Part shown: one piece after another, positions 1 to 64,000 of the stretch
Position numbering within the stretch: position 1 is the first letter of the stretch
Layout: the number at the start of each line of letters is the position of its first letter
Sequence record: PV730299.1
Source of the DNA: a phage
Length of the DNA stretch: 64,000 bases
Reading direction: 5' to 3' (one strand)
The notes under the pieces: model-generated
What the model saw: only the letters and a program-made list of their open reading frames with translations
What the model was told of the DNA's origin: nothing
Database searches by the model: none
Position numbers and translations under genes: made by a program

Positions 1-266
1 TTCAAGCGCAGAATATTCTGCGCATTATCTGCGAGACTCTGGAGGTCGGTGGGACATTGAAGGTTCCTAAGATTCTAACGACTGAGATCATCGCTGACAA
101 ACTGACTGTCGCTCAGACGATCAATGGTAACATCATATATGCCGAAGGTGCTGGTCGCGCTTCTTCTCTGTCAGGTGCAACCCCTGCATCCCCTACGGGT
201 CCGGGTGAGATTGACATCAAGGCAGAATTAAAAGACAATGGTGGTAATTTCGGCACCAAAGAGTAA
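1..266 (+). CDS. 3' portion of a gene whose start lies upstream of the window (function unknown)
   Basis: Frame 3 is open from the window edge to TAA at 264-266; the track ORF 57-266 begins at an internal TTG; the gp25-like gene follows 73 nt later. Confidence 0.35.
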   Translation, partial: QAQNILRIICETLEVGGTLKVPKILTTEIIADKLTVAQTINGNIIYAEGAGRASSLSGATPASPTGPGEIDIKAELKDNGGNFGTKE

Positions 267-339
267 GTTGGTATAAGTTTAGTGGCAGAGGGACAGCACG
301 TCTCTCTGCTCCTTATAGGCATCCTGAGAGGATCGCGAA

Positions 340-720
340 ATGAAAGAGTATAAAGATGTCGATCTGAAGTTCGGCATGCATCCGGTGACCAAAGACGTCA
401 CTATGAAATCAGGTGTGTATGCTGTCTTACAATCCGTGCGGAATATCGTCATGTCTTCAGTCGGGGACTGGCCCACTTATCCTGGGATCGGCGCGGGGCT
501 TTATGGGCTGTTGGGTGAAAACACGACACCGACTATCCAGGTAGATGTGAAGAACAAAGTAGAGGACGCTATCGCCCTGTATGAACCCAGAGCAGAGGTA
601 GAAGAAGTCACGGTGAGTCTGTCAGAGGATTACCATTCTCTGGGCGTGACCATCACATTCTATGTGGTCAACAATCCAGATCCAATAACAGACACCGTGT
701 GGTTGAAAAGGACGAATTAG
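340..720 (+). CDS. 25: baseplate wedge protein, T4 gp25-like (GPW/gp25 family)
   Basis: 126 aa; C-terminal block ALYEPRAEVEEVTV...VVNNPDPI parallels T4 gp25 RNYEPRIDKLAVNV...IDNPDDI; ATG preceded by GAGAGGA. Confidence 0.75.
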   Translation: MKEYKDVDLKFGMHPVTKDVTMKSGVYAVLQSVRNIVMSSVGDWPTYPGIGAGLYGLLGENTTPTIQVDVKNKVEDAIALYEPRAEVEEVTVSLSEDYHSLGVTITFYVVNNPDPITDTVWLKRTN

Positions 721-1067
721 AATTTCGTCCTGAATGCCGGAGCCACGACTAACATGAAGTGGCTCAATAACCTGAACATCTCTTTACCGTTGAATTGGTA
801 GAGGATAATCATCGGCCTGACGTCAACCACTGATCCCTCCAGCTTCTTGTTCAACACAAATCTGGAACCCACACTGACCTGTCCGCGCTCTTCGTCTCCT
901 GGTTTGTCGTAGACCACGCAACTGGTGGCATAACCGATTTGAGATCCATCCTCAGACCGCAAGGGCAGCATATGCCCTTCAGACATCAGATGATGCAGGT
1001 TCTGGTATAAACCTTTGTCTGGTATGGGGACTGCCAGCTGCATTCTCAACTCTTTGTAATCTTGCAT
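717..1067 (-). CDS. hypothetical protein
   Basis: 116-aa ORF, GGAG about 8 nt upstream of ATG, start packed against the stop of the upstream gene. Confidence 0.45.
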   Translation of the reverse strand: MQDYKELRMQLAVPIPDKGLYQNLHHLMSEGHMLPLRSEDGSQIGYATSCVVYDKPGDEERGQVSVGSRFVLNKKLEGSVVDVRPMIILYQFNGKEMFRLLSHFMLVVAPAFRTKF

Positions 1068-1072
1068 GAGGA

Positions 1073-1534
1073 CTACTCCGCCAGGGTGATCACAACCATA
1101 TTTAAGACTGTGTCGATAGCTCGGCCTGTTTCCTCTTCATGGAGGGTTTCGGCTCGGAGGTGCACGTCGGTGATGAAATTGTCGATGTGCATTGAAGTCA
1201 GATACGGGCGGTGTTGACTGACCGGGCGGTTGACCAGAACATAATTGCGCAATGTGTTGAAGTCCTGATGAGAGCACCCCGTTGTATCGATACGAAGGAA
1301 GCGTTCGTTGTGACTTGTCTTCAACTCAGTCACCTTGCCAAGGTAGACCAGAGGTCCATTGCGACCGATACGGAACATGACATCAACAACAGACTTGAAG
1401 ATTTCGCGTTCAATCAGTGCGGTGGGTGACCAGCAGATCTCTTCTTTGTCGTCGGCGTACAGGGTGTCGATCACCAGAGGGAGTTGAATGTAACCGAAGT
1501 TGTGCAGTGGGTTGGTGAGTACTTTGTTTGTCAT
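1073..1534 (-). CDS. hypothetical protein
   Basis: 153-aa ORF; AGGAACTATATC-ATG initiation region shared with other early genes; sigma70-like promoter just upstream. Confidence 0.55.
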   Translation of the reverse strand: MTNKVLTNPLHNFGYIQLPLVIDTLYADDKEEICWSPTALIEREIFKSVVDVMFRIGRNGPLVYLGKVTELKTSHNERFLRIDTTGCSHQDFNTLRNYVLVNRPVSQHRPYLTSMHIDNFITDVHLRAETLHEEETGRAIDTVLNMVVITLAE

Positions 1535-1584
1535 GATATAGTTCCTGCTTTTAATTTGTGGCGAATGCCAATGAATTACTGGGA

Positions 1585-1613
1585 AGTATAAGCGCAGGGA
1601 TTATAGAAGTAAA
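1585..1613 (-). promoter_or_regulatory. sigma70-like early promoter (TTTACT-N17-TATACT) abutting a hairpin at about 1614-1630
   Basis: Minus-strand reading TTTACTTCTATAATCCCTGCGCTTATACT directly after the hairpin GCCCCTCAATGAGGGGC; same hexamers and spacing as at 14320-14348; the copies at 51183-51210 (N16), 7899-7928 and 29197-29225 (TATTAT -10) vary slightly. Confidence 0.5.
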
Positions 1614-1639
1614 GCCCCTCAATGAGGGGCTTCGGCTTG

Positions 1640-1864
1640 TCAGCGTTTAAGGCTGGCGGCGAGTCCATTAACGTCGGTCACGGTCTGGTCAGCGAGGACG
1701 ATTACAGGCATCGACACGCGCGGCTTACCCGTCAACTGCTGAAGTTCTTCCAGCCGGTAATCTTTGTCCAGCTTGAGGATCTTGTGTTCCAGCCCTTTCA
1801 TTTTGCACAGATTTTCGGCTGTTACACACTGAGCGCAACCTTGTTTGGAATAGATCGTAATCAT
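1640..1864 (-). CDS. nrdH: NrdH-like glutaredoxin (redoxin partner of ribonucleotide reductase)
   Basis: 74 aa with N-terminal CAQC redox motif (MITIYSKQGCAQC); directly downstream of nrdB. Confidence 0.75.
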   Translation of the reverse strand: MITIYSKQGCAQCVTAENLCKMKGLEHKILKLDKDYRLEELQQLTGKPRVSMPVIVLADQTVTDVNGLAASLKR

Positions 1865-1873
1865 TTCTCACCT

Positions 1874-2977
1874 TTAAGCGAATTTGAGGCCATCGGATAC
1901 CGAACCAGTCAGTACACCCATCAGATAATCAGGAGCTTCCGCTTCCTGCAACGCGTACTGCATTGCCTTATTATCTAGCCAGTCATTAATCCATGGGACT
2001 GGGTTCTCCTTGCGAGGTTCACCGGGATATGGATGCCCGATAGCGCCCATCCGGTGGGTTGCCAGCCAGTCTACCATCTGATGAAGGATCTTGGCGTTCA
2101 GCCCCAGGATGGAACCGTCTTTGAATAGGTAGTTCGCCCACTCCTTCTCCTGATGGACCACGTCCAAGAACATCTGGGTCATCTCACCACGCAGTTCCTC
2201 ACGGATGATTGCAAAGTCGGGGTCCATACCAGGCAGGCGGTTTAGCAGCGTCTGGGTCAGGATCAGGTGATCCTGCTCATCACGGGCGATCTGTCGAATG
2301 ATTTTGGCATTGCCTTCCATCTTCTTCTGAAACTGTGTGAATGCCCAAGAGCATGCAAAGGACACGTAGAAGCGGATGCCTTCCAGTGTGTTGGCAGCAA
2401 ACAGAGCACGCCAGAATGCGCGTTTGGCATTCATCAGATCTTCTCGGGTGAAGATGCGTCCGGCCATACGCATGCCACTGTACTGTACCATGTCATCGTA
2501 GTACACACTGATCTGGTGAGCACAGTCCACGATCTCCACAACATCCAGTACGTGGTCAAACACGATACCTGGATCGTTCACAGTATTGCGCAAAATGTGG
2601 GTGTACGATAAAGAGTGAATGGCTTCCTGGCGCGTCCATTCAAGGACAGCAAACTGCATTTCAGGGGTAGACGCCCATGGACCAAACGCCTCGAACGGAG
2701 CCGCACCCTGGATAGAGTCCAGCATGGTCTGGCGCTTCAGGTTGCTGAAGTAGACATGTTTCTCTGCTTCGTTCAGAGTAGCGAAGTCTGCCTTGTCCTT
2801 GGTGATGTCCACCTCTTCAGGACGCCAGAACTGACTGAGACCTTTCTCATACCACTTCTGTACGAATGGCCAGGCCACGACATCGTAACGCTGGATGCTC
2901 ACTGGGTCACCGAAGAACGGTAGACCAGTGTTGTCCGAGCTTGGGTCGAATACGGAGAATTGTTTCTGTTCGCTCAT
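1874..2977 (-). CDS. nrdB: ribonucleotide reductase class Ia beta subunit
   Basis: 367 aa; ferritin-like di-iron/tyrosyl radical protein with overall similarity to E. coli/T4 NrdB; uninterrupted (no intron). Confidence 0.95.
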   Translation of the reverse strand: MSEQKQFSVFDPSSDNTGLPFFGDPVSIQRYDVVAWPFVQKWYEKGLSQFWRPEEVDITKDKADFATLNEAEKHVYFSNLKRQTMLDSIQGAAPFEAFGPWASTPEMQFAVLEWTRQEAIHSLSYTHILRNTVNDPGIVFDHVLDVVEIVDCAHQISVYYDDMVQYSGMRMAGRIFTREDLMNAKRAFWRALFAANTLEGIRFYVSFACSWAFTQFQKKMEGNAKIIRQIARDEQDHLILTQTLLNRLPGMDPDFAIIREELRGEMTQMFLDVVHQEKEWANYLFKDGSILGLNAKILHQMVDWLATHRMGAIGHPYPGEPRKENPVPWINDWLDNKAMQYALQEAEAPDYLMGVLTGSVSDGLKFA

Positions 2978-3047
2978 GTTTCTTTCCTGATTAATAAGGG
3001 GTGATCTCTCACCCCTGATGATATAACGGTAGTAGGTTTAGACCAAT

Positions 3048-5330
3048 TTATACAACACAGCTATCGCACTGAGTTTCCTCGGCCTGCTTCAGCTCTTCGT
3101 CTTCCTTGGCGTCCTTGTTTGTGTTGTAATACAGAGTCTTGCCACCCCACATATAGAACGACAGGATATCCTGCATCATCTTGGCGCGAGGGATCTTGCT
3201 GTCAGGGTACTTCTCTGGGTCATACCACGTGTTGGTACTGATGGACTGGTCAACCCAGCGCTGGATGACAGCAGCGGTCTTCAGGTACTCAATACAGTCC
3301 AGATCCCACTTGAGGTCATACATCGGTCCAAGGGTCTCAACGTCCGGGACGACCTGCTTATAAGTGCCGTCCTTGCTACCCTTGATGCTCACCAAGCCCT
3401 TCGGTGGCTCAATGCCGTTCGTTGCGTTGAGGACCTGTGAGGAGCTTTCGGTAGGGGCTACTGCCAGCAGGGTGGCGTTGCGGATACCATAGGTCTTCAG
3501 ATTATCCTTCAACCCATCCCAATCCAGCCCGTATGCCATCCCTTCTGGCTTCTTGCCATTTGGTAGGATATCAAGTGGAAGCGGCTGAAGGTCGGCGGTG
3601 ACCTGCCCATTATTGTGGATGGTTCCGCGTTTACACGCCCCGAACTTCATAGCCAGACGGTTGGACGCCTTGACCAGATAGAAGTGCAGGTGTGCCATCC
3701 ACGCATCCAGCATTTCAAGACCAGCTGGTGAGCCATAGCCCGTGAAGTTCTTGGCCAGGAAGTGAGCCACGTTCACGATACCAACACCCAGAGGACGATA
3801 GTCTTCAACAGCCTTGCGAGCCTGAATCGCTGGATAGTCCTGATATTCCAACAGCATGTCCAGCGCAGACACCAACACGAACGCCACGTCTTCCATTTCG
3901 GTCGGGTCTTCGAATGCTGTCAGGTTGAAGGAAGCCAGGGTGCACAGAGCCACGCGCCCGTTTTCATCGTTGTACTGCTCAAACTCACGGGTCGGCAGGG
4001 CGATTTCTAAACAAAGATTTGAAGAATAAATCGTGTCTAGGTTGAATGGACTGTATTCATTCATGTGATCGACAAACGCGATGTAGATGCGGCCTGTGTC
4101 TGAACGCTGGTCTAACAGCATCTGGAACACCTCTTCTGCCTGCAACTTTTTAGCACGAACCAAACCAGCATCAGCGGCCTTGATCATGTTCTCATACAGA
4201 GTACGGAACTTGTCAACGTCAGCGAAGTATGCTTCATACATTTCGCGGTTGTCTTTCGGGTCGAACAGATACAGAGGCTGCTTGGCAACCAGGCGCTCAA
4301 ACATCACGCGGTTGATCTGAATGCCATAGTCGATACGGCGTTCGCGGTTTTCTTCAGTACCACGGTTGTTCTTCAGAACAACGACGTCATCGAACTGGTA
4401 ATGCCACAGAGGGATGTACGCTGTTGCTGCACCACCACGAATGCCGCCCTGAGAGCACGATTTGAGTGCCCCAGTGAGATACTTGATGAACGGGATCAGG
4501 CCTGTGTGAACCATCTCTCCGCCGCGAATAGGACTACCAATCCCACGGATTGCCCCGACGTCGAAGCCGATACCCGCACGTTTGGACACATAGTCAACGA
4601 TGGTCTTGGCTGTTGCGTTGATAGAGTTCAGGGTGTCATCAGTCTTGATTAACACGCAGGAACTAAACTGACGAGTAGGAGTACGAACACCTGCCATAAT
4701 CGGGGTGGGAAGACTGAACTTGCCTGTGCTGGCATATTCATAGAACTTTTTCACCATCTCCAGGCGGCTGTCTTTGTCCCAGTTAGAGAACAACGCCATG
4801 GCGATGCCCATGTACATGACCTGAGGGGTTTCGTAGAAGATCTTGCTGTCTTTCTTGGAACGGTCGCGCAACAGGTACTTCTCAGTCAGCTGACCCATGG
4901 CCGCCCACGTGAAGTTCTTATCGCGTTTGTGATTGATGACATCGTTCAGCTCGTTGAACTCTTCGGTCGTGTAGAGATCAAGGAACTCACGATCATACAC
5001 GCGCTGTTTGATGTTCTTGACGAAGATGTCCAGCAGGTGAGGCGGCTTGTACTGACCGTAGACAGCCTTGCGCAGATCATACGACTTCAGACGAGCAGCC
5101 ACATACTGGTAATTGGGTTTGTCTACAGAGATCAGTGAAGCCGCAGCCTGGATGAGGATATCCTGAATGCGATCTGTTCTCATGTTGTCGGTGAACTGAA
5201 TCTTCGATGCAGCGATCACCTCTGACATTGACACACCAGACAGGCCATCACAGGCGCGGTCTACGACTGCGTGTAGTTTCTCAATATCAAATGGGACAGA
5301 AGATCCGTCACGTTTTATAACGTTAATCAT
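3048..5330 (-). CDS. nrdA: ribonucleotide reductase class Ia alpha subunit
   Basis: 760 aa; N-terminal ATP-cone (MINVIKRDGSSVPFDIEKL), length matches NrdA (about 760 aa); SD GAGGAACACC-ATG; no intein. Confidence 0.95.
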   Translation of the reverse strand: MINVIKRDGSSVPFDIEKLHAVVDRACDGLSGVSMSEVIAASKIQFTDNMRTDRIQDILIQAAASLISVDKPNYQYVAARLKSYDLRKAVYGQYKPPHLLDIFVKNIKQRVYDREFLDLYTTEEFNELNDVINHKRDKNFTWAAMGQLTEKYLLRDRSKKDSKIFYETPQVMYMGIAMALFSNWDKDSRLEMVKKFYEYASTGKFSLPTPIMAGVRTPTRQFSSCVLIKTDDTLNSINATAKTIVDYVSKRAGIGFDVGAIRGIGSPIRGGEMVHTGLIPFIKYLTGALKSCSQGGIRGGAATAYIPLWHYQFDDVVVLKNNRGTEENRERRIDYGIQINRVMFERLVAKQPLYLFDPKDNREMYEAYFADVDKFRTLYENMIKAADAGLVRAKKLQAEEVFQMLLDQRSDTGRIYIAFVDHMNEYSPFNLDTIYSSNLCLEIALPTREFEQYNDENGRVALCTLASFNLTAFEDPTEMEDVAFVLVSALDMLLEYQDYPAIQARKAVEDYRPLGVGIVNVAHFLAKNFTGYGSPAGLEMLDAWMAHLHFYLVKASNRLAMKFGACKRGTIHNNGQVTADLQPLPLDILPNGKKPEGMAYGLDWDGLKDNLKTYGIRNATLLAVAPTESSSQVLNATNGIEPPKGLVSIKGSKDGTYKQVVPDVETLGPMYDLKWDLDCIEYLKTAAVIQRWVDQSISTNTWYDPEKYPDSKIPRAKMMQDILSFYMWGGKTLYYNTNKDAKEDEELKQAEETQCDSCVV

Positions 5331-5413
5331 GGTGTTCCTCGGGTTTGTTTACGCAGGTTTTATTATACGCCACCCTCGTAGATTGAAGGCGGCGGGGAGG
5401 GTTGGCGAGTTAC

Positions 5414-6256
5414 TTAAATGTCGTACAGATCGTTGACTTCCAGCATCAGGCGGGTGAAGTCGCCGCGCCCGTTGCGGTCAGACTTGTCGAACTCGATGAT
5501 ACTGAACGGCTGAACCCATTCAGGGTACTCATCACCGACGCCAACACCATCGATCTTCAGGGTTCCGGCCTCCAGCTTGGCGTTGAAGTCGCGGAAGGAA
5601 CTGACGTACTTTTCAAGGGCGCTGTCGCGCAGGCGCTTGTTGGACTGTTTGATGTCACCGTTGACAAAGATGTAAGTCGAGTCAGATGCGCGGGTCAGTA
5701 GGTTCTTCAGCTGCTCCATATCACATTCCTGCGCTTCTTCAATGATCAGGAAGGTGTCGTCAAAGGTCATCCCCTTGATGGTCTCCAGATCCTGGATCTC
5801 AATGATCCGCTTCTCCCACAGATAGTTGAAGAAACCGTCGCTACCTGTGTCAGTCTTCAGCACCTTCTTCAGCGTCTGAATCAGGGGCATCAGATATGGC
5901 ATCAGCTTTTCGTATGTGTCGCCAGGGCGGAAGCCTGCAGTCTGGCCTGTTGGCAGCGGAGAGCGCGTGATGACGATCTTACTGACCACTTTATCGATCA
6001 GGAGCTTGGCGGCGGCTGAGGCACCGCAGTACGATTTACCTGTACCGGCAGGACCGATTGCGATAGTGAGGTTTTCTTCAAGAGCAGATTGATATGCGAG
6101 GTTCTGATTCTCTGAGAGGCCATTGAACGGAGCGATTCTGAAGTCACCTTTAGAGAACTTCATCCAGTCATCTTCTTTCTGAATTGTCTCTTTCTTACGT
6201 GCTGACTTGGTCTTGCCCGCTGGCTTCTTACTTACAACTTTGGTGGCAGATTGCAT
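5414..6256 (-). CDS. phoH: PhoH-like ATPase
   Basis: 280 aa; Walker A GPAGTGKS and PhoH-family layout. Confidence 0.9.
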   Translation of the reverse strand: MQSATKVVSKKPAGKTKSARKKETIQKEDDWMKFSKGDFRIAPFNGLSENQNLAYQSALEENLTIAIGPAGTGKSYCGASAAAKLLIDKVVSKIVITRSPLPTGQTAGFRPGDTYEKLMPYLMPLIQTLKKVLKTDTGSDGFFNYLWEKRIIEIQDLETIKGMTFDDTFLIIEEAQECDMEQLKNLLTRASDSTYIFVNGDIKQSNKRLRDSALEKYVSSFRDFNAKLEAGTLKIDGVGVGDEYPEWVQPFSIIEFDKSDRNGRGDFTRLMLEVNDLYDI

Positions 6257-6325
6257 GGGAACCTTCCTATATCTCAGGGTGTCATCACCTCTAATTAAGG
6301 TGACAACCCCAGCATACCTGAGGAT

Positions 6326-6355
6326 TGGATAAAGAAAAGGCCGTTTCCGGCCTTT
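6326..6355 (-). terminator. rho-independent terminator downstream of the endolysin gene
   Basis: Hairpin AAAGGCCG-GAAA-CGGCCTTT followed on the transcript by TTCTTTATCC. Confidence 0.55.
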
Positions 6356-6358
6356 GAG

Positions 6359-7153
6359 TTAACTGAAACTCTTGTATGCTGCTGCGAGCTTCTTGTCGTA
6401 CTGGTTCTTGGCATACGCCGGACCATTATAGCGCCGTGCAAATTCAGACCAGTTCTTGTCCTTCAGAGCCTGCCAGAGCTTGGCGTCAGCCTTGATGAAC
6501 TTCACGAATGCCATCAAATGAGCACGTTCTCCTGTCAGGAAGTCGTTGAACATCTCCTTGGCGTTGGCATATCCACAGACCTGGCAGTTGAATCCCATGA
6601 TCTGGAAGAGACCGTAAGAGGCGCTCTCGTACGCACAATCCTCATCGATGTTGATGGCCGCATGAAGTCGATCCAACTCCGCGTCGCCTCCCGTGTACCC
6701 GCCTGCAGAAGGGTTGACCAACGTCGGGTACATATGTCCCATGGCATTCGCCCGAGCCTGTCCGAACTTCGCCATCAACTTCTTATACATGATGTGGCGC
6801 TCAAATAATGTCTTGATCTTACCTGACTTGGTGAAGCCCGTGCCGCGCGACTCAACCTGATTCACCGCCTTGACAGAGGCAAGGTCAACACCCAGATCGT
6901 TAGCAGCATCAATCAGGTCTGACTCAGTTAGATGATCCTGATGGGCGTCTCCAGCGTTGCGAATAGCATAGGAGGTCTTTGGACCCACGATACCATCAAT
7001 GACAAGCCCCGCACCCGCCTGAACAGTCTTGACGGCGTTCTCTGTTGCCTTGCCAAAGATACCATCAGCGACGAGGGTGAAGCCGATTTTGTTGAGGCTA
7101 TCCTGGAGTGCCTTCACTTCAGTGCCACGGTTGCCAAGTTTTAGAATGGCCAT
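6359..7153 (-). CDS. endolysin: two peptidoglycan-binding repeats plus a C-terminal muramidase-like domain
   Basis: N-terminal repeats GTEVKALQDSLNKIGF... and GIVGPKTSYAIRN typical of PG_binding_1; C-terminal domain resembles phage N-acetylmuramidases; start taken at the internal ATG (MAILK) with GGAGGT SD, the track start at 7171 lies inside the leader hairpin. Confidence 0.8.
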   Translation of the reverse strand: MAILKLGNRGTEVKALQDSLNKIGFTLVADGIFGKATENAVKTVQAGAGLVIDGIVGPKTSYAIRNAGDAHQDHLTESDLIDAANDLGVDLASVKAVNQVESRGTGFTKSGKIKTLFERHIMYKKLMAKFGQARANAMGHMYPTLVNPSAGGYTGGDAELDRLHAAINIDEDCAYESASYGLFQIMGFNCQVCGYANAKEMFNDFLTGERAHLMAFVKFIKADAKLWQALKDKNWSEFARRYNGPAYAKNQYDKKLAAAYKSFS

Positions 7154-7159
7154 AAGAAA

Positions 7160-7191
7160 ATACCTCCACAATGAATGTAGAGGTATTTAAA
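7160..7191 (-). promoter_or_regulatory. late-promoter-like TTTAAATA motif plus leader hairpin that includes the SD of the endolysin gene
   Basis: Minus-strand CTTTAAATACCTCTACATTCATTGTGGAGGTATTTTCTT-ATG; same architecture upstream of the gene starting at 49770. Confidence 0.45.
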
Positions 7192-7337
7192 GTGAAAGTG
7201 AACTACTCGAGGAGCTGGGGGAGACTTTGTTCTGAATGTGTCAGCAACCCAGAGAGCGCCTAAAGAGGATTGAATGACTGTGATCTCCTCCCAAGACCTG
7301 ATAGGGGGAGTTGCCTCCCCCATGTTACACGTCTGGA

Positions 7338-7826
7338 TTAGGCCAGTTTGCTCACCAGAGCTTCAACTGCGTCGGCGCTCAGTTTACCCATTTTGACGTA
7401 CTGAGCTTTTGCTTCACCACCAGCCGCTTTCACGATGTCTTCGTTTGCGTAGCCTTTCTTAGGGAAGACCATCACAGAGAAGGAACCGTTGTTCAGCGGG
7501 TTCAGCTGGATGCGACCTTTACCGACTACGATGGTGCCGTAAGTTTCGGTGTTTGCTTCGACAATGTGGATGTCGTGACCCAGGTTTTTCAGCATACCAA
7601 CTTTGTCGGCAGTCTTAGCAACCACAGCTTTGTCAACCACAACCTGCTCTACCAGGGTGAAGCCGTTTGTCGATTTCACTTTACCGTTCAGCAGGTTCAT
7701 GAAGGAAGTTTTACCACCAGTGAAGCCAGCTGCCTGAGCGATGCGGAACATTTCAACTTTAGCAACTTCGGTGTTCAGTTCGAAAGAGATGGTGCCGTTG
7801 GTGATCAGAGTTTTGGTAGTAGCCAT
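7338..7826 (-). CDS. hypothetical protein (likely abundant early protein)
   Basis: 162 aa Ala/Val/Lys-rich; strong SD GAGGAAT and a TTTACT-N17-TATTAT promoter upstream; start taken at MATTKTL. Confidence 0.6.
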   Translation of the reverse strand: MATTKTLITNGTISFELNTEVAKVEMFRIAQAAGFTGGKTSFMNLLNGKVKSTNGFTLVEQVVVDKAVVAKTADKVGMLKNLGHDIHIVEANTETYGTIVVGKGRIQLNPLNNGSFSVMVFPKKGYANEDIVKAAGGEAKAQYVKMGKLSADAVEALVSKLA

Positions 7827-7898
7827 GATGTAATTCCTCATAATGTAGTTGGTGCGTTTCACTTTTCATTCGGCGGTGTGTTGTCGCCCTATGTGAAC

Positions 7899-7928
7899 TA
7901 TAATAGTGCATCATTATTGAAGAGTAAA
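7899..7928 (-). promoter_or_regulatory. sigma70-like early promoter (TTTACT-N17-TATTAT)
   Basis: Minus-strand TTTACTCTTCAATAATGATGCACTATTAT about 70 nt upstream of the 7826 start. Confidence 0.5.
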
Positions 7929-7961
7929 GTCTTTTTCAATAATTTTTAAAAATTATTTTTG

Positions 7962-7994
7962 AAGTATTTTAAAAGGCCTCGTCGAATGAGGCCT
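7962..7994 (-). terminator. rho-independent terminator
   Basis: Hairpin AGGCCTC-N7-GAGGCCT followed by TTTAAAATACTT on the minus-strand transcript, after the stop of the 8023 gene. Confidence 0.6.
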
Positions 7995-8022
7995 GGAGGG
8001 AAGTGATGTGAATTAAAAAGTT

Positions 8023-8229
8023 TTAGTTCGGGCGAAATCTTACAAACTCGCGAGCCAATTCGGCCTGCTCATCACTGATGGGAACCCCATGGAAGTCCGC
8101 CTGACCATTCTTCCAGCCGTGGATGAAACTCGGAGATTCTTCCCCAGATAAGACATACCCCTCACGAGATTTCAAGTACCCCCGCACGATCTCTCCGTCG
8201 TCCAGTTTGTTCAGTTCTTCTAACGTCAT
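8023..8229 (-). CDS. hypothetical protein
   Basis: 68-aa ORF whose start overlaps the primase stop. Confidence 0.4.
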   Translation of the reverse strand: MTLEELNKLDDGEIVRGYLKSREGYVLSGEESPSFIHGWKNGQADFHGVPISDEQAELAREFVRFRPN

Positions 8230-9284
8230 CGCACTTTCCTCAGTTCAGCGAATTGTAATGATGCGGCCATACCTTGGTAAACGTTCTTGGCGATTAGCTT
8301 CAGGAGGTCTTGTATGGACATGTTGCCCTTTGATGGCATGACCATGTCGTTGATATCCTTCCAAGGAACGTCTGGTGGGAACAGTACAACTTTGACACCT
8401 TTATCTATCATCTTCTGAATACCGTCACACACCTGCGGGTTCCGGTACTGATTATCAGGGATATAAATGTCACCCTTCACGCTCAGTAGATCAGCATCGG
8501 CCGATGCAAGACAGTTGGGTAGGAACAGGCTGTCAATCGGACCTTCCACAACCAGCTTGGTTTTGTGAATGTTCACCCGGTCTTCACCATACACCTTAGT
8601 GTCTTCATCCTTGGGCTTGACTGTTGCGTAGCGCAGTGTCGCATTCTTGTCGAATGCACGCCCCTGAACGATCTTCATGCGACCATCCTGAGTCCAGAAC
8701 GGAATCACCAGCCGCTCGTCATCGGGGATCTTCAGCTGCTTCTCAGGGTTCGTTTCGAACTGGAGTAGATCCTGGCGGAAGTGCTGTGTGTAATACAGGA
8801 GGGACAAAGTGCTCTCCGGCAGTCCACGCCACTGTACGTACTGTCGAGCCTTATGGTCAGGCGGTAGCAGATCAAGCCGTAGCATATTGCCGAGGAGGCT
8901 CTCGTCGCGTTTCGCCGCCACCGAGCCAATACGGGCGGTCTGTGTCAGCTTTGGTAACGGCTTCAGGGAAGGAAGTGGTCTGCCCGACGTATCACCCAGC
9001 AGACGGAACTTCTCCATGTTGTATTCTGTTGAGAGGCGCTCATCGAACTTCTTCAACCAGAACTCAAATGACCAGCCATTCATCTGGTTGCAGTTGTGGC
9101 ACTTGAACCGGAAGCAGTCATGATCCCGATCATAGAAGAAGTATCCACGGCGCTTGTTAGCAGACTTCGTGGAGTCACCGCACAGAGGGCAACGGAAGTT
9201 CGCAACAGAACCCACGCGCTCCCACTTGAACTTGTCAAGGCGAGGTGACACGTTGTTGATAAATTGCTCGTCAAGAAATTTCAT
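8226..9284 (-). CDS. 61: DNA primase, T4 gp61-like (zinc-binding domain plus TOPRIM)
   Basis: Zinc motif FRCPLCGDS...CHNC and TOPRIM block VVEGPIDSLF, KDINDMV, YQGMAA match T4 gp61 (VLEGPIDSLF, KDVNDMI, AQGLMA); start taken at MKFLDEQ (track start 9362 is further upstream). Confidence 0.8.
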   Translation of the reverse strand: MKFLDEQFINNVSPRLDKFKWERVGSVANFRCPLCGDSTKSANKRRGYFFYDRDHDCFRFKCHNCNQMNGWSFEFWLKKFDERLSTEYNMEKFRLLGDTSGRPLPSLKPLPKLTQTARIGSVAAKRDESLLGNMLRLDLLPPDHKARQYVQWRGLPESTLSLLYYTQHFRQDLLQFETNPEKQLKIPDDERLVIPFWTQDGRMKIVQGRAFDKNATLRYATVKPKDEDTKVYGEDRVNIHKTKLVVEGPIDSLFLPNCLASADADLLSVKGDIYIPDNQYRNPQVCDGIQKMIDKGVKVVLFPPDVPWKDINDMVMPSKGNMSIQDLLKLIAKNVYQGMAASLQFAELRKVR

Positions 9285-9526
9285 TAGATCTTCTGCCTCT
9301 GGAACACTTCGGTCACAGTATAGTCTACACCACGACTTTGAGCTATACACAGTTGTTGCCAAGCCCTATACAAAATATTTGTTTACCAGCCGTGTAGTGT
9401 TCGAAGTGGGCGAAGCTGTCCAAGAGATTCATGTAGCTGCGCATGTGACGGGATAAAGATTTTGCTCATTGTCCTTTCCTTTCGGTGAATAATGAGCAAA
9501 ATTATATGCCTTTATTTCGTATTGAC

Positions 9527-9880
9527 TTACGACAGCTGCTTCAGTTTGTAGATCGTCTGATAGCACAGTGTCTTGATATCGTCAAGAGTGCTCTGAAGGT
9601 GGGAGTCACACTGCTTGTAGATGCCATCGACGTCTATCACCACACTGTTAATATAGGAGATAGGGTCTGGGTTGTACAATTTGATATTCTCGAATGATGG
9701 AACATACTGACCACCCGCACCGATGTATGCTTCGGTAAACGTGTCCAGCAAGTCCTCTAGATCCCCGTAGAACTCCCCGAGTGCCTTGTGCTTGGCATAG
9801 GACGTTGTAACGAAGTGTAAGGCATGAGAGTGGGCTATAGCAAGCAGTCCACGGTTGATGAAAATACTCGCATTGACCAT
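9527..9880 (-). CDS. hypothetical protein
   Basis: 117 aa from MVNASIF; the track start at 9940 reads through the upstream terminator hairpin; SD AAGGAAAC. Confidence 0.5.
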   Translation of the reverse strand: MVNASIFINRGLLAIAHSHALHFVTTSYAKHKALGEFYGDLEDLLDTFTEAYIGAGGQYVPSFENIKLYNPDPISYINSVVIDVDGIYKQCDSHLQSTLDDIKTLCYQTIYKLKQLS

Positions 9881-9892
9881 GATTTGTTTCCT

Positions 9893-9925
9893 TAGAAAAA
9901 GAAATCCCCCTGTATTTAGGGGGAT
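9893..9925 (-). terminator. rho-independent terminator
   Basis: Hairpin ATCCCCC-N8-GGGGGAT followed by TTCTTTTTC on the minus-strand transcript. Confidence 0.6.
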
Positions 9926-9974
9926 CCAGTTACAGACCAAGTTCTTTCGCCGTGGCGTCGTCTAGTGCAACCTT

Positions 9975-10544
9975 CTAGACAGGCTTAACACCGAGGAACT
10001 TGGCAATGTCAGCAGCCAGGTTTTTACCCTTGCTGATGTCGTGTTCTTTACCGCCGACAGTAACGATCACATACGGGTCATCTTCACCACCGAAGTTCAC
10101 GGTGATCGCCTTGCCGATGCCAGGGATGCCAGAGTATTCGAACTCAGTGCGACCACTCTTGCGAGACTTGCCAGCACCCAGTGCTTTACCGATCATCTTG
10201 TCCATGTTCGCCAGTTCCTGAGCATAGGATTCGGTCACTTGGCCTTTGTTGGCAGACTTGCCAAAGAAGAATTCGAAGCCGTCATGGACAGCAACGACTT
10301 CCTGACCTTGGGAGATACCGTGAGTCTGGTCTGGGGTCAGCTTCACCTTGATGGTGTTGCCGTTGGTTAACTCCAGGTTGTAGACATCCGCCTGATTGTC
10401 AGGGGTGATCTGGGTCACGGTAGCGCCGGAACACCACTGGGTGCCGTCAGCTTGCTTGGTGATGGATACGGTCTTACCTTGGACACCAGCGTGGGTCTGA
10501 GGTTTAGCGGCTTGTTCTTTAAAATATTCGATAAAAGGTTTCAT
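9975..10544 (-). CDS. hypothetical protein, probably late-expressed
   Basis: 189 aa; SD GAGGAGAGA; TATAAATA about 25 nt upstream of ATG. Confidence 0.55.
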   Translation of the reverse strand: MKPFIEYFKEQAAKPQTHAGVQGKTVSITKQADGTQWCSGATVTQITPDNQADVYNLELTNGNTIKVKLTPDQTHGISQGQEVVAVHDGFEFFFGKSANKGQVTESYAQELANMDKMIGKALGAGKSRKSGRTEFEYSGIPGIGKAITVNFGGEDDPYVIVTVGGKEHDISKGKNLAADIAKFLGVKPV

Positions 10545-10569
10545 TGGATCTCTCCTCGGGGATTTAAGT

Positions 10570-10577
10570 TATTTATA
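10570..10577 (-). promoter_or_regulatory. T4-type late promoter core TATAAATA
   Basis: Exact TATAAATA on the minus strand immediately after the terminator hairpin of the upstream gene. Confidence 0.45.
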
Positions 10578-10601
10578 AGCCCCCGAAGGGGCTTTCGATG
10601 A

Positions 10602-13562
10602 TCAGATCTTAATCTGCATGTTGCCACCCAGGGACTGCTCGTACTCGCTGTATGCGCCTTCCCCGTAGTCTCGTGCCCACTGGTCAGACTGCTGGGCACT
10701 ATCCAGAGTCATCAGGTTTGGTTCAGTCGGGTTGTAACCCTTGGACTTCGCATCCCGGTACAGAGTCTGCAGGTACTGGTTGGCGCGGTCAATCTGAGCT
10801 TTGAACTCGCGATATGCCCCTTCAGTTGTGTTGCGGCGGAAGGTGATATCCCAGTCCACGTTCAGAGTCTGACCATCACGGCTTGCATAGATCTGCCAAT
10901 CCAGGTCGCGACCTTTTGGTGCGTTGTCGCGGATGGAGTCGGCGTATGCCGCAAGGTCGTCCTTCGGATTGTGCGACGTGCTTTTCAGAAGTAGTGCATG
11001 ACCCATACCACCGTTTGACTGAAGAGACCATTTTCCTGTTTCTCTTCCCAGGCGTTCTATGTTGTTGAGTTGGTTTATCGACAATTCAGAAGAGTCAAAT
11101 AATACCACATCACGTTTTTTGGGGGTTCTCACATAAGGGGTGAGATCAATGTCGATCATCCGGTTTATAAATTCTACCACTTCAGCTTGTTTCTTTGGCA
11201 ATGTGGTATTGATATCCGGCGTGTTTGCTACTTTCTCCAGGCGTTTGTTTTCTGCGCTTATCATGGATAGCATAATTTGTGTAACTTTGCCGTCAGACAA
11301 GTTGTAATCATTCCAAATCACTTCACCTTTATCCGTGATGGTTATATCGTTCAAGAACACCTGGTTTGGGTTGTATGACTGACTTTTCAACTGTTGGAGG
11401 TTTCTGGAAAGATATTCCATTTTTGATGAAATCTCATCAATCACACTCTGGACCATATCTTTGTTTAAAGGAAGTTCATATGTCTTTGGATTGTTCAGGG
11501 TACGCCCTTTCTGAGAGACAATTGGGGTGAATGCAACTTTACCTTTGTCGTAGTAATAGGTCACGTTGGTTATCATAGAAGCACCGGCGTATTTTCCCGT
11601 TTCGGGGAAATTGACATCCCACCGAATGGACATACCGTTGACAGTCTCACCAAACACCATGGCGTTGCGTGGCATCTTCAGGGTTCCAGAGTTGACCAGA
11701 TCATCGCCTTGGGCATTCAGGTCGATAGAACCATAGATGGCCCCGGTAATACGATCTTTCAGCATCAGGGTCTTGTCGCCCTTCTCTGGGATGATTTCCA
11801 GCGGGTGCTTGCCACGCGGAGGCTCTTTGATGAGTTCCAGCAGAGCAGTGTTCCCAGGCTTCACACGATTCAGGACAGCGTCTGACACTGTCAGAGTCCA
11901 GTTTGCGGTTTCTACATAACCCCAGCCCCGAGAACGGCGAATGGCTTTGATAGGGTATGGAGCGCTTGTTGGCACTGCGCTAATTTCCCATTTCCCAGTG
12001 TACTGGGTCTTGGCAACCTCAAAGATGGACGCAATTACCGCATTGGCGACGTCACGGGCGCTGCCTTTGGCCACGTTCTCCTCTTCAGCAATTTCGCTGA
12101 AAACTGAGTATTGAATGAAACCAGCGAGGACGTTTGTGAAGTTGACAACGATAACCAACCCGCCTGCCGTCGTGTAACGACCAGCGCCCACACGACGGAT
12201 GTTCTCACCAGGAAGAATAGAAGTGTCCAGCCCAACGTTGGTATCAATGATACCCAGAACACGAGCGATGAAACCGCTGTCACGTAATTGATCAACACTG
12301 GTTGCACCCTCGGTCGAATCCGATGCGGATTTAGACACTTTGTTCAACTTGATAGAGACAAGGGTTTCCCCGTTGACACCGATGATATCCCATTCAGTAC
12401 CCTGCTCGTTCGAGATGCGGGCAATCTTGCGCTTTGAATTGATGGCACCTTCGTAACGCCCGTTTTTGACCACAACAGAGGCAGTGGCAGCATCAGTCGC
12501 ACTTGCTGCATTTGAAAAGTCTGGGTCGGAAATACTGATGTCGACGTCACCGTTTTGAGAACGCATGCGAACACCGTTTTTGAATCGTTCCACGTTTACT
12601 TCTCGAGCACCAAGTCGTTTGGCATCAATAACAGCAGTTCCAGAACCGATAATGTTGGCTGGGTTATTTCTGTCTGAACTGTTTTGAGAACCTTTCCAAA
12701 ATTTTGTGGACGCCGTGGTGAAATCATTCAGGATACTGATAGGGACTTGCGGTAATTTCAACTGACGAGCAATGAAATCAGCACTTTGCCCACGCACAGG
12801 TTTCTCATTCATGTATGCGCCAACATACACACCCGGCTCATTGTAGTGGGGAGCGATATTTGCCGTGTTCATGCGGCCTCTCTCCTTACCAGCCCATAAC
12901 AACATGGGCTGATCCCCGTTTGAAGTCAATTTCCATCCGTTGGAATTATCAGCAGAAGATGACACACCCACATCCGGAGTATTGTTCTGAACCGGAACGT
13001 CACCGACCTTGTCTGGATCATCCCAGGTGATACCCTGCATCTTCGGACCGTCGAATACCTGAGCCGGATCTTTACCCTTGCGGACCAGCCACACATAACC
13101 ACGGTCAGGGACAGGCGCGTAGGTCAGGTCCATGACATTCAGTTTCTGTTTCAGGCCGGACTGGCGGATGATCTTAGGAATCAGGGTCATACCGCGATCC
13201 AGCGCTTTCTTAGAGAAGTTGACAGCAAAGCCATCGATGGTCTTGCCCAGAGGAGTCGCCATGAATTGTTTGGTCGCTTCGATCATGGAAGCGATAACGC
13301 GCATTGGGTTCTTGAAGCGAGCGATGGCGTCAGGATAGACGGAGCCGCGCTTCTGGCCGATGAAAACCTGACGAACGCTCTTGCCCAGCCCCTGAGGGGT
13401 ATAGAACTGAATACGGTATTCCTTTTCATCTTCGTCGATGAAGGTGAAGAACACATCGCCTGCGTTCTTCTTACCCATGGTCAGCTCATACGGAGCGGAG
13501 TTGAACGCTTCGTCCAACTGATCTCTTTCCTGCATGAACTGGAGGAAACTTAGCTTTGACAT
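10602..13562 (-). CDS. large hypothetical protein (986 aa), possibly virion-associated
   Basis: Uninterrupted 986-aa ORF with strong SD AGGAGATATAAA-ATG; CTAATTAGAA motif upstream as for gp19 and portal; no family recognised by eye. Confidence 0.7.
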   Translation of the reverse strand: MSKLSFLQFMQERDQLDEAFNSAPYELTMGKKNAGDVFFTFIDEDEKEYRIQFYTPQGLGKSVRQVFIGQKRGSVYPDAIARFKNPMRVIASMIEATKQFMATPLGKTIDGFAVNFSKKALDRGMTLIPKIIRQSGLKQKLNVMDLTYAPVPDRGYVWLVRKGKDPAQVFDGPKMQGITWDDPDKVGDVPVQNNTPDVGVSSSADNSNGWKLTSNGDQPMLLWAGKERGRMNTANIAPHYNEPGVYVGAYMNEKPVRGQSADFIARQLKLPQVPISILNDFTTASTKFWKGSQNSSDRNNPANIIGSGTAVIDAKRLGAREVNVERFKNGVRMRSQNGDVDISISDPDFSNAASATDAATASVVVKNGRYEGAINSKRKIARISNEQGTEWDIIGVNGETLVSIKLNKVSKSASDSTEGATSVDQLRDSGFIARVLGIIDTNVGLDTSILPGENIRRVGAGRYTTAGGLVIVVNFTNVLAGFIQYSVFSEIAEEENVAKGSARDVANAVIASIFEVAKTQYTGKWEISAVPTSAPYPIKAIRRSRGWGYVETANWTLTVSDAVLNRVKPGNTALLELIKEPPRGKHPLEIIPEKGDKTLMLKDRITGAIYGSIDLNAQGDDLVNSGTLKMPRNAMVFGETVNGMSIRWDVNFPETGKYAGASMITNVTYYYDKGKVAFTPIVSQKGRTLNNPKTYELPLNKDMVQSVIDEISSKMEYLSRNLQQLKSQSYNPNQVFLNDITITDKGEVIWNDYNLSDGKVTQIMLSMISAENKRLEKVANTPDINTTLPKKQAEVVEFINRMIDIDLTPYVRTPKKRDVVLFDSSELSINQLNNIERLGRETGKWSLQSNGGMGHALLLKSTSHNPKDDLAAYADSIRDNAPKGRDLDWQIYASRDGQTLNVDWDITFRRNTTEGAYREFKAQIDRANQYLQTLYRDAKSKGYNPTEPNLMTLDSAQQSDQWARDYGEGAYSEYEQSLGGNMQIKI

Positions 13563-13637
13563 TTTATATCTCCTGACTGAATTAATGGCGGTTTCTTCTA
13601 ATTAGCGAAACCAAAAGGGAGCGTCAGCCCCCTTATC

Positions 13638-13973
13638 TTATTTTTGAACTTGGGCTACAGACATCGCCCAGAGCGGGAGGGTGTGGGGGTCCAGGGCTTC
13701 CAGTAGATATTCGACGCGCTCTGACATGATACCTTCAGGGAAGTTTACTTCTTCTGGTTCGTTGTTGGCCGTCCAACCCAAGGTCAGTCCTTCAGCGTGA
13801 TGGATGATATAAACGAAGTCGTCTGGTTCGTAGTCCTTTTCCATCAGGTCGAAGAACGCTTCCATCTCTTCGTCGGAGAAGTAGTAGATGCGAGGTACGG
13901 AGCCGTCAGCAAAGTGCTCAGCACCCTGGAAGGCAAACATGTCATCGGCGGTGAAGTTCTTGAGTTGTGTCAT
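13638..13973 (-). CDS. hypothetical small acidic protein
   Basis: 111 aa from MTQLKNF, D/E-rich; AGGAACTATATC-ATG initiation region. Confidence 0.55.
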   Translation of the reverse strand: MTQLKNFTADDMFAFQGAEHFADGSVPRIYYFSDEEMEAFFDLMEKDYEPDDFVYIIHHAEGLTLGWTANNEPEEVNFPEGIMSERVEYLLEALDPHTLPLWAMSVAQVQK

Positions 13974-13995
13974 GATATAGTTCCTTCGGTTCAAA

Positions 13996-14271
13996 TTAAC
14001 GGCGGAAAGGGCGGTTTGCGTTTTCGCGGTTAGACCAATTCTTTTCAGCCCGAGCGATAGCCGCTGGACTCCATTCGCGCTCCCACTCTTTGTCTACTTC
14101 AGCCTGGTTGGCAGGCTCTACCATTTCAACGCCAGGGAAGTCGCGTGACATGATTTCGCGCAGCTGGGCAGCTGGGGCGGTCTGGGCGTGGATCAATTCT
14201 TCGCCGTCGTAAACCTTGGCCATCAGGTATTTCTGACCGTGGCGGATATATGCGTCGAGAATAATTTTCAT
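13996..14271 (-). CDS. hypothetical protein
   Basis: 92 aa from MKIILDAY; SD AGGAAC; first gene after the promoter at 14320-14348. Confidence 0.55.
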   Translation of the reverse strand: MKIILDAYIRHGQKYLMAKVYDGEELIHAQTAPAAQLREIMSRDFPGVEMVEPANQAEVDKEWEREWSPAAIARAEKNWSNRENANRPFRR

Positions 14272-14319
14272 GGTGTAGTTCCTGCTTTTCAAGTTGGTGT
14301 TGTACTGCTTATGGAATGA

Positions 14320-14348
14320 AGTATAGGGAAGGATATTGAAGAAGTAAA
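14320..14348 (-). promoter_or_regulatory. sigma70-like early promoter (TTTACT-N17-TATACT) with conserved leader
   Basis: Minus-strand TTTACTTCTTCAATATCCTTCCCTATACTTCATTCCATAAGCAGTAC; the run TATACTTCATTCCATAAGCAGTAC is identical at 51160-51188. Confidence 0.55.
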
Positions 14349-14378
14349 GGGGCGAAAGCCCCTTTTATTGAATTATTT

Positions 14379-15017
14379 TTACGGCGTCGGATTCGCAACC
14401 GGAATGTGGGATCGAATACCTGCGATGATATCCTTCAGCTGTGGTTTCCAGCCATTTACCAAACGGGGGAGAGCGATAGCGCCAGGCTGGACCAAAATGA
14501 TGTCGCTGCCTGTGATATTGTGCTGAGGGAACTGGGCAAGGTACTGCTCCATGGTGACACCCTCATCAATCAGAACCGCACCGACGTCAGACGATGCGTA
14601 GGTTGCACCCAGACCGTCAACGCCCCACGCCAAAATACCCCAGTCAGGGATGTTGGCTTCAGATGTGATGGTGAATCCAAACACGGTGTTCAGTGAGGTA
14701 AAGGAATAGACATCGTGGGTGAGGTCATACACCAGATACCCCTTGGCCAGCATATCGGCAAAGATCGCGTCCGTATCGCCTGCAGCCGGAGTCGGTACAG
14801 TAAACAACAACTCGCCCTCAGGAGGGGCAGGATACGTACCGAGGGCATAGAGGCACCATGCGTCAATACACTTCTTGATAAATGCCTCCGGTGCGACATA
14901 ATCAGCAAGGCGAACCGTGCCTGAGTACTCGGATACGATGATGCCTTCCTTCGCACCCTGTAGAGCAATGAAGACCAAGATATGTTCATATCCGGCCTGA
15001 GATGGAGTGATGTTCAT
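14379..15017 (-). CDS. hypothetical protein
   Basis: 212 aa from MNITPSQ with SD GAGGA; the track start at 15113 overlaps the upstream gene. Confidence 0.55.
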   Translation of the reverse strand: MNITPSQAGYEHILVFIALQGAKEGIIVSEYSGTVRLADYVAPEAFIKKCIDAWCLYALGTYPAPPEGELLFTVPTPAAGDTDAIFADMLAKGYLVYDLTHDVYSFTSLNTVFGFTITSEANIPDWGILAWGVDGLGATYASSDVGAVLIDEGVTMEQYLAQFPQHNITGSDIILVQPGAIALPRLVNGWKPQLKDIIAGIRSHIPVANPTP

Positions 15018-15631
15018 TATCTTGTCCTCTTCAGTTTCTCTATCGTGTGCTTGTTCATGGCGATCACCCGAGGATCTACCTCGGAGATGGTCCGGCCTTT
15101 GAAGGACACACATTTCTGAAGATATTTAGCTTTCTTCACGACGTCAGCGGCATAAGCGTTCGATGCAGGATTACGGGCAAAGCCAGCATTGTAAGAGGAG
15201 AGGGATTTGCGGATATTCTGATTGTGATAGGTCAGCCAGAACTGCATCTCATCGAGGGCGGCTTGCGCGGCATATTCTTGGTCGGTCAGCAACTTTATGG
15301 CGACATTGGCATAGCACTTGCGATTCTTACAACCTTCGCGATCACCAACTGTCTTCACCTTGTTCTGAAAGGCTCCCATGTTGGCCGCCTTGAGGCCGTA
15401 TCGCATTGACACTACATCTTCACCAGCGCGGCTCTCTCGCCAAGATATGGCGGCCAGAGTGTAGCCAAGATCTTGTGTCTTGCCTACGTGATAGGCGGTT
15501 GCCATCGTATTAAGTTGTTGCTCGGAGAAATTATAATCACATTGGGTGGTACTTTGGGAAGCGTGCACATTCCCGCTGGCAATGGTAAAGGTCACGGACA
15601 AGGCCATGGCCTTCAACGTTGTCATCGTCAT
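15017..15631 (-). CDS. secreted lytic transglycosylase-like protein (SLT domain)
   Basis: N-terminal signal peptide MTMTTLKAMALSVTFTIASGNVHA; catalytic-region motifs ISWRESRAG and YNAG as in SLT/IagB-family transglycosylases. Confidence 0.6.
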   Translation of the reverse strand: MTMTTLKAMALSVTFTIASGNVHASQSTTQCDYNFSEQQLNTMATAYHVGKTQDLGYTLAAISWRESRAGEDVVSMRYGLKAANMGAFQNKVKTVGDREGCKNRKCYANVAIKLLTDQEYAAQAALDEMQFWLTYHNQNIRKSLSSYNAGFARNPASNAYAADVVKKAKYLQKCVSFKGRTISEVDPRVIAMNKHTIEKLKRTR

Positions 15632-15728
15632 GATGGCGTTCCTTATGTTTTGTCGACTTGCAGCTCGCTTGAGCCTCCTGACAGGGGTTAAAAGATAAAG
15701 GGCACGTGGTATTTAGTGCCCTTCAGCC

Positions 15729-16013
15729 TCATTCGTAGATGAGGTGGTAGGATTCCTCGATGCACTCCAGCCAGCCATAGACGAACTGTAGAGGGTCATC
15801 CCATGCCGTCTTGGTCGCGACGGTAAAGTTGCCGTCCAGGATCTGCATATCTTGGTACTTGTTGAAAGCGAGTACAGCATCAACCACAATCAGGCCGCCC
15901 TGCTCAAGATAACGATTCAGAGTGACGGTCACTTGGTAATGAGGATTCCTGCGATTCCATATCTCCACAGCAATGTCACAGGATTCCTGAATTTCATCTT
16001 TGTTTTCTGACAT
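15729..16013 (-). CDS. hypothetical protein
   Basis: 94-aa ORF in the operon-like run, terminator-like hairpin downstream. Confidence 0.5.
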   Translation of the reverse strand: MSENKDEIQESCDIAVEIWNRRNPHYQVTVTLNRYLEQGGLIVVDAVLAFNKYQDMQILDGNFTVATKTAWDDPLQFVYGWLECIEESYHLIYE

Positions 16014-16323
16014 ACGTTTGTCTCAGATGTTCAGTAAAGGATTTACCCAGCTTGCGGAATAGTTTAATACGACCAATGACTTTGACGTAAACATCTCCGT
16101 GGCAGGGGCGCGGCTTACACCAGCACCCCAATACCTTCCCGTCAAGATCAAGGAGTTCATCCTCAGTGATATCCCCTTCAATCAGGCGCACATACAGGTC
16201 GTCCTCAAACAGTTCGATACAGACGCCTCGTCCATGGTCTTTGACCTCAAACGGGTTCCCCCATTTACCAGGCCGACCAATGTAGACGTCATATGGCTCC
16301 TTCTTGAAGTGGACGACTTTCAT
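15994..16323 (-). CDS. DUF4326-like protein
   Basis: 109 aa with GRPGKWGNPF and LGCWCKPRPCHGDV motifs characteristic of DUF4326. Confidence 0.6.
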   Translation of the reverse strand: MKVVHFKKEPYDVYIGRPGKWGNPFEVKDHGRGVCIELFEDDLYVRLIEGDITEDELLDLDGKVLGCWCKPRPCHGDVYVKVIGRIKLFRKLGKSFTEHLRQTYVRKQR

Positions 16324-16484
16324 TTCAGGATTTGACCTGCAAGTAGATAACAGAACCAGACAGAGAACCCGAGATACCCCAGTGATTTCAGGTAGTTTTT
16401 CCTTTCGACTTCACGAGAAAACGCAACGATGTCAATGATGCATGCAAAGATCAGTATTGCGAGTTTAATTTGTTCGTAGTTCAT
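16320..16484 (-). CDS. small membrane protein (not in the ORF track, under 60 aa)
   Basis: 54 codons, MNYEQIKLAILIFACIIDIVAF...LGYLGFSVWFCYLLAG, two hydrophobic segments; SD AAGGATTGATC-ATG; stop overlaps the next start (ATGA). Confidence 0.4.
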   Translation of the reverse strand: MNYEQIKLAILIFACIIDIVAFSREVERKNYLKSLGYLGFSVWFCYLLAGQILK

Positions 16485-16486
16485 GA

Positions 16487-18832
16487 TCAATCCTTCTTGA
16501 TAACTTCAGTCAGGCCGTTTCGCAGACCGTAGCGAATGTTGTGTTGGAAGTATTCCTGGAACTCCTGCTCACGCTGACTGATGACAAACAGGTTGTTCCC
16601 ACCGAACTTATGCTTCAACATCTCAACAGATTCCTGCACCCCGCGCTCGCTCATGTTCTCAAGGATCTCGTCCAGCACGAACAGGTTACATTGTACAGAC
16701 GCCTTGAGGTTAGCCACATCGCGCAGGGCTAATGTCACAGCCAGGTTCAGACGACTGCGCTGGCCAGTAGACAGGGAGAAGATACTCTGTCCTTTGCGAC
16801 CTGCTGCGCTCATGGTGATCTCAAAGGTATCGTCAACAACGATGTCCAAGAACATGTTGAGGGCTTCAAGATACTCGTTGATCTTACTATTGAGGAATGG
16901 CAGATACAGAGCGATGATACGCGCCTTGGTCTGGTCATCTTTCAAGAAGAACAGCAGGTGCTGTAAGTCCTGGAGTTCCTGGTCGGCATCCTCGCGGCGC
17001 TGGTATAGATCCTCCAGTTCACCTTCCAACGCAGCGATAGAGTTCTCTAGGTCGGTGGTAGGTGTTGGCTGTACAGCCAGTTTACGCTCCAGATCGGCAA
17101 TAGACGCCACGAGAGGAGCACGACGGGCTTTCAGCTCGGCGATCTTATCATCGACGACTTTAATCCCGCTGACGGCATTCTCTCGCGTCTGTTGCAGCGA
17201 AGCGGTGATGTCTTCAAAACGAACGTTCAGTGCCTTACGGATGTCAAGGATCTTCTGTTGGCATTCACGGTTCAGTGAATTACATTCAATCGTGGCGGTA
17301 TCATGAAAACCTTGAATATCACGGCGCAGCTGCTTGATGTTGTCAACGATTTCGTCGGCCTGCTTGCGCATTGCATCCAGTTCAGCATCCAACACAGCAA
17401 TGTCAGCAACCAGCTTGTCGTCCTGAGCCTTGTGATCATCGATCAGGACATTGATATCGGCGGTAACTTTGTCCAGTTGATCTAACTTCGACTGTAGTTC
17501 CTGGATCTGAGGATTGTACTCACTCTCAATCCGCGCCTTGGTGTCATCAGACACCAGTTGGGTACATGTTGGGCAAGTCCCCATATCGTGGAAGCGCTTG
17601 ATGGCCGACTGATGCCCCTCCATTTCAGTCTGGAACTTGATGCGGAAGTTCTCACCCTGTTGGCGACGCTGGATAGCAGCGTTCAGGGCGTCCAGATTTG
17701 TGTTGCGCTCGGTGAGCAGGGTGTTCTTGCGTTCGGCCACTGTAAAGGCGCGGTCACGCAAGACCTGAAGATCATGCTCCGCAGTAGACACTTCGATGCG
17801 CTCATAATCGTCAGCCTTGTCCTGCGCGGCGTCCTTCACCGCCTGGATCTTGGTATCAAAGTCTTTCTTGACAGCCTCGATCTCTACCATGGATTCATCA
17901 TGCAGGCGGCTTTCCACCGTCTTCATTTCCTGGGTGGCTTCAAACTCCACAGCCGTGAGGCGGGTGCGCTCTTCGTTCTGGGAAGCGATGTCGATATCCA
18001 GGGAATTCAGGGCTTCCTGTTGCTGTACAAGGATATCGGCCGATTGCTGTCGGATCAGGGCGTTGGATTGCTCGATCTGCTGAAGCTGCGTCTTCTTGTT
18101 GGTGTGGTCAACAACCTTCAGTGCGCATTCGTTAGATATAGAGTCCAGAGTTGCATTTGTCCTTTTGATGGCGGCCTTGACATCTTCGTTCATCAGGCTG
18201 AAGAAGCCCAAGTCCCAGATAGTCTCCACCATGGCGCGGCGGTCGGCTGTGTACATCTCCGTGAACGGAATGAACTTCTCTTTGCCCAGCACCAGAGAGT
18301 TCTCAAACATCTTCTGGTCCACGCCGATGAGGTTCACGATGTACTTGTTCATGTCGGCTTTGGCTGCTTCGTTATCGATCTTCAACCACTTGCCGTCCAC
18401 CATCTGGTATACTTCAACAAAGTCAGGTTTAATGCCACGGCGAACCTTCCATTCGCTACCACGGCAGGCAAACTCCACCTCACCCACACATTCCTTGCGG
18501 CTCTGTGAGTTAACCAGGCCTGCCTTCTTCTCCTTCTTGCTGTATGTGTCGTTGTACAGTACGAAAAACAGCAGCCATACCAGCATCGTGGATTTACCCG
18601 CGCCGTTGTCATCAGACGTGACAAGGGTGGCCGGGTTGCGCTGATAATCAATCTCCATGAACTGATTGCCGATGGAGCGGAAGTTCTTGGCGCGGCCTTT
18701 ACGGAAGGTCAGTTTGTGTGTAACAACGTTACGCACTTCAAATGGGACTTCAACCTCGACCGGGGCGTCGGCTTCCTTCAAAAGATTACCAAATTTGGTC
18801 AAGATATCTGTGCTCTGAGTCATGTTATGCAT
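16487..18832 (-). CDS. 46: recombination endonuclease subunit, T4 gp46-like (Rad50/SbcC family)
   Basis: 781 aa; Walker A GAGKST, zinc hook CPTC, signature STGQRSRLNLA and Walker B LFVLDE, long coiled-coil region. Confidence 0.9.
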   Translation of the reverse strand: MHNMTQSTDILTKFGNLLKEADAPVEVEVPFEVRNVVTHKLTFRKGRAKNFRSIGNQFMEIDYQRNPATLVTSDDNGAGKSTMLVWLLFFVLYNDTYSKKEKKAGLVNSQSRKECVGEVEFACRGSEWKVRRGIKPDFVEVYQMVDGKWLKIDNEAAKADMNKYIVNLIGVDQKMFENSLVLGKEKFIPFTEMYTADRRAMVETIWDLGFFSLMNEDVKAAIKRTNATLDSISNECALKVVDHTNKKTQLQQIEQSNALIRQQSADILVQQQEALNSLDIDIASQNEERTRLTAVEFEATQEMKTVESRLHDESMVEIEAVKKDFDTKIQAVKDAAQDKADDYERIEVSTAEHDLQVLRDRAFTVAERKNTLLTERNTNLDALNAAIQRRQQGENFRIKFQTEMEGHQSAIKRFHDMGTCPTCTQLVSDDTKARIESEYNPQIQELQSKLDQLDKVTADINVLIDDHKAQDDKLVADIAVLDAELDAMRKQADEIVDNIKQLRRDIQGFHDTATIECNSLNRECQQKILDIRKALNVRFEDITASLQQTRENAVSGIKVVDDKIAELKARRAPLVASIADLERKLAVQPTPTTDLENSIAALEGELEDLYQRREDADQELQDLQHLLFFLKDDQTKARIIALYLPFLNSKINEYLEALNMFLDIVVDDTFEITMSAAGRKGQSIFSLSTGQRSRLNLAVTLALRDVANLKASVQCNLFVLDEILENMSERGVQESVEMLKHKFGGNNLFVISQREQEFQEYFQHNIRYGLRNGLTEVIKKD

Positions 18833-19940
18833 CCAGTTTGTTCAGGCGTTGTTGGGCAGCATTATAGAAGTGCTCTGCTAGTTTACAGACATTGTCGGGG
18901 CGCTGAATGTTGTTCCCTGCGCGGATATCCTTCTTCAGGACTTCCACCGCATCGGTCGCCACCATCTCTTCGGTGACCTCAACCTTCTCGGCAGCAACAG
19001 TAATCGTCCGGTCGATGAAGTTGTAGTCAATACACTTGCATCGCTTCATGGCATCACAGAACTTTTCATAATGCTTAGCATTGTCGCGGTTCTGTACAAT
19101 AACCTTAACGATTTGCCCTTCAATACCCAAGCCTGTGTTCAACCATTCCGGGTCGATCCAATTACCTTCTTCATCAGAGGACAACTTGGTGTAATCATAT
19201 TCCACATAGCGGAACAGCGTCTGGTGCTCGGCGTTCGGGATAAAGATCTCACCACCACGCATGTCGTCCACATAGAAGCCACGGTTAGTGCCGTCTTTGT
19301 AGTCTTCCCAGTTCAGGTGATACGGAGTCCCAATATATTGAATGTTACCTTCCATCGAACGGGTATGGAAATGCCCCGTGTCGACCCTGGTAAACTTGGA
19401 AAGCAGAGCAACGTCGATCTGACCGTGATCACAAGTAGAAGACTGGTACATTTTGAACCCCGCCAGCTCCAGATGCGCAAAACAGTACTCGGCGTCTGTA
19501 TCTTGTATCGCTTTAATAGACGCATCATAGTTCTCCTTGTTGATCCAAGGCAGCAGCAGAGTCTTGACACCCTCGATCATCACTTCGGTCGGTTCGCTGT
19601 AATAGCAGTACACATCCGGGTCGAGTTCGTTCAGGTAGGATGGCCAGTTGATGCGGTTGGACTCTTCCAGGGTGATATCATGGTTACCCACGATGCCATT
19701 CCACTTGATACCAGCCGCTTTCAACGCAGGGGTGAGTTCATCCTTCAGCCAGTCTTTGTCACGACCGTACATGAATTTGCGGACATCAAACGTATCACCG
19801 AACTGCCAGACCTCTTTGATATCAGAGTCGACAAGTTCAGGAATGAAATAATTGATGAGATAGTTCTTGATGAAGTCGCGAACGTATCGAGAACCATTAC
19901 GGCTCCCGATATGCAGATCGCCAATTTTAGCAATCGCCAT
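18825..19940 (-). CDS. 47: recombination nuclease subunit, T4 gp47-like (Mre11/SbcD family)
   Basis: 371 aa; phosphoesterase motifs IGDLHIG, GNHD; placed immediately upstream of the gp46 homologue as in T4. Confidence 0.9.
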   Translation of the reverse strand: MAIAKIGDLHIGSRNGSRYVRDFIKNYLINYFIPELVDSDIKEVWQFGDTFDVRKFMYGRDKDWLKDELTPALKAAGIKWNGIVGNHDITLEESNRINWPSYLNELDPDVYCYYSEPTEVMIEGVKTLLLPWINKENYDASIKAIQDTDAEYCFAHLELAGFKMYQSSTCDHGQIDVALLSKFTRVDTGHFHTRSMEGNIQYIGTPYHLNWEDYKDGTNRGFYVDDMRGGEIFIPNAEHQTLFRYVEYDYTKLSSDEEGNWIDPEWLNTGLGIEGQIVKVIVQNRDNAKHYEKFCDAMKRCKCIDYNFIDRTITVAAEKVEVTEEMVATDAVEVLKKDIRAGNNIQRPDNVCKLAEHFYNAAQQRLNKLDA

Positions 19941-20718
19941 TATTCTGTTTCTCCCGTTCTTCTAATCTTTGTTTGAGGGCTTCCCAATCTGGTTCCATCG
20001 CACAGATATTATCTTCCAGATTGAATTGGGTTTTGCCGAAGTCCTGATCTGAATTGTCTTCGGCCTGCGCTGTTACCGTATTCTTAGCCTGCGCCATGTA
20101 TTGAAGTATGCCTTTCGCAATCTTTTTATTCGATTCTGCGAGACGAGCTGCCTCCACCTTCTCTCGTTCCTTCTGCCTTTGAGCGTCCTTTTTGTTCTCA
20201 AAGTTGCCGATACGTTCACGGAAGTCCATGCCAATTCCTGTAGCATCAACAAAGATCTCTTGTTGGAAGTCGGGATCGTCTGCCAGGCCTGCGAACCCAC
20301 CCGCCTCTTCAAATGAGCGCAATTTGATGTACGTATGTTCTTCTTCGATATTCAGTTTACGAGCAAATGAGCGATCCGCACACATGGTCACCCAAGAAAA
20401 GAAGTTGATCTTCCCTTTCTTTCCAATATGGTCGACGTCAAAGGTGTGGAGGTAACGCAGGATGTTGACGATTGCTTCAGAGACCATGTCTTCACGGAAG
20501 GGATAATCGCGATAGTTGTAGCGGGTACTCATCTTGGTGATGATGCGCTGGACCTGCAGAGCAACATAGTTGGGGATCTTTGGAAGCCTGGTGCCCTCAG
20601 CAAGTGCTTTCTTGCGAGCAGGGATCCAATCACGAAGGATACTAATGACACGCTCGTTGTCTTCGTCCGTGAAATATTTGACGACATTCTCCCCTCTGTC
20701 CACGAAGTTCATTCCCAT
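19927..20718 (-). CDS. 55: late-transcription sigma factor, T4 gp55-like, with C-terminal extension
   Basis: 263 aa; position after gene 47 as in T4 and N-terminal two-thirds resemble gp55; about 80 extra C-terminal residues rich in Lys/Glu. Confidence 0.6.
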   Translation of the reverse strand: MGMNFVDRGENVVKYFTDEDNERVISILRDWIPARKKALAEGTRLPKIPNYVALQVQRIITKMSTRYNYRDYPFREDMVSEAIVNILRYLHTFDVDHIGKKGKINFFSWVTMCADRSFARKLNIEEEHTYIKLRSFEEAGGFAGLADDPDFQQEIFVDATGIGMDFRERIGNFENKKDAQRQKEREKVEAARLAESNKKIAKGILQYMAQAKNTVTAQAEDNSDQDFGKTQFNLEDNICAMEPDWEALKQRLEEREKQNNGDC

Positions 20719-20729
20719 TATGATAGCCC

Positions 20730-21257
20730 TCAGATACCGATAAATTCATCAAAAGATCCAACAACCTTCTTCACCGAGATATTGTCATTCTCAATCAGGA
20801 AGTTGCTGTCGTTTTTGGCTGCTGTAGCCCAGTCATCGGCAAGTTCGTTGCCTTCGTGTCCCGCATGACCCTTAACCCATTTTAGTTCAACATCACAAAT
20901 TGAACAAACGAGATCATAGATTCTGAACAGATCTTTGATGAGTTCAACGTTCTTTTCTGGGAACCCCTGATACTCCCACTTCGTTCGCCATTCGGTGACA
21001 CTCTTGATGGCATATTGGCTGTCAGACCAAATTGTTGCCTTTGGTATTCTGCGCTCACCCTTTCCTGAGAATGCCCACAGTAGCTTCAATGCGTTGGTCA
21101 CACCCAACAACTCGGCGATGTTGTTAGTGGACGGGGGAGGTAGATGACCGAAGAACACCTTCCATTGCATACCCGTTATTGGCCTGATGACAAATGCCCA
21201 GCCTGCGGCCTGGTTGGTCTTCGGGTTAGAACCCCCGTCAGAATAAATTTCTATCAT
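20730..21257 (-). CDS. rnhA: ribonuclease HI (RnhA-type)
   Basis: Motifs IYSDGGS, TNNIAEL, SDSQY, WVKGHAGHEGNELAD match the RNase H1 catalytic core; start taken at MIEIYSDGG. Confidence 0.8.
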   Translation of the reverse strand: MIEIYSDGGSNPKTNQAAGWAFVIRPITGMQWKVFFGHLPPPSTNNIAELLGVTNALKLLWAFSGKGERRIPKATIWSDSQYAIKSVTEWRTKWEYQGFPEKNVELIKDLFRIYDLVCSICDVELKWVKGHAGHEGNELADDWATAAKNDSNFLIENDNISVKKVVGSFDEFIGI

Positions 21258-21259
21258 GA

Positions 21260-21267
21260 TATAAATA
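21260..21267 (+). promoter_or_regulatory. T4-type late promoter core TATAAATA
   Basis: Exact TATAAATA on the plus strand about 36 nt upstream of the 21303 start codon. Confidence 0.5.
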
Positions 21268-21302
21268 TCCCAAACTGGTTTTATAGAAAGAGGAATGAAA
21301 CT

Positions 21303-22070
21303 ATGGCACCCCGCGCATATCGTTTCAGTCTCACCGCCCCGCAGATTGAGCAATTGCTCCTCTCTATCTATGATGCTATCAAGTCAGAAGATATCATCTA
21401 TGATTATGCTGCAGGTGGGACTGCTGGACAAGTCGCAGCAGCGTCTGCTGTCAAGAACATGTGGTTGAAGCTCAACGAGATGGTGACAGGCCAAGGTCTC
21501 AAAGATGCCATCAACGATGCAGAAGACAGCAACGTGTTCACCGACTATTATAAGTCTTTACTGGATCGCGAAGGCTGGAAATTTATTGGATCTCCAGCAG
21601 ATGAACTTCAGCGAGGCGACATCGATACTTCGAACTTCAAAGGTGGTGAGGTCATTCTACTTCAGAAGAACGCTTCGGGCAACCCAGAATTCCAATACTG
21701 GAAGCGAACCCCTGTTGCTGGGGGTGATCCTACCTTTGCATGGGCTTCGGTCTATGAAGGGAACTCCAATGATTCCAGCATAGAGATTCCCGTGGTTGGC
21801 ACCAGCGTACTCAAGGACATCCCCAAGGCACTCTTCCATATGATCGAGTTCAGAGTGCATGTGTACGATGAGACACTGGGTCATTGGCAAGACACCGACG
21901 GGAAGGTGGGGTATCGTGGCGAGGATCTGATCTACAGTGTATACAACCATATTCAGACCAAACCTCTCGCCACCATTGACTTCAGCCAAGATACGGACAA
22001 TATGACGGTTTCTGTGACGTCGTTGGAACCGAATGTCAAGTGCCATCTGTCCTTCGTTGCGGGTTACTAA
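21303..22070 (+). CDS. hypothetical late protein
   Basis: 255 aa from MAPRAYRF; SD AGAGGAATGAAACT-ATG; the track start at 21144 overlaps the antisense RNase H gene. Confidence 0.6.
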   Translation: MAPRAYRFSLTAPQIEQLLLSIYDAIKSEDIIYDYAAGGTAGQVAAASAVKNMWLKLNEMVTGQGLKDAINDAEDSNVFTDYYKSLLDREGWKFIGSPADELQRGDIDTSNFKGGEVILLQKNASGNPEFQYWKRTPVAGGDPTFAWASVYEGNSNDSSIEIPVVGTSVLKDIPKALFHMIEFRVHVYDETLGHWQDTDGKVGYRGEDLIYSVYNHIQTKPLATIDFSQDTDNMTVSVTSLEPNVKCHLSFVAGY

Positions 22071-23785
22071 ACCTCAAACACGGCATCAGTGAACCAAGCG
22101 GGGAAGAACTCTGGGTTGCGCATCATCAGTGATTCAAAAGAAGAATCAAGGATGTACGTCGCAGCCCAGTCATTCACGCCCCTGACCGAACGCCCACACA
22201 TCTGAACGATACGCAGTACCGCCATCCTGAAGTACGCCGATGGGTCCACACTGTTGACGTGGGCCACCAGAGGATCACCAAGGTAATCGTATGGCACCTT
22301 GATCAAGATCTGAAATCGACTATAATCGCCTTTGAAGTCATACCCCTCTTCCATGGCCGGACTGGCGATGACACAAGGCGTCTTCGTCCTGAACGCGTGT
22401 TCCATGATGTCCATCAGAGCCTTACGAGTACGAGGAACGTGAATCATATTCCGGTACTTACTGAACTTTTGTAGAGCCAGGGCGCGGTCATAACTGACTG
22501 TGTGAATGATGCCAGACTGCCCAGGGTGGAACGCGATAATTTCATCCACGTATTCAGCCAGCTTCTTCATCTCGTAGTCGCCCATGTTCGCTGTCATCTT
22601 CATGATGGGCATGTAGTTGACTTTCCGGTTCTCAATCGGGATAGGGTTGCCGATCTGTATCTTGTGGTACTCACCCTCGCGGATACCCAGTGACCGGGCG
22701 TACGAGTCAATCCCACAAATGGTAGCCGACATGTGAACGTGGTAGTCACCCTTGCGGAACAGGCCGAACTGGGATACATCAGAGGCGATGACAGGCTTGA
22801 ACTGAATCATGCCCTTGTCCTTCTCCTGTACGATGAAAGTGCTGGCGTTGGTCTGCCCCATGATACCACAGTAGTCGCTGAGGTTGTGAAGATTATCAAT
22901 AATATCAGACAGCTTCATCACCTGGGCTTCAGTCAGGCGCTCATCCTCTACCAGTTCCTCAAGAGTTTCCAACAGGGCTTCAACCTTGCCGTGTAGTTCA
23001 TCAAATATCGCATGCATCTCACCAGACAGGGAATACAGCTTGCCCAATTCATAGTTCTCTGTGCGGGTGATGATATCCTTGATGGTCTCCACGATAGGCA
23101 CTCCCTCGGGGATCGTAAGCAACCCTTCCACAGCCTTTATGTTGTATTCCATGATCGTGTGCTCTAGGAGCGTAGAGGGCATTTTATGACACTCGTCAAG
23201 GATCAGCATATCGGCACGGTTTTCCGGCTTCATACAAATCGTCGTACACATCTCCACCATCATGGCGGCGTTGGTGCAGCGCAGGGAGGAGACGTCGGTC
23301 CACTGTCTACGCGCCTGAACATATGGGCAACGATTCTTACTACAGTGGCCATCACGGCATGCCATACGACACTGAATGGCGTTGTAGTATAGGTCGGGAC
23401 TGATGTGGCAACGATAGTTCTTCTTGCCCTTCAGGATGTCTATCGCCACGGCTTTCTCTGCTGCATACTGATCCTGTAAACCTTTGGTCGGCGTCGTGAT
23501 AGACGTGCGGAACTGACCATACGGGTTGTGCTCAAGAACCAAATGGCGAAGCACGTTATGGATGGTAGTGCCGATGAGGGATTTACCTACACCAGTCGGA
23601 GCCTCGATGATCACGTGTTTGAATTTCTTATTCACAAGGGCATCAATGGCTTCAACGATGCATTCCATCTGGCCGGGGTTGGCGGTGTCATACGGGAAGA
23701 ACTCAGTGGCAAGAGACTTGATGCGGTCTATGCTGACTGGTCCGACGCCGTTAAGCGCCTTGGTATATTGGTTGAATGCTGTCAC
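22067..23785 (-). CDS. DinG/XPD-like ATP-dependent helicase with putative Fe-S cluster
   Basis: 572 aa; Walker A APTGVGKS, DEAH-type box LILDECH, cysteine cluster CHISPD...CRMACRDGHC...CPY; GTG start preceded by AGGAGG at ideal spacing. Confidence 0.75.
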   Translation of the reverse strand: MTAFNQYTKALNGVGPVSIDRIKSLATEFFPYDTANPGQMECIVEAIDALVNKKFKHVIIEAPTGVGKSLIGTTIHNVLRHLVLEHNPYGQFRTSITTPTKGLQDQYAAEKAVAIDILKGKKNYRCHISPDLYYNAIQCRMACRDGHCSKNRCPYVQARRQWTDVSSLRCTNAAMMVEMCTTICMKPENRADMLILDECHKMPSTLLEHTIMEYNIKAVEGLLTIPEGVPIVETIKDIITRTENYELGKLYSLSGEMHAIFDELHGKVEALLETLEELVEDERLTEAQVMKLSDIIDNLHNLSDYCGIMGQTNASTFIVQEKDKGMIQFKPVIASDVSQFGLFRKGDYHVHMSATICGIDSYARSLGIREGEYHKIQIGNPIPIENRKVNYMPIMKMTANMGDYEMKKLAEYVDEIIAFHPGQSGIIHTVSYDRALALQKFSKYRNMIHVPRTRKALMDIMEHAFRTKTPCVIASPAMEEGYDFKGDYSRFQILIKVPYDYLGDPLVAHVNSVDPSAYFRMAVLRIVQMCGRSVRGVNDWAATYILDSSFESLMMRNPEFFPAWFTDAVFEV

Positions 23786-23827
23786 TTTCTTCCTCCTATG
23801 GGATTCGCCTTTAGTTTACCCGATCCC

Positions 23828-23864
23828 CAAGAACGAAAAAGCCGGAGCATTGTACTCCGGCTTT
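23828..23864 (-). terminator. rho-independent terminator downstream of the HU-like gene
   Basis: 10-bp stem AAAGCCGGAG-N7-CTCCGGCTTT followed by TTTTCGTTCTT on the minus-strand transcript. Confidence 0.7.
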
Positions 23865-23913
23865 CTCTTTGCCATGCCCTGTAATGCAGAGCCTGGCCGC
23901 GCGTCAGATAGAA

Positions 23914-24192
23914 TTACTTGCCGTTGGCAGCGTTCTTCAGACCTTCGCCCACTTTGAATTTCACAACGTTTTTCGCCGCGATCTGAATGGTCTGGCCGTT
24001 CAGAGGGTTGCGACCTTCACGCGCTTCTTGGTGTTTCACTTCGAACGCACCGAAGCCGACCAGCTGTACAGATGCGCCTGCAGCAACTGCAGTTTTAACA
24101 CCGTCGATAAAGGATGCCACTACTTTCTCCGCTTCGCCTTTGGTGATATTCTGGGTCGAAGCAATGTGGGCAACAAATTCAGTACGATTCAT
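23914..24192 (-). CDS. HU/IHF-family DNA-binding protein
   Basis: 92 aa; GFGAFEV...REGRNPLNGQTIQIAAKNVVKFK matches the HU beta-arm signature. Confidence 0.85.
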   Translation of the reverse strand: MNRTEFVAHIASTQNITKGEAEKVVASFIDGVKTAVAAGASVQLVGFGAFEVKHQEAREGRNPLNGQTIQIAAKNVVKFKVGEGLKNAANGK

Positions 24193-24317
24193 CTGGATTT
24201 CTCCGTTGGGTTAATGTTTACTTTCATGTTCACTACAAGAGGACTACAGTTTAACTAACAAATTTTATTGAATAAAGCGGAATTAATAGCCTTTCACCAC
24301 GATTACAGTCTTTGTGC

Positions 24318-24758
24318 TCATATTTGCTCCGTTTGTTTCTCAACGCCCAGTGCGGCGGCATAGATACCACGAGCCATGCGATCATCACAAAATCCATGCG
24401 TAAATAATCCAGCAATGGCATCAAGGCGTTCCTGTGTTGGTGCGACAGGCACAGACACCGTTTGAACTTCAGTCTTTTCGGTGCCTTCCGGTTTCATCAA
24501 GACCTCCATTTCTTGACGGCTAACCATAATGGTTTCTACCTTATCTTCATCGATCAACATTTCGTTCAGAAGATCGTATCCCAACACTTGTGTATCGCCG
24601 ATATATGTCTTCGCGTTCAGTTCTGCTTCGATACTTAACACCCTCTGAGCTGTAAGGCCACCAGAGGAGAACGGTACTGGATAGAAGGCGGAACGAACTT
24701 GGGCACACCCATTTACGCTGTAACGAACCAGCAAGACATCACACCATACGCCAGCCAT
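24318..24758 (-). CDS. hypothetical protein
   Basis: 146 aa; SD GGAGGTG; start immediately after the stop of the upstream gene. Confidence 0.5.
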   Translation of the reverse strand: MAGVWCDVLLVRYSVNGCAQVRSAFYPVPFSSGGLTAQRVLSIEAELNAKTYIGDTQVLGYDLLNEMLIDEDKVETIMVSRQEMEVLMKPEGTEKTEVQTVSVPVAPTQERLDAIAGLFTHGFCDDRMARGIYAAALGVEKQTEQI

Positions 24759-24759
24759 A

Positions 24760-25422
24760 TTACACCTCCACCGCGTGAGACTTCAGGAGTTCATCAATCT
24801 CTTTCTGCCCCATGTATGAGAACGGGGTGCGCTGGTAGAACGCCCAGAGTACTAACTGGACAACAGCACGGGAACGGGTTTCGGCCGTCATTACCAGGCC
24901 ACTGAAATGAGGAGACTCAGCTGTCCATTGTATCTCTTCGCCCAGGTCTTGATTACAGGTCACCGAGATGCGGAACTTGTTGCACAGATTGTCGACTTCT
25001 TTGTATGCATCGGTAGACACACGAAGTTGTTCCGAATGTGCCCACGGAGTTGTGATGATTCTTTCACCCATCACTTTATCAGAGATAAACCAATCAATAC
25101 ATTCGGTAAACTCACTAAAATGGTCGATACGATAAATGCAGTCTCCCCCTTCCATAGAACGCATGGCATGATAGCGAGCGTCAATTTCGTTGTTGTGCAT
25201 AGCGTTGAAGTCGATGAACACGCGACGCGCCAACACAACATCTTCTGGTTGAAGTGCCAGGAAATCGTTCAGGCGGCTATAATGGAGGATATTGGAACCG
25301 TCGTGGCCACGTGTGAAATATGCGTAATAGCTACCGATACGGGCGTGGGCAATATAAGACAACGGGGCGAAGAATAATCCGTCAGGATCAGGACCGACGA
25401 TAATAGAATAAAGTTTTTCCAT
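24760..25422 (-). CDS. hypothetical protein
   Basis: 220 aa from MEKLYSII with the conserved CTATATC-ATG initiation context. Confidence 0.55.
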   Translation of the reverse strand: MEKLYSIIVGPDPDGLFFAPLSYIAHARIGSYYAYFTRGHDGSNILHYSRLNDFLALQPEDVVLARRVFIDFNAMHNNEIDARYHAMRSMEGGDCIYRIDHFSEFTECIDWFISDKVMGERIITTPWAHSEQLRVSTDAYKEVDNLCNKFRISVTCNQDLGEEIQWTAESPHFSGLVMTAETRSRAVVQLVLWAFYQRTPFSYMGQKEIDELLKSHAVEV

Positions 25423-25478
25423 GATATAGTCACTCAAATGAAAGGGCAGCTTTATGATAAGCCGCCCGAGGTTATTGA

Positions 25479-26414
25479 TTATTGGAAATCGCCAACATAC
25501 ATGTTCAGCTTGTCGTCCCAATTCAGAACGACACGGATCGTTCCGGTGTCTTCTGGGAAGGTCAGTTTGTCACACATGGCGCGATTAACATAAGTCCCGC
25601 TCTGGTTGACGTTGTAGTCCTTGCCTTGCATGATACCAAAACGCTTGAAGTCGCGAGTGACCATCATGTTCAGAGTTGTCCAAGGGATTGCATCGCGCAG
25701 GGCTTTGCACAGGACGATCTTGCCATCCGACCTGAACGACACAAACAGCTCGTTGGCGACACGGCGGCGAGTAGGCGGTTCAAGTTCACGCAGGGAAATA
25801 AATTCAGAGGGATCGTCCAATGCACCCAGGGCGACCATGTCTTCGCGAACTTTACTGACAACTTCAGTTACTGCTGAAACGACTTCAACAGCTGATTTTG
25901 AAGAATTTTTAAAGGGTTCTACAGTCTTGTCGGTCTTGACAATTGCGTGGCCATTCTCTGTTTTCACCAGACGTTGTGATTCCATAACCACACCCTTGCG
26001 CTTCTCCGCATATTGTTCAACAGACTTTTCGCTCACCGGAGGCAGTTTGGTGGCCGGGTTTGCATCTGGCTTCGCCTTTGGGGTACTCCGAGCCGCACGC
26101 AGCTTTTCCTGGGCTTCCAGAATGCGCTCTTGACGAGAAAGCGGAGCCTTTGGGGTGATCTTCGTACTGAAGTCAGAAACGCCGACCCAGTCACCCTGGT
26201 CATTACGCTTGGCCACCAGAGTCAGTTTGTGGATGATACCCTGAAGTTTGCTCTCACGTAAGTTGTCGGCATACCAGAACTTCGCGCCCATCTCGAACTT
26301 CTCGGCGAAGATCACGCGAGCGTCTTCGTGTACCAACATAACTTTGGCTGCGTTGGGGGCAAAAGCCTTATTCTTTTCGATAATCGCCGCAGCGATTGTT
26401 TTGGTCAGGAGCAT
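25479..26414 (-). CDS. hypothetical protein
   Basis: 311 aa; SD GAAGGAAT 8 nt upstream of ATG (the track start is a GTG one codon upstream). Confidence 0.55.
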   Translation of the reverse strand: MLLTKTIAAAIIEKNKAFAPNAAKVMLVHEDARVIFAEKFEMGAKFWYADNLRESKLQGIIHKLTLVAKRNDQGDWVGVSDFSTKITPKAPLSRQERILEAQEKLRAARSTPKAKPDANPATKLPPVSEKSVEQYAEKRKGVVMESQRLVKTENGHAIVKTDKTVEPFKNSSKSAVEVVSAVTEVVSKVREDMVALGALDDPSEFISLRELEPPTRRRVANELFVSFRSDGKIVLCKALRDAIPWTTLNMMVTRDFKRFGIMQGKDYNVNQSGTYVNRAMCDKLTFPEDTGTIRVVLNWDDKLNMYVGDFQ

Positions 26415-26453
26415 CACAGTGTATTCCTTCAGTTCACAATGTAGGGCTAAATT

Positions 26454-26780
26454 TTAACCCGAAACTTTATTTTGAAATCCGACAAAGTCCTGGGCAATCC
26501 CCCGACAATACATCAGGTCTTTCTTCGTTTGTGGACTGTTATCAGCCGCAGTCAGCATCATGGGAAGATCCAGCGCATTCTCTATCTGATCAACACTGAA
26601 CAGATCAAGGCGCTTCAGCTCCCCCTCGAAGTCGGACAGGAGGATAGATGTGTCTTTGTCATCTGGGTGGAACTGCTGATACGTCTCCATCCATGCCACA
26701 CATGTGTTCAGTTTGGACGGTGGCGCGGCGTTTACACACCCGGCTATCAGTACCAACAAGAGCAGGATTTTACATTTCAT
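26454..26780 (-). CDS. putative lipoprotein (lipobox LIAGC)
   Basis: 108 aa; N-terminus MKCKILLLLVLIAGC is a signal peptide with lipobox; strong SD GAAGGAGAA; start overlaps the stop of the upstream gene. Confidence 0.6.
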   Translation of the reverse strand: MKCKILLLLVLIAGCVNAAPPSKLNTCVAWMETYQQFHPDDKDTSILLSDFEGELKRLDLFSVDQIENALDLPMMLTAADNSPQTKKDLMYCRGIAQDFVGFQNKVSG

Positions 26781-27466
26781 CACTCGTTCTCCTTCATCAT
26801 ATTGTCGCAGTCAACACGAGTCTGCTGGAGTTCGCGCGACATGCGGGGATCATCAAGGTTCACGCTCAGATTCGTAGCCAGGTCTTTCAGACCGTTCTGA
26901 ACCCTGTCTTCAAAGTAATAATCGTTCTCAACCAGCCAGGCTCTGAGACCAAGAGCGCGGGTGCGCCATTCCTTCTTCAGGACGCGATCAGAGGTCTGTG
27001 TAGCGCTGTATTCGAATACTTTGATGCACTGGTTGCCATCGTTGATAAGGTTCAGGTGGCGGCGACCAACCTGCACACCCTTCTGTAATGCCGGAGAAGG
27101 GAGCGAACGGCACTGTCTTACGGTCATTCGGCCTTGGGTGCCCATACGCCCAGTCATGATCAAATCGCCAGCCTCCATGCCTCCACGGTTAAATTCGTCG
27201 TCATTGAGGTAGCCTTTGAGGTTATAGGCTCCCTGTTTGTAACGGTTGAACTCAATTCCGGCATTGACGACAGCAGTGGAGACGTTGCCTGTGTTCCAGA
27301 GTTCAGCGAAGTTCTCTATGGAACCAGACTTGTCGATGGCAACCGCCTGGGAGAACCCAGCGCAATAGGAAAGGTCGGACCACAGTTTATCACCTGTGGA
27401 GTTCAGCTTGGCAGCGGCGGGTAATGCCAGACCAACCAGCACAACCCCGAGGATTAAACGTTTCAT
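26780..27466 (-). CDS. secreted or membrane-anchored periplasmic protein
   Basis: 228 aa from MKRLILGVVLVGLALPAAA (hydrophobic N-terminus) with SD AAGGAGAA; immediately upstream of the lipoprotein gene. Confidence 0.55.
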   Translation of the reverse strand: MKRLILGVVLVGLALPAAAKLNSTGDKLWSDLSYCAGFSQAVAIDKSGSIENFAELWNTGNVSTAVVNAGIEFNRYKQGAYNLKGYLNDDEFNRGGMEAGDLIMTGRMGTQGRMTVRQCRSLPSPALQKGVQVGRRHLNLINDGNQCIKVFEYSATQTSDRVLKKEWRTRALGLRAWLVENDYYFEDRVQNGLKDLATNLSVNLDDPRMSRELQQTRVDCDNMMKENE

Positions 27467-27545
27467 GGCGATTCTCCTTATTTCATTGGATGAAATGATA
27501 GGCGGCTCACCATGATGAGTAAAGGGATTCAATAAACTATCGTAT

Positions 27546-27995
27546 TCAGAAACGGGTATCACTGACCGTTCTGTATCGCACACCCTGAAACTGTTTAGCG
27601 AGTTTAACAAATTCCATCGCTGGCAAATCAACTTTGTAGACCTTCATGCGCTGTTTGCCGTCCATGTTCAACGCAGCGACAAATCGGTGAGAACCGTCAA
27701 CAACGTAATTGTCAGAAGACACCCAAACTCGACCCATAGGTTTCTTATTTCTGATGTTCTTCATGATCTTCCAGACCTTCATCTTGTTGATTTCGTTCTG
27801 GGTAAGACGAAGCATTTTGATGGGCACTTGCACAGCATCTATGGACACGCCGTTGTCTTCAAGATATTTGTGAAAATCTTCTTGTTTGTCGGCATCGATT
27901 TGCGGCATAGAAGAACGAGAAAGCCCGAGGTTCCCAACAGGAATCCTCAGGCCGTTAATGATGTTCAACCAGTCAATAAAAGATGTAAGGAACAT
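27546..27995 (-). CDS. ParB-like nuclease domain protein
   Basis: 149 aa; motif YVVDGSHRFVAA matches the ParB/Srx DGxHR box. Confidence 0.55.
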   Translation of the reverse strand: MFLTSFIDWLNIINGLRIPVGNLGLSRSSMPQIDADKQEDFHKYLEDNGVSIDAVQVPIKMLRLTQNEINKMKVWKIMKNIRNKKPMGRVWVSSDNYVVDGSHRFVAALNMDGKQRMKVYKVDLPAMEFVKLAKQFQGVRYRTVSDTRF

Positions 27996-28027
27996 GACAC
28001 ACCTCGGGATATAGGGTTATCCCTTAG

Positions 28028-28186
28028 TTAGCGCATCCATCGATCCTTTCTCTCTTTCTCCTTGCGTTCGCGACGTTTCTGGTCGGATCGGAATAACCAA
28101 TAGAAGAAGTTCCCACCCAAGATGAAAACCACCGCGATTATTACTAGGACACCCTTCACAATTTCCCAAACCAATTCTTTATCCAA
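28028..28186 (-). CDS. small membrane protein (TTG start inferred)
   Basis: Hydrophobic segment VLVIIAVVFILGGNFFYWLF followed by a basic tail; SD GAGGTATAAT then TTG; the track ORF 28028-28219 starts at an upstream TTG overlapping the previous gene. Confidence 0.3.
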   Translation of the reverse strand: MDKELVWEIVKGVLVIIAVVFILGGNFFYWLFRSDQKRRERKEKERKDRWMR

Positions 28187-28187
28187 A

Positions 28188-28475
28188 TTATACCTCGTCT
28201 TCTTCAGGTCCACCGTCAATCAGGATACGAGCGGCGTCGAAAGTTTCCCCGCCCGTGTTCAGCAGCTTGGTCAGATCGTCAAGATATCGGACCGTGCCAA
28301 GATCAGACGACCGCGATATAAACTCCAGCATGCCATACAACGCTGTTTGGAATCGGCTGTTGTCGATATCGTTCTTTATTACCATCAGGCGCAAGATGTT
28401 CTCTGACTGAGTATGGCCAACACACGCCTTGTCTCTGATCATCTCCTTGATAGAACTTCTCTCTGATGGTGTCAT
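28188..28475 (-). CDS. hypothetical protein
   Basis: 95-aa ORF; ATGA start/stop overlap with the upstream gene. Confidence 0.4.
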   Translation of the reverse strand: MTPSERSSIKEMIRDKACVGHTQSENILRLMVIKNDIDNSRFQTALYGMLEFISRSSDLGTVRYLDDLTKLLNTGGETFDAARILIDGGPEEDEV

Positions 28476-28846
28476 AACGTACCCCCGACAGAGATCAAGA
28501 ACTCTTCTTGCATGGTCTTGACCGGGTGGTGGTTGCGGGTTTCGAACATGAAGCCCCAGCCACCGTCGGCGACGTTGCCAAAGGTCTTGACGCCAAAGGA
28601 CTTCGTCCCGTTGGAGCAGGAATAGATGTCCAGGACGTATGGGCTACCCTGATTGTCGATCCCACGATTCACGTCGTCTGATACGCAGCGCTCAATCATC
28701 TTCCCGTTCTTATACAGAACGAGGTCTTGGCCATACGCCTTGAAAGCATAAACACCGTTGGTAGACACTCCGGTGATGACAGGAGGGGCGGAAACAGCAG
28801 CAAAGGAAGCGCCCAGCAGGGCAACAGCGAGGATTAACTTTTTCAT
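28472..28846 (-). CDS. secreted protein of unknown function
   Basis: 124 aa from MKKLILAVALLGASFAAVSA (signal peptide); conserved CTATATC-ATG initiation context. Confidence 0.55.
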   Translation of the reverse strand: MKKLILAVALLGASFAAVSAPPVITGVSTNGVYAFKAYGQDLVLYKNGKMIERCVSDDVNRGIDNQGSPYVLDIYSCSNGTKSFGVKTFGNVADGGWGFMFETRNHHPVKTMQEEFLISVGGTL

Positions 28847-28905
28847 GATATAGTCTCTTGGTTTCAAATAGACGGGGTAATCATACCCCGCCCAAAGTTA
28901 TAGAA

Positions 28906-29145
28906 TTAACTGATGTGCTTCAGAAGAGCGAAGAGGATCACGGCCTTGGCCTTTACCTTTCCTACGATGCCTGTCTCGACATCAACTTCTTCAGCAACCC
29001 ACTCTTTGCCTTTCTTGCTGATGATAACGTCACGACGCTGTGCGTAGACTTCTTTGGTCGCATACACACGGCGGAACCCTTTAGCGCGGAGCAATCCCCA
29101 ATTGCGATCAATCTCTACTGAAGTTTCGACCATTTTGTTCTTCAT
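28906..29145 (-). CDS. hypothetical protein
   Basis: 79-aa ORF downstream of a TTTACT-N17-TATTAT promoter. Confidence 0.5.
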   Translation of the reverse strand: MKNKMVETSVEIDRNWGLLRAKGFRRVYATKEVYAQRRDVIISKKGKEWVAEEVDVETGIVGKVKAKAVILFALLKHIS

Positions 29146-29196
29146 GATATAATCTTACCTTTCAACCCGGTGAACCCATCGTTCGCCAGTTATTGA

Positions 29197-29225
29197 ATAA
29201 TAGGACATTCCTTAGAGGAAGTAAA
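29197..29225 (-). promoter_or_regulatory. sigma70-like early promoter (TTTACT-N17-TATTAT)
   Basis: Minus-strand TTTACTTCCTCTAAGGAATGTCCTATTAT upstream of the 29145 start. Confidence 0.5.
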
Positions 29226-29230
29226 CCCCT

Positions 29231-29262
29231 AAAAGTAAAAATCCCCAACAAAACGTTGGGGA
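29231..29262 (-). terminator. rho-independent terminator
   Basis: Hairpin TCCCCAAC-N5-GTTGGGGA followed by TTTTTACTTTT on the minus-strand transcript, just after the ACP-like gene stop. Confidence 0.65.
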
Positions 29263-29268
29263 CTTCTG

Positions 29269-29592
29269 TTATTTGCGCAGGGCAACCACGAGTTCAGCGA
29301 GTTCACCCATGGTCGGGTCATCGCCTTTACTACCCAGCCAACCGTCGTCGATTTCGACCTGAAACTCTTCTTCTAGTTCCATTACGATTTCGATGGCATC
29401 CAGTTCATCACCGCCGAGGTCTTTCTTGGTACGGAGGCCAGCCAGCTTGTCCAGGGCGTCCTCGTTCTGAGATGCCACGTCGTCCAGCAATTTACGCTTG
29501 TCATCGTCACGCCACAGATCCATATTCAGATTGTCAGTGGCGTACTGAGCCAGATGACGCATGACTTCAACATATGTTGGTTTACTGCTCAT
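29269..29592 (-). CDS. acyl-carrier-protein-like small acidic protein with Glu in place of the carrier serine
   Basis: 107 aa; KKDLGGDELDAIEIVMELEEEFQVEI parallels the ACP helix II region ([20 protein letters not shown]) but the phosphopantetheine-attachment Ser is Glu. Confidence 0.6.
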   Translation of the reverse strand: MSSKPTYVEVMRHLAQYATDNLNMDLWRDDDKRKLLDDVASQNEDALDKLAGLRTKKDLGGDELDAIEIVMELEEEFQVEIDDGWLGSKGDDPTMGELAELVVALRK

Positions 29593-29600
29593 GCTACTTC

Positions 29601-29627
29601 TCCCAAAGAAAGGCGGGTTGCCCCGCC
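29601..29627 (-). terminator. rho-independent terminator
   Basis: Hairpin GGCGGG-N4-CCCGCC followed by TTTCTTTGGG on the minus-strand transcript, after the VWA gene stop. Confidence 0.6.
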
Positions 29628-29634
29628 CGTTGGA

Positions 29635-31878
29635 TTAGATTTTGATTTCTTTCTCTGTCAGTTCGGCAGTGACCTTGTACTTCACGCCATCCACTTCAAC
29701 TTCCATGGTGGACTCTTCCAAGTCGAGGTCGGTGAACCAGCCATGGCCAGCAACGATACCATAAACCACTTTAGACAGCGTCTTGTTCAGGGCACGGACT
29801 TCGGTGATGGCCGCCTTGGCAGCAGCGTCGATCCAGTTTTCGATCAGATGTTTCTGTAAGGCTTCAGGCACGGCAGTGATCATAGGAGACTTCACGAATG
29901 CTTCGTACTCCTTCAGCGCATTGGCGATGAACAAGTCACCAGCATTGAGTTTCTTGTTCTCGGCAATCTTCTTCTGTACCGCTGCGATAGACGGTAGAGA
30001 AGAAGCGCCAGCGATCTTCACGTTCAGCTCACGGCTCATGTAGAAGTCGGTAGACTCTTTGGTCTCAGTCTTCGGTGAGAATCCGTAATCGCGGATGCCG
30101 TAGGAGGACAGGAACTCGGCCGCCTCAGCGCCGTACTGTACTGCCAGGCCTTTGGCGTTACCCTTACCAACCAGGGCGTCTCGATAGAACTTCAGCACCT
30201 TCTGCTTGCCTTTCAGGGCTTCCAGACGGACATTATCCGCAAAGAACTGAGCAGCACTGATGTTCTTGACCATGGCGCGGTTGACCAGTGGTACACTTTC
30301 CAGGTTCAGGACAAACACTTCTGGACCACCAAACACGTGGACACCCATTTCGATCAGCTTATGCACGACTTCGATATCAGCCTTGAACGGCAGAGTCTTC
30401 ACGTTAATGATACCGTCTTTGACGATCGTGTAGTTGCGCCACTGGAAAGTATCCAGTTCTTCAGGCAGGCCGAACTTCTTCTGTGCGAATTCAGGCACAG
30501 CCACAGTACCGTGTTGAATTGTACGCACACTGATGTTCGGGCGCTCGGAGTTATAGACCAAATCGCTGATTGGCACAACACCCAGGTCGTTGGTAGGTTC
30601 GAACGTCGGGTTCCACTCTTCGTGCTCTGCCAGCTTGAGAGCCAGGGCTTTACGCTCTTCTTTGGACTGAGCATTCGCGATCTGTTCTGCCAGCTTGTCT
30701 TCGGTGTCGTCGGTTTTCTGCACAGTACCGCGCCCGATACTCTTATAGGAGAACATCGGATGCTTGGTAGCAACAGGCACACCAGCTTCAGCCAGGTACG
30801 TCAGCACATCAACAACGGTGGTCGCGTCTTCGGCCGGAACCAGGTCATAGTCAATACCGTCAACGCCGCGCAGCTGGTCGTCAACAATCGCCTGAACCAG
30901 ATCGTTCTTGATGTTGGAGTAGTCCTGCTTGGTGAAGCAGTTGCTGTACTGTTTGATGAAGCGAACGTCACCCGTTTTCTTCAGTGCAGCCCACACCAGG
31001 TCCGCGTCCATGATGTGTACGCCGTAGAACGCCAGCACGTATGCCGCCTGGATATCCGTCAGACTATCCATCTGGTCGATCATGTTAGGGTTTACAACCC
31101 ACAGCTTGGTGACGCTCTCAGGGATGCTCACATAGCCGACCGGGTGAGAGTCATCGTCCTGCACCGCCAGTACTGTTGCCACACCGTTTTCGACGTAGAT
31201 GGCATGGGTGTAGATGACTGGGACATCAACTTTCACCTTCGGCACTGATGACTTCAGCACGTTTTCCAGTTCGGTCTGGTATTCGGTCTGACCTTCGGCA
31301 AACACATGAGTCGCGCCAGAGCGCTCGGACATCAGAGCCAGCAGTTCGCGGTTACAGTGCCAGCCGTATTCGATGAAAGTAATGTTATCGAACACAGAAG
31401 GCAAGGTTTCGGCGACGGCCAGGATTTCGTTTGAGCGCCAGCAGTTGTCATAACCATCGGTCATGAATGCCAGGTTGTTGACGTAACCAGGTTTCTTCAG
31501 GTCACGCGCAGTATCCATCGCCAGTTTCAACGGCTCAACGAAGCCAGTACATCCGGACGGTTGCAGGAAGCGATCGATCAGTTTGTTCAGCTCGCTCAGG
31601 TCAGACGCAGCACTAACCTGGCGGCCAGCGAACACAGTACCAAAGTCGCCTTTGGAGGAGAAATACAGAACGCTCACAGTGTCTTCCGGTTTCACCAGGG
31701 AAGGCAGGTTCTCCTTCAGATGCTTACGGACTTCAGGGAGCGCACGGTACATAGAGCCGGAAATGTCTACAACGATTACATGGTTGGACGGGGCAGCAGT
31801 CGCAACCGCATTCTTAAATTCTAATGATTCAATCATTGTTCTCTTCGCCTTGTGCGTAAGGGTTAAGTTCAGACTCAT
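29635..31878 (-). CDS. von Willebrand factor A (VWA) domain protein, function unknown
   Basis: 747 aa; N-terminal VWA with MIDAS motif VIVVDISGSM and downstream T/D residues; long C-terminal region without a recognised family; start could alternatively be the ATG 14 codons in (MIESLEF). Confidence 0.7.
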   Translation of the reverse strand: MSLNLTLTHKAKRTMIESLEFKNAVATAAPSNHVIVVDISGSMYRALPEVRKHLKENLPSLVKPEDTVSVLYFSSKGDFGTVFAGRQVSAASDLSELNKLIDRFLQPSGCTGFVEPLKLAMDTARDLKKPGYVNNLAFMTDGYDNCWRSNEILAVAETLPSVFDNITFIEYGWHCNRELLALMSERSGATHVFAEGQTEYQTELENVLKSSVPKVKVDVPVIYTHAIYVENGVATVLAVQDDDSHPVGYVSIPESVTKLWVVNPNMIDQMDSLTDIQAAYVLAFYGVHIMDADLVWAALKKTGDVRFIKQYSNCFTKQDYSNIKNDLVQAIVDDQLRGVDGIDYDLVPAEDATTVVDVLTYLAEAGVPVATKHPMFSYKSIGRGTVQKTDDTEDKLAEQIANAQSKEERKALALKLAEHEEWNPTFEPTNDLGVVPISDLVYNSERPNISVRTIQHGTVAVPEFAQKKFGLPEELDTFQWRNYTIVKDGIINVKTLPFKADIEVVHKLIEMGVHVFGGPEVFVLNLESVPLVNRAMVKNISAAQFFADNVRLEALKGKQKVLKFYRDALVGKGNAKGLAVQYGAEAAEFLSSYGIRDYGFSPKTETKESTDFYMSRELNVKIAGASSLPSIAAVQKKIAENKKLNAGDLFIANALKEYEAFVKSPMITAVPEALQKHLIENWIDAAAKAAITEVRALNKTLSKVVYGIVAGHGWFTDLDLEESTMEVEVDGVKYKVTAELTEKEIKI

Positions 31879-32044
31879 CAGCGGCTTCGATGCGCGTCTT
31901 TACAGAGTCCAGCATATTGTTGATAAATTCACGAGACTGCTCCAGCTGAGCCAAGAGCACATCCTTTGGAGCATAGTTCTGAATGCAAGCCGGAATACTT
32001 TCAGACGTCGCCTTCAGGTCGGTAAAACATTCTTTCAGTATCAT
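31829..32044 (-). CDS. hypothetical small protein
   Basis: 71-aa ORF between the NadV-like terminator and the VWA gene; weak SD. Confidence 0.3.
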   Translation of the reverse strand: MILKECFTDLKATSESIPACIQNYAPKDVLLAQLEQSREFINNMLDSVKTRIEAADESELNPYAQGEENND

Positions 32045-32110
32045 TTGATCTCACTTAACAGAGACGAAGCCCTGTTGGGATTTAATAGCGGTCTTCACAG
32101 ACATCAGGTT

Positions 32111-32138
32111 TCCCTCAAAACAGGGGAGTCTCCTCCCC
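32111..32138 (-). terminator. rho-independent terminator downstream of the NadV-like gene
   Basis: Hairpin GGGGAG-N4-CTCCCC followed by TGTTTTGAGGG on the minus-strand transcript. Confidence 0.6.
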
Positions 32139-32146
32139 TTCGGTTA

Positions 32147-33811
32147 TCAGATTTGTGAGGCCAGTTCTGTCACCAGAGGAGCGGCACGAACACGCGCATC
32201 TTCCAGTGTTTGAGTATTGAAGAACTCGCCATCACGATACACCAGCTGGTGCTGGTTGTCGGCGTCTTGCACCTGATCAAAGGTGATACCGTCAACCAAC
32301 ACTAGTTTACCCTGAGAGTCTTTAATGACTTTAAGGAAACCACGCGCAGACTTTTTAGTCCCGCCTTTATCGGTCTTCGGCTCTTTGAAGATCTCACGGA
32401 ATTCGCCGTTCACTTTACCAGCCGTGGCTTTCACCGCCGTGCCAGTACTGTCACGGGTGTTCATCTGGTAGGTGTAGGAACCGATACCGAACACCACGTT
32501 GATGGAAGCGAAGTTCCGGTCAGCCAGACGGCTAAAGATCTGGTCTTCACGCGACAGGGTGATAGAATCACCGTAGATCAGGCCGATGTGCTCATCCAAC
32601 AGGAAGTGCCCAGTTTCAGTCTGGGTGCCACCAAAGATCTCCCACAGGCGCTGGATAGAGCCGACCGCTTCTGAACGGCTGATGATATTACGGTCATCTG
32701 CCATCAGAGAGTTGATCGTGCCTTCGCCTGTAATCAGGTGGTAGGTGTTCGTCTCTTCGATGTGAATAACTTCTGTGTCGCTAGACACACCGCTAATGTT
32801 CAGCGTGGCACGGTCTTTGAACCCCTCGATGCGGTAGCCGCCAACAATGTGTACAGGGTCGCCCGAGTCGGGGCGGATCACGACTTTACCATTGCGCGCC
32901 ATGATAATGTCTTTCAGGCGAGGGAGATAGTCGTCGATGACCTGCCAGTAATCCCATGCATCAGACACGATGCTGACGGTGCCATCAGGATACACGTCCT
33001 GCACCAGGCGGCGGAAGGTTTCGAATTCGCCATCCTTCGTGCCCATACACATCACGGCGTGTTCGGTAGCCGCAACAGAACCAGCAACGACATAATCTTC
33101 GTCGATGTCTGCGCCATAATACTCTTCTACGAAGTCTAGGGCAGGGTTGGTATCGGTGCCTTTGAAGAACACCAGATGACCGGAACCGGAAGACGCCGCG
33201 TCATGCCACCCGCTCATACCACGGAAGGAGAAGTCGTGGCCTTGGTAGTCGATGAACCAATGGTCCGGCGACACGCCTGTAGCGAGGGCAGCTTTCACCA
33301 TCAGTGCCTTGTAATGCAGAGCTATGGTGGCGTTCGTCATCGGCTTCCATATCTCAGAGCTGAACACGGTCTCCAGATAGTTGGTCAGCCAGTAGAACTC
33401 CGGCAGGGTATTGAACATCACATACACCGGAACGCCATACGGGCACATGGTGCCTTCAGGCAGCGCACGGACTTCGATAGGAAGGTAGCCGAGGTCATGC
33501 AGGGCTTCAATATGCTCTGTGCCGACGCGGCCTGGACCCAGGACTTTGTTCATGCGACGGGCATACTTCTTCAGCACCTTGGCCTTCGGGCACTGGAAGA
33601 ATGCTTCGTCAAACAGTTCGTGGAACCAGGTCATGAAGCCCTGGATGCCCCAGACCACCACTCCGTTCTTCGGCAGGTGAGAGTTGAACAGTTTGTTAGA
33701 GCGCGGAGTTCCGTTGGAGAACACCAGCTCACTGCCTTCAGGGAACTGATAGATGTGCCCCGATTTGTAGAAGTCGATTGCATGGATTGGGTCTAAGTGG
33801 CGCATGCTCAT
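32147..33811 (-). CDS. nadV: nicotinamide phosphoribosyltransferase family protein (NadV/Nampt-like; candidate Namat of a NARP1 module)
   Basis: 554 aa with overall Nampt/NadV-like character; start overlaps the stop of the Prs-like gene (ATGA). Confidence 0.85.
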   Translation of the reverse strand: MSMRHLDPIHAIDFYKSGHIYQFPEGSELVFSNGTPRSNKLFNSHLPKNGVVVWGIQGFMTWFHELFDEAFFQCPKAKVLKKYARRMNKVLGPGRVGTEHIEALHDLGYLPIEVRALPEGTMCPYGVPVYVMFNTLPEFYWLTNYLETVFSSEIWKPMTNATIALHYKALMVKAALATGVSPDHWFIDYQGHDFSFRGMSGWHDAASSGSGHLVFFKGTDTNPALDFVEEYYGADIDEDYVVAGSVAATEHAVMCMGTKDGEFETFRRLVQDVYPDGTVSIVSDAWDYWQVIDDYLPRLKDIIMARNGKVVIRPDSGDPVHIVGGYRIEGFKDRATLNISGVSSDTEVIHIEETNTYHLITGEGTINSLMADDRNIISRSEAVGSIQRLWEIFGGTQTETGHFLLDEHIGLIYGDSITLSREDQIFSRLADRNFASINVVFGIGSYTYQMNTRDSTGTAVKATAGKVNGEFREIFKEPKTDKGGTKKSARGFLKVIKDSQGKLVLVDGITFDQVQDADNQHQLVYRDGEFFNTQTLEDARVRAAPLVTELASQI

Positions 33812-34662
33812 TTTACACGTCCTGTATTTTCAGTTTTGAAAGGAAGCCCGTCGGCGGTGATGTTCTCCCACCAGACAGTGTCGGCATACACAGCATCATA
33901 GATCCCGTCGAAAACAGAGAGACCTTTGCTGAAGATGCCATGGGTAACGAAGAGTGTCATGTGCTTAGGCTTGTGCTTCTGAAGCTCTTTGCCTAACTCA
34001 ACGAAAGTGCGCCCGCCGTCGCAGATATCATCAACCACAACCAGATAGCGGTCTTTGATCAGTTCAGGGTTCGTAATACTCACCCCAATGATCTCACCAG
34101 TCTTGGTGTCACGGTTCTTGTGACCGTAGACAATAGGAACACCGTCCAACGACAGGCTGAGGGCTTCGGTCTTCTTAGCCGCGCCGCCGTCAGGGGCCAC
34201 CAACACAGCGTTGTTCCCACGGATGAACCAACCCAGATACTGACGCACGATGTAATCTTGCGGGACAACATGGACGTTGTTGATCAGAGAAGACACAACA
34301 TGGCTGTGAGGATCTTTGATCGCCACGCGGTCAAAGTTCATGCTATTGATGAACTCAGCCGCCCACTTCACAGACAGAGGCTCACCGAAGTCACAATGGC
34401 GGTCCTGGCGAGCATACGGGAAATAAGGGATATACGCATGGAATGTCGTCAGACGGTCCACGTTACCCAGACCACGAACGGCGTTTACCAGAAGCGCCAG
34501 CTCAATGAAGTCAGCCGATGATTTGATGTGAGCATCAATCACCACGTTCTGAACGTGGCCGATAGGGATACCAGACTTTTGAATCTTGATATGTTCCTCA
34601 CCACCTGGGAAGGTGAAGTGTTTGTAGAACACATCTTGGTCGTTCAATTTCAAACGAAACAT
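33808..34662 (-). CDS. prs: ribose-phosphate pyrophosphokinase family protein (Prs-like; candidate Adps of a NARP1 module)
   Basis: 284 aa; IPYFPYARQDR and VVDDICDGGRT match the Prs motifs IPYFGYARQDR and LVDDMIDTGGT, but the protein is shorter and more divergent than housekeeping Prs. Confidence 0.85.
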   Translation of the reverse strand: MFRLKLNDQDVFYKHFTFPGGEEHIKIQKSGIPIGHVQNVVIDAHIKSSADFIELALLVNAVRGLGNVDRLTTFHAYIPYFPYARQDRHCDFGEPLSVKWAAEFINSMNFDRVAIKDPHSHVVSSLINNVHVVPQDYIVRQYLGWFIRGNNAVLVAPDGGAAKKTEALSLSLDGVPIVYGHKNRDTKTGEIIGVSITNPELIKDRYLVVVDDICDGGRTFVELGKELQKHKPKHMTLFVTHGIFSKGLSVFDGIYDAVYADTVWWENITADGLPFKTENTGRVK

Positions 34663-34770
34663 AATGCAGCCTCATGGTGTATTGTACAGCCGTATTATAC
34701 TGTGATGCACAAATTGAAACGTCCAGCATTTACGCTGGACGTTATTGATATTGAAAAGGTTTTGACAAAC

Positions 34771-35004
34771 TCAGGATTTGGAGGAAGCGCCCTTCCATGT
34801 CTGACGTTTGTAGTGGGAAGCCATGGCCATCGACCCGGCGTATTGTGTTTCACCCCTGACTACCACAGCCACAACCAGCTTATGTCGCAACAGGAAGTCC
34901 AGACCTGACTTAGACGGGATATCGCCAATGCTCAGTGGACCACGATTGTACAGGGCATACATGGTGTCAAGCGCCGCCCCGGTAAAGATAATCTCTTTAG
35001 ACAT
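34771..35004 (-). CDS. hypothetical protein
   Basis: 78 aa from MSKEIIF; the track ORF starts further upstream and overlaps the preceding gene. Confidence 0.4.
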   Translation of the reverse strand: MSKEIIFTGAALDTMYALYNRGPLSIGDIPSKSGLDFLLRHKLVVAVVVRGETQYAGSMAMASHYKRQTWKGASSKS

Positions 35005-35011
35005 GGCGGTC

Positions 35012-35317
35012 TCACTTAAACGAGTCAACGATGGATGTAAGAATTTCGGGGGTGGGTTTGGCGTCTTGTGGTTCACGGAAACCCACCTTTGCGATGCGAC
35101 CCAAGACATTGTACACTTCGCGCGGAAGGGTGTCTACGACCGTGTCCGACATGAACGCCACGTCTTCTTGGATGGCGTTGTATTCGGCCAGTTTAGCCAG
35201 TTCTGATTCTACCAGGGACTTCAGCTTTTGCAATGGGTCGTTGCAATAGTTGAGACGGTTGCAGTTGGTGAGCGCCTGGGTTAGATTCTCAAACGCTTCT
35301 TGTATTTCCTTTGACAT
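35012..35317 (-). CDS. hypothetical protein
   Basis: 102 aa from MSKEIQEAF with GAGG about 10 nt upstream. Confidence 0.45.
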   Translation of the reverse strand: MSKEIQEAFENLTQALTNCNRLNYCNDPLQKLKSLVESELAKLAEYNAIQEDVAFMSDTVVDTLPREVYNVLGRIAKVGFREPQDAKPTPEILTSIVDSFK

Positions 35318-35404
35318 TGATATGTGCCTCGTATTGTTGACAGACAACAACTACTTTACGGCACATGTCGATATCGAACAAGCCAATATGACACTCACGC
35401 TTCT

Positions 35405-35698
35405 TTATCCCCAGCTTATGCGCCAGCCAACTGTAAGCGTCGCTCCTGCTCCTCTCTCCGTTTTCCATAATGGGTCAAACGATCTATGGGCTTTTTGCTT
35501 CTCGGCACGGAGAGCGGCATTCGCCATCCTTCCCAGAGGCTGTCTGCCGTCGCCATGGGCATGGCAACCGACACGGGCATCACACGGGGTGCATATCCAG
35601 AACTTCAGATTGCGGAGGTCAGGGCGATGAGGGTAGAGAACATCACCACCGACGAATTCGGCTGGGAGGCCACAGTAATCACATATAACATGTTTCAT
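35405..35698 (-). CDS. putative zinc-ribbon protein
   Basis: 98 aa from MKHVICDYCG; cysteine pairs CDYCG and CTPCDARVGCH; the track start at 35725 lies inside the upstream terminator hairpin. Confidence 0.5.
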   Translation of the reverse strand: MKHVICDYCGLPAEFVGGDVLYPHRPDLRNLKFWICTPCDARVGCHAHGDGRQPLGRMANAALRAEKQKAHRSFDPLWKTERGAGATLTVGWRISWG

Positions 35699-35705
35699 AT
35701 TCTTT

Positions 35706-35736
35706 GTCCAAAAGAAACCCCGCACATGGCGGGGTT
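35706..35736 (-). terminator. rho-independent terminator
   Basis: Hairpin AACCCCGC-N5-GCGGGGTT followed by TCTTTTGG on the minus-strand transcript. Confidence 0.6.
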
Positions 35737-35758
35737 GCTCAGGCTGAGGTCAGACAGA

Positions 35759-36130
35759 TTATTTCAGGAGTGCTTCCAGTTCTTCAACAGATTTGCTTTC
35801 CAGCTCTTGCTGTTTCTTACGCTGGATCAGCTCCAGGATAATCTGGTTGTTCGCCTTACGCTCTGCCGCTTCTCTGCTGTCGTCACGTTCTTTCAGCTTA
35901 ACGCCGATGATGTGCTTGACAACGTCGAAGCGCAGCTGCAGTTCGGAGTCAACGTTGCTTTTGGTGCCAATGAAATCTTCTTCATCGGTTTCTGCTGCTT
36001 TCACCTGACGGCTCAGACCTTTCGCCATTTCGTTCAGGGCAGTCAGGCTCAGGTCCCAGACCTGCTCAACAGACAGCAGACCTTTGTTAGACTCGAAGCG
36101 CAGTTTCATACGGGTTGCTTTATCAAACAT
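35759..36130 (-). CDS. hypothetical protein (predicted coiled-coil)
   Basis: 123 aa; SD GAGGATAGTAAA-ATG. Confidence 0.55.
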   Translation of the reverse strand: MFDKATRMKLRFESNKGLLSVEQVWDLSLTALNEMAKGLSRQVKAAETDEEDFIGTKSNVDSELQLRFDVVKHIIGVKLKERDDSREAAERKANNQIILELIQRKKQQELESKSVEELEALLK

Positions 36131-36174
36131 TTTACTATCCTCAATGATGAATGGGTTACAATTTCAAATCAGGT

Positions 36175-38193
36175 TTAGAACACAACTTTCACAGTGCGGT
36201 TGAACGAACCGCTCACCTTCACGAACACGTGGTTACGTTGGGTGGTAGAGAAGCCCAGACCGGACAGCTGCTCAGTGCTTGGCTGTACTTTAATCTTACC
36301 ACCTAACATTTCAAAAACCTTGCGGTGTTTATCAAGTTCCGGCTTCAGATATTCGTTATAGAAACCACGGGTGCCGACAGGGTTAGCACAACCTTCCAGG
36401 ATGAAGAACACGTGCTTGTTGCCCGTCTGCTCGCCGTCCCAATGGTTTGGTGAGTTCAGAACCAGCTGTACCTTCTGGAAGACGGAGGTCTTGATGCCCC
36501 AGATTTCCTGAGAGCGAGCGTCGTCTTTCAGGGTAGAACTGATGTCAACCACCTGACCAGCGCGAACCTGAACCACAACAGCCAACGTGCGATCTTTGTT
36601 ACCCAAGCCAGGGTGTGAGAAGCGCTTAGTCTGACCTTTGTATTCAACTTCGATTTCGAAACCAACGTCACAGGTTTCACGCTTGTTGAAGTTGGTGACA
36701 TAGAACTCATAATTCCCGTCGCGCAGCTTGCTTTCATCGCTAAAGAAGATGTTCTCCACCGGACGGCGGTTTGGATCAATGCCGTCCATACCGTTCATGT
36801 CGATGTCCAGAGTTGCGCCAGTTGACGAACGACGGTTGCGAAAATATACGTGGTTGTGAAGAGGATCGTTCATGCTCAGATCCAGGTCGTCGTTGTTATG
36901 CCAAGCCAGTGACACACGGAGGAAACTGTCGACATTACCACCTGCGGTCTTCACGCGCTCTTTGATGGAGTCGGCCACTTCGCCATTGTACGACCAGCTG
37001 AAGCCGTTGTTCCACTTGAACAGGTTAGGAGCGCCTGCGGTGGCCGGAGCGATCAGGGACATCAGGTTGCCAATGTGAGAGTTTTCGACCAGCACTTCCA
37101 GGGAATGCGCCTTTGGCAACACGTTTGTCAGGAAGTCGTCGATCGTGATCTCTTCAACCTTGTCCAGGGACTTGGTCGGAGTCTTCACTTCAGACGCCAG
37201 CTGAGCAAACGGGTCCATCTTCTTCTGAGCTGCCAGATCGGCGAACAGAACGTTGTTGATGGTCAGATCGTCATACACGGCATAACGGCGACCCAGTGAA
37301 TCAGTCAGACCCAGCGCTTCGACTTCTTTCTGCGCGTTTTCAATCATCGACTTCGTGACCAGCGCGGTTGGGCGCTTGTAGTTCGTCGGAGCGACTTTGG
37401 CTTCAAAGGACTTCACGGCGGTTTCCAGATCCCGGCCTTCATTGAGGTCTACCAGCAGAGAGCCAATCACGGTATTACGAATGCCGTGAGGGGTATGACC
37501 GTTTGCACGGTAGCCAGTGCGCCAAGCCCACAGAGCGCGTTTCTCTTCTGCAGTTTGTTCGTACATGGTCTTGTTCACCACGAACGCCTGCACTGCCGCT
37601 TTGTGCTCTTCACCGCGATACAGAGAATTCTGGTCAATCAATTCCAGAACGATTTCAGCCGATTCCAGAGACAGTTCACGCAGGCCGCGCTCAAACACTT
37701 CAATCGCCTGGCGGATTTCACCCTTCTTAGAAGCGATGGTATCTGCCCGCAGAACATAGCTGCCCAGCAGGTCGGTGTGGAAGTGGTTGTAGGTGCGGAC
37801 AATACCATCTTTCATTTCGTGATTCGACTCAACACCAACTTTCTTGGTGTCGTTGAAGTACACGTCGACGATTGCGTGCTGCTTAACATACGCTGACAGC
37901 GCCGCAGCGACAACGTCGTATTCGTTACCCAGCTGAATGTTATCCCAGATAGAGATCACGTTCAGGTCGGCGTCGATGGTGACCACACCGCCGATGTTAC
38001 GGATGAATTGTTTACAGCAGGTGCAGTCGTGCTCGGTACGCTCACGGTAGAGCGGGTTGGTACCAGCAGGAAAAGAAGACAGATACAGATCCCACAGAGC
38101 ATCTTTATCGATGTTGGTCATGAACAGACCAGTTGCTGACATGGCTAGCACGTTGTTGTTAACAGCTACTGCGAAGGGCTTAAATTCTGACAT
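36175..38193 (-). CDS. large hypothetical protein (672 aa)
   Basis: Uninterrupted ORF with SD AGGAAGACTACACC-ATG; no polymerase, ligase or helicase motifs found by eye. Confidence 0.7.
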   Translation of the reverse strand: MSEFKPFAVAVNNNVLAMSATGLFMTNIDKDALWDLYLSSFPAGTNPLYRERTEHDCTCCKQFIRNIGGVVTIDADLNVISIWDNIQLGNEYDVVAAALSAYVKQHAIVDVYFNDTKKVGVESNHEMKDGIVRTYNHFHTDLLGSYVLRADTIASKKGEIRQAIEVFERGLRELSLESAEIVLELIDQNSLYRGEEHKAAVQAFVVNKTMYEQTAEEKRALWAWRTGYRANGHTPHGIRNTVIGSLLVDLNEGRDLETAVKSFEAKVAPTNYKRPTALVTKSMIENAQKEVEALGLTDSLGRRYAVYDDLTINNVLFADLAAQKKMDPFAQLASEVKTPTKSLDKVEEITIDDFLTNVLPKAHSLEVLVENSHIGNLMSLIAPATAGAPNLFKWNNGFSWSYNGEVADSIKERVKTAGGNVDSFLRVSLAWHNNDDLDLSMNDPLHNHVYFRNRRSSTGATLDIDMNGMDGIDPNRRPVENIFFSDESKLRDGNYEFYVTNFNKRETCDVGFEIEVEYKGQTKRFSHPGLGNKDRTLAVVVQVRAGQVVDISSTLKDDARSQEIWGIKTSVFQKVQLVLNSPNHWDGEQTGNKHVFFILEGCANPVGTRGFYNEYLKPELDKHRKVFEMLGGKIKVQPSTEQLSGLGFSTTQRNHVFVKVSGSFNRTVKVVF

Positions 38194-38533
38194 GGTGTAG
38201 TCTTCCTGTTTCAGTTCAAATGTGCGCCCCGTTTGCCAGGGCGCTTCGTTTAAGTGAGGTCAATAATACGTTGAAAAGAGTTATTGAAGAACGAAGTAAA
38301 GGGAATCTTTATTCAGACGATCTTACCGCCGTCACAAGGCCGAGTATCACCGGAGTTGTATGCCAACATCCCCTGCATCAACAAACGTCTTGGCCCAGAA
38401 ACTGATTTCTGTTTCCTCAACGTACTACAAAACCGAGTAGTGCCTGGGTAAGGAGTGTACACGAGACGTCCTTCCATACGGGCTTTCAGAAGAAACTCAT
38501 CAGTCGCTTTACGCAGTTTGAACAATTTCCAGC

Positions 38534-39463
38534 TCATTTCTCACCCTTGTATCTTTTTAACCATTTGACGCATTTTAATGGTTCCCACCCTTTATTGAAA
38601 CGTTCGATTATCCCACTGGTGGCATTAAACGCCTTCAGATCTTTTGTTCCGTACACATGCATGAGGGCTTCTGAACGTTTCATCGTTTTCAGGGCTTCAA
38701 GGAATTGATCAGCTTTCTCCCAATATACGTCATTGTCGGGGTTCCATTTACCCTTCTCCCAAGGCATCTTAGCCAACATGCCTTTCTGAGCGTTTTCTTT
38801 CTGTTTGGCGCGTTGCTCTGGTGTGAATGAGTTGGTTAAGTCCTTCCCATAATTGGGATTGAGTTCCCCCAGTTTAGCTTTCCTGGCACATTCAGAAAAT
38901 TGTTCTAAATCCATGTTGGCGCGGCGTTTCTCTAAAACCCGCCTTTTATATTCAGGATCAGAAGCCATCCTTTCATGGATTTTCATCAATCCTTTGGTAA
39001 TTTTCTTGACTTGCTCTGGGGTTCTCTTATACCCATATTGGGGATTATTCTTTCCTCTTCTCCCATACATTGGGTTGTCTTTACCCACAAACCGAGAAAC
39101 CCCTTTCCATTGTAAAGACAGTTGTTCGCTGAATTTAATTCTGAAACGTTCATACAAATGAGAATTAAACCGAATACCTGATTTATTTCTTCTTCCTCCC
39201 TTTCTCATAGCTACCACAGCATACACCATTCTCGTGTTTGGGAAAGCCAAGGCCAAGCATACATGGACAAGATAATGTTGTCTGCCTGTTAATCGAACCA
39301 AATTTATCTTATCTTTAGAATATTCAGGGAACATGCTCTTGGGAAGGATGTGGTGCAATTCAGTGTAGTCACCATCAGAATATTTGAAAGATTGAATCAT
39401 CCTCAAATACTTCTTGATAAAATGCGGTTTACCGCCTTTAGAAATCAATAATTCGTAAAACAT
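38534..39463 (-). CDS. HNH homing endonuclease with NUMOD3-like repeats (free-standing mobile gene)
   Basis: 309 aa; HNH core TELHHILPKS; repeated NPMYGRRGKNNPQYGYKRTPE / LNPNYGKDLT modules; gene and flanks are markedly AT-richer than neighbours. Confidence 0.8.
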   Translation of the reverse strand: MFYELLISKGGKPHFIKKYLRMIQSFKYSDGDYTELHHILPKSMFPEYSKDKINLVRLTGRQHYLVHVCLALAFPNTRMVYAVVAMRKGGRRNKSGIRFNSHLYERFRIKFSEQLSLQWKGVSRFVGKDNPMYGRRGKNNPQYGYKRTPEQVKKITKGLMKIHERMASDPEYKRRVLEKRRANMDLEQFSECARKAKLGELNPNYGKDLTNSFTPEQRAKQKENAQKGMLAKMPWEKGKWNPDNDVYWEKADQFLEALKTMKRSEALMHVYGTKDLKAFNATSGIIERFNKGWEPLKCVKWLKRYKGEK

Positions 39464-39522
39464 AACAGGAACTCCAAATGAAAGTTCCTGTTATAATATA
39501 CTTTCTTAATTCACAAAGTAAG

Positions 39523-40719
39523 TTACTTTTTAAATAAATTTAGTAGGTTTTTAGAACCAGATGTCGCCGCTTTGGGTTGTCCTTCCCCATTGTATCCAAC
39601 CTTCCCGCGCGGTTTTTTACCTTGCTGTATGGCCTCTACACAACGGGTATATTTCGACAATTCACAAAAGTGGTTTTCTAACTGTTGAACATTCATACAC
39701 TGATCCCAAGGCTCTTCCGCAGACCAGAATTGCTCACGAACATACCCATATTGGGAATACACCGCGTCCTGATTGTCCCGCAACCAGAAGATGCATTCTT
39801 CATGCGTCATGCCATCTTTGTCCTGGAACATCAGATCAATCCCTGCGCGACAGCCTGGTCCAGCAACCGTGAAGTGGTTCTCACTGAAAGGATATCCAGG
39901 AATGTAAGTGAAGTCTACCCAGATCTGATAGGCCAGGAATGGACCAAGCCCTTCGATGTCGTCATACATGCGCTGGTATACTTCCAAAGGAGTACCAAGG
40001 CGCAGCAGGTCATGGAAATAATTTGGATACTTGTTGACGAATGCCTTCAGGGAGCGGATGACACGCATTGGCATGTACGGTTCCCAACCTTCGATGGTGT
40101 AGAAGTCCGGCTCTGCTTCGGCTATCGCCTTGGCTTCTTTATAATCCATGTTCTGGGTTGAACCGTCTTTACAGATCAGATTCACCATCATCCCACCGAA
40201 GCACTGCTCCTTGTGGTTGACAACCATCTCAGGGAAAGCCAGGCATTGCTTCAGGCCGCCCGTGTTGAAGGCATTGGTGAATACCTTACCACCGTCGGCC
40301 TCGAACTTCTGAAGTCGTTCGCGGGTTGCATCGAGGTTGATCTCGGCGAATTCTTTGATCGTCATCGCGCCGCCGATAGCCTGGATTGGATCCCAGAGGT
40401 TGAACATGCGGAACAACACGCAGTTGAACATCTTGTCGGCCATACTCAGAGCATCGTTGTTGACGATGTTGTTGATCAGGTTGAGAGATTGCCTGTCGTG
40501 CTCTCTCCGGACATTACAGAACTTGACCTGCCGTAGTATGGGATTATCAGTCCAAGGAGCAGGAAGGCGCTGGACGTCCTTCTTGACGTGGATCTGATAA
40601 CGATCGCGCATCCATTCGTAAGACAGGCGGGTATGGGTCGGACTGAGAACCGGTTTGGCCGACTTTATCTTTTCTTCACGGACACCGCAGTACGGGACGT
40701 CCAGGGCTTTATCTTTCAT
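39523..40719 (-). CDS. hypothetical protein (398 aa)
   Basis: Uninterrupted ORF; SD AAGAGGATACC-ATG; no family recognised. Confidence 0.65.
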   Translation of the reverse strand: MKDKALDVPYCGVREEKIKSAKPVLSPTHTRLSYEWMRDRYQIHVKKDVQRLPAPWTDNPILRQVKFCNVRREHDRQSLNLINNIVNNDALSMADKMFNCVLFRMFNLWDPIQAIGGAMTIKEFAEINLDATRERLQKFEADGGKVFTNAFNTGGLKQCLAFPEMVVNHKEQCFGGMMVNLICKDGSTQNMDYKEAKAIAEAEPDFYTIEGWEPYMPMRVIRSLKAFVNKYPNYFHDLLRLGTPLEVYQRMYDDIEGLGPFLAYQIWVDFTYIPGYPFSENHFTVAGPGCRAGIDLMFQDKDGMTHEECIFWLRDNQDAVYSQYGYVREQFWSAEEPWDQCMNVQQLENHFCELSKYTRCVEAIQQGKKPRGKVGYNGEGQPKAATSGSKNLLNLFKK

Positions 40720-40730
40720 GGTATCCTCTT

Positions 40731-40765
40731 AGAATACGAAAACAGAGGCCATTATAGCCTCTGTT
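40731..40765 (-). terminator. rho-independent terminator
   Basis: Hairpin AACAGAGGC-N7-GCCTCTGTT followed by TTTCGTATTC on the minus-strand transcript. Confidence 0.6.
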
Positions 40766-40787
40766 GTTTAGTGAATAACCGTATATC

Positions 40788-41660
40788 TTAATCGATACGT
40801 GTCAGTTGGGTGATAGATGATTGCACTGGGCTGGCCACATAGATACGGACGTTGGCTTTCCATTCACCCCAGATCAACGGTAGAGTTGGGAAGTTGTCTT
40901 CATTGAAAACAAACACGGGAATGTAGCTCTCGACTGTTTCGCCAGAGAACGCCTGGAAGCCCATCTTGGTGTATCCCATGATCTCGTCAATAAAATCGAA
41001 CGGAGCGAAGGCAACACCAGCGTGTTCGTTAGAACCGAGCTGGCCTGGAATGGCCGTGCCCGTCAGAATGATTTCGGTGATCTGGCGCTTAGGCTCGGTG
41101 GTCAACATATCAGAGAAGTCAGGCTCTTTGAAGGTTGCCATGTTCTTCAGGAACTTGCCAGCCGGGTACTCTTTGCCGTCGACGGTGATGGTGTCTACCA
41201 CTTTGATGCACGCCTGAGGGAATTCCCCTTCGATGCGTAGACTTTCGCGTGGGAAGCCTTTGTTGTAGTAGTAATCCAGTGCAGGCACAACTTCACCTTC
41301 ATTACGGATGAACTTGCTCATGTTAGAGGCATACACGCGCTGTAGGCATTCGTCACCGTCGAAACCAGCAATATGAGCCACGCCGTCGTTGACTGTTGTG
41401 ATGTCACCCTGGGCATCCATGATCTGGCGCATAATGTCTTTGATGTCGACAACAACGGGTTCTTTCAGGACTCGAGGAGATGCGGCGAACTCAATTTTCA
41501 CCTCGTGGTCGAAATACGCCGCTTCTAGCAGTTCACGAGTTTCTTCCAGCACCAGTTTCGCCTGATTGCGGATCTTACCAAAGTCGGGCGATGTGACGTC
41601 GCCCTTTGCATTACCGAAAGCCAGATTCAGATTCACGTTCTTAGAAAATGTAGTTGTCAT
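40788..41660 (-). CDS. hypothetical protein (290 aa)
   Basis: Uninterrupted ORF between regA and the 398-aa gene; no family recognised. Confidence 0.65.
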   Translation of the reverse strand: MTTTFSKNVNLNLAFGNAKGDVTSPDFGKIRNQAKLVLEETRELLEAAYFDHEVKIEFAASPRVLKEPVVVDIKDIMRQIMDAQGDITTVNDGVAHIAGFDGDECLQRVYASNMSKFIRNEGEVVPALDYYYNKGFPRESLRIEGEFPQACIKVVDTITVDGKEYPAGKFLKNMATFKEPDFSDMLTTEPKRQITEIILTGTAIPGQLGSNEHAGVAFAPFDFIDEIMGYTKMGFQAFSGETVESYIPVFVFNEDNFPTLPLIWGEWKANVRIYVASPVQSSITQLTRID

Positions 41661-41676
41661 GATTTAGCGACTCCAG

Positions 41677-42141
41677 TTATTCGCTTTTTGCCTTTGTAGG
41701 CCGGATGATGTATTTTGGAACCAGTTTCCATTCAGGAACCTGATCGTGTTTAACCACTTTAATGCGAGACATATCGGCTGCTTCAGTGACCTGCTCAGGA
41801 TGAATGACCTTCACCATGTTCCACTGCTCCAGCAGCTTGATGATTCGGTTCATCCTCAGGACATCTTCGCGGTTAAATCCGTTGTAATGCCCGTCCAGCA
41901 TAAATAGATGCTTAAAGTGGACGATATAATACTTGCCACACTTATGAAGAATATGGCAAGTCTGATACAGAGTATTCGGCTCTTGGCGCGTGTTTACCCC
42001 AATTCGACTCAGTGTTTCCTTGATCCCCAGGAATATACCTGGCCGATCTTGGTTCAATTGAACTTCAACCATACAATCAACGATGCTGGCCTCATCGTTG
42101 ACTGCTGAAATATTCAATATGTCTAGCGTATTACGCGCCAT
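41677..42141 (-). CDS. regA: translational repressor RegA-like
   Basis: LYQTCHILHKCGKYYIVHFKHL and PEWKLVPKYIIRP parallel T4 RegA (LYQSCHILQKKGLYYIVHFKEM, HEWKLVPKYTIGN); the ORF carries about 23 extra N-terminal residues relative to T4, true start may be the internal ATG near 42072. Confidence 0.7.
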   Translation of the reverse strand: MARNTLDILNISAVNDEASIVDCMVEVQLNQDRPGIFLGIKETLSRIGVNTRQEPNTLYQTCHILHKCGKYYIVHFKHLFMLDGHYNGFNREDVLRMNRIIKLLEQWNMVKVIHPEQVTEAADMSRIKVVKHDQVPEWKLVPKYIIRPTKAKSE

Positions 42142-42170
42142 GACTCATTCCCCTTTTACAATAGTTTGAA

Positions 42171-42593
42171 CTATTTAGCCTTGCGCGGTTTCGCTTTGGC
42201 GTTCAGCTCAGTGCGTCTCATCTTCTCGCGTATCTCGGCCAGGACTTCCTTCGGCAAGAAACGGACGTACTCCGATGCCTTCTCCATGCTGATGTAGAAG
42301 TACTCTGAGAGTAACTTCACGTCAGGATCAATCGGACCTTTCTTAGACCATTTGTCGTAGCGTTTCCGAGCCGGAATGGTGTAAAAGGCATATGACCATT
42401 GCATCCATGGAGTGATAGCATGTAGCTTATTCATCTGTTGCGCAGCCACTAGAGTGTCTTTGCTCTGAGCTAAACCACGCCGCGTCATAAACGGGTCGAA
42501 TCCTTTCAACACTTCTGGGTCATCAGACCGCAAAAGGTTTTCTTTGCTGCTGTTCAGAGCAGCCAGGTAATCGAACAATCCAAGGGCGGCCAT
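42171..42593 (-). CDS. 62: clamp loader small subunit, T4 gp62-like
   Basis: IPARKRYDKWSK parallels T4 gp62 VPRGKRYGKWAK; located directly downstream of the gp44 homologue; start taken at MAALGLF. Confidence 0.6.
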   Translation of the reverse strand: MAALGLFDYLAALNSSKENLLRSDDPEVLKGFDPFMTRRGLAQSKDTLVAAQQMNKLHAITPWMQWSYAFYTIPARKRYDKWSKKGPIDPDVKLLSEYFYISMEKASEYVRFLPKEVLAEIREKMRRTELNAKAKPRKAK

Positions 42594-42597
42594 AATA

Positions 42598-43587
42598 TCA
42601 CTTCCACTTGATGTTGAGCATGACATTGGTCAGGAAAAACACAGCATGCAGCCAGACATCGCCGACTTGACGGTGTTCAATCTGAGACTGACCACATACA
42701 CACACCAGATCAGGAATAGACTCATTCTGGACCAACATTTGCTTCTCTTTATCCTGTGGTACACAGAACTGGAAGAAGCGGGAATAGAAGTCTTCAGTGA
42801 TATAGTTCTGGTTGTCGGTCACCCACTGCTTCATCCCAGCCCAGTCATTATCCTTCAACATATTCACCAACATGCCCATATCGGCCGATTTTAACACAGC
42901 CAGTGCACGTTCGTCGATCTTGCCGTAAGTGGTGACGTTATCCTGTAGAACACCCATGATGCGGCGGTTATCAGGGAAATGGCGCTTGACAATAGCAGCC
43001 AACACAGGAGGGTCATACTCAACACCTTCGCAGCGAAGGATTTCAGCACAGCGGCGCATGAACTGAAGTTTGACCTCATCAGCCTCGGTCTCATTCCAGA
43101 TAAAGTCGATTTCACGGCAACGAGAGCGCAGAGGTTCGTTCACACGTTGCTTGGCGTTGGTGGTCAAGATGAATGAACAGTTCTTGGAGACCTTCTCCAC
43201 AATACCCTTCAGCGACTCCTGTGCCGCCATAGACAGACGCTCTACTTCGTCGAGGATAACGACTTTGCGGCCACCGAATACGCTCACACCAGTAGAGTAC
43301 TGAATCACGCGGTCACGGATAACGTCGATGCTGTTGTCCAGGGATGCGTTGATCATCAGTGGTTGCTTACAACCGATTTCATTACACACGGCCAGGGCGG
43401 AGGTAGTCTTGCCAGTACCAGGCTGAGGAGAGTAGAACAGCATAGACGGGATGTTGCCGTTGCCGCTGGTGATGTAGCCATGGATTTTAGCGCGGACGTC
43501 TTGAGGGATGATAATCTCGTCCAGGTTGTCAGGGCGGTACTTGTTTTCCCATGCGTACTGGTCGGAAACGATAGTGATATTAGACAT
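42598..43587 (-). CDS. 44: clamp loader large subunit, T4 gp44-like (AAA+ RFC-like ATPase)
   Basis: 329 aa; WENKYRPDNLDEII, Walker A GTGKTT, Walker B ILDEVE, SRC-like SRCREI. Confidence 0.9.
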   Translation of the reverse strand: MSNITIVSDQYAWENKYRPDNLDEIIIPQDVRAKIHGYITSGNGNIPSMLFYSPQPGTGKTTSALAVCNEIGCKQPLMINASLDNSIDVIRDRVIQYSTGVSVFGGRKVVILDEVERLSMAAQESLKGIVEKVSKNCSFILTTNAKQRVNEPLRSRCREIDFIWNETEADEVKLQFMRRCAEILRCEGVEYDPPVLAAIVKRHFPDNRRIMGVLQDNVTTYGKIDERALAVLKSADMGMLVNMLKDNDWAGMKQWVTDNQNYITEDFYSRFFQFCVPQDKEKQMLVQNESIPDLVCVCGQSQIEHRQVGDVWLHAVFFLTNVMLNIKWK

Positions 43588-43669
43588 TTTCAGCCTCGTG
43601 TAGAAGAATCATTTCAAATAGGCGGGGAACGCCCCCGCCCACACATTATAGCATCAGGCTGGAGATTGA

Positions 43670-44338
43670 TTACTCAATCTGTGCGCCGACGAAGTAATTG
43701 ATCGTCGCGTCGGATGATTGGAAGTTCACCATCTGTAGATCAGCACAGGCACGCAGAGTGTAGTTGCCTTCGATCATTTTCAGGTTGGCAACATCCAGCG
43801 GCATTACGAAGTCCGGCAGCGCGGTTTCGCCCAGCTCAACAGTGTAGTTGTTGGAGTTGTCCAGGGTAGTGGTGGTTGCAACCAGGCGTGTTTTGCCACC
43901 CTGAGCAACCAGGCGCACAGTCTTGTGTCCGAGGGTAGAACAGGCGCGGGTCAGTTCTTTCATCTTCTCTGGAGTGATGATCGCTTCAAAGTCAACAGAC
44001 GGCAGTTCAATAGTATCAGCCGGGACAACCGTGAGTTCTTTAGCAGAACGCCAGAATTGCAGCTGAGAGCTTTCGCCTTTCAACAGGATGTAGTCCTGAT
44101 GGAATTCGGCTTTGGCACCTTTGAAGGAAGGTAGGCGCTGGATGGCCAGAAGTTTGGTCAGGTCCAGAATCGGGAACTCAAACGGGAAGTCTTCTTCGAT
44201 CTGCGCCACGGCGATCACAGTAGAAGAATCATTAATACTGCGCAGCATCTTACCCGGTGTCAGAACGATAGATGGGTTGATGGTCTCAAAGTTGGCCAGC
44301 AACTGAAGTGTACGTTCGGAGAGAGTGATCTCTTGCAT
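43670..44338 (-). CDS. 45: sliding clamp, T4 gp45-like
   Basis: 222 aa; N-terminal LQLLANFETIN resembles T4 gp45 LLKNFATIN; synteny 45-44-62-regA as in T4. Confidence 0.85.
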   Translation of the reverse strand: MQEITLSERTLQLLANFETINPSIVLTPGKMLRSINDSSTVIAVAQIEEDFPFEFPILDLTKLLAIQRLPSFKGAKAEFHQDYILLKGESSQLQFWRSAKELTVVPADTIELPSVDFEAIITPEKMKELTRACSTLGHKTVRLVAQGGKTRLVATTTTLDNSNNYTVELGETALPDFVMPLDVANLKMIEGNYTLRACADLQMVNFQSSDATINYFVGAQIE

Positions 44339-44470
44339 TTGTATGTATCCTCAAAATATAGTGGGGGTTCAAGTCATGTTTGACGCAATCTAGTATCGCT
44401 GTGTTTTGCTTATAGAACAAGTGGCAAATTGCGCTACGCGTTATTAATAAATGCCTTCGGCATTTATGGA

Positions 44471-44516
44471 CTTTATTAAAGATAATAACCTTTATTAAAG
44501 ATAATAATCTTTATTA
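44471..44516. repeat. tandem direct repeats (about 19-bp unit TTTATTAAAGATAATAAYC, 2.4 copies) in a 360-bp AT-rich divergent intergenic region
   Basis: Read directly: tttattaaagataataacc tttattaaagataataatc tttattaa; adjacent hairpin AAATGCC-TTCG-GGCATTT at about 44448-44464. Confidence 0.6.
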
Positions 44517-44699
44517 ATCCTATTCGCTTCGCTCATAAAACAAATACTCGTTGTTCGCTAACGCTCACAACTCGTATAATACCACGCCATTGTTCAACAA
44601 GAAAGCAGTTTTTATTCAACAGCAAAAATAATTTATTTGGTCTAAACATGCACGCGAAATAATATGTATGTCATGTTAACCAACACACGAGAGTAATAT

Positions 44700-45071
44700 A
44701 TGAAACAGTTCGTAGGATTATACGCAGTCGGGTGTAGTAAGCCAGACGCCAACCTCACCACAGGTCAATTTATCACAGGCACCCCAGTTTATCTGACACA
44801 GCTGGCGTCAGACAAGAACTTACCATCGGAGCCGCGATTTGTCCCTCTGGGTTTGATGACAGGCCTGAAAGTTGGTCTGTATGTCGGTGTGGTGACGTTT
44901 GAAAATGGCGTCGAAGCGAAAGTTCTGCCATTCAAATTGGGCAGCGAAGAAATGCTGAAGGATACGATCAGTGAACACCTGAACGCACAATGTCTGGCTT
45001 CTCTGGACAAATTGTTCGGTGTAGTAACTGATGAAGGCGAGGCCACCCCCGCCTATGTGAATCAAGATTAA
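44700..45071 (+). CDS. hypothetical protein
   Basis: 123-aa plus-strand ORF, SD GAGAG, divergent from gene 45 and convergent with uvsW. Confidence 0.55.
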   Translation: MKQFVGLYAVGCSKPDANLTTGQFITGTPVYLTQLASDKNLPSEPRFVPLGLMTGLKVGLYVGVVTFENGVEAKVLPFKLGSEEMLKDTISEHLNAQCLASLDKLFGVVTDEGEATPAYVNQD

Positions 45072-46576
45072 TCGTGATTACCCAGCGCCACCTTCATGAA
45101 TTCCACAGGGTGGCGCTCTGCTAGGTAAAACTTGTAACGCTCGTGAGAGTGCCTAAGAGCGTGGTTCGTGCTGGCGTTGTACGATGCATCATCCACTAAG
45201 TCCCATATCCACGCGACGTCCTTAGAGGAGTGCTGACGCATCAGACGACCCAATGTCTGTATGACGCGGATATATGACTTGCTCGGGTGTGCCAGTACAA
45301 GGTGGTGTAGCTTCTTGATCGACACTCCCTGCTGCATTGTCCCGTATGATGCCAACAGGGTGATGTCCTCTCCATCCTCCATCGCTTTCTGTATGCGGCG
45401 GCGGTCTTCGATCTTCACTTCCCCGTTGATGACAAACACGTTGGGCTTGACTGCGCTCAGCATATCATATACGACCATCATGTGACCATCAATACGCTCG
45501 AACATGATGGCCACGTTTCCTTTCAGATTCAGTGCCATCTTGGCGATCAGTTCGTTGCGGGACTGGTGTGTGATAAGGTATTCTATTTCCTTGGAATAAT
45601 CCCCGTCCAGACCAACAGCATCCGCCGGAGTGTGCTTCAGCTGAATCATCTTCACTTTGATGTCAGTGGCGTACCCGAGATTGATAAGATCGCGAGCCGT
45701 GATGATCTTATGGTACGCCCCGAAGTGAGCCACCACCTGAAGCCCGGCAACTTTGGTATTCGCCAGCGTACCTGTAACCCCCAGGCGCTGGTCGGCATAG
45801 ATGCAGTTGTTTAGGATGTAAGACAGTTTCTCAGACTTGGAGGTGTGCACTTCATCCACCACGATATCACCGAACTGGTGGAACCATTCCTTCGGCTGGT
45901 CTTGAATGCCTTGCCATGTACTGATGACGATTGGTTTGCTGATCTCCTTTGTCGCGCCCTCAAAAATCAGCTGGGTGTTAACAACGGGCTTCCAATCACT
46001 GCCATGCGCATACTCTTCGAAGTTGTCGTACAGCTGAGTGACTAGGTGGATTGACGGCACCACGATAAGCGTCTTCAGAGGACTTTCGAGAGCTTCTCTG
46101 CGCCGCCTGTAGTACCGCGCCATGACATACAGAATAAAGGACTTACCGGCACTCGTAGCCAGTTCACAGACGCATCTGGTTTGACGCATAGCCTTGGCGA
46201 TGGTGTCGTACTGGTAGTCACGAGTCTCGGCATCGATATATTCGTGATTTTCGGTGCGGATCTTTGGATGCAGACTGTCGATGAAGTCACGGATTTCTTC
46301 ATCTGGGATGTCCTGAATGTACTTCAGCGTCGGATCCAGTTCAATGGTGTATCCGTTGTTCTTACAGAACTTAAATACCTCAAACAGCAGACCGATATCG
46401 ATTAGACCAGATGACTTGGTAAATAGGCGGACAACCCCGTCCCATTTAGAGAAGGGGTTGGGAACGAAGTTCGGGTCTTCGAATTTGAAGTAGTCATTAA
46501 GTTCTTCCCTGATAGAAAGATCTGCGATGCAACGCATGCGGACTTCGTTAACCTTAACAATCTGAATGTCTGCCAT
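45068..46576 (-). CDS. uvsW: UvsW-like SF2 DNA helicase
   Basis: Walker A LATSAGKS, DEVH box, overall collinearity with T4 UvsW (NLPTSAGRS, NDECH, VVLAH); start taken at MADIQIV with SD GGGAGA. Confidence 0.85.
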   Translation of the reverse strand: MADIQIVKVNEVRMRCIADLSIREELNDYFKFEDPNFVPNPFSKWDGVVRLFTKSSGLIDIGLLFEVFKFCKNNGYTIELDPTLKYIQDIPDEEIRDFIDSLHPKIRTENHEYIDAETRDYQYDTIAKAMRQTRCVCELATSAGKSFILYVMARYYRRRREALESPLKTLIVVPSIHLVTQLYDNFEEYAHGSDWKPVVNTQLIFEGATKEISKPIVISTWQGIQDQPKEWFHQFGDIVVDEVHTSKSEKLSYILNNCIYADQRLGVTGTLANTKVAGLQVVAHFGAYHKIITARDLINLGYATDIKVKMIQLKHTPADAVGLDGDYSKEIEYLITHQSRNELIAKMALNLKGNVAIMFERIDGHMMVVYDMLSAVKPNVFVINGEVKIEDRRRIQKAMEDGEDITLLASYGTMQQGVSIKKLHHLVLAHPSKSYIRVIQTLGRLMRQHSSKDVAWIWDLVDDASYNASTNHALRHSHERYKFYLAERHPVEFMKVALGNHD

Positions 46577-46604
46577 ACAAAATCTCCCAAGGATTATGGG
46601 GTAT

Positions 46605-47351
46605 TTAGTGATCCGGCCAGACTCCGTTTTGTTCTTTATCCATGCGATGATACAGACGAACACGCTCAAACATCTTAGTCAGAATGTCATCACGGTTGAA
46701 CTCAATTACGGTTGGTAGAGGGGAAGACTCGTTGGCAATCACGTTGATGAGGCGGGTGATCTTGACGCCGAACATCTGCTGGAACATGACCGAATATAAG
46801 CACAGCTGGATACTGTAATCCTCGATCATGCCCCGCGTCTTCATGGTGTTCGATGTCTTGAAGTCGATGACAGCAGGTTTACCCTCATAAACCCCGATAA
46901 GGTCTACACGACCTGCAAGACCAAGCACCTCACTATATAATGGGATCTCCTGAGCATAGATCTTTGTCATCTTGTTCAGGTAAGGGAACAGCTGCTTGAA
47001 CATGAACATGTATTCACCAGCCGCTTCCAACACTTCTTTCATTGGGCGGTTCTTTAGATACAGTTCACACGCAAGGTGCAGCTTCTCCCCTCGGTCAGCA
47101 CAGCGCATGGTCTCAAGATCAGCGGCCTCTGCGCCCAGCTTCTTCCTCCAAGACTCAAGCCATTCATGATCTCCAGTGCGTCCCAGCATAGTCGTGACGG
47201 ATGTCAGTTTAACACCAGACGGTGAAACGTAATGACGACCATTCTCCGTCGTAACACACTCCAGTTCCTTATGAGGAAGTTCGTATTGCTGGAATGTGTA
47301 ATGACGGTTTTCGAAGTCATTCAGCTTGCGTAGATCCTGGAGAGATGCCAT
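46605..47351 (-). CDS. PD-(D/E)xK nuclease superfamily protein
   Basis: 248 aa; GRVDLIGVY...VIDFKTS resembles the D...(D/E)xK active-site arrangement of Cas4/lambda-exonuclease-type nucleases. Confidence 0.6.
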   Translation of the reverse strand: MASLQDLRKLNDFENRHYTFQQYELPHKELECVTTENGRHYVSPSGVKLTSVTTMLGRTGDHEWLESWRKKLGAEAADLETMRCADRGEKLHLACELYLKNRPMKEVLEAAGEYMFMFKQLFPYLNKMTKIYAQEIPLYSEVLGLAGRVDLIGVYEGKPAVIDFKTSNTMKTRGMIEDYSIQLCLYSVMFQQMFGVKITRLINVIANESSPLPTVIEFNRDDILTKMFERVRLYHRMDKEQNGVWPDH

Positions 47352-47366
47352 TATGTGTGATCCTCG

Positions 47367-47819
47367 TTATACACCATCAATATATTTTCTCCACTCAATA
47401 GCATTTTTCACTTCGTATCCCAGTTTGTTCAGGCGATCCAAACAAGTCTCTATGAACTTGACTTTTGCTTTTTGTTCTTGTAACAGAACAGACAACTCCA
47501 CATAGTCATCGTCTGCTTTGACCCATGTATCTAGGTCAGACTTCAGGGGGCGAACCTTCAGGGGGCGATCTGCGTAGATGTTAGGGGGTAACTCCCCTGC
47601 ATAGTAGCGGCGCAGATAGAGATCGATTTGGCGGAAGCGCCCGTTGAGAAATTCAAGATAACGTCCCTCGCGCAGATAATGCCGCTGTACAGCCATCCAA
47701 GAGCGCCCGATTTTCAGAGAGATCTGGTCAAGGTTCATGTCTTCTGGGTCCACTGTGATCAGCGGCTCCAGTTCGTTCATGATGTCCTCGGTAGCCATTG
47801 TCTGTAGTTGTTCTTTCAT
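47367..47819 (-). CDS. uvsY: recombination mediator UvsY-like
   Basis: 150 aa; LYLRRYYAGEL and C-terminal LDRLNKLGYEVKNAIEWRK parallel T4 UvsY (ARLDYYSGRGD, LDAIKSRGFAIKHIQDMRAF); position next to uvsW as in T4. Confidence 0.6.
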   Translation of the reverse strand: MKEQLQTMATEDIMNELEPLITVDPEDMNLDQISLKIGRSWMAVQRHYLREGRYLEFLNGRFRQIDLYLRRYYAGELPPNIYADRPLKVRPLKSDLDTWVKADDDYVELSVLLQEQKAKVKFIETCLDRLNKLGYEVKNAIEWRKYIDGV

Positions 47820-47861
47820 AAAATATCCCAGCTTGTCAATGTCATAGAATTATACCGCATT

Positions 47862-48362
47862 TCATGGATTAGAATCAATCGCCTTCCCACCAGATAGTGG
47901 AACCAGCTGTTGGAACTTGAAGGTCACTGTCGTCACCAGCTGAGGTACAGCCGCGTCTACGTCCACCAGTACGTTGTCCAAAGCAGTCGGGCGGGCTTCC
48001 TCCAGCACGAGAGTGAGGCCAATCGGTCGGTTGAGGTTATCCAGCAATTCAATGGTAATGTCCTTGCTGACAGGCAAATCCTTGCCGACGTTGCTGGTAA
48101 TCCATTGGTGGATCTGTAACCATGATTTCCAGTCCTCGTCTATAACGAAAGTAAATACGACGGGGTCATAGGTTAAACGCTCTGAAGGTATAGAAACCAG
48201 TACGTCACCAGGAGACGGGCCATCGATGCCTTCGGAGTACACCCCTGGTATACTGAAGTCGTGGATATTACGGGTTAGGAGTACAAGGTCTCCGATGGTC
48301 AGACGCCACTTATCGGACGCCGCGAAATTAGGGTTTTCGTTCTTAAATTGTACGTTGGACAT
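47862..48362 (-). CDS. putative tail/baseplate structural protein (tube-fold-like)
   Basis: C-terminal 166 aa from MSNVQFK look protein-like with SD AAAGGTG; the ORF stays open to 48665, so the true start may be further upstream. Confidence 0.45.
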   Translation of the reverse strand: MSNVQFKNENPNFAASDKWRLTIGDLVLLTRNIHDFSIPGVYSEGIDGPSPGDVLVSIPSERLTYDPVVFTFVIDEDWKSWLQIHQWITSNVGKDLPVSKDITIELLDNLNRPIGLTLVLEEARPTALDNVLVDVDAAVPQLVTTVTFKFQQLVPLSGGKAIDSNP

Positions 48363-48633
48363 AATAGCACCTTTACTGTGGAGATATGTTGTGACCCTGA
48401 TGCGCGGGATCAGTAGATTGTTGTTGGCATGCTCGATGCTCTTGTTTACGAGCTGTCGCATCTTTGTCACGCCAATAATTTCTGTTTCCGAACTCTGGAC
48501 CCCAGAAGTGCGCACCGTACCTGTGATGTTGTCGGCCAGTGTTCCCACTTGTAACAAGGGTATGCTGGACATCATCGTGCAAGAGTTCCAGCCCTTCCAG
48601 AAGCTCGTACCTTTAGGTTGCTTTGATGAGAAC

Positions 48634-49041
48634 ATGAGCACCCTCAAGCCATACTGGAAGACCACAATTCCTCTCCTGCGGCGTGGCGATGAAGGGAAGA
48701 TTCCATACCTTTCAGCCAGTATTTATTACTCTCAGAACAACAGCATCATTATCACTTTTAATCCATCATTCTATGCCAAGCTGAAGCAACGCATGGTTGG
48801 ACGACTGGGTACAACATCGGATATAATCGTGACGTTCAAGATCATGAATGACACAGATAAACCAGTACGAATCGCAACTCAGGGTGTGTTCGTTAACAAC
48901 GACGCGGTTGGAAATGGGATGAGCATCTTTGAAGTTAACCCAGGGGGAACAATCTTGATCAGACTGAGTAATGCGGGTGTGAACTCCCTGCTGTTGGATG
49001 GCATCGAACCATTGGGAGTTCTTCCGGCGCGGGAGCACTGA
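48634..49041 (+). CDS. hypothetical protein (plus strand, uncertain)
   Basis: 135-aa segment from MSTLKPYWK is the only ORF covering 48666-49041; weak SD; overlaps an antisense open frame upstream. Confidence 0.3.
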   Translation: MSTLKPYWKTTIPLLRRGDEGKIPYLSASIYYSQNNSIIITFNPSFYAKLKQRMVGRLGTTSDIIVTFKIMNDTDKPVRIATQGVFVNNDAVGNGMSIFEVNPGGTILIRLSNAGVNSLLLDGIEPLGVLPAREH

Positions 49042-49770
49042 TTACTTCAGCGCATTCTTCAGATTATCGGAACCGATGCTGTTGATGACACCTCCGGCGC
49101 AGATATCTTTCGCCCACTCTGAGATCACGTTGGCGAAAGAGAAGTTAAGACACTTACCAACCATGTCTTGGATATGGGCTAACTCTGCTGCAATACCGTT
49201 CGTGATGTCTTGAGCAATAGAGGCTACTGATGCGACAGCAGTGTCGATGGCTTGAGTAACTTCAGCAGCCAGTGCCCGAATAGCATCAAGACCAGCACTG
49301 ACACCCTGAGCTACCAACTCAGCCAGCTCATTCATCTTGTTTGTGATAGTTGTGAGAACACTTTGCATGGTGTTGATCCACTGTTTGCCGAGGTTCTGAA
49401 TAACCCCAAATGCATTATTGATCAGATCACAGTTGTTCGGTTCTCGACCTATAGACTTCAGGGCGGACTTATACGATACAGATGTACCGATGCGGGAATA
49501 TGCCTCGTTCACTGACTGGTCGCCATAGTTGTTCAAAGTAGTGATGCTGTTGTTGGCTGAGTTGAACATTGCTGTAGATTCGTTGAGTTTGGCTGTAGTC
49601 AACCCACCTGCCGTCAGCGCTTCCTGAATCTGCGCATTTCCGGTGTTAGCCAGTGACTCTGTAGTCGCCTTACCGCTGGTGATCAACCCCTGTGAGGCGC
49701 TGCTGAGGGACGGGAGAGGATTGGTAAAGGCGTTGCCCTGCGATAGGGCGTCATAGATCTGTGCGTTCAT
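49042..49770 (-). CDS. hypothetical late protein (Ala/Ser/Thr-rich)
   Basis: 243 aa from MNAQIYDAL; CTAAATA motif and leader hairpin upstream, same arrangement as the endolysin gene. Confidence 0.55.
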   Translation of the reverse strand: MNAQIYDALSQGNAFTNPLPSLSSASQGLITSGKATTESLANTGNAQIQEALTAGGLTTAKLNESTAMFNSANNSITTLNNYGDQSVNEAYSRIGTSVSYKSALKSIGREPNNCDLINNAFGVIQNLGKQWINTMQSVLTTITNKMNELAELVAQGVSAGLDAIRALAAEVTQAIDTAVASVASIAQDITNGIAAELAHIQDMVGKCLNFSFANVISEWAKDICAGGVINSIGSDNLKNALK

Positions 49771-49777
49771 AAGAAAA

Positions 49778-49805
49778 TACCCCCATGGATGATGGGGGTA
49801 TTTAG
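49778..49805 (-). promoter_or_regulatory. late-promoter-like CTAAATA motif plus leader hairpin including the SD
   Basis: Minus-strand CCTAAATACCCCCATCATCCATGGGGGTATTTTCTT-ATG. Confidence 0.45.
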
Positions 49806-49808
49806 GGA

Positions 49809-49979
49809 TCATGGTAGTTTGTAAACGAAGTTGGACCAGAACTTACGAACAAACTTCTTGACATAAACCATTCGGTTGGCGTATTCCCCATCCTTCAGGT
49901 CATTGTAGGTCTCGATCCCTACCGCGCCCAAGAAGTACGCCGTGAAGATATAGCAGAACAGATTGATGACGACAAACAT
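49809..49979 (-). CDS. small single-pass membrane protein (not in the ORF track)
   Basis: About 56 codons, MFVVINLFCYIFTAYFLGAVGIETYNDLKDGEY...; SD GGAGATACATC-ATG; ATAAATAA motif upstream. Confidence 0.4.
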   Translation of the reverse strand: MFVVINLFCYIFTAYFLGAVGIETYNDLKDGEYANRMVYVKKFVRKFWSNFVYKLP

Positions 49980-50020
49980 GATGTATCTCCGCTGTGTGTA
50001 CTCAAATTATTTATGATATG

Positions 50021-50443
50021 TTACAAAAGGCGCTTGGTCTTCGGCTTACCCATTAGAGTGATATCCACAGGGAGGCCAGCTTTCTTGCAACGGTTGATCA
50101 TGTCCAGGGTGCCAGTGGACGAACCATCCCACATCGCAATCGGATACACTTCCAGCTTGGTCTGCCTGACGAGATCCAATGCCTTGTCTAACATGTCCTG
50201 ATTACGTTTATTGCCCATCCCTTTCCCATACTTTTCATAATAGCTCGGAGGTATTGGCATAGGAGTGATATGAACATAATTGATTTCAGCCCAGTCACGG
50301 CAAATCTTGTCCACACCAGAGGCTTCACCCTCAATCAGTGTATAGACCTCACGAGGATCCAAGAGTTCGTCCAGCTTGGCGAATACCTTATCCCGCTCGG
50401 TGATTGAGCGGGAACCCGTAATGAGAACGATATACTTCTTCAT
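50021..50443 (-). CDS. SLOG-family (DUF2493/YspA-like) protein
   Basis: 140 aa from MKKYIVLITGSR; Rossmann-like GSR ... GEASGVD motifs typical of SLOG/LOG-like domains. Confidence 0.5.
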   Translation of the reverse strand: MKKYIVLITGSRSITERDKVFAKLDELLDPREVYTLIEGEASGVDKICRDWAEINYVHITPMPIPPSYYEKYGKGMGNKRNQDMLDKALDLVRQTKLEVYPIAMWDGSSTGTLDMINRCKKAGLPVDITLMGKPKTKRLL

Positions 50444-50447
50444 AGAA

Positions 50448-50792
50448 TCACAGCGCCCCAAGATTGCCGATTACGTACAGGGAGCACAGAGGAGTGCCTG
50501 ACGAACGAGGTTCGATCGTCATCCCGCTCAGGCGGATCAGTTCCAGTAAGCCGTCAGTGGTCTGATACGCGCGTGTCGAACCGTTCGGTCGATATAGCTC
50601 CAGCTCAGTTCGCCCTTCCTTTATTGCATTGCGAATGCGAGTGAACACGCTGTGGTCGCCGAACTTCTGTTTCAGAATATCCAGTTTGGTGGTCAGGCGG
50701 CGCGTTTTGCGTGGCTTGCGCTCACTCGGCTTTTCGAATTTGACGATGTGGGGGATCTCCACGGATTTGTTCAGTTTGGTGTCTGCTGCCAT
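50448..50792 (-). CDS. hypothetical protein
   Basis: 114-aa basic ORF in the same operon-like run. Confidence 0.45.
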   Translation of the reverse strand: MAADTKLNKSVEIPHIVKFEKPSERKPRKTRRLTTKLDILKQKFGDHSVFTRIRNAIKEGRTELELYRPNGSTRAYQTTDGLLELIRLSGMTIEPRSSGTPLCSLYVIGNLGAL

Positions 50793-50851
50793 GGTAAAGT
50801 CCTCTATTTGTAGGGGATAGGGTATGTGGTTAACATACCCTGTTCAAAGGT

Positions 50852-51133
50852 TTAGAACAAATGCTCACCTTCCACATGGTATGCTAACACGCCGTCAGAA
50901 CATTCAAAATACATGTTATCATATTCCCACAGAGCGGTGATTTCTTCACCCTGGCAAACCACCGAAAACTTCGGCTGGCTGGCCTTAACTGGAAATTTTT
51001 CAGGGGAAGAGATTGGGGTGAATTTGGCATTTCTGACGGCCATACCAACAAATTGCTGCAATGTTACTTTGTAACGAGAGTGGGTGATAGTGCCAGCATT
51101 CAGGGCTTCGATCAATTGCGCTTTAGTTGTCAT
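50852..51133 (-). CDS. hypothetical protein
   Basis: 93 aa; AGGAACTATATC-ATG initiation region and the conserved promoter/leader upstream. Confidence 0.5.
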   Translation of the reverse strand: MTTKAQLIEALNAGTITHSRYKVTLQQFVGMAVRNAKFTPISSPEKFPVKASQPKFSVVCQGEEITALWEYDNMYFECSDGVLAYHVEGEHLF

Positions 51134-51182
51134 GATATAGTTCCTTCATTTCAGAGTCAGTGTCGTACTGCTTATGGAATGA

Positions 51183-51210
51183 AGTATACGGGGTTTATTG
51201 AAGAAGTAAA
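51183..51210 (-). promoter_or_regulatory. sigma70-like early promoter (TTTACT-N16-TATACT) with conserved leader, second copy
   Basis: Minus-strand TTTACTTCTTCAATAAACCCCGTATACTTCATTCCATAAGCAGTAC; the -35 region sits in the loop of the hairpin ACGGGGTTTA...TAAACCCCGT. Confidence 0.55.
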
Positions 51211-51232
51211 CCCCGTTTATTGAAATGTTCTT

Positions 51233-53143
51233 TTAGTTCAAGACATATTTGATCAGTCCACAATTCCAAATCCTGACCAGCCCGGCTTCGGTTGCTAACT
51301 GATCTTCTGTCTTACCTTCTACGTCATAGCCCATCTGAGCAAAGTCTGCCTTTCTGAATCCAAACTTGTGCTCCCGCATGAGAGTCCCTGGTTTGTGATA
51401 TTTGTAATCCGGGTCTTGTATTTCTTCCTCGACGAACCCGTGAGAAAGATAAATGTTGGACAACCGACTAACAACACACCTATCGCCAAAGGAGAAAGTC
51501 TTCACGCCATCCCAGAGATGTTCCTTGTAGTACGCCAGCAGTTTAGAGAACGCCCCGTGAATGCCGTCGGAGGCAAACCTCGTAAGTTCCATACACTGTT
51601 CCCCCTTCACCACACGTTTGATAAAGGTCATAACAGCCCGAACCCGGTTGTCTCTCTTATCTCTGAGGAGAAGGTAATGCGTGGCTGAATGAATGGTGCC
51701 CTGTATGTGTTGAGAGGCCAGGAGTTCTAGAATGTCCGACTTCTTACCTTCCTCTACATAACACTGACGGGCGTACCCGGATGGCTTCTTGATCCCGAGT
51801 TTGGCAGCCAGCAACCCTTTCACGATCTCTGGGTTGTTATGCCACTCATCTTCCCAGATGTGTATCAGCTGAACGCCTTGTGCTTCACATGCCTCTGTCT
51901 TTTCGAGATGATAACGGCGATATTTGTGTATCTCACTATGCCAGTACAGGCCGTTAAATTCAATTGCCAGTTTGTGGTCTGGACAGTAGATGTCGATCTG
52001 GCGCCGAGTTCCACCGTCCTGGCAATTCATATTGTTTAGGAGGGTGAAGTCTGAGCACTTGTGCACAACACCCATTGAGGCGAGCCACTCGGATATTTCT
52101 ATTTCTGGTTTGGACTGGAATTTACGGAAAGAAATAATGTATTCCCAAACGGATTTGTTTTGCATAGCATACGGAACGCCATATAACTCAATATTTTTTA
52201 TCCTGGCATTTTCTAAGCAAACTTCTGTGTTTAGAGAGCATTTAACCCCGTAACGATCGAATACAGTTTTTCCTATCTTATCTCGAATTTCTTGTACTTG
52301 TCCCGTCCATTCCTTTCCGTATCTTTCTAAATTGGTCTTGATCAATTTGTTTAAGACTGCAGCATCACGCATAGGATGACCGCCCTCATACTCCCCGAAT
52401 GCCTTCTCTCGTGCCGCTTTACCTTCTGGGGTAGCATACCAAGACCGAGCACCGAGGGTTTCCCAGGCGCGCTGTTTGACCTCTTCCACCTGCATCGGAT
52501 GCTCAACTCCATACTTCTTCATCACGGAATCTTTGAACAGCTGTCGCCCATGTTCTGATTGCATAACATGTTCCGCACCGAAACGCCGAAGTAAGGTAGC
52601 TCTTGCCCTACCCTTTACAGATTCATTCTGGAATACGTTGGATACACCATATTTGTCAAGGATTGTCTTGTCCAAGACTTTACGGGCTTCACCACCCAAC
52701 TTCATTGATTGGGCATAGCATTCCTCCGAACAATATTTCCGGTAGGATGGGATAGACTTCTTAATCTCGACAGAAGTTCTAGCACCGCAGGTGATACAAG
52801 GTGTTGGTTTGACGTCGTGTAACCAGACCAATACACGGGCGTTCACGGATTCTTCAGAGTTGTGCTGGTTGGCATATTTGAGGGGGTCTACGCCAAGGTA
52901 AGATGACAACAGGGGTGAAGACAGTAGTTGGTAATTCAGGTTGCCATTCTTCATATAGAAATATTCACGGATGAAGTCTTTGTAGTCATCTTCAGTTTGA
53001 ATAAATTTGGCGTCCGACATTAACTCTGGGGAGAATTTGATACCAACTGTTTGGTAAAAGGTTCTGCAATCAACACTACAGTAGACGGCCTTTGACTGGG
53101 CATTGACGAATGAGGTTTTGCATGTCCGGCATATATGAATCAT
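51233..53143 (-). CDS. putative homing-endonuclease-like protein (zinc ribbons, tandem YG...PMQ repeats, C-terminal Vsr/DUF559-like nuclease domain)
   Basis: 636 aa; N-terminal CRTCKTSF...CSVDC and CITCGARTS...CSEEC; five repeats of the KYGV.HPMQ type; C-terminal QIDIYCPDHKLAIEFNGLYWHSE resembles the PD-(D/E)xK Vsr-like motif. Confidence 0.6.
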   Translation of the reverse strand: MIHICRTCKTSFVNAQSKAVYCSVDCRTFYQTVGIKFSPELMSDAKFIQTEDDYKDFIREYFYMKNGNLNYQLLSSPLLSSYLGVDPLKYANQHNSEESVNARVLVWLHDVKPTPCITCGARTSVEIKKSIPSYRKYCSEECYAQSMKLGGEARKVLDKTILDKYGVSNVFQNESVKGRARATLLRRFGAEHVMQSEHGRQLFKDSVMKKYGVEHPMQVEEVKQRAWETLGARSWYATPEGKAAREKAFGEYEGGHPMRDAAVLNKLIKTNLERYGKEWTGQVQEIRDKIGKTVFDRYGVKCSLNTEVCLENARIKNIELYGVPYAMQNKSVWEYIISFRKFQSKPEIEISEWLASMGVVHKCSDFTLLNNMNCQDGGTRRQIDIYCPDHKLAIEFNGLYWHSEIHKYRRYHLEKTEACEAQGVQLIHIWEDEWHNNPEIVKGLLAAKLGIKKPSGYARQCYVEEGKKSDILELLASQHIQGTIHSATHYLLLRDKRDNRVRAVMTFIKRVVKGEQCMELTRFASDGIHGAFSKLLAYYKEHLWDGVKTFSFGDRCVVSRLSNIYLSHGFVEEEIQDPDYKYHKPGTLMREHKFGFRKADFAQMGYDVEGKTEDQLATEAGLVRIWNCGLIKYVLN

Positions 53144-53247
53144 GATCTAATCCTACCTGTTATTATTTTAGAATTATATGCTGGTTTGTTTCAAAAGAAA
53201 ACCCCGCACGTTGGCGGGGTTTGTCAGGGTTAAGGACAACTGTTCGA

Positions 53248-54579
53248 TTAGAACAGGCCTTTGATCAGCCCTTTACGGAAATACACGTTGGTGTCCTTGG
53301 CGATACCATCCGCAGTCACATAGACCTGTGGATCCTGGTTCGCTGGGATCTGAACGAATGGGTTAGCACAAATCCCGTAGCGGGTCTTGAACGCCATACG
53401 TGGTGCGAAGGTGGTTTCACCCTGGGTGCGGTACATTTCCAGCGGCACGTATGGCGCGAAGAAGATACCAGCATCCAGCGCGGTTGCACCTTTGTATGCC
53501 AGGGTGATGTATTCTGCTACTGCATACGGGTCGATATAGACACGCATACCGTTAGACAGCACACCAGCGAAGGTCTGACCAGTCGGATCAATCGCCAGCT
53601 TGGTGTTTTCCTGCAGCGCCGGAGCATAATCCAGCATGCCGGACATCGCCAGAGCGGATGCTACGTTCGGAGAGCACAGAACACGGTTGCCTTTACCACG
53701 ACGGGTGTCAACACCGATGCCGTTCGCTTCAACTTCCAGCATGAAAGTCATGTACTTCCATTTTTCCAGCGCCCAACGACCGGAGATGTCAGTGGAGATA
53801 TCTACGATACCGTTGGTGCCGAATTTTTTGAAGCGTACTGCGCTGAAGTTCATGGTGCGGATAAACTCACGGTTCATCTCTGCCTGAATTTCAGTTACCA
53901 TCACGTCGGACAGGATGCTGTCAACGTCTTCGCCGTGGATCGCCATCATGTCCTGGCGCAGTTCGTGGCTGTAGTCAGCGTACAGGCCGCGAGACTTCGC
54001 AGTCACGGTTGCTTTCTGAACGGTGATACCAACACGTGCCCATGGGTTGGTGGTGGTGCCCAGCAGTTCAGCGTCGGCAGTTGACATACCTTTACCGATG
54101 GTGGTGGTAGCAGCGCCGGAACCTTCGATCTCAGTCTGGGAGAAGCCAGATGGGTCGCCAGCCTGTGCAGTGTCGTCACCGGAGTAACCGGAGTTGGCTT
54201 CGTTCATGAACAGCTCAGCGCGGGACTGGGCAGTGTTGGAGCCGTCTGCAACACCCTGGCGAGCACGCAGTGCGAAGATCTGACCGTCAGGACCAGACAG
54301 CGGCTGAACGCCGAAGAAGTCCATCGCGATGTTGACCGGAGCCAGGCGTTTGGCCATGTCGATCAGGACTGGCTGCCATTTGCCCACAGAGGCGTTCACG
54401 GAGCCAGGAGCGTCGGATTCGCCCAGGTTTTTGGCGTTCCACTCAGCCTGGTTTTGCAGCAGACGGACGGCAACGTTTTCGGCAGAAAGCGGCTGGATGC
54501 TTTCAGATTCTTTCTGAAGAACTGGCAGCCACTGCTCGCGCATTTGTTCAGTAACAAGTTTCTTAGCCATGATGGTCAT
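53248..54579 (-). CDS. 23: major capsid protein, T4 gp23-like
   Basis: 443 aa; blocks FALRA, NPW, KSRGLYADYS, EMNREF, FAGVL, RVYIDPYA, YKGATALDAGIFFAPYVPL, FKTRYGI, NPF, YFRKGL are collinear with T4 gp23. Confidence 0.95.
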   Translation of the reverse strand: MTIMAKKLVTEQMREQWLPVLQKESESIQPLSAENVAVRLLQNQAEWNAKNLGESDAPGSVNASVGKWQPVLIDMAKRLAPVNIAMDFFGVQPLSGPDGQIFALRARQGVADGSNTAQSRAELFMNEANSGYSGDDTAQAGDPSGFSQTEIEGSGAATTTIGKGMSTADAELLGTTTNPWARVGITVQKATVTAKSRGLYADYSHELRQDMMAIHGEDVDSILSDVMVTEIQAEMNREFIRTMNFSAVRFKKFGTNGIVDISTDISGRWALEKWKYMTFMLEVEANGIGVDTRRGKGNRVLCSPNVASALAMSGMLDYAPALQENTKLAIDPTGQTFAGVLSNGMRVYIDPYAVAEYITLAYKGATALDAGIFFAPYVPLEMYRTQGETTFAPRMAFKTRYGICANPFVQIPANQDPQVYVTADGIAKDTNVYFRKGLIKGLF

Positions 54580-54661
54580 TCCTTACATTGATATTCAGTT
54601 AAGTTGAAATTACTTAGTAGTTCAAAATCAAGCCCCCTTTCGAGGGCTGTGGCTGCTAAAA

Positions 54662-55513
54662 TTAGCCGTTGATACCGAAGCGACGATTATAGTCGGCCAA
54701 CTGACGCTTGATAGATTCTTTCAGCTCTTTGTCTGTTTCATCTTCATCGTCATCTTCATCGCCTTCTTTCTTAGGCTTTTTGCCTTCGGCTTTAACATCT
54801 TTGTTGTCGTCATCGCCGTCTTTACCGCCGACTTTGTCCTGGAAGTCATCGTCATCGTCATCGCCTTCTTTCTTCACGGACTTACCTTCTACCAGGTTGC
54901 GGAAGGTGTGTACGCGGGAAGCGAATTCGCTTTCGGTGGTGAACTGCACCGCTTCCAGCAGATTGACAACCGTTGCTTTCTTGGTGTCGACCATACCTTC
55001 ACAGATACGGGCGATCACAGAGTCACGCAGAGTCGCATTCGCGGCTTCTTTGATTTGACGGTTTTCGCTTTCGGCAATCGCAGCACGTCGTTCTGCTTCG
55101 GTCAGGCGGGCAGTCAGCGCAGCGATCTGGCCGTTTTCGTCGGTGGCAAAGTTAATACCAGCTTCTTTCAGAACACCAGTCAGGCCAGTCAGCAGATTTT
55201 CAGCCGCTTCACGTTTGATCTGAGCATCGATTGCAGGAGCGTTTGTGTTAGCCCACTCTTCTACAACAGCATTCAGGAAGCCATCGACTTTGGTCGCGAT
55301 TTCCATCAAGTGAGACTCTTTCAGCTGAGCAATCTCAGCCTGATGAGCTTCAACCAGACGCAGGCGCTCAATGTTGGCAGCGTTTTCGGTTTCTTGAATA
55401 GCGGTCAGGCGAGCGGCTTCTACTTTAGATTCCAGCAGACCAGACACTTTATCCAGGAAGTCGGTGCTGAGGCCGTTAACGCCCTCAAACAGTTTTTGCA
55501 ATTCAGGTTTCAT
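54662..55513 (-). CDS. 22: prohead core scaffold protein, T4 gp22-like
   Basis: 283 aa coiled-coil-like protein with acidic/lysine-rich C-terminal tail, located between the gp21 and gp23 homologues as in T4. Confidence 0.8.
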   Translation of the reverse strand: MKPELQKLFEGVNGLSTDFLDKVSGLLESKVEAARLTAIQETENAANIERLRLVEAHQAEIAQLKESHLMEIATKVDGFLNAVVEEWANTNAPAIDAQIKREAAENLLTGLTGVLKEAGINFATDENGQIAALTARLTEAERRAAIAESENRQIKEAANATLRDSVIARICEGMVDTKKATVVNLLEAVQFTTESEFASRVHTFRNLVEGKSVKKEGDDDDDDFQDKVGGKDGDDDNKDVKAEGKKPKKEGDEDDDEDETDKELKESIKRQLADYNRRFGING

Positions 55514-55558
55514 GATTGTTTCCTTCTGAACGATTTTCAGTATTTAGTGAGGCTGAAT

Positions 55559-56227
55559 TCAGCCCAGATGTTTCAATGCGATATCGAGGCGGCGCAGGAA
55601 GTCGTCTTCTAACTGAATATTGGTTTTCACCAATGAATCGACCACATGCCCCTTAATGTCCTTAGGAACCCAAATTCCTGAAGATTCATCAAGCTGCCAT
55701 TCCACAGATTCGCTCACAGCCTTTACATAACAAACTTGTCCAGAAGGACGGTCGACTGCATCAACAGCAGTGAGCATAAAGCCGGGTTGAACGTCATCAT
55801 AGCCGTTCACTGACTTGGTCTCACCAAGGCCACGTGTAGACACGGCCAGGTTGAAGTCTGCTTCAGCCAGAGCACGAATGATCTGACCTTTCGGTGTATT
55901 CAGGATCCGCGCTCGACCGATAGCGTTGGTGCCTTCCCAGCGCAAAGATTCGGTTTTGAGTGCAGCGTGTTCGATATCGGGGAAAGGATAATCCGGATGC
56001 TTGAGTTCACCGATTGCACGACGATCCTGGATATACTCTTTGTCGTATGCTTCGACAGCAGGGATACCCACCTTTTGGAGATCGTAGTTGCGACCATTAC
56101 GGTTCACCTGGTTACACATCACGAATGGACCTTCGATGTACATGGCTTTGCCGCCAGTGACCGTGGCCGCTTCACCAATCTGAAGTTCTTTCCCTATCGC
56201 AGTGATCTCACGCAACAGTTTCATCAT
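55559..56227 (-). CDS. 21: prohead core protein/protease, T4 gp21-like
   Basis: 222 aa; position and overall similarity to T4 gp21 prohead protease. Confidence 0.8.
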   Translation of the reverse strand: MMKLLREITAIGKELQIGEAATVTGGKAMYIEGPFVMCNQVNRNGRNYDLQKVGIPAVEAYDKEYIQDRRAIGELKHPDYPFPDIEHAALKTESLRWEGTNAIGRARILNTPKGQIIRALAEADFNLAVSTRGLGETKSVNGYDDVQPGFMLTAVDAVDRPSGQVCYVKAVSESVEWQLDESSGIWVPKDIKGHVVDSLVKTNIQLEDDFLRRLDIALKHLG

Positions 56228-56234
56228 TCGCTCC

Positions 56235-56540
56235 TTAACTCAGCCCCATCATACGACGGAACTTCATTGCTTTTTTCTTACGACGCTCGATTTTGCGCTG
56301 ATATCCCATACCCATGCGTTTCTTGGCTCGGATCGCCTTGCGGTTGCCCAGCTTGCGGGTACGGCGCTCACTGGCGACCATCACCTCACAACGGGAACCA
56401 TCCGCAGACAGTTTGAAACCAGGAGCACACTGCAGACGGCGACGGCGTTTGCCTTTTGCGTTCACCTTGTCAATGACTTTCTGCTCATCCATGCGGGAAG
56501 CCAGGAAATCAGCGAACGTTGCAACTTCTTCGATTTCCAT
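56235..56540 (-). CDS. 68: prohead core protein, gp68-like (by position)
   Basis: 101-aa highly basic ORF between the gp67-like and gp21-like genes; SD GAGGAATGTATC-ATG. Confidence 0.5.
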   Translation of the reverse strand: MEIEEVATFADFLASRMDEQKVIDKVNAKGKRRRRLQCAPGFKLSADGSRCEVMVASERRTRKLGNRKAIRAKKRMGMGYQRKIERRKKKAMKFRRMMGLS

Positions 56541-56552
56541 GATACATTCCTC

Positions 56553-56723
56553 TTACTGGTCGTCGCCGAAAGGACCCATGTCTTGGCTCAGGGAGTTCAA
56601 GACATATTCAGTACCCTGCTGGACCAGTTCTTGGGCGCGAGCGGATAGCTCCATTTCGCATTCAGCAGCAGCGGCATCAGTATCACCGGCGATGATTGCT
56701 TTTACCAGATCGATAGCGGCCAT
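56553..56723 (-). CDS. 67: prohead core protein, gp67-like (by position)
   Basis: Small acidic protein immediately after the portal gene; start taken at MAAIDLV with SD AGAGGA; the track start at 56774 overlaps the portal gene. Confidence 0.45.
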   Translation of the reverse strand: MAAIDLVKAIIAGDTDAAAAECEMELSARAQELVQQGTEYVLNSLSQDMGPFGDDQ

Positions 56724-56760
56724 GTTCATATCCTCTAAATGTTTTCTATACTTAGTCGAA

Positions 56761-58455
56761 TTATTCTTCACCACCAGGAGGGTTAGTCGCTGGGATGACG
56801 TTAGGTCTGAATTTCAGTGGACTGACTTCCCCGCTGCCGAAGCCGCCGGACTCATCTGCCTGCACTTCAGGGTATTTGCCTTCTTTCTTCTCTTTCGCGA
56901 TCTTCTCTTGCTGGTCTTTGATGTCTTCATCGGACATACGCAGCAAATTGCGTTGAGCAAAATCGATAGAGAAGAGAGTGCCGATATATGGTTCGATCTG
57001 ACCGAGAGCCGCCATACGCTGTGACAAGATTTCGTTCTCTTGTTGTTCACGGATGAAGCTGTCAGAAGTGAATTCGAACTTGACGAACGGCTTGATCTTC
57101 TCATTCCAGTCAGCCTGATCTGTAATGCCTTTCAATATCAGTTGACGGCGCAGAAGTTCCAGGAAGATACCAGAAGAATAACGACGGCGCAGGCTCGCAC
57201 AGAACTTGTTGAAGCGCAGTTCTTCCTGTGTGATTTCAGCAAGATTGGAACCACCGATGTTGATGGAACCTTCCTCTTGCAGGCGGCTCTTAGGGATCAT
57301 CAGAGCCTCATAGAGTTTCTCGCGGAAGTATACCACATGATCCATTTGACCCAGTTGATCGCCACCGCCTACGTTGGAGATCTCGGTTGCGTTCTGTCCT
57401 TCGCGACGTGGTAGCCAGTAGTCCTCAGCGATACCCATCAAATGAGTGTTACCAGCCACCTTACCAGTGGTGCGATCATACGCCAGACGGTTCTTGAATT
57501 TGCCCATCATGGCTTGCATGTATTCTTCGGCCGACTTCTTACCCAGCGTACCCACGTCGAGATAGAACGCTCGCTTCTCAGGAGCACGTGTTATCGCATA
57601 GATCACCGTTGCATCTTCAGTTGTAACAAGGTTGTTCAGGGGACGGATAGCTGGGTTCAGCAGGCTGGGTACAACCCCATTCGCCAGAGGCTCTTCACCA
57701 CTGTCCAGATACACTATGCTCTCATCATCAAACACCAGCTCTTGCTGTGACGGTTGGAAGTTCTGAGACGTACCGGACTGGCCAGTGAATTGGTTGCGGT
57801 TGTAGTTCGGGTTGTAGTAGTATTGAAGTTTTACGTCATTGATGACTTCGATACCGTCGCGCATCGCCTTTTGAACGATGTATACAGGACGGATACAGCG
57901 TGAGTCCATCATGATGAGTTTGGCGATACCCGCTTTCTTGTTCTTCGGGTCCACTACAACGTGGAATGCCTGACGGCCTTCAATATACCATTTGCGGATC
58001 TTCTGATACGCCGTGTTGTCAAAGTCAAGGAGATGCATGATCTCTTTGAATGCGTCAGTGATCTTCTCTTTGACTTCGTCTGTGATGCCATCTACCTTTT
58101 CCAGGTTGATGGTTACAGGAGTCTCTTCCTCTTCACAAGTGACGACGTCGTTGACAATGATATCCACAGCCTTACGAATCTCAGGCTGCTGAGCCATAGA
58201 CTGGTACTCTTCGACCAGCTGTTTGACGTTGAGCAACTCATTCTCAACACCAACGAAATTGAATGTGTTCGCGCCGCCCTGGAGGATGATGGAACCATCC
58301 TGAGAATCGTCCAGCGCAACAACAGTCGCTTTTGAAAGCAACTTCTCTTCTTGGTTCGTGACCATCTTGTCGGTATCAATCGGCGCTTCTACTTTGCCGC
58401 CTCTGCCGAACAAGCCGAAGAACCCATTTCCGAATGCACCATTACCGAATGCCAT
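56761..58455 (-). CDS. 20: portal vertex protein, T4 gp20-like
   Basis: 564 aa; size and order (18-19-20-67-68-21-22-23) as in T4. Confidence 0.9.
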   Translation of the reverse strand: MAFGNGAFGNGFFGLFGRGGKVEAPIDTDKMVTNQEEKLLSKATVVALDDSQDGSIILQGGANTFNFVGVENELLNVKQLVEEYQSMAQQPEIRKAVDIIVNDVVTCEEEETPVTINLEKVDGITDEVKEKITDAFKEIMHLLDFDNTAYQKIRKWYIEGRQAFHVVVDPKNKKAGIAKLIMMDSRCIRPVYIVQKAMRDGIEVINDVKLQYYYNPNYNRNQFTGQSGTSQNFQPSQQELVFDDESIVYLDSGEEPLANGVVPSLLNPAIRPLNNLVTTEDATVIYAITRAPEKRAFYLDVGTLGKKSAEEYMQAMMGKFKNRLAYDRTTGKVAGNTHLMGIAEDYWLPRREGQNATEISNVGGGDQLGQMDHVVYFREKLYEALMIPKSRLQEEGSINIGGSNLAEITQEELRFNKFCASLRRRYSSGIFLELLRRQLILKGITDQADWNEKIKPFVKFEFTSDSFIREQQENEILSQRMAALGQIEPYIGTLFSIDFAQRNLLRMSDEDIKDQQEKIAKEKKEGKYPEVQADESGGFGSGEVSPLKFRPNVIPATNPPGGEE

Positions 58456-58521
58456 GATTAAGTCCTCAACATTTTCTTGTAATTAGTGAGGGGGAATAAA
58501 GATCCCCCAGCACTGAGGACA

Positions 58522-59055
58522 TTAGAGAGACTTGTCTGAAATGGCCTGGAAGTAACGCAGGTCAACAGTGAACTGAGTATAAGAGTCCATTGCAGACATG
58601 TCCAGTTCCAGCTGACCGAGGTTCTGAGGCCAGGTGCCCTGAAGGGTCCAGGTCTTGGTGACGTTGTCGTTAGCATCCAGCAGTTCCATGATTACATCAC
58701 GGAAATAATCATCTGGGTTAGCAGACGCACGGTTGTTGTTGCTGCCGTTGATATACTGCTGCCAGACTTCGAATGCGTTGTACGGGGCGTTGTCCACGAC
58801 GTTGATGAACGTCACAGGCAGAGCCTCGAAGCGGCGGTCACCTGGGAATGGAAGTTCACGACCACCCCATGGGACGAGTATTTCCCCGAGCTGGCCTGTT
58901 GGGGTATTTGTGGTCACCGCCAACAGCGAAACATCACGGATAGTATCGCTTCCAGCCACGAAGGAAGGGAAGTTAACAGTCACACGCCAGCGGTGTTGGC
59001 GCTGAACGCCGCCCCCGCGTGACATAGCTGCTCTGAATTCATTAACTGTAGCCAT
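58522..59055 (-). CDS. 19: tail tube protein, T4 gp19-like
   Basis: 177 aa; C-terminal GQLELDMSAMDSYTQFTVDLRYF parallels T4 gp19 GELQLDWDSNNEIQTFEVTLALDYWE. Confidence 0.8.
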   Translation of the reverse strand: MATVNEFRAAMSRGGGVQRQHRWRVTVNFPSFVAGSDTIRDVSLLAVTTNTPTGQLGEILVPWGGRELPFPGDRRFEALPVTFINVVDNAPYNAFEVWQQYINGSNNNRASANPDDYFRDVIMELLDANDNVTKTWTLQGTWPQNLGQLELDMSAMDSYTQFTVDLRYFQAISDKSL

Positions 59056-59075
59056 TATAGATTCTCCAGAAAGAG

Positions 59076-59771
59076 TTACACAATTCTAATTAGCTGCCAA
59101 CCCGTCGTGTTCAAACGCTCTGCGGTCGCAGTTTTCCTATGATACACAGACGGTGGTGGAACTGGAATACCCTTGTCGATGTAATCATAGAGTGCTGAAT
59201 ATTTAAGTCCCAACCTCTCCACATATTCACGACAGTTCCCGTGGATTTCGTGTTCTTCGCCGGAAGGAGATACCAATTTGAATCGCTTGGCATTGGAGTT
59301 TTTGGATCCGATTCTGCTCTTTGCAAATACAGATAAACTCTTCGAGAACGAACGTTTGACTCCGGTCTTACAATGTATCAGTTCCCCTGTAGCCCACCTT
59401 GGGTCATCACAGCCAACAAGACCAATTCGCTCTCCTGTTGACGCATCAATAGCACCTGTCTTTCCATAGAATGTCGCACCGTCACCACCCCAAGTTTTGT
59501 TGTACCCTTTCAGGGACATGTGGGTGCCATGCTGCTTAATCAATATGATCTCTAATTCTTTCAAGTCTTTCAGGGACTTGGTCTGGGCTATCACCTGTAC
59601 AGAAAATAATTCTTCTCCATATTTGCGGATAGCCTGATGAACAAAGTAACCAGAGCCGTTTTGAGCGCTGTTACAATGTTCCCACCACCTATCGATGGGA
59701 TCACGCGTGGTGATCCCGATATAGGCTTTCTGATTGACTAGATTTGTAATTTTGTAAACACTTCCGATCAT
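59076..59771 (-). CDS. GIY-YIG homing endonuclease (free-standing, between sheath and tube genes)
   Basis: 231 aa; N-terminal VYKITN...KAYIGIT (GIY...YIG), conserved Arg and Glu/Asn of the catalytic domain, C-terminal basic DNA-binding region. Confidence 0.8.
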   Translation of the reverse strand: MIGSVYKITNLVNQKAYIGITTRDPIDRWWEHCNSAQNGSGYFVHQAIRKYGEELFSVQVIAQTKSLKDLKELEIILIKQHGTHMSLKGYNKTWGGDGATFYGKTGAIDASTGERIGLVGCDDPRWATGELIHCKTGVKRSFSKSLSVFAKSRIGSKNSNAKRFKLVSPSGEEHEIHGNCREYVERLGLKYSALYDYIDKGIPVPPPSVYHRKTATAERLNTTGWQLIRIV

Positions 59772-59855
59772 TTCGATGCTCTCTCAGTAAAATCGTTCCA
59801 TTTTAACCCGCGAGAGACCATTGAAATGCCCTCCGAAGAGGGCATGAGGGGTAAA

Positions 59856-61751
59856 TCAAGAAGCAGCGACGATACCACCGCCGGATTCGATCTCACTGAA
59901 TTCCATGTCTGGACGCACGGAAGCAAAATCTAAAAATATCCAATTAATACTGTACTCTGGTTTCAGCCAGATACCCGCGACCATCTGGTTCGCAGCGATG
60001 ATGTCGGCGGTGTTGTTGTCCTCGTCACACTTCACCATCCCGTCATAGATCGCGCCCATGTTGGCCAACTGGCGGATATATGGGCGGACAGCGTTGCTGA
60101 ACAACCCACGAGTGAATGCATCGTTGTTCTCACCAAGGTAGTATTTGGCGATGGCTGCGATGTTCTGCTCTGCCATAATGAACAGACCACGAACGTTGAT
60201 GCGGTCGAACGCAGATGGGCGGGTCAGGCCAGTCTTGTCGCCGTACAACACGATGCCTTCGTTGGAGAAGGTGACGATGCTGTTGATCTGGTTGCGATAC
60301 AACACAGCACGCTCATCAGAAGACGCAGACCACGCCATTCGATTATAGTTGTTGTATTTACCACGGTTGTGGAACGCTGGAGACTTGTAGATACCCGCGA
60401 TTTCAATGCTTCGCGCCCAAACACCTGCGGTGCCACCACAAGCCGGAATCCAACGCATTTTGTCGTTGTACTTGTCGTACACATACGCCCAGTTGTCATC
60501 CATGAAGAAGTAGGAGGAGTCGCGAACAAGGCTTTCACGCCAGGCCACAACATCATCCATCTCACGGCCACGGTTTCCGACGACCGTATCGCGAAGAGGA
60601 GACACGAAGGACACTGTGTCTTTACGCTCGGTGGACAGGTCGATCAGTGCCTGCTGCTCAATCAGTTCTTCACAGAAACCGAACACTGGCTTGGCATCAT
60701 ACGCTTCGGCGTTGTTCAGTGCCTGGATAGCCGCAACACGGTTCCCAGTGTAATCGTCTACACCACCTTCGAGTTCAATGACACCAGCAGCCAGGGTAGT
60801 GGCGAAGGTGTACACCCAATTTGAGGTGCCGTTGATCACGTCTTTGAAGTACGCATTGGATCCATCAGATTTCTTAGAACCCTGAGCGGTCTGCACCAGT
60901 TCATACTTCTCGATGATCGTACCGGAAGCACCAACAGTGGTGACGGCAGCGGTAGCAGTCAGACCATTCGCGTCTGGAACAATCGCAGTCGCAGCCTGAG
61001 GACCGATTGCTTTGTGAGTGACGGTGACGGTGTTGGACTTCACGACAACAGAAGAATACACGCTAGACAGAGACGTCAGCGCAGTTCCGATCTTTGTCGC
61101 CAGAGTCGCCGGGGTGTCAGCGTCAGTGTATGCCACGGCTTCCCCAGCAACAGAGATGGAACCAGCAGCGGTGGCAGTACCGGATACAGAGATACGATCA
61201 ACCTGACTAACAGCGCCAGAAGAGTCGGTAATGCGACCTACTTTGTCAACGATGGCGATATGGTACTCGCCATCCTGCGGAGCATATGCGAAGTTGTTAC
61301 GGAATTCCCAGGTCGGGAACAGCGCAGCGTCACAGATGTTCACAGCAATGTCGTTACCCAGAGAGCCAGCATAGCGGCCTGTCCAGGTAATAGACGCAGA
61401 TGGGGACGCAGTTTCGAAGTCTAGTTTGTTGCGGATAAGGATTGCAGTCTGACCTTTGGTTACAGCGTTGCGTGCCGCCGGACCGACCACACGGGTCACC
61501 CATGCAACAGAGCTGTAAGACAGGAAGTCAGCAATCACCAAGAAGTCGGTGGCAGTTGCATCGTTTGGCTTGAAGAATTTCTTCACCAGACCAGTTTCGC
61601 CACCAGTGACCAACACAGGGAGTTCTGCTTCACCCCATTGGAATTTGCCGACAGTCGCACCCTGAACAACAACGGATGGAGACGTCTGAAGCGTGGCATC
61701 ACGCTCAGTCCACTGTACGGACGGCGCAACGCTGAAGCTTTGAGTTGCCAT
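59856..61751 (-). CDS. 18: tail sheath protein, T4 gp18-like
   Basis: C-terminal blocks DKYNDKMRWIP, YGDKTGLTRPSAFDRINVRGLF, AFTRGLF are collinear with T4 gp18 (DKYNDVNRWVP, YGDKTATSVPSPFDRINVRRLF); start taken at MATQSF. Confidence 0.9.
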   Translation of the reverse strand: MATQSFSVAPSVQWTERDATLQTSPSVVVQGATVGKFQWGEAELPVLVTGGETGLVKKFFKPNDATATDFLVIADFLSYSSVAWVTRVVGPAARNAVTKGQTAILIRNKLDFETASPSASITWTGRYAGSLGNDIAVNICDAALFPTWEFRNNFAYAPQDGEYHIAIVDKVGRITDSSGAVSQVDRISVSGTATAAGSISVAGEAVAYTDADTPATLATKIGTALTSLSSVYSSVVVKSNTVTVTHKAIGPQAATAIVPDANGLTATAAVTTVGASGTIIEKYELVQTAQGSKKSDGSNAYFKDVINGTSNWVYTFATTLAAGVIELEGGVDDYTGNRVAAIQALNNAEAYDAKPVFGFCEELIEQQALIDLSTERKDTVSFVSPLRDTVVGNRGREMDDVVAWRESLVRDSSYFFMDDNWAYVYDKYNDKMRWIPACGGTAGVWARSIEIAGIYKSPAFHNRGKYNNYNRMAWSASSDERAVLYRNQINSIVTFSNEGIVLYGDKTGLTRPSAFDRINVRGLFIMAEQNIAAIAKYYLGENNDAFTRGLFSNAVRPYIRQLANMGAIYDGMVKCDEDNNTADIIAANQMVAGIWLKPEYSINWIFLDFASVRPDMEFSEIESGGGIVAAS

Positions 61752-61803
61752 AATCTTATTCCTTCTCTGTAGAGTTTCGCTCAATTTGAAAGATATTTAG
61801 TGA

Positions 61804-64000
61804 TCACCGTCTCAGCCATTCTTCCATAGACATACCAGAGCGTTCATCATAAACCTGAATTCCACCGAACCCTGGGATGTTCTCCACAGAGTGAGGATCT
61901 GGCGTCGACATCATACCCCCAAATGGTAGCATCTGAGATTCTTCCATCGCAGACAACCGTCCTCTCATGTCCACAGAGATATTTGAATTGGTGAGATCAC
62001 TAAACCATTCTTGTTTCACCGCCCATGCATACAACACGAGGGGCATTACACAGTCATCATGACAACCATCATCGGCTTCATACCTTGTTCCAGTCCATAC
62101 GAATGTACTGAGTTCATCTATCGTGTCCTGGTCATCTATCACCAGCATTTCACGTTCAATCAGGGCTTTCAGGTTGGCACAGCCGTTTGTGCGCACCTTC
62201 TTGTTGGTATTGATACCAGGCTCAGGGCGGCGACCACCGATTCTCTTGCCTGTACCCTTGGTATCTGTTGTAGTGAATATGATCTCGGGATATTCAATTT
62301 CCTGATATAGAATTGTGATTACCTGACCACCCACGTCGTTGTTGGTCTCGACTAGCATCGGGCACGTTCCATACTTCTCACCCATATCGGCGATTGTGTA
62401 CGCGTACATCATTGGAGGTATCGTGTTATTTCGATACTTGGCTGCGATCTTGTGAGGATAGTCTGTGATGTCGATAATGGTCAGCACAGAATAATCCCCT
62501 TCGACACCCTTGCCTGTATCTGCGATACCCATATAGATGCGTTTAGGATCGTAGTCGTGATAAATCTTGGTGAACTCGTTCGGCTCCTGATACAGCTTCG
62601 AGGTCATCTTGTCCAGACACTTGGCAGGTATCAGTGATCCCACAGAACCACGGAACTTAATGCCAAATTCTTGATCGAAACGTGCATCACCCAGCTTCGC
62701 CCTCTGTTTGGATTCCCAGTCTGGATCTTTGGTGTACGTTGGAACACGATACCATGGGACCTCTGTGAGTTTGAAGTCGTTGTATTGTGGATGTTCTGGG
62801 TTCGCCTTGGTGACGATGTCGTAGAACAACCCGCGCTGACCTTTCGGCGTACTGGTCAGAATACAACGTGAAGTCTCTGCAGATGCAATCGCCGGGAATG
62901 TAGACTCCCAGAATTCAAAGTCGTTTTCAATGAACGCCACTTCGTCCACATACAGGAGCGATACAGATCGACCACGGATGGAGTCGGAAGATGTCGCATA
63001 GGCGTAGATCTTTGATCCGTTTTCGAACTCGATCAGCGTGGAACCGAACTTCTCACAACCCTGTTGGAGGAAGAATGGCAAATCTTGATATGCTTTGCGA
63101 ATACGATCTAGGATTTCAATCGCCTGCTTCTCTTTGTTCGCCAGTACTGCGATCTCTTTGTCGGAGTGGAACATCGCATACCAGAGCAGGAACGCTGCCA
63201 CGACAGTCGTGTTGTGGCTGAGGAAGCCGTTGGTGTAGTAGCGCTGATCACTAGATTTCACCTGTAGGTCATACATGTGATGCGTCTCACCAGTCTGCCA
63301 AACCTCACGGATTTCTTCTGGACCTTCTGACGTCATGATGTATGACCCAGCATTCAGGTCTTTGGCAAATATCTCCTTCATTTCCGGAGTGAAGAACATA
63401 TGTTCATCGGCCACGTTAATTCGCCGCCCAGTAACAGTCACAATAACGAATTCCGCATATTTCTTCGTCTTATGCGCTGCGATAACCGGAACCCAGCCAC
63501 TATCGGATTGCACAAAGTAACGTTTGCCGAAGCGGCTGTCCACGAACTTGTCATGGTTGCCAATGGTATTCAGCGGCACAGCGTGGTTGACGTCCTCGAA
63601 GCGGCTGTGAAGCTCCCCTATGGTCAGGAGCAACTGCTCTTGGCTGAGAGTATCGTAAACTGTGACAAGCGTGTCACCTTTTACACATTTCCCAGACTGA
63701 CGAGCCTGGACGACCGCATTGAATCGATAGTCCTGGAAGTCATGGAACAACTGCTTCTGATAATCGTGCATGTCAAAGAGGATGAAGCCTTTATCGATGG
63801 TCGTGATCTTGTAGTAGTTGGCGGCGAAGTAATGGGCGTCCATCGCGCACTCGACGAACTCCGATTCCTGCTCATCTGTTAGCATCAACTCCACACGAGG
63901 AGCGCGCACAGACGGCTTGCGCATGAACGTTTGGTCCATACGCAGTCTGACGTCTTCTGTCTTAAACCCCGTCTTGAGCGGGGCGTATTCCACATCACGC
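61804..64000 (-). CDS. 17: terminase large subunit, T4 gp17-like, containing a mini-intein; 5' end runs off the window
   Basis: Nuclease/ATPase blocks collinear with T4 gp17 (KDKAVGILAHK, LIEKDKLIIHH, EEGYHDDLVMSLV vs EKEIAVLANK, LIEREMLVID, DDGCHDDCVMPLV); reading frame still open at the window edge (the track M at 63993 is a GTG). Confidence 0.9.
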   Translation of the reverse strand, partial: RDVEYAPLKTGFKTEDVRLRMDQTFMRKPSVRAPRVELMLTDEQESEFVECAMDAHYFAANYYKITTIDKGFILFDMHDYQKQLFHDFQDYRFNAVVQARQSGKCVKGDTLVTVYDTLSQEQLLLTIGELHSRFEDVNHAVPLNTIGNHDKFVDSRFGKRYFVQSDSGWVPVIAAHKTKKYAEFVIVTVTGRRINVADEHMFFTPEMKEIFAKDLNAGSYIMTSEGPEEIREVWQTGETHHMYDLQVKSSDQRYYTNGFLSHNTTVVAAFLLWYAMFHSDKEIAVLANKEKQAIEILDRIRKAYQDLPFFLQQGCEKFGSTLIEFENGSKIYAYATSSDSIRGRSVSLLYVDEVAFIENDFEFWESTFPAIASAETSRCILTSTPKGQRGLFYDIVTKANPEHPQYNDFKLTEVPWYRVPTYTKDPDWESKQRAKLGDARFDQEFGIKFRGSVGSLIPAKCLDKMTSKLYQEPNEFTKIYHDYDPKRIYMGIADTGKGVEGDYSVLTIIDITDYPHKIAAKYRNNTIPPMMYAYTIADMGEKYGTCPMLVETNNDVGGQVITILYQEIEYPEIIFTTTDTKGTGKRIGGRRPEPGINTNKKVRTNGCANLKALIEREMLVIDDQDTIDELSTFVWTGTRYEADDGCHDDCVMPLVLYAWAVKQEWFSDLTNSNISVDMRGRLSAMEESQMLPFGGMMSTPDPHSVENIPGFGGIQVYDERSGMSMEEWLRR
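63211..63687 (-). mobile_element. mini-intein (about 159 aa) inserted in the Walker A P-loop of the terminase large subunit
   Basis: Host sequence QARQSGK / TTVVAAF reconstitutes the P-loop GKT when the segment is removed; the insert begins with Cys (CVKGDTLV) and ends with His-Asn followed by Thr (GFLSHN/T), the class 1 intein boundaries. Confidence 0.75.

What the first reader, a model, noticed from the sequence alone, without database searches (positions are those of the whole stretch)
26454..27466. Overlapping periplasmic-protein / lipoprotein gene pair (spanin-like or exclusion-like)
A 228-aa protein with a hydrophobic N-terminus is followed, with start/stop overlap, by a 108-aa lipoprotein with lipobox LIAGC. 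This is the gene arrangement of i-spanin/o-spanin pairs, but the first protein is large for an i-spanin and not obviously coiled-coil, so a superinfection-exclusion or envelope-modifying role is equally possible.
Basis: inference. Interest (0 to 1): 0.45.

Follow-up and report, generated by a model that had tools for sequence, protein, structure and literature searches.

The report
Secreted phage protein pair mislabelled spanin
Two overlapping genes of a Vi01-like (Ackermannviridae) E. coli phage encode proteins exported to the space between the bacterial membranes; databases call them the 'spanin' that bursts the outer membrane, but comparison with relatives argues against that, and their real job is unknown.

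Summary
On the minus strand, a 228-aa gene (26780-27466) and a 108-aa gene (26454-26780) overlap by one base, and the second has the lipobox LIAGC. The window is an Ackermannviridae phage, about 98% identical to vB_EcoM-RPN242. The same pair in phage Marshall is listed in SpaninDB as i-/o-spanin, and the small protein belongs to PHROG 3843, "Rz-like spanin". No experiment supports this.

The defining spanin features fail:
- **Lipobox:** 35 of 43 cluster representatives of the small protein lack it. So do CBA120, Det7, moki, phiD3, 0507-KN2-1, phiMAM1 and Bue1, which have plain signal peptides. phiD3's mature domain is 94.5% identical to this one.
- **Membrane anchor:** the large protein has a 12-residue hydrophobic core and an invariant P-A-x-A cleavage motif, so it has a cleavable signal peptide rather than an anchor.
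- **Fold:** both model as compact all-alpha, cysteine-bearing domains, not coiled coils.
- **Context:** the endolysin lies about 20 kb away.
- **Curation:** the spanin curators list ten sister phages as spanin-less.

Best reading: a conserved, translationally coupled pair of periplasmic binding proteins under strong purifying selection. The small one has recently and perhaps incidentally become lipid-anchored. I guess a Spackle-like exclusion or envelope-protection role, which is untested.

The parts
27495..27523 (-). Sigma-70-like promoter candidate, TTTACT-N17-TATCAT, upstream of gene A
   Evidence: Consensus scan gives 9 of 12 matches. Both hexamers are kept in Det7, moki, phiD3 and 0507-KN2-1, while the spacer diverges in the last. 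This is weak evidence. No T4-type late box TATAAATA lies nearby.
27474..27479 (-). Shine-Dalgarno AAGGAG of gene A, 7 nt before the ATG
   Evidence: Sequence read directly. It is conserved in the alignment of upstream regions.
26780..27466 (-). Gene A: 228-aa exported all-alpha protein of PHROG 4260, annotated 'i-spanin' in Marshall
   Evidence: ORF. PHROG 4260, E 3e-154, function unknown. It has 30 close homologues, and only 11 hits among 1.8 billion representatives. AF2 gives pLDDT 81 with ten helices and no strand. dN/dS is 0.03-0.10.
27410..27466 (-). Signal peptide of A (residues 1-19, MKRLILGVVLVGLALPAAA), predicted to be cleaved after A19
   Evidence: The hydrophobic core is 12 residues. 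P16, A17 and A19 are invariant in 21 sequences. Distant homologues have ASA|A, ANA|G, AWS|E and VHA|R sites. No SignalP run was possible.
26789..26794 (-). Shine-Dalgarno AAGGAG of gene B, inside codons K225-E226 of A; supports translational coupling
   Evidence: Sequence read directly. A's C-terminus MMKENE is invariant.
26454..26780 (-). Gene B: 108-aa exported small acidic helical-bundle protein of PHROG 3843 'Rz-like spanin', annotated 'o-spanin' in Marshall
   Evidence: ORF. PHROG 3843, E 1e-54. 43 cluster representatives, all on contigs of Ackermannviridae size. AF2 gives pLDDT 87, with the core at about 96, and five helices. The mature protein has pI 4.4.
26727..26780 (-). Signal peptide of B (residues 1-18), ending in the family-conserved SPase-I type site VNA|AP
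   Evidence: Alignment of 31-37 homologues shows ..A-x-A|(A/S/V)P immediately before the conserved LNxC motif.
26736..26750 (-). Lipobox L-I-A-G-C (residues 11-15; Cys15, with Val at +2), a lineage-specific feature
   Evidence: Verified by translation. It is present in 7 of 43 cluster representatives, and in Marshall, Maynard, SW16-7 and MK-13. It is absent in CBA120, Det7, moki, phiD3, EspM4VN, 0507-KN2-1, phiMAM1, Bue1 and two metagenomic relatives.

Best explanation
Genes A and B are a conserved, translationally coupled pair of Ackermannviridae core genes. Both products are exported through Sec into the periplasm of the infected cell.

**A.** It loses a short signal peptide and becomes a soluble protein of about 209 aa. 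It has two all-alpha domains, each carrying a pair of conserved cysteines. The N-terminal domain is the ancestral part.

**B.** It is a small, acidic five-helix bundle with two conserved cysteines. In most relatives it is soluble. In this lineage a Cys has appeared in the signal peptide and created a lipobox, so here it is probably tethered to the inner face of the outer membrane.

**Mechanism.** Neither protein shows conserved catalytic-looking residues or any known enzyme fold. I infer that they act together as a stoichiometric binding complex, not an enzyme, on a conserved envelope or phage target. They appear to be made from their own sigma-70-type promoter rather than as part of a lysis cassette.

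**Most likely role (inference by analogy).** Envelope protection or superinfection exclusion of the T4 Spackle kind. One candidate target is the peptidoglycan-cleaving tail tip of incoming phages, which in this family carries a CHAP domain.

**What it is not.** It is not a Rz/Rz1-type spanin.

**Shown:** real genes, export signals, family distribution of the lipobox, globular helical models, purifying selection.
**Inferred:** signal-peptide cleavage, disulfide pairing, A-B complex formation, timing, function.

My probability that this is an exported periplasmic pair and not a canonical spanin is about 0.8. My probability that its role is exclusion or envelope protection is about 0.3. The single confidence value given is a blend of the two.
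For: **Export signals**
- A has a 12-residue hydrophobic core with invariant P16-A17-x-A19.
- Distant A homologues at 32-35% identity all have classic A-x-A type sites.
- B homologues have ..AxA|AP sites.

**Lipobox not conserved**
- Only 7 of 43 representatives have it.
- It is absent from six named genera or lineages and from two metagenomic relatives.
- phiD3's B is 94.5% identical over residues 18-108 yet has no lipobox.

**The pair is a unit**
- A 1-4 nt overlap is kept at 35% identity.
- The minimal module is the A N-domain (126-165 aa forms) plus B, as in phiMAM1, 3M and Bue1.
- B's SD lies inside A's invariant C-terminus.

**Globular folds**
- The AF2 models are compact and all-alpha.
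- SpaninDB's own tables give zero coiled coil, and the o-spanin candidate is 56% helical.
- Conserved cysteines are C35, C119, C147 and C220 in A, and C27 and C92 in B.

**Selection.** dN/dS is 0.03-0.10.

**Context**
- The endolysin is about 20 kb away.
- No holin or other spanin is annotated or found.
- A sigma-70-like promoter is conserved upstream.
- Neighbours in relatives include gp17-like and Lar-like accessory genes.

**Literature**
- Ten Vi01-like phages, including Maynard with an identical B, are listed as spanin-less.
- The Mutine, May and Menlow announcements report no reliable spanin.

**Spackle parallel**
- T4 Sp is a 97-aa precursor and an acidic helical bundle (mature pI 4.6 against 4.4 for B).
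- It has one disulfide, C29-C81, and a lipobox-like LASC inside its signal peptide.

**Possible target.** The gp5-like hub of this phage family carries a CHAP domain.
Against: - No experiment exists for any member of either family.
- Signal-peptide cleavage, disulfides and the A-B interaction are inferred. SignalP, LipoP and multimer modelling were not available.
- The AF2 alignments are shallow (Neff about 2).
- The promoter match is weak, 9 of 12, which is no better than the shuffled expectation for the region.
- Timing would not discriminate cleanly in any case. By my recollection, T4's spanin genes are not strictly late.
- These phages must disrupt the outer membrane somehow. This pair remains the only lipoprotein-linked candidate that curators ever proposed.
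- In this particular lineage the lipobox is canonical.
Confidence: 0.4

Rival explanations
1. The pair is a genuine but unorthodox two-component spanin, as annotated for Marshall. A stays anchored in the inner membrane by an uncleaved N-terminal segment and B is an outer-membrane lipoprotein. Their periplasmic domains bind, and after endolysin action the complex disrupts or fuses the outer membrane.
For: - The order is adjacent, with the hydrophobic-N-terminus protein first and the lipobox protein second, overlapping by 1 nt. This matches 'separated' spanins.
- The lipobox LIAGC with Val at +2 is canonical.
- The pair is listed in SpaninDB, and B falls in PHROG 3843 'Rz-like spanin'.
- Both are core genes of the family.
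- No other spanin candidate exists in the window or in the rest of the Marshall genome.
- Both proteins have conserved cysteines.
Against: - The lipobox is absent in 35 of 43 representatives and in most genera, while the mature domain is conserved. phiD3's is 94.5% identical.
- A's N-terminus has a 12-residue core and an invariant AxA motif, as do all distant homologues.
- There is no coiled coil. Both periplasmic parts model as globular, and the pair is the most extreme outlier in SpaninDB at 300 periplasmic residues.
- The same authors list Maynard, Vi01, CBA120, PhaxI, SFP10, AG3 and others as spanin-less. Later announcements say no spanin could be identified.
- There is no homology to any tested spanin in Pfam, NCBIfam or PDB.
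Confidence: 0.1
2. The pair is a periplasmic regulator of lysis timing, an analogue of the T4 antiholin RI. It would bind the periplasmic part of a still unidentified holin, or sense superinfection, and so delay lysis.
For: - Both are small exported helical proteins, and A has a Gly/Ala-rich N-terminal segment. By my recollection of T4 RI, this resembles its SAR-type signal.
- The phage family is T4-like and carries rIIA and rIIB.
- Its holin is unknown.
Against: - There is no homology to RI. The PDB profile searches, which cover RI structures, found nothing.
- No T-type holin is known in these phages.
- The AxA motif is invariant, whereas a SAR domain need not be cleaved.
- rII genes are not themselves part of the RI-T mechanism (established knowledge).
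Confidence: 0.1
3. The pair targets a host periplasmic or outer-membrane component rather than other phages. It might inhibit a host periplasmic enzyme or an envelope-stress or defence factor, or alter a surface structure, to secure the infection.
For: - A is highly conserved (77-95%) across phages of Salmonella, Escherichia, Klebsiella, Dickeya and Serratia. This fits a target conserved among Enterobacterales.
- It sits among accessory and anti-defence genes in relatives, namely gp17-like and Lar-like genes.
- Neighbouring genes encode another secreted protein and a small membrane protein.
Against: - No hit to any defence-related or anti-defence model (PADLOC).
- No bacterial homologues were found.
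- Nothing identifies a host target.
- A conserved phage target, the tail hub, explains the conservation equally well.
Confidence: 0.2

Closest known systems
Two-component spanins (lambda Rz/Rz1; 'separated' type T4 PseT.3/PseT.2)
   Same: Two adjacent, overlapping genes with the larger first. The first protein has an N-terminal hydrophobic segment. In this lineage the second has a canonical lipobox without Asp at +2. Both have periplasmic cysteines. The pair is listed in SpaninDB for phage Marshall.
   Different: - The first protein has a cleavable signal peptide instead of a transmembrane anchor.
- The lipobox is missing from most family members.
- Both periplasmic parts are globular helical domains, with no coiled coil and no proline-rich unstructured o-spanin.
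- At 300 periplasmic residues it is the longest in SpaninDB.
- There is no sequence homology to any tested spanin.
- It is not near the endolysin.

T4 Spackle (Sp, gp61.3), a periplasmic superinfection-exclusion protein that inhibits the gp5 tail lysozyme
   Same: Compared with B: a precursor of about 100 aa with a Sec signal, a compact acidic alpha-helical bundle, and one cysteine near the start and one near the end of the mature domain. In Sp these are disulfide-bonded C29-C81; in B they are C27 and C92. Both are encoded by a T4-like myovirus. Sp's signal peptide also contains a lipobox-like LASC before the AMA|G site.
   Different: - No detectable sequence or profile similarity.
- B is always coupled to a second exported protein, A, whereas Sp acts alone.
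- The tail hub of this phage family carries a CHAP domain, not a lysozyme.
- The function of B is untested.
T5 Llp / Cor-type lipoproteins (superinfection exclusion by blocking an outer-membrane receptor)
   Same: A small phage-encoded protein with an outer-membrane lipoprotein signal, in this lineage, in a lytic phage.
   Different: - No homology: PHROGs gives only family 3843.
- Lipidation is not conserved in the family.
- There is an obligatory partner protein.
- The receptors of these phages are surface polysaccharides bound by tailspikes (established knowledge), so a periplasm-facing receptor blocker is less obvious.
T4 RI antiholin
   Same: A small exported helical periplasmic protein of a T4-like phage. 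Its N-terminal segment is rich in Gly and Ala.
   Different: No homology. There is an invariant AxA cleavage motif. No T-type holin is known in the family.

Membership tests
Two-component spanin (Rz/Rz1 type, SpaninDB criteria) | o-spanin carries an outer-membrane lipoprotein signal (lipobox + Cys, no Asp at +2) in this sequence | tested here: met
   L-I-A-G-C at residues 11-15, with Val at +2. It is the only convincing lipobox ORF in the window. An SPase-I site follows 3 residues later, so actual lipidation is unproven.
Two-component spanin (Rz/Rz1 type, SpaninDB criteria) | The lipoprotein signal is a conserved, required property of the o-spanin family | tested here: not met
   35 of 43 cluster representatives lack any lipobox Cys, 7 have one and 1 is truncated. 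CBA120, Det7, moki, phiD3, EspM4VN, 0507-KN2-1, Bue1, phiMAM1-type and two metagenomic relatives have plain signal peptides.
Two-component spanin (Rz/Rz1 type, SpaninDB criteria) | i-spanin is a type II inner-membrane protein with an N-terminal transmembrane domain | tested here: not met
   The hydrophobic core is LILGVVLVGLAL, 12 residues, followed by invariant P-A-x-A|K. Distant homologues have ASA|A, ANA|G, AWS|E and VHA|R. This is judged by the -3/-1 rule and core length; SignalP and TMHMM were not available.
Two-component spanin (Rz/Rz1 type, SpaninDB criteria) | Adjacent, overlapped or embedded gene arrangement, i-spanin gene first | tested here: met
   1-nt overlap, TGATG. A 1-4 nt overlap is conserved in all relatives examined.
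Two-component spanin (Rz/Rz1 type, SpaninDB criteria) | Extended periplasmic domains able to bridge the membranes (helical or coiled-coil i-spanin; short, largely unstructured o-spanin) | tested here: not met
   AF2 models both as compact multi-helix domains. SpaninDB tables give 0 coiled-coil segments, and the o-spanin candidate is 56% helical.
Two-component spanin (Rz/Rz1 type, SpaninDB criteria) | Sequence homology to an experimentally tested spanin | tested here: not met
   No Pfam, NCBIfam or PDB match. The pair forms singleton families in SpaninDB. The PHROG 3843 label is the family's own inherited name.
Two-component spanin (Rz/Rz1 type, SpaninDB criteria) | Required for outer-membrane disruption at lysis | not testable with these tools
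   Needs a deletion phenotype or complementation of lambda Rz/Rz1. No published experiment was found.
Spackle-type periplasmic superinfection-exclusion protein (T4 Sp) | Small Sec-exported periplasmic protein, compact helical bundle with a disulfide | tested here: inconclusive
   B has a signal peptide, a five-helix AF2 model with core pLDDT about 96, invariant C27 and C92, and pI 4.4. The disulfide is not verifiable because no model coordinates were available.
Spackle-type periplasmic superinfection-exclusion protein (T4 Sp) | Homology to T4 Sp (PHROG 1586) | tested here: not met
Spackle-type periplasmic superinfection-exclusion protein (T4 Sp) | Binds and inhibits the tail-tip peptidoglycan hydrolase of incoming phage; excludes superinfection | not testable with these tools
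   The family's gp5-like hub has Gp5_OB + CHAP domains, so a target exists in principle. No binding or exclusion data exist.
Llp/Cor-type exclusion lipoproteins | Conserved lipoprotein that blocks an outer-membrane receptor; homology to Llp/Cor | tested here: not met
   No PHROG or Pfam link. Lipidation is not conserved in the family.

The most novel reading that the evidence does not exclude
Vi01-like phages have been repeatedly reported as 'spanin-less'. In the most novel reading, this core pair of exported globular proteins is their missing outer-membrane-disruption device. It would be a new, anchor-independent class of lysis protein in which soluble, or optionally lipid-tethered, periplasmic proteins replace the membrane-spanning Rz/Rz1 bridge. 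A less radical version is that the pair is a new two-component, Spackle-like exclusion system aimed at a CHAP-type tail tip; I give that about 0.3.
Probability: 0.08. Interest if true: 0.75.

Novelty: new variant of a known kind. Interest (0 to 1): 0.38.

Why it matters
**Annotation.** The label 'Rz-like spanin / i-spanin' is now propagated to hundreds of Ackermannviridae genomes, many of them phage-therapy candidates against Salmonella, E. coli O157, Klebsiella and Dickeya. It rests on one unverified 2013 call. If it is wrong, two things follow:
- How these phages breach the outer membrane is still unknown.
- A core, strongly conserved periplasmic two-protein module has no assigned function.

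**Biology.** If the pair is an exclusion or envelope-protection system, it would be a new analogue of T4 Spackle. It would also bear on phage-cocktail design, because co-infecting relatives could exclude one another.

**Method.** A lipobox next to a hydrophobic-N-terminus protein is not enough to call a spanin. Family-wide conservation of the anchors has to be checked.

Tried and rejected
**Family and structure searches**
- Pfam, NCBIfam and PADLOC scans of A, B and neighbours gave nothing for A or B.
- PDB profile searches at E<=10 gave nothing.
- Foldseek against BFVD found only Ackermannviridae homologues of A.
- The AlphaFold-DB library was unavailable.
- An exhaustive HMMER search with the A profile found only 11 hits in 1.8 billion representatives, all family members or fragments.

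**Specific homology ideas**
- A and B as paralogues: hhalign probability 12%, rejected.
- B as a Spackle homologue: hhalign probability 8%, rejected as homology and kept as analogy.
- T4 sp is also followed, with a 1-nt overlap, by a roughly 200-aa gene (61.2). That protein has no signal peptide and no resemblance to A, so the idea was rejected.

**Genome context**
- Late-promoter search (TATAAATA): none near the pair.
- Other spanin candidates: a lipobox and TMD scan of the window and of the rest of the Marshall genome found none. Marshall_19, a putative lipoprotein, sits next to a cytoplasmic protein and has no C-terminal TMD.

**Literature.** Searches for transcriptomic or functional data on the pair found nothing usable.

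**Not possible here.** No model coordinates were accessible, so the disulfide geometry and the A-B interface could not be checked.
Full report
On the minus strand, a 228-aa ORF (gene A, 26780-27466) is followed by a 108-aa ORF (gene B, 26454-26780). A's TGA and B's ATG share one base (TGATG). B's Shine-Dalgarno AAGGAG sits inside A's last codons, and A has its own AAGGAG 7 nt before its ATG. B carries L-I-A-G-C at residues 11-15 with Val at +2, and it is the only convincing lipobox ORF in the 64-kb window. The genes are real. They recur with the same overlap in about 280 phage records, and pairwise dN/dS is 0.03-0.10 for both.

**2. Where the window comes from and what the pair is called.** The region is about 98% identical to Escherichia phage vB_EcoM-RPN242 (Ackermannviridae, Aglimvirinae) and 93% identical to Salmonella phages Marshall and Maynard. 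In Marshall the two genes were annotated i-spanin and o-spanin. In Maynard, from the same laboratory and year, they are 'hypothetical protein' and 'conserved hypothetical lipoprotein'. The B proteins of the two phages are identical.

PHROGs puts B in family 3843, 'Rz-like spanin', and A in family 4260, function unknown. RefSeq has spread these names widely.

The spanin survey of Kongari et al. 2018 (PMC6139136) lists Marshall's pair as a 'separated' two-component spanin. It forms singleton families and has the longest combined periplasmic length in the whole database, 300 residues. It has no coiled-coil segment, and the o-spanin candidate is 56% helical. Table 10 of the same paper lists Maynard, Vi01, SFP10, SJ2, SJ3, CBA120, PhaxI, ECML-4, AG3 and RC-2014 as spanin-less. 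Later announcements from the same centre for the Vi01-like phages Mutine, May and Menlow say no holin or spanin could be reliably identified. I found no experiment on the pair.

**3. Testing the spanin reading.**

*Outer-membrane anchor.*
- Among 43 cluster representatives of the B family, all from contigs of Ackermannviridae size, 7 have a lipobox cysteine, 1 is truncated and 35 have an ordinary signal peptide. That peptide ends ..A-x-A|(A/S/V)P just before the conserved LNxC motif.
- I read the gene directly in named phages. CBA120, Det7 and moki (Kuttervirus), phiD3 (Limestonevirus), EspM4VN (Agtrevirus), 0507-KN2-1 (Taipeivirus), Bue1 (Nezavisimistyvirus) and two metagenomic relatives have no lipobox. 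The phiMAM1 (Miltonvirus) B homologue also has a plain signal peptide.
- Marshall, Maynard, SW16-7, MK-13 and the window do have one.
- phiD3's B is 94.5% identical to the window's over residues 18-108 and still lacks the anchor. The conserved function therefore cannot depend on lipid anchoring.
- The window's own sequence keeps the family's SPase-I type site (VNA|A) three residues after the cysteine.

*Inner-membrane anchor.*
- A's hydrophobic core is 12 residues. It is followed by P16-A17-x-A19, which is invariant in 21 sequences while the core varies.
- Homologues at 32-35% identity have ASA|A, ANA|G, AWS|E and VHA|R.
- This is the signature of a cleaved Sec signal peptide, not of the roughly 20-residue uncleaved anchor of Rz-type i-spanins (established knowledge). 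I could not run SignalP.

*Shape.*
- AlphaFold2 models B as a compact five-helix bundle (pLDDT 87, core about 96).
- It models A as ten packed helices, with a break at residues 121-139 (pLDDT 81).
- Neither looks like a periplasm-spanning rod.

*Context.*
- The endolysin (PG_binding_1 + N-acetylmuramidase, no export signal) lies about 20 kb away in Marshall.
- The pair sits between a ParB-like gene and HU/helicase genes.

Scattered lysis genes are normal in T4-like phages, so the context argument is weak on its own.

**4. What the proteins are.**
- Both families are confined to Ackermannviridae of Enterobacterales.
- An exhaustive profile search for A found 11 hits among 1.8 billion representatives. 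Foldseek against viral models found only family members.
- Short forms of A (126-165 aa: phiMAM1, 3M, Bue1, phiEa2809) correspond to its N-terminal domain and are still followed by B with a 4-nt overlap. The ancestral module is therefore the A N-domain plus B.
- Cysteines are conserved. C35 and C220 are invariant, and C119 and C147 nearly so, across A including distant members. C27 and C92 are invariant in B.
- The short A forms keep two cysteines, one near each end of the domain. I infer one disulfide per domain linking its first and last helices, as expected for periplasmic proteins. This could not be checked without coordinates.
- The residues invariant across distant A homologues are mostly Gly, Ala and Cys. 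No enzyme family or fold matches. I therefore infer binding proteins rather than enzymes.
- Both genes are listed among the 114 core genes of Vi01-like phages. Neither was seen in the virion proteome of Sajous1.

**5. Expression signals.** The 79-nt gap upstream of A contains TTTACT-N17-TATCAT (27523-27495). The match is no better than chance in a simple scan. However, both hexamers persist in Det7, moki, phiD3 and 0507-KN2-1 while the spacer of the last has diverged. There is no T4-type late box nearby. This weakly suggests transcription by unmodified host polymerase, meaning before the late phase.

**6. How it most likely works.** Export of both proteins is well supported. A then loses its signal peptide, and B is either released or, in this lineage, lipid-modified and held at the outer membrane by a tether of about nine residues. 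Both processing steps are inferred. I infer that the two form a complex, from the coupling, the co-inheritance and the minimal module. I also infer that the complex binds a target conserved across the family.

The closest design known to me is T4 Spackle:
- It is a 97-aa precursor that matures to 75 aa.
- It is an acidic helical bundle with one disulfide, C29-C81.
- It acts in the periplasm to inhibit the lysozyme of incoming tail tips (PMC7677548).
- Its signal peptide even contains a lipobox-like LASC before its AMA|G site.

B matches this design in size, charge (pI 4.4 against 4.6), helical bundle and cysteine placement. It is not homologous.

The tail hub of this phage family carries a CHAP domain where T4 has a lysozyme. 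A different inhibitor family would therefore be expected.

I put about 0.3 on an exclusion or envelope-protection role. The alternatives are about 0.2 on a host-directed periplasmic role, 0.1 on lysis timing and 0.1 on a true spanin.

**7. Novelty and value.** The genes themselves are catalogued, so this is not a discovery of new sequence. What the analysis adds is that the widely copied spanin label fails its own defining tests at the family level. The pair is an uncharacterised, family-specific periplasmic module. That leaves open how Vi01-like phages breach the outer membrane, and it gives a concrete, easily tested candidate for a new exclusion system.

**8. Limits.**
- There is no signal-peptide predictor, no multimer model, no model coordinates and no expression data.
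- The AF2 alignments are shallow.
- The function is an argument from analogy.

Noticed in passing
window 28472-28846 (-) and 28028-28219 (-): Just upstream of the pair lie a 124-aa protein with a classic signal peptide (MKKLILAVALLGASFAAVSA|PP; PHROG 5474, function unknown) and a 63-aa single-TMD protein with a very basic C-terminus. Together with A and B they form a small cluster of envelope-targeted proteins. The 63-aa protein has holin-like features, but nothing was tested.
   Followed up: partly
window 27546-27995 (-): A 149-aa ParB-N-like protein sits directly upstream of gene A, and this position is conserved in all relatives. Its homologue was detected in CsCl-purified Sajous1 virions (gp192, 11 spectra; PMC10892097) and is annotated as a structural protein in Limestone-like phages.
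   Followed up: no
L016 (T4 NC_000866) 2759-3052 (-): T4 spackle's signal peptide contains a lipobox-like LASC (Cys15) upstream of its AMA22|G cleavage site. Gene B here has the same layout (IAGC15, VNA18|A). This is a caution that a lipobox motif inside a signal peptide need not mean a lipoprotein.
   Followed up: partly
L015 (Marshall NC_022772) 610-2223 (-), outside the window: [quoted passage not shown] The tail-tip cell-wall enzyme of this family is therefore probably a cysteine peptidase or amidase.
   Followed up: partly
Literature: PMC6139136 Tables 3, 4 and 10: The spanin survey lists Marshall's pair as a spanin. It lists Maynard, whose B is identical, and nine other Vi01-like phages carrying the same pair as spanin-less.
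   Followed up: yes
window 26783-26800 (-): A's C-terminus MMKENE is invariant across genera. Its codons K225-E226 form the Shine-Dalgarno sequence of gene B, so part of this conservation may be at the RNA level.
   Followed up: partly
L014 (Marshall) 11435-11779 (-): A second putative lipoprotein, Marshall_19, is 114 aa with the motif ..AFSTTAC. It overlaps a 260-aa cytoplasmic-looking gene. It has no C-terminal TMD and no membrane-anchored partner, so it is not a spanin candidate.
   Followed up: partly
window 48400-49041 (+); 16320-16484 (-); 49809-49979 (-): One ORF has a lipobox-like FTSC and is probably an antisense artefact. Two small ORFs of 54 and 56 aa have strong hydrophobic segments and may be membrane proteins.
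   Followed up: no
L013 4371-5167; L012 3493-4291 (Miltonvirus relatives): In phiMAM1 and 3M, the region just downstream of the pair holds a P22 gp17-like gene (PF17420) and a Lar-like restriction-alleviation gene. This stretch therefore collects accessory and anti-defence functions.
   Followed up: no

Follow-up and report, generated by a model that had tools for sequence, protein, structure and literature searches.

An acyl-carrier-protein-like protein of ViI-like phages with glutamate or aspartate in place of the phosphopantetheine serine: a possible decoy for host ACP-binding proteins

Many GenBank records of the Ackermannviridae (ViI-like phages) list a small protein labelled "acyl carrier protein" (ACP), and in the phage studied here, a member of this family, that protein has a glutamate where an ACP should receive phosphopantetheine. 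Is this still an ACP, and, if it cannot be loaded, what might it do for the phage? We addressed these questions in the window, by which we mean the whole stretch of 64,000 nucleotides that was analysed (record PV730299.1). The gene, its ribosome-binding site (RBS) and the gene before it lie as follows:

29269..29592, minus strand: coding sequence of the ACP-fold protein, stop codon included (107 aa, ATG start, from the ORF list)
29597..29604, minus strand: RBS GGGAGAAG, 4 nt 5' of the ATG, read from the sequence
29635..31878, minus strand: gene for a 747-aa protein with an N-terminal vWA domain (MIDAS motif DxSxS; Pfam VWA, E 1.4e-6)

Each Ackermannviridae genome has only one such ACP-like locus. 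The full-length homologues, which come from several genera, are all intact ORFs of about 104-110 aa, and a single peptide of the protein was found by mass spectrometry in phage Sajous1. In the record of phage Maynard, an RBS is annotated at the equivalent place.

The preliminary description had portrayed an acidic, ACP-like protein of 107 aa, and the ORF, the composition and the homology searches all bear this out. The protein has a pI of 4.26 (27 Asp and Glu against 13 Lys and Arg, net charge about -14), compared with 4.05 for E. coli AcpP, and belongs to phrog_4154 (E 2.4e-57). It matched Pfam PP-binding (PF00550) over residues 58-101 with 26.0 bits against a gathering score of 20.8 (E 1.1e-5), and TIGR00517 with an E-value of 1.3e-8. 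A family profile searched against the PDB returned ACPs alone, the best being B. subtilis ACP (1HY8, E 2.3e-8), and BLASTP against E. coli AcpP aligned residues 57-83 with 17 of 27 positions identical (63%). The similarity is thus well above chance, and the worry that the match to ACP might be spurious can be set aside. The likeness to AcpP is nevertheless limited to about 30 residues: the housekeeping AcpP equivalog models (NCBIfam TIGR00517 and NF002149) reached at best 34.6 bits, against a cutoff of 70.45, over residues 54-83 only, and the model for specialised ACPs, PP-binding_2 (PF14573), scored 25.2 bits, below its gathering threshold of 32.

Structure prediction followed by comparison with ACP, which had been proposed as a check, pointed the same way. 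The AF2 model was of moderate confidence (pLDDT 79.5, pTM 0.70), and the top 26 Foldseek matches in the PDB were all carrier proteins, 25 ACPs and one peptidyl carrier protein, with target-normalised TM scores of 0.38-0.68 and probabilities of up to 0.94. Owing to the small size of the domain, none of the Foldseek E-values was better than 0.13, which is weak. Among viral models in BFVD, the protein matched the ViI 'ACP' with a TM of 0.87. We therefore describe the protein as a predicted ACP-like helical bundle with a four-helix core.

Within this predicted fold, four segments deserve attention:

29404..29406, minus strand: codon GAA for Glu63, at the position of the phosphopantetheine serine (AcpP S36), from the HMMER and BLASTP alignments
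29344..29427, minus strand: ACP helix II (the 'recognition helix') and the next loop, residues 56-83, KKDLGGDELDAIEIVMELEEEFQVEIDD, 63% identical to AcpP
29290..29340, minus strand: family motif W-x-G-x3-DDPT-x-GE, residues 85-101, in place of the canonical helix III and loop 2, from the alignment
29443..29523, minus strand: variable loop 1 insertion of about 25 residues (residues ~24-50), with two extra short helices predicted

The replacement of the serine by glutamate held up in two residue-level alignments, as AcpP S36 aligned on Glu63 both in HMMER (against B. subtilis ACP) and in BLASTP (against E. coli AcpP). It is also a property of the family: every one of the 40 homologues covering the position has Glu or Asp there, and among 20 distinct Ackermannviridae genes the codon is GAA in 12 and GAT in 8. 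Since the serine of the DSL motif is Glu or Asp, the protein would receive no phosphopantetheine, form no holo-ACP and carry no acyl chain; as the chemistry predicts where the serine hydroxyl is missing, it should be non-modifiable by phosphopantetheinylation. We also considered a different modification site. The family alignment contains no conserved serine anywhere, and the protein of the window has no cysteine. The invariant T94 is part of a T-x-x-E motif where the predicted last helix begins (residues 95-105 in the AF2 model), a motif that we take to be a helix N-cap, and an alternative site among conserved Ser, Thr or Cys residues was rejected.

By contrast with the lost serine, the surface that an ACP offers to its partners appears to have been kept. 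In the helix II region, L59, G60, G61, D62, L64, D65, I67, E68, E74, E76 and D83 are invariant in the family and M71, E75 and I81 nearly so. D62, E68 and E74/E75 are the equivalents of AcpP D35, E41 and E47/E48, which form ion pairs with AcpS and whose neutralisation blocks the modification of ACP by AcpS. V70, M71, F77 and I81 correspond to AcpP V43, M44, F50 and I54, which serve in partner binding; mutations in these abolish binding to SpoT, MukB, FabZ/FabA or PlsX. Judged by the alignments, the AcpS- and partner-docking residues of AcpP are conserved, invariant or nearly so, in the phage family. The remainder of the domain has diverged from AcpP. Residues W85, G87, D91, D92, P93, T94, G96, E97 and A99 are invariant within the motif that takes the place of helix III, and its DDP(T/S) core is common to the short Glu-type relatives P0052, P0054 and P0057 and absent from Ser-type ACPs. 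The loop 1 insertion (AF2 helices 30-40 and 44-51) varies most within the family and is missing, by alignment, from both the short relatives and canonical ACPs. With 30 invariant positions in the family alignment and a median dN/dS of 0.13 over 127 pairs (dS being saturated), the gene is under purifying selection and maintained.

How the gene is expressed bears on what it may do, and here the preliminary description, which had placed the gene between two terminators and behind an early-type promoter, was right in the first respect and mistaken in the second. The signals around the gene are these:

29611..29628, minus strand: hairpin rich in G+C, after the vWA stop and before the ACP-like gene, with a weak U-tract (UUUCUUU) behind it, from the terminator scan
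29231..29262, minus strand: intrinsic-terminator-like hairpin UCCCCAAC-GUUUU-GUUGGGGA plus UUUUUACUUUU, starting 6 nt past the stop
29197..29225, minus strand: sigma-70-like site TTTACT-17-TATTAT (promoter scan, 9/12 matches), facing the ORF at 28906..29145

Both hairpins are real and conserved in related loci. The upstream one (RNAfold -18.3 kcal/mol) is kept in 19 of 19 related loci, with a compensatory G-C/C-G swap, and is separated from the ATG by just 18 nt that contain the RBS; we regard it as a candidate leaky terminator or RNA-stability element. It carries a terminator annotation in phage Maynard. The downstream hairpin (stem 29242..29262, T-run 29231..29241, RNAfold -18.4 kcal/mol) occurs in 15 of the 19 loci folded (L006-L016, L018, L023 and L024) and is absent from L017 and L019-L022; the terminator scan put its palindrome on the plus strand. 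No promoter was detected directly upstream, whether early or late: the promoter scan found no sigma-70-like site on the minus strand from 29593 to 32300, and none of the five occurrences in the window of the late-promoter-like motif CTAAATAYC lies within 13 kb of the gene. The only sigma-70-like site on the strand of the gene, of a kind whose number in the region is not above shuffled expectation, lies 3' of the ACP-like gene and 5' of the next ORF, which it would serve; read in plus-strand coordinates only, it was probably the source of the promoter said to precede the gene. Farther upstream, at about 32110-32140, the NAMPT-like gene is succeeded by a terminator-like hairpin, beyond which no convincing -35/-10 pair was seen. 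Co-transcription of the vWA gene and the ACP-like gene is probable. Fusion of the two products by read-through was considered as well, as in the window the ACP ATG lies 15 codons past the vWA stop and in its frame, with no intervening stop. The distance differs between related loci (vWA end at 5953-5956, ATG at 6001), so the frame is not conserved and this idea was dropped.

The gene neighbourhood offers little that a carrier would need. The scanned neighbours comprise the vWA protein, an NAD-salvage pair and small unknown proteins; none of the 10 flanking ORFs scanned is a FAS, PKS, NRPS or PPTase gene, and no LYR-type gene was seen among them. A tblastn search with E. coli AcpS (E<=0.01, limited sensitivity) gave no match in Ackermannviridae, and PADLOC, with its defence and anti-defence libraries, gave none for the ACP-like protein. 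Together with the Glu or Asp at the serine site throughout the family and the lack of any other conserved serine, the missing carrier genes strongly support the earlier suspicion that this is not a true carrier.

The explanation that we favour, at roughly even confidence, is that the protein is a non-modifiable structural copy of ACP that acts as a pseudo-substrate or decoy for host ACP-binding proteins. The ACP four-helix core and the near-canonical, strongly acidic helix II would be retained as a docking surface, helix II being the face by which ACP docks AcpS, the enzymes of fatty-acid and lipid synthesis and the moonlighting partners SpoT, MukB and IscS. With Glu or Asp at the serine site, the copy would never be converted to holo-ACP or bear an acyl chain, and the carboxylate, besides preventing modification, could replace the negative charge of the serine phosphodiester. 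Such a protein would act solely by protein-protein binding, presumably in the early or middle phase of infection, as a competitive decoy or pseudo-substrate occupying one or more host ACP-binding proteins. The mimic or decoy had been proposed from the outset, and the predicted fold, the docking residues, the purifying selection and the recurrent loss of the serine described below fit it; the binding of a host ACP partner, the identity of that partner and the benefit to the phage are points that we infer. Several observations pull the other way. The likeness to AcpP spans only some 30 residues and the equivalog score is far below its cutoff (34.6 against 70.45 bits); canonical partners could bind differently, or not at all, to a protein with a 25-residue loop 1 insertion and the W-G-DDPT motif; the preference for Glu or Asp could merely reflect what the N-terminus of a helix tolerates; the AF2 confidence is moderate and the Foldseek E-values are 0.13 or worse; and the conserved synteny with the vWA gene leaves room for a partner encoded by the phage itself.

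This last point leads to the explanation that we weighed most closely against a decoy, namely that the protein belongs, as a subunit or adaptor, to a complex encoded by the phage, most obviously with the upstream vWA protein, in which an acidic side chain, possibly that of Glu/Asp63, could complete the MIDAS metal site. MIDAS sites bind ligand carboxylates, and the vWA protein has the DxSxS motif of such a site. Its gene is immediately upstream in every Ackermannviridae locus examined, with only the conserved hairpin between the two genes and their co-transcription being probable. In the divergent Miltonvirus, which encodes a 56% identical vWA protein and an ACP-like protein of 88 aa with FDELD, the vWA gene is still close by, three ORFs upstream. 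The serine-less ACP of Plasmodium, moreover, acts as a scaffold subunit (PMC8547962). Synteny in one family is, however, weak evidence of interaction, and the association breaks down elsewhere: no ACP-like gene lies within 4-6 kb of the vWA homologues of Shewanella phage Thanatos-1, Vibrio phage VmeM-32 and Yersinia phage JC221, or of that in a Paraburkholderia genomic contig, and the Glu-type ACP homologues of other phages have neither a vWA gene nor any other consistent neighbour. An obligatory partnership with the vWA protein was therefore downgraded, and the phage complex is kept as a rival that we think unlikely. We give distinctly less credit to a generic polyanionic inhibitor, a nucleic-acid mimic like Ocr, Arn or T7 Gp5.9 to which ACP partners would be irrelevant. 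A pI of 4.26 and a net charge of about -14 in 107 residues would suit it, as would the small size of the protein and the place of its gene in a row for replication and host takeover, with the NAD-salvage pair nearby, and phage DNA mimics that target host complexes such as MukBEF are documented (PMC7617805). AcpP is just as acidic, so the charge appears to be inherited and no special adaptation, and conservation goes beyond charge to the ACP docking residues and the hydrophobic V70, M71, F77 and I81; the PADLOC search, too, was empty. We know of no DNA mimic with an ACP fold.

The two remaining explanations are both very improbable. One holds that the protein is still a carrier, loaded unconventionally on another residue or on the Glu/Asp carboxylate itself, for which the above-threshold Pfam PP-binding match, the database name and the invariance of T94 could be quoted. 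The family has no conserved serine and its member in the window no cysteine, T94 reads as a helix N-cap far from the helix II N-terminus that a PPTase recognises, no PPTase, ligase or acyltransferase is nearby or detectable in these phages, and the Ala or Gln that occupies this position in other viral lineages is not open to esterification. The other sees the gene as what is left of a captured host acpP that no longer has a function and is decaying. The loss of the catalytic serine and the variability of loop 1 are what decay might leave behind, and yet the low dN/dS, the ORFs kept intact at about the same length across genera, the 30 invariant positions and the gene's own RBS and terminator mean that this reading is already disfavoured.

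Is the loss of the serine peculiar to the Ackermannviridae? Serine-less ACP homologues of canonical length, with Glu, Asp, Ala, Gln or Thr at the site, were found in about 25 other viral-contig lineages, and at least 120 viral-contig loci match the serine (TCN) version of the same motif. The best local BLAST neighbours of the serine-less proteins are Ser-type ACPs. One of them, P0190, is encoded on a contig that bears phage genes and is 65-68% identical to Omnitrophota AcpPs, all 118 of which keep the serine. Because the serine-less viral ACPs lie nearest to Ser-type ACPs, the loss looks recurrent and independent across phage lineages. A strictly acidic replacement in all phage lineages was rejected, as unbiased motif scans brought up the Ala, Gln and Thr variants, although the carboxylate-only rule does hold within the Ackermannviridae family. 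Asp, Gln and Ala all occur at the site within a single related viral clade, which suggests that 'not Ser' weighs more than 'acidic'.

These data allow a broader and more speculative proposal, which we put forward tentatively: non-modifiable ACP mimics may form a widespread, convergent class of phage host-manipulation proteins, in which an acpP-like gene has been captured repeatedly and its serine mutated, mostly to Glu or Asp, so that the product becomes a dead-end decoy titrating a host ACP-binding hub. If so, the hub would be, for example, AcpS, PlsB, the Lpx enzymes, SpoT, MukB or IscS; lipid synthesis, the stringent response or chromosome maintenance would be shut down or rewired, or an ACP-dependent host process disarmed; and among these mimics the one from the Ackermannviridae would be the most ancient and the most elaborate. 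Few bacterial proteins have as many connections as ACP, which has a part in all fatty-acid, phospholipid, lipid A, lipoate and biotin steps and in addition binds SpoT, MukB and IscS. An unloadable viral ACP would be a simple means to disturb ACP-dependent processes and, for the experimenter, a natural probe for the ACP interaction that limits phage growth. Several hundred sequenced ViI-like phages have the ACP-like gene, and among them are candidates for therapy or biocontrol against Salmonella, E. coli O157, Klebsiella and Dickeya; the labels 'acyl carrier protein' and 'auxiliary metabolic gene' are misleading if the protein cannot carry anything. The loss of the serine in many unrelated viral contigs, one of them encoding a near copy of bacterial AcpP, means that what looked like one oddity can be put to the test as a general hypothesis.

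Compared with known systems, the protein resembles bacterial type II AcpP in its predicted fold, its acidity, its helix II (63% over 27 residues) and its docking residues, and departs from it in the Glu or Asp of the DSL site, the 25-residue insertion in loop 1, W-G-DDPT for helix III, a score far below the NCBIfam AcpP cutoffs and a gene context without FAS or PPTase genes. Like the phage DNA mimics Ocr, Arn and Gp5.9 it is strongly acidic, but at a pI of 4.05 AcpP is too, and the likeness does not discriminate. With the other phage 'acyl carrier proteins' (PHROG 4154 and 5934, in the auxiliary metabolic gene and host takeover category) it shares the family phrog_4154; many of the viral-contig homologues keep the serine (at least 120 loci), unlike the Ackermannviridae and the 25 or so further lineages. 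The role of phage ACPs has been called unclear (PMC5463345), and in the searchable literature, outside which subscription journals lie, we found no paper on the missing serine or the function of these phage proteins. The closest natural parallel is the mitochondrial mACP of Plasmodium falciparum, in which the serine is Phe and which binds Isd11, in Isd11-Nfs1, by protein-protein contact alone (PMC8547962). Both are ACP homologues kept under selection without a modified serine. The mACP is, however, eukaryotic and organellar, with a hydrophobic Phe packing into an interface with an LYR protein, whereas the phage protein has a carboxylate, belongs to a virulent phage and has no known LYR-type partner. 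Serine-less ACPs had been found only in Apicomplexa and Vitrella (PMC8547962), and the phage cases thus extend the phenomenon beyond the apicomplexan mitochondrion. AcpP(S36T) is non-functional in E. coli. Overproduced, unmodified apo-ACP is reportedly a potent inhibitor of E. coli growth, a result said to go back to work by Keating, Carey and Cronan in 1995. Those are laboratory situations that involve the host's own protein, whereas the phage protein is divergent and naturally selected, but in each case an ACP is without phosphopantetheine, and growth inhibition is the very effect that a phage decoy would exploit.

The window is part of an Ackermannviridae (ViI/Kuttervirus-like) E. coli phage. 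Its region 28000-32000 shares 97.6% identity with Escherichia phage LHE287; in all, 272 phage records match this region, the majority of them from phages of Salmonella, Klebsiella, Escherichia and Dickeya. Nearly all of its genes lie on the minus strand. The ACP-like gene, found at one locus per phage genome, is followed by small unknown ORFs, and the same gene order is annotated in phage Maynard, in a replication/host-takeover row (helicase, RNase H, clamp loader, RegA, MazG). The features of the locus are as follows.

29635..31878, minus: 747-aa protein with an N-terminal vWA/MIDAS domain, immediately upstream of the ACP-like gene
29611..29628, minus: G+C-rich hairpin (-18.3 kcal/mol) between the vWA stop codon and the ACP RBS, followed by a weak U-tract
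4 nt upstream of the ATG, minus: RBS of the ACP-like gene, GGGAGAAG
29269..29592, minus: ACP-like ORF, 107 aa, ATG start, read as a real ORF
29404..29406, minus: GAA codon of Glu63, placed by alignments to B. subtilis ACP and E. coli AcpP
29231..29262, minus: terminator-like hairpin with UUUUUACUUUU (-18.4 kcal/mol), after the ACP-like stop codon
29225..29197, minus: the only sigma-70-like site on the gene's strand, past the gene's terminator and facing the next ORF

The product is indeed the 107-aa acidic protein of the preliminary description (pI 4.26; 27 D+E versus 13 K+R). A decaying pseudogene was rejected because the median pairwise dN/dS was 0.13 (127 pairs; median taken from pairs with dS > 0.1), the full-length homologues recovered from several genera were all intact (104-110 aa), 30 positions were invariant in the family alignment, and mass spectrometry of phage Sajous1 preparations detected one peptide of the protein. 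The ACP-like gene thus appears to be functional.

Hairpins flank the gene, in agreement with the proposal of a terminator on each side. The upstream one was kept in all 19 related loci (L006-L024), across genera, with a compensatory G-C/C-G swap (GGCGGGG/CCCGCC versus GCCGGGG/CCCGGC); this conservation and the swap suggest a selected RNA structure at 29611..29628, which we read as a leaky (attenuating) terminator or an RNA processing or stability element. Of the 19 related loci that were folded, 15 have the downstream hairpin and the other four lack it. The early-type promoter proposed to precede the gene was not borne out: the gap between hairpin and ATG is only 18 nt long, and the sole sigma-70-like site on this strand lies downstream. 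The gene is probably expressed through read-through from the vWA transcription unit. CTAAATAYC, which we take to resemble a phage-specific (late) promoter motif reported for ViI/LIMEstone-like phages, was counted five times in the window (shuffles predict 0.57), always on the minus (coding) strand (15121, 15708, 46600, 49797, 61792) and never near the ACP-like gene. The best sigma-70-like match of the region (29126..29153, plus strand; TCGACC-16-TATAAT, 10/12, extended -10 TG) points antisense into the gene and could reflect chance or an antisense transcript.

Upstream of the vWA gene lie genes for a NAMPT-family protein (554 aa, 32147..33811, minus) and a PRPP-synthetase-family protein (284 aa, 33808..34662, minus), which overlap by 4 nt and are both covered by PHROG 12872, as if fused in some phages. 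The pair presumably resembles NARP1, a two-gene phage NAD+ reconstitution pathway (ADPR-pyrophosphokinase and nicotinamide ADPR-transferase) that counters NAD-depleting defence systems. The vWA protein (phrog_2426) is widespread among large phages, with more than 200 homologues that extend beyond Ackermannviridae to Shewanella Thanatos-1, Vibrio VmeM-32, Yersinia JC221 and Pantoea Phynn and also occur on genomic contigs of Paraburkholderia and Novimethylophilus. The last ~550 residues of the vWA protein matched no Pfam family and no PDB sequence. A 149-aa protein (27546..27995, minus) carries a ParB/sulfiredoxin-like DGSHR motif and matches only the middle (positions 316-467) of the 740-position profile phrog_2859. 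The match to 28000-32000 in one related record, vB_CECAV_050 (hit H12), covers a feature named 'RNA polymerase ADP-ribosylase', which is not tied to one ORF.

The resemblance to ACP exceeds chance, and the similarity first noticed from the sequence alone proved real. The protein scored 26.0 bits against Pfam PP-binding (gathering score 20.8, E 1.1e-5), just under threshold for PP-binding_2, and falls into phrog_4154, annotated 'acyl carrier protein' (E 2.4e-57). A profile built from 18 family members returned only ACPs from all PDB sequences (best B. subtilis ACP 1HY8, E 2.3e-8), and BLASTP against E. coli AcpP gave 17/27 identities over residues 57-83. The AlphaFold2 model (pLDDT 79.5, pTM 0.70) showed the ACP helices, and its top 26 Foldseek matches in the PDB were all carrier proteins (one a peptidyl carrier protein, the other 25 ACPs), at target-normalised TM 0.38-0.68 and with the weak E-values expected of a domain of only ~80 residues. 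In BFVD, the ViI 'ACP' matched at TM 0.87, followed by other phage ACPs. Relative to canonical ACP, loop 1 carries a ~25-residue insertion with two extra short helices predicted (residues ~24-50), and a family-specific motif, W-x-G-x3-DDPT-x-GE, stands in place of the helix III region.

The carrier serine, the defining feature of the ACP family, is absent. As had been claimed, it is replaced by Glu: Glu63 aligned to S36 of E. coli AcpP in BLASTP and to the B. subtilis ACP serine in HMMER. A search of 5.8 billion proteins recovered 41 homologues; 40 of them span the site, and every one of these reads LGGD[E/D]LD. The codon is GAA (12) or GAT (8) in 20 distinct Ackermannviridae genes; the divergent 88-aa Miltonvirus version has FDELD. 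No other Ser was conserved in the family, and the window's protein has no Cys. The sole invariant hydroxyl residue, T94, belongs to a T-x-x-E motif located where the last helix (95-105) is predicted to begin, and we read it as a probable helix N-cap. With Glu or Asp at the site and no alternative serine conserved, the protein is predicted to be incapable of carrying phosphopantetheine, which leaves the argument against a true carrier solid. No fatty-acid, polyketide, ligase or PPTase gene was found among the 10 flanking ORFs scanned, and tblastn with E. coli AcpS gave no Ackermannviridae match.

With AcpP residue n equivalent to phage n+27, D62, E68, E74 and E75 were invariant or nearly so; they correspond to AcpP D35, E41, E47 and E48, which ion-pair with AcpS and whose neutralisation stops modification in vivo (bioRxiv 10.1101/2025.01.28.635281). 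V70, M71, F77 and I81 correspond to AcpP V43, M44, F50 and I54, mutants of which lose binding to SpoT, MukB, FabZ/FabA or PlsX (PMC3340395). This mapping of conserved positions onto known docking residues argues that the docking face has been retained and the reactive residue removed.

Loss of the serine was not confined to this family. When 1.84 billion representative proteins were searched with a profile, closer relatives came up (P0042-P0047, P0050, P0052, P0054, P0057), all D[E/D]LD and most with DDP(T/S); Ser-type ACPs entered only from about E 4e-11. We also scanned IMG/VR with D-x-L-D-x-[IV]-E-x-x-M-x-L-E, the x at the Ser position being fixed.

Residue at the Ser position in IMG/VR stretches (lineage counts approximate, derived from ORF analysis)
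Ser (TCN codons only): at least 120 stretches
Glu: 29 stretches; 13 Ackermannviridae contigs and ~15 other lineages
Asp: 10 stretches; ~6 lineages
Ala: 20 stretches; ~2 lineages
Gln: 3 stretches; ~2 lineages
Thr: 2 stretches; 1-2 lineages

Outside Ackermannviridae, Ser-less ACPs were mostly of canonical length (77-100 aa), and in local BLAST their best neighbours were Ser-type ACPs, not each other. These varied residues and Ser-type neighbours point to recurrent, apparently independent loss of the carrier serine, with acidic replacements strongly, though not absolutely, preferred. The clearest case, P0190, has Glu at the site and is encoded at 5977..6210 of L031 (IMGVR_UViG_3300035660_000002), a viral contig of 133 kb that also carries SbcC-like, endonuclease VII and terminase-like genes. 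This canonical-length protein shares 65-68% identity with Omnitrophota AcpPs, and its nearest relatives keep Ser in 118 of 118 cases, so that it resembles a host acpP that was captured recently and disabled by one change. Another phage group also has a Ser-less ACP-like domain: in the jumbo phage BAU.Micro_ELP-22 of Escherichia (L003, Asteriusvirus), the C-terminal half of a 140-aa protein (2246..2665) is ACP helix II-like, FDWLDWLEMVMELEEKF, and Trp takes the place of the Ser. Glu-, Asp-, Ala-, Gln- and Thr-type ACPs were seen on many unrelated contigs (L025, L030, L031, L033-L036, L171, L174, L188-L224). The non-Ackermannviridae genes had no consistent neighbour; those seen encode RmlD-like, Toprim, dUTPase, SPL-like and HD proteins.

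The reading that we consider most likely, at about even chances, is an unloadable ACP surrogate that acts by binding only. As a pseudo-substrate or a competitive decoy, it would engage one or more of the host proteins to which AcpP docks via helix II. The carboxylate would make modification impossible and may stand in for the negatively charged Ser-phosphodiester, which Arg/Lys residues of partners contact; Isd11 Arg6 does so in the complex of ACP with Isd11 (PMC8547962). Homology, the predicted fold, the absent Ser, conserved docking residues, selection and recurrence are shown here, and binding to host partners, which of them is the target and a benefit to the phage are inferred. Unmodified ACP is reportedly harmful to E. 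coli (Keating, Carey and Cronan, 1995).

Family-wide synteny with the vWA gene would also fit a role as part of a phage-encoded complex. The most obvious partner is the neighbouring vWA protein, in which an acidic residue could complete the MIDAS site; we consider this rather unlikely, as the two genes are distributed independently in other phages. Still less probable is a generic polyanionic or DNA-mimic inhibitor, which the charge of the protein fits, since AcpP is equally acidic and specific hydrophobic docking residues are conserved. An unconventional carrier and a relic without function both seem very improbable. A decoy role is plausible; the hypothesis is clear and cheaply testable, and the protein it concerns is a hub of bacterial physiology.

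In databases and in many GenBank records, the phage product is named 'acyl carrier protein' or listed as an auxiliary metabolic gene, and the function of phage ACP homologues has been given as unclear (PMC5463345). Compared with ACPs proper, it lacks the DSL serine, falls short of the AcpP equivalog cutoffs and has no ACP gene context; it nonetheless descends from ACP and would work like one. In a search of the literature outside subscription journals, neither the missing Ser nor a decoy role was found described. The authors of the work on the apicomplexan protein found Ser-less ACPs only in apicomplexans and Vitrella (PMC8547962). An ACP-fold protein without a carrier site is seen here as a recurrent phage theme. 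The nearest functional analogue is the apicomplexan mitochondrial ACP, in which Ser is replaced by Phe, whereas the phage protein has Glu/Asp; in Plasmodium, this Ser-less mACP is essential purely as a binding partner (PMC8547962).

What the first reader, a model, noticed from the sequence alone, without database searches (positions are those of the whole stretch)
32147..34662. Adjacent Prs-like and NadV-like genes: candidate NARP1 NAD+ reconstitution anti-defence module
A divergent ribose-phosphate pyrophosphokinase homologue (284 aa) and a nicotinamide phosphoribosyltransferase homologue (554 aa) are translationally coupled (ATGA overlap) and flanked by a promoter-like TATAAT upstream and a terminator downstream. 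This two-gene architecture is what has been described for phage NARP1, where a Prs homologue (Adps) pyrophosphorylates ADP-ribose and a Nampt homologue (Namat) rebuilds NAD+ from ADPR-PP and nicotinamide, countering NAD+-depleting defences such as Thoeris, DSR and SIR2-HerA. No NMN adenylyltransferase (the extra enzyme needed for classical salvage) was recognised in the window, which favours the NARP1 reading. Which of the two chemistries these enzymes perform cannot be decided from sequence by eye.
Basis: partly seen in the sequence, partly recalled or inferred. Interest (0 to 1): 0.85.

Follow-up and report, generated by a model that had tools for sequence, protein, structure and literature searches.

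The report
Known phage NAD+-rebuilding operon (NARP1)
These two overlapping phage genes are very probably the already-described NARP1 pair (Adps + Namat), which rebuilds NAD+ from the fragments left by NAD+-destroying bacterial defences; the same genes in sister phages are already listed in the paper that discovered the pathway, so the finding is correct but not new.

Summary
On the minus strand, a 284-aa Prs-like gene (34662..33808) and a 554-aa Nampt-like gene (33811..32147) overlap by ATGA. A conserved TATAAT lies upstream and hairpins lie on both sides. The window is an Agtrevirus (Ackermannviridae) phage.

The NARP1 reading is supported. The small protein behaves like validated Adps and not like Prs: 269 vs 135 bits on an Adps profile, and it fails the curated Prs cut-offs as SpβL1 Adps does. 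The large protein is closest, by sequence and by fold, to the crystal structure of SpβL1 Namat (452 bits; TM 0.95). It keeps 16 of 20 NAD+-contact residues and carries the Namat clamp motif GSYTYQMNTRD, where NARP2-type Nampts have GGGLLQ. I found no NMNAT, Nudix, Macro or RyR partner. Both genes are under strong purifying selection (ω≈0.04).

It is not new. Orthologues in SKML-39, P46FS4, MK-13, Ag3 and EspM4VN are already in Osterman et al.'s Adps/Namat tables, and a 2024 Ackermannviridae review already proposes this role. The biochemistry and the anti-defence phenotype remain untested in this phage family.

Minor extras: the operon is a present/absent cassette within the genus, and the Namat carries an insertion at a hypervariable site.

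The parts
33808..34662 (-). adps-like gene (284 aa): Prs homologue of the Adps clade. Catalytic Lys K182 (codon 34117-34119) aligns with SpβL1 Adps K162.
   Evidence: ORF. Pfam/PHROG/NCBIfam. Adps-HMM 268.7 bits vs 135.5 for E. coli Prs. BLASTP: 36% to Bas63 Adps, 33% to SpβL1 Adps, 27% to E. coli Prs. Adps-type loops DPHS, KNRDTKTGEI, DDICDGGRTF, THGIFS. omega 0.04.
32147..33811 (-). namat-like gene (554 aa): Nampt homologue of the Adps-associated (Namat) clade. Catalytic His H251; R313 = SpβL1 R306.
   Evidence: ORF. PDB sequence search: top hit 9W5X/9W5W Namat. Foldseek on AF2 model (pLDDT 93.7): Namat first. 16/20 NAD+-contact residues identical. 44-49% identity to Adps-linked Namats vs 28-31% to NARP2-type Nampts. 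omega 0.04.
33808..33811 (-). ATGA stop/start overlap (translational coupling of adps and namat). An AGGA Shine-Dalgarno-like element for namat lies at 33820-33823.
   Evidence: Coordinates; sequence read. Same arrangement annotated in LHE287.
32450..32482 (-). Codons for the Namat selectivity-clamp helix motif G444-S-Y-T-Y-Q-M-N-T-R-D454.
   Evidence: Sequence. Motif definition: PMC12774641. Panel comparison. 120 homologues: position 7 = Y90/M13/F8/H8/C1. HdNadV control = GAQTYQRNTRD.
32663..32836 (-). Codons for the 58-aa insertion (aa 326-383) between invariant G325 and G384. Predicted as a confident small beta/alpha sub-domain.
   Evidence: Alignment. Hotspot statistics. Model secondary structure and pLDDT.
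34694..34699 (-). -10-like TATAAT, 31 nt upstream of the adps ATG (no -35). GAGG ribosome-binding site at 34670-34673.
   Evidence: Not reported by the consensus scan. Unique in the window. Conserved in operon-less phage A221.
34718..34743 (.). 10-bp GC-rich hairpin closing the upstream 77-aa gene; it forms the upstream boundary of the cassette region.
   Evidence: about -17 kcal/mol. Conserved in A221.
32116..32139 (-). Terminator-like hairpin AGGGGAG-GAGA-CTCCCCT + GTTTTG, starting 7 nt after the namat stop codon.
   Evidence: folding. Missed by the scan because the T-tract is short.

Best explanation
This is a two-gene NARP1 (NAD+ reconstitution pathway 1) operon of an Agtrevirus phage. When an NAD+-depleting defence (SIR2-, TIR- or SEFIR-type effectors: Thoeris I, DSR1/2, SIR2-HerA and the like) cleaves NAD+ into ADP-ribose and nicotinamide, the 284-aa enzyme (Adps) uses ATP to pyrophosphorylate the terminal ribose of ADPR, giving ADPR-PP. 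The 554-aa enzyme (Namat) then displaces the pyrophosphate with nicotinamide and regenerates NAD+ directly, with no NMN intermediate and no NMN adenylyltransferase.

Shown here: gene structure and coupling; clade membership of both proteins; conservation of catalytic and most NAD+-contact residues; Namat-like fold; absence of NMNAT, Macro and RyR partners; purifying selection; the accessory (cassette) nature of the operon.

Inferred by homology to SpβL1 and Bas63 (Osterman et al.; Lan et al.): the two reactions and the anti-defence phenotype.
For: Adps side. The Adps-clade HMM gives 268.7 bits vs 135.5 for E. coli Prs. Curated Prs models are failed in the same way as by validated Adps. The protein is 36% identical (131 bits) to Bas63 Adps vs 27% (73 bits) to E. 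coli Prs. Adps-type loop states are present throughout, and K182 equals the essential K162.

Namat side. SpβL1 Namat is the best PDB match by sequence (E 1.8e-134) and by fold (E 9e-57, TM 0.95, rmsd 2.0 A). 16 of 20 NAD+ contacts are identical, and the other four are R40K, F392Y, Y396M and A362S. The clamp motif GSYTYQMNTRD contrasts with GGGLLQ in KVP40-type and RB16 Nampts and with GAQTYQR in H. ducreyi NadV. tblastn scores across 2,034 phage records are bimodal, and the window protein falls in the Namat mode.

Context. ATGA coupling. No NMNAT or Nudix. omega about 0.04 for both genes at dS about 0.8.

Literature. Orthologues in SKML-39, P46FS4, MK-13, SenASZ3, EspM4VN, 0507-KN2-1 and Ag3 are listed as Adps (Namat within 10 genes = Yes) and as 'Adps-associated' Namat in Osterman et al. 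Tables S1/S2. Bas63, which shares the same host range class and the same insertion-bearing Namat subtype, was validated in vivo, including in a ΔpncC ΔnadR host.
Against: No enzyme or phage of the Ackermannviridae has been tested.

Position 7 of the clamp helix is Met, not the aromatic residue (Tyr396 in SpβL1) that stacks on adenine. The clamp loop has K40-L41-F42 rather than Arg, or Lys followed by an aromatic. In SpβL1, double clamp mutants lose 2- to 17-fold activity, so this enzyme's ADPR-PP preference could be weaker.

Namat retains PRPP-to-NMN activity in vitro, so some classical chemistry cannot be excluded.

Identity to the validated enzymes is moderate (33-36% for Adps, 45-50% for Namat).

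The 'no NMNAT' statement rests on motifs and on other people's annotation, with many hypothetical proteins in the genome.
Confidence: 0.88

Rival explanations
1. Classical nicotinamide salvage. The small enzyme is a true PRPP synthetase and the large one a true Nampt making NMN. Host enzymes (NadR, or PncC-NadD-NadE) finish NAD+ synthesis, boosting NAD+ in general rather than recycling ADPR.
For: This is the database annotation of both genes and the reading given for Agtrevirus in 2023. Namat-type enzymes still make NMN from PRPP in vitro at about half the rate of human Nampt. The clamp position 7 is Met rather than aromatic.
Against: The small protein fails the curated Prs thresholds by a wide margin and clusters with proteins shown not to use ribose-5-phosphate. 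Its flexible loop and ribose-phosphate loop differ from Prs in the Adps-specific way. The large protein is Namat-type by sequence, motif and fold. In Bas63 the operon still worked in a ΔpncC ΔnadR host. Phages that really use this route (NARP2) carry an Nmnat in 94% of cases; none is found here.
Confidence: 0.07
2. Nucleotide-supply module. The pair mainly raises PRPP (and NMN) to feed phage nucleotide synthesis alongside the phage ribonucleotide reductase and thymidylate synthase, with no anti-defence role.
For: This was proposed for related phages. The operon sits in a replication/nucleotide-metabolism gene block containing regA, clamp loader and RNR.
Against: The protein-level evidence against it is the same as for the first rival. 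The operon is dispensable and patchily distributed within the genus (8 of 14 genomes; cleanly absent in A221 and fGh-Ecl02), which is the pattern of an accessory counter-defence gene and not of core metabolism.
Confidence: 0.03
3. Decaying or inactive remnant carried along without function.
For: Relatives show loss (A221), an internal deletion that fuses the two genes (Ag3), and, in another phage family, a nonsense mutation (an ICP1 isolate).
Against: Both ORFs are intact, all catalytic residues are kept, and omega is about 0.04 at dS about 0.8 against the Klebsiella-phage orthologues.
Confidence: 0.01

Closest known systems
NARP1 of Escherichia phage Bas63 (JohannRWettstein; genes 79-80), validated in vivo by Osterman et al.
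   Same: adps-then-namat operon in a lytic enterobacterial myophage. Adps is 36% identical and the Felixounavirus-type Namat 45-47% identical. Same DDICDGGRTF / THGIFS Adps subtype. The Namat has an insertion at the same site and a K-x-F clamp loop. No Nmnat.
   Different: The Bas63-type insertion is about 20 aa longer and unrelated in sequence. Bas63-type clamp position 7 is Tyr and loop residue 4 is Trp; here they are Met and Leu. The genes overlap (ATGA) here, whereas the Felixounavirus genes are separated by about 45 nt.
NARP1 of Bacillus phage SpβL1 (biochemically characterised Adps and Namat; Namat crystal structures 9W5X/9W5W)
   Same: Best structural and sequence match for the large protein. 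K162/K182, R306/R313 and the catalytic His are conserved. 16 of 20 NAD+ contacts are identical.
   Different: SpβL1 Namat has a 12-residue loop where this protein has a 58-aa sub-domain. SpβL1 uses R40, F392 and Y396 to clamp adenine; this protein has K40, Y446 and M450. SpβL1 Adps belongs to the Gram-positive subtype (DDLSSFGGT, THAENS) and is only 28-33% identical.
NARP2 (Vibrio phage KVP40 Nampt + bifunctional Nmnat/Nudix)
   Same: Also a phage NAD+-restoring pathway built around a Nampt-family enzyme.
   Different: KVP40-type Nampt is only 31% identical, reads GGGLLQ at the clamp helix and has a short clamp loop. NARP2 needs an Nmnat, which is absent here, and lacks an Adps.
Extended NARP1 variants: NARP1-AP (with Macro-domain ADPR-1''-phosphatase Adpp) and RyDEP-containing operons
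   Same: Same Adps + Namat core.
   Different: No Macro (PF01661/PF14519/PF20016) or RyR (PF02026) domain in the three genes on either side. This is the minimal two-gene form, so it should not overcome aRES-type defence.
Chromosomal nrtR-prs-nadV operons of bacteria (e.g. Fibrella, Chitinophaga, Siphonobacter; NrtR regulon of Rodionov et al. 2008; 'bacterial NARP1' of Lan et al. 2026)
   Same: These are the nearest relatives outside the phage family. The Fibrella Prs-like protein is 41% identical (191 bits) to the window Adps, and the Namat-like proteins are about 50% identical with the same clamp motif.
   Different: They are cellular, lack the insertion, and sit next to the ADPR-responsive repressor NrtR. 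They are presumed to be housekeeping ADPR recycling rather than counter-defence.

Membership tests
NARP1 (Adps + Namat) | A Prs homologue that belongs to the phage-dominated Adps clade, separate from cellular Prs | tested here: met
   Adps-HMM 268.7 bits vs 135.5 for E. coli Prs. TIGR01251 106.8 (cut-off 113) and NF002320 84 (cut-off 297), as for validated SpβL1 Adps (106/74), while E. coli Prs scores 423/533. Near-identical orthologues are listed in Osterman Table S1.
NARP1 (Adps + Namat) | A Nampt homologue of the Adps-associated (Namat) clade | tested here: met
   Best PDB hit is Namat by sequence and by fold. 44-49% identity to six Adps-linked Namats vs 28-31% to two NARP2-type Nampts. Orthologues are labelled 'Adps-associated' in Table S2.
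NARP1 (Adps + Namat) | The two genes lie in the immediate vicinity of each other (within 10 genes; typically one operon) | tested here: met
   Adjacent on the same strand with a 4-nt ATGA overlap.
NARP1 (Adps + Namat) | Catalytic residues shown essential by mutagenesis: Adps Lys (SpβL1 K162), Namat Arg (R306), and the catalytic His | tested here: met
   K182. R313 and H251.
NARP1 (Adps + Namat) | Namat selectivity-clamp helix consensus GS-X-Φ-X-Φ-X-Φ-TRD, with X mostly aromatic and positions 3 and 7 contacting adenine | tested here: met
   GSYTYQMNTRD: the framework and aromatic 3 and 5 are present; position 7 is Met. Met is the second commonest state (13 of 120 homologues). Other Adps-linked Namats have C, H or F there. 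Nampt controls have GGGLLQ or GAQTYQR.
NARP1 (Adps + Namat) | Clamp loop (SCL) supplies an adenine-stacking residue: Arg at position 3, or Lys/Tyr followed by a stacking residue | tested here: inconclusive
   The loop is long, as in Namats (TPRSNKLFNSHLPKNG, vs ESRGGK in Nampts). It has K40 then L41 and F42, so the stacking partner is not obvious from sequence. No ligand-bound model was made.
NARP1 (Adps + Namat) | Adps makes ADPR-PP from ADPR + ATP and not PRPP from ribose-5-phosphate; Namat prefers ADPR-PP over PRPP | not testable with these tools
   Needs enzyme assays with LC-MS.
NARP1 (Adps + Namat) | Rescues phage from NAD+-depleting defence systems | not testable with these tools
   Needs phage knock-outs and plaque assays. 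No paper in the searchable library links NARP1 experiments to Ackermannviridae.
NARP2 (Nampt + Nmnat) | Nmnat (NMN adenylyltransferase, often fused to Nudix) encoded in the same phage | tested here: not met
   No (H/T)xGH or Nudix-box ORF in the window. None is annotated in the complete genome of the 98%-identical LHE287.
NARP2 (Nampt + Nmnat) | KVP40-type Nampt (PRPP-preferring clade) | tested here: not met
   31% identity, with a different clamp helix and loop. Low-score mode in tblastn.
NARP1-AP / RyDEP-extended NARP1 | Macro-domain phosphatase (Adpp) or RyR-domain glycosidase within about two genes of the operon | tested here: not met
   Pfam and PHROG scans of seven neighbours: only VWA and DUF3268 domains.
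Class I ribose-phosphate diphosphokinase (Prs) | Reaches the curated NCBIfam Prs thresholds; Prs-type loops (DLHA-EQIQGFF, KRRPR, DTGGT) | tested here: not met
   All 11 Prs models score below their cut-offs. The loops are of the Adps type.

The most novel reading that the evidence does not exclude
The window's Namat differs from the two characterised enzymes in two ways. It has a lineage-specific, confidently folded 58-aa sub-domain inserted at a site that is hypervariable across the family: 44 of 118 homologues carry 45-91 unrelated residues there and 61 carry a loop of 15 or fewer. It also has a non-aromatic clamp (M450, L41). The most novel reading not excluded is that this hotspot is an arms-race or regulatory surface. 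It might mediate Adps-Namat channelling (SpβL1 Namat does not bind Adps stably), evade a host inhibitor of Namat, or tune donor specificity between ADPR-PP and PRPP. If so, Ackermannviridae-type NARP1 would work measurably differently from the SpβL1 paradigm.
Probability: 0.12. Interest if true: 0.45.

Novelty: already known. Interest (0 to 1): 0.15.

Why it matters
Mechanistically it adds nothing to the published NARP1 picture. It confirms that an Agtrevirus-type E. coli phage carries the minimal two-gene form.

There is some practical value. Ackermannviridae are candidate therapeutic and biocontrol phages, and the operon is a clean present/absent cassette among near-identical genomes: AV101, LHE287 and YX22 have it, while A221 and fGh-Ecl02 do not. 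Natural near-isogenic pairs therefore exist to measure how much NARP1 widens host range against strains carrying SIR2-, TIR- or SEFIR-based NAD+-depleting defences.

Because no Macro-domain phosphatase is present, the phage is predicted to remain sensitive to aRES-type defence, which occurs in E. coli.

Tried and rejected
I located them by eye and by folding instead.

(2) I looked for a recurrent phage promoter motif. CAGTATAATA is unique in the window, and T4-late-type TATAAATA occurs twice, neither copy near the operon. No promoter class can be assigned.

(3) A literature search for PDB codes 9KE8/9KEO returned only irrelevant papers. The Foldseek table later identified the entry as H. ducreyi NadV.

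(4) A search for papers combining NARP1 with Ackermannviridae, Kuttervirus or Agtrevirus found no experimental work.

(5) I considered NARP1-AP and RyDEP-extended variants and rejected them, because no Macro or RyR domain is present in the neighbours.

(6) I considered that similarity to Namat might be uninformative, because chromosomal Bacteroidota 'NadV' proteins are equally similar. I rejected this: all three contexts checked also have an Adps-type neighbour, and a true stand-alone NadV (H. ducreyi) lacks the clamp residues.

(7) Model coordinates are not exposed to the sandbox, so I could not measure distances from the insertion to the active site or the dimer interface.

(8) Several fetched loci did not sync to the sandbox. 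As a result, the six-frame motif scan for NMNAT/Nudix covered only the window, and the rest of the genome was judged from LHE287's deposited annotation alone.

I used an HMM-based discrimination and the published tables instead.
Full report
**What is in the sequence.** One is a 284-aa ORF at 34662..33808 and the other a 554-aa ORF at 33811..32147. The stop codon of the first and the start codon of the second share the tetranucleotide ATGA at 33808-33811. An AGGA lies 8 nt upstream of the second ATG. The first gene is preceded by GAGG (34670-34673) and by an exact TATAAT (34694-34699), 31 nt from the ATG, but no acceptable -35 hexamer is present.

A generic consensus scan did not report the TATAAT and found no excess of promoter- or terminator-like sites over shuffled sequence: 3 vs 3.0 and 4 vs 3.1. 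The longer element CAGTATAATA is unique in the window. Two hairpins bracket the unit. A 10-bp GC-rich stem at 34718-34743 closes the upstream gene. AGGGGAG-GAGA-CTCCCCT followed by GTTTTG lies at 32116-32139, starting 7 nt after the second stop codon.

**Whose genome this is.** The operon region is 97-98% identical in DNA to Escherichia phages LHE287, YX22 and AV101, and about 93-94% identical to Salmonella and Shigella phages SKML-39, P46FS4, MK-13 and Gloob. The first 25 kb of the window is 97-98% identical to phages A221, fGh-Ecl02, AV101 and ZQ1. The window is thus a member of the genus Agtrevirus (Ackermannviridae). It is identical to no record in the collection. The operon sits in a long minus-strand block of replication and early genes that includes regA, the clamp loader and the sliding clamp.

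**The small protein is Adps-type, not Prs.** Pfam sees only the generic Pribosyltran_N and Pribosyltran domains. All eleven curated NCBIfam Prs models score below their thresholds: TIGR01251 gives 106.8 against a cut-off of 113, and NF002320 gives 84 against 297. A symmetric control shows what those numbers mean:

| Protein | TIGR01251 (bits) | NF002320 (bits) |
|---|---|---|
| Genuine E. coli Prs | 423 | 533 |
| SpβL1 Adps (biochemically validated) | 106 | 74 |
| Bas63 Adps (validated in vivo) | 139 | 101 |
| Window protein | 107 | 84 |

In the other direction, I built an HMM from 16 Adps-clade proteins of unrelated phages, all taken from Osterman et al. Table S1 and all with a Namat neighbour. 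It scores the window protein at 268.7 bits and E. coli Prs at 135.5. BLASTP gives 36% identity and 131 bits to Bas63 Adps, 33% and 95 bits to SpβL1 Adps, and 27% and 73 bits to E. coli Prs.

In a multiple alignment the window protein has the Adps state at every region where the Adps set differs from Prs:

| Region | Window / Adps type | E. coli Prs |
|---|---|---|
| D-x-H loop | DPHS | DLHA-EQIQGFF |
| Flexible loop | K182-N-R-D-T-K-T-G-E-I | KRRPRANV |
| Ribose-phosphate loop | DDICDGGRTF | DDMIDTGGTL |
| C-terminal motif | THGIFS | THPIFS |

These signatures are my own reading of 18 Adps sequences against a single Prs, not a published definition. K182 aligns with K162, the residue whose mutation inactivates SpβL1 Adps. 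No Adps structure exists in the PDB (also stated).

**The large protein is Namat-type, not Nampt.** Against all PDB sequences the best hits are 9W5X/9W5W (E 1.8e-134, 452 bits), then 9KE8/9KEO (351 bits), then about thirty mammalian NAMPT entries (about 174 bits). 9W5X and 9W5W are the crystal structures of SpβL1 Namat. 9KE8 and 9KEO are Haemophilus ducreyi NadV.

I built an AlphaFold2 model on a 118-sequence alignment; it is high-confidence (pLDDT 93.7, pTM 0.93). Foldseek ranks the solved structures in the same order: Namat at E 9e-57, TM 0.95 and rmsd 2.0 A; HdNadV at 1e-47; mammalian NAMPT at 2e-40.

Twenty residues contact NAD+ in the SpβL1 Namat crystal structure. Sixteen are identical in the window protein. 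The other four are R40K, F392Y, Y396M and A362S. The catalytic His (H251) and the essential Arg (R313 = R306) are present.

Lan et al. define the Namat 'selectivity-clamp helix' as GS-X-Φ-X-Φ-X-Φ-TRD, with mostly aromatic X and with positions 3 and 7 stacking on adenine. The window protein reads GSYTYQMNTRD. I compared it with a panel:

- Six Adps-linked Namats (Felixounavirus, Antha, Pakpunavirus, Kayvirus, a mycobacteriophage and ICP1) all read GS[YF][TS]YQ-x-x-TRD, with Y, F, C, F, H and Y at position 7.
- Two NARP2-type Nampts (KVP40-species VH1_2019 and RB16) read GGGLLQ.
- Stand-alone HdNadV reads GAQTYQRNTRD.

Identity to the Namat group is 44-49%; to the Nampt group it is 28-31%. Among the 120 closest proteins in a 5.8-billion-protein database, position 7 is Tyr in 90, Met in 13, Phe in 8, His in 8 and Cys in 1. 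Met is therefore a regular minority state and not an anomaly.

The clamp loop is long, as in Namats, but its stacking residue cannot be named from sequence (K40-L41-F42). Across 2,034 phage records, tblastn scores are bimodal (320-470 bits vs 100-160 bits), and the window protein belongs to the upper, Namat mode.

**No partner enzymes.** No ORF in the window has an NMNAT-type (H/T)xGH motif or a Nudix box. No NMNAT, NadR or Nudix protein is annotated anywhere in the complete LHE287 genome, although many of its genes are 'hypothetical'. The seven neighbouring genes carry only VWA and DUF3268 domains or nothing. This is therefore neither NARP1-AP (Macro-domain Adpp) nor a RyDEP-extended operon.

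**The genes are functional and accessory.** Against the orthologues in Klebsiella phage RCIP0012, dS is about 0.8 and dN about 0.03, giving ω of 0.04 for both genes. Sørensen et al. found the pair in 8 of 14 Agtrevirus genomes. In A221 the upstream 77-aa gene, its hairpin and the CAGTATAAT element are conserved, and the sequence then runs directly into the small ORF and the VWA gene. Coverage of my 8.6-kb query drops to 67% in A221 and fGh-Ecl02, which is the amount expected for a 2.6-kb deletion. The operon is thus a discrete cassette placed just downstream of a conserved -10-like element.

**How it most likely works.** By homology with SpβL1 and Bas63, Adps pyrophosphorylates ADP-ribose with ATP and Namat joins ADPR-PP to nicotinamide. 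This restores NAD+ only when a defence system has cleaved it. These two reactions and the phenotype are inferred, not shown. I put the probability at about 0.88.

The main rival is classical PRPP-to-NMN salvage completed by host enzymes. Three points keep it alive: the residual PRPP activity of Namat, the non-aromatic clamp position, and the absence of any experiment in this phage family. The Adps-type features of the first enzyme and the ΔpncC ΔnadR result for Bas63 argue against it.

**Comparison with what is known, and novelty.** Osterman et al.'s Supplementary Tables 1 and 2 already list the orthologues from SKML-39, P46FS4, MK-13, SenASZ3, EspM4VN, 0507-KN2-1 and Ag3. They appear as Prs/Adps homologues with 'Namat within 10 genes = Yes' and as 'Adps-associated' Namat. 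A 2024 review of the Ackermannviridae cites that work and states that the NAMPT and RPPK genes of Agtrevirus could be a way to evade NAD+-depleting defence. I found no paper reporting an experiment on NARP1 in this family. The finding is therefore a correct re-identification of an already catalogued system, and I rate it 'already known' with low interest (0.15).

**Things seen on the way.**

(a) The insertion after RPDSGDPVHIVGG (aa 326-383) is predicted to fold as a small β/α sub-domain. The site between invariant G325 and G384 is a length- and sequence-hypervariable hotspot: 61 of 118 homologues have 15 residues or fewer there, and 44 have 45-91. The Namat structural paper does not discuss it.

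(b) The nearest relatives outside the phage family are chromosomal Bacteroidota operons of the form nrtR, adps-like, namat-like. NrtR is the repressor that ADP-ribose releases, and its control of a second 'prs' paralogue next to nadV was called unexplained in 2008. Bacterial NARP1 is already recognised, but no searchable paper mentions both NrtR and NARP1.

(c) Shigella phage Ag3 carries an in-frame Adps(1-222)::Namat(226-) fusion, which explains the odd PHROG 12872 hit.

(d) One ICP1 isolate has a nonsense codon early in its Namat.

Noticed in passing
window about 32045-34692 (cassette); compare L015 (phage A221) 7860-8440: The adps-namat pair is a clean present/absent cassette within Agtrevirus. 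In A221 and fGh-Ecl02 the upstream gene, its hairpin and the CAGTATAAT element run directly into the small ORF and the VWA gene. The small ORF downstream (71 aa here, 56 aa in A221) is conserved only in its C-terminal half.
   Followed up: partly
window 32663-32836 (Namat aa 326-383); alignment A3: The 58-aa insertion lies at a hypervariable hotspot between invariant G325 and G384. 61 of 118 homologues have 15 residues or fewer there, and 44 have 45-91 residues of unrelated sequence. It is predicted with high confidence as a small beta/alpha sub-domain. The Namat structure paper does not discuss it. Its position relative to the active site could not be measured.
   Followed up: partly
L016 4361-7467 (Fibrella aestuarina), L017 5321-8923 (Chitinophaga caseinilytica), L018 4371-7494 (Siphonobacter sp.): The closest non-phage relatives are chromosomal operons of nrtR (NUDIX+WHD_NrtR), an adps-like gene and a namat-like gene. 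Extra ADPR-related neighbours are present: ADP-ribosylglycohydrolase, Tpt1/KptA-like PTS_2-RNA, and Nudix. NrtR is de-repressed by ADP-ribose, so the long-unexplained NrtR-regulated 'prs-nadV' operons may be ADPR-inducible cellular NARP1. No searchable paper holds both 'NrtR' and 'NARP1'.
   Followed up: partly
Shigella phage Ag3 FJ373894 (protein P0009; Osterman Table S1 entry FJ373894_00125): Ag3 encodes a single 547-aa fusion of Adps residues 1-222 to Namat residues from about 226, through an internal in-frame deletion. This fusion seeded PHROG 12872, which is why both window proteins hit one 'nicotinamide phosphoribosyl transferase' PHROG. It is probably inactive, or a sequencing artefact.
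   Followed up: no
L009 2501-2720 (Vibrio phage ICP1_2017_F_Mathbaria): The Namat homologue of this ICP1 isolate has an in-frame stop at about codon 29 (…EVTHV*SNFT…). The record annotates a start 49 codons downstream, which would remove D13, Y15 and the clamp loop.
   Followed up: no
window 29635-31878 (-) and 36175-38193 (-): Two large conserved proteins of unknown function flank the operon region. One is a 747-aa protein with an N-terminal VWA domain (E 1e-6) and a faint virion-RNA-polymerase-domain hit at aa 651-699. The other is a 672-aa protein (PHROG 1735) that some relatives annotate as 'putative DNA-directed RNA polymerase'.
   Followed up: no
window 35405-35725 (-): A small DUF3268 zinc-finger protein (E 5e-19) lies three genes upstream of the operon. 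Its function is unknown.
   Followed up: no
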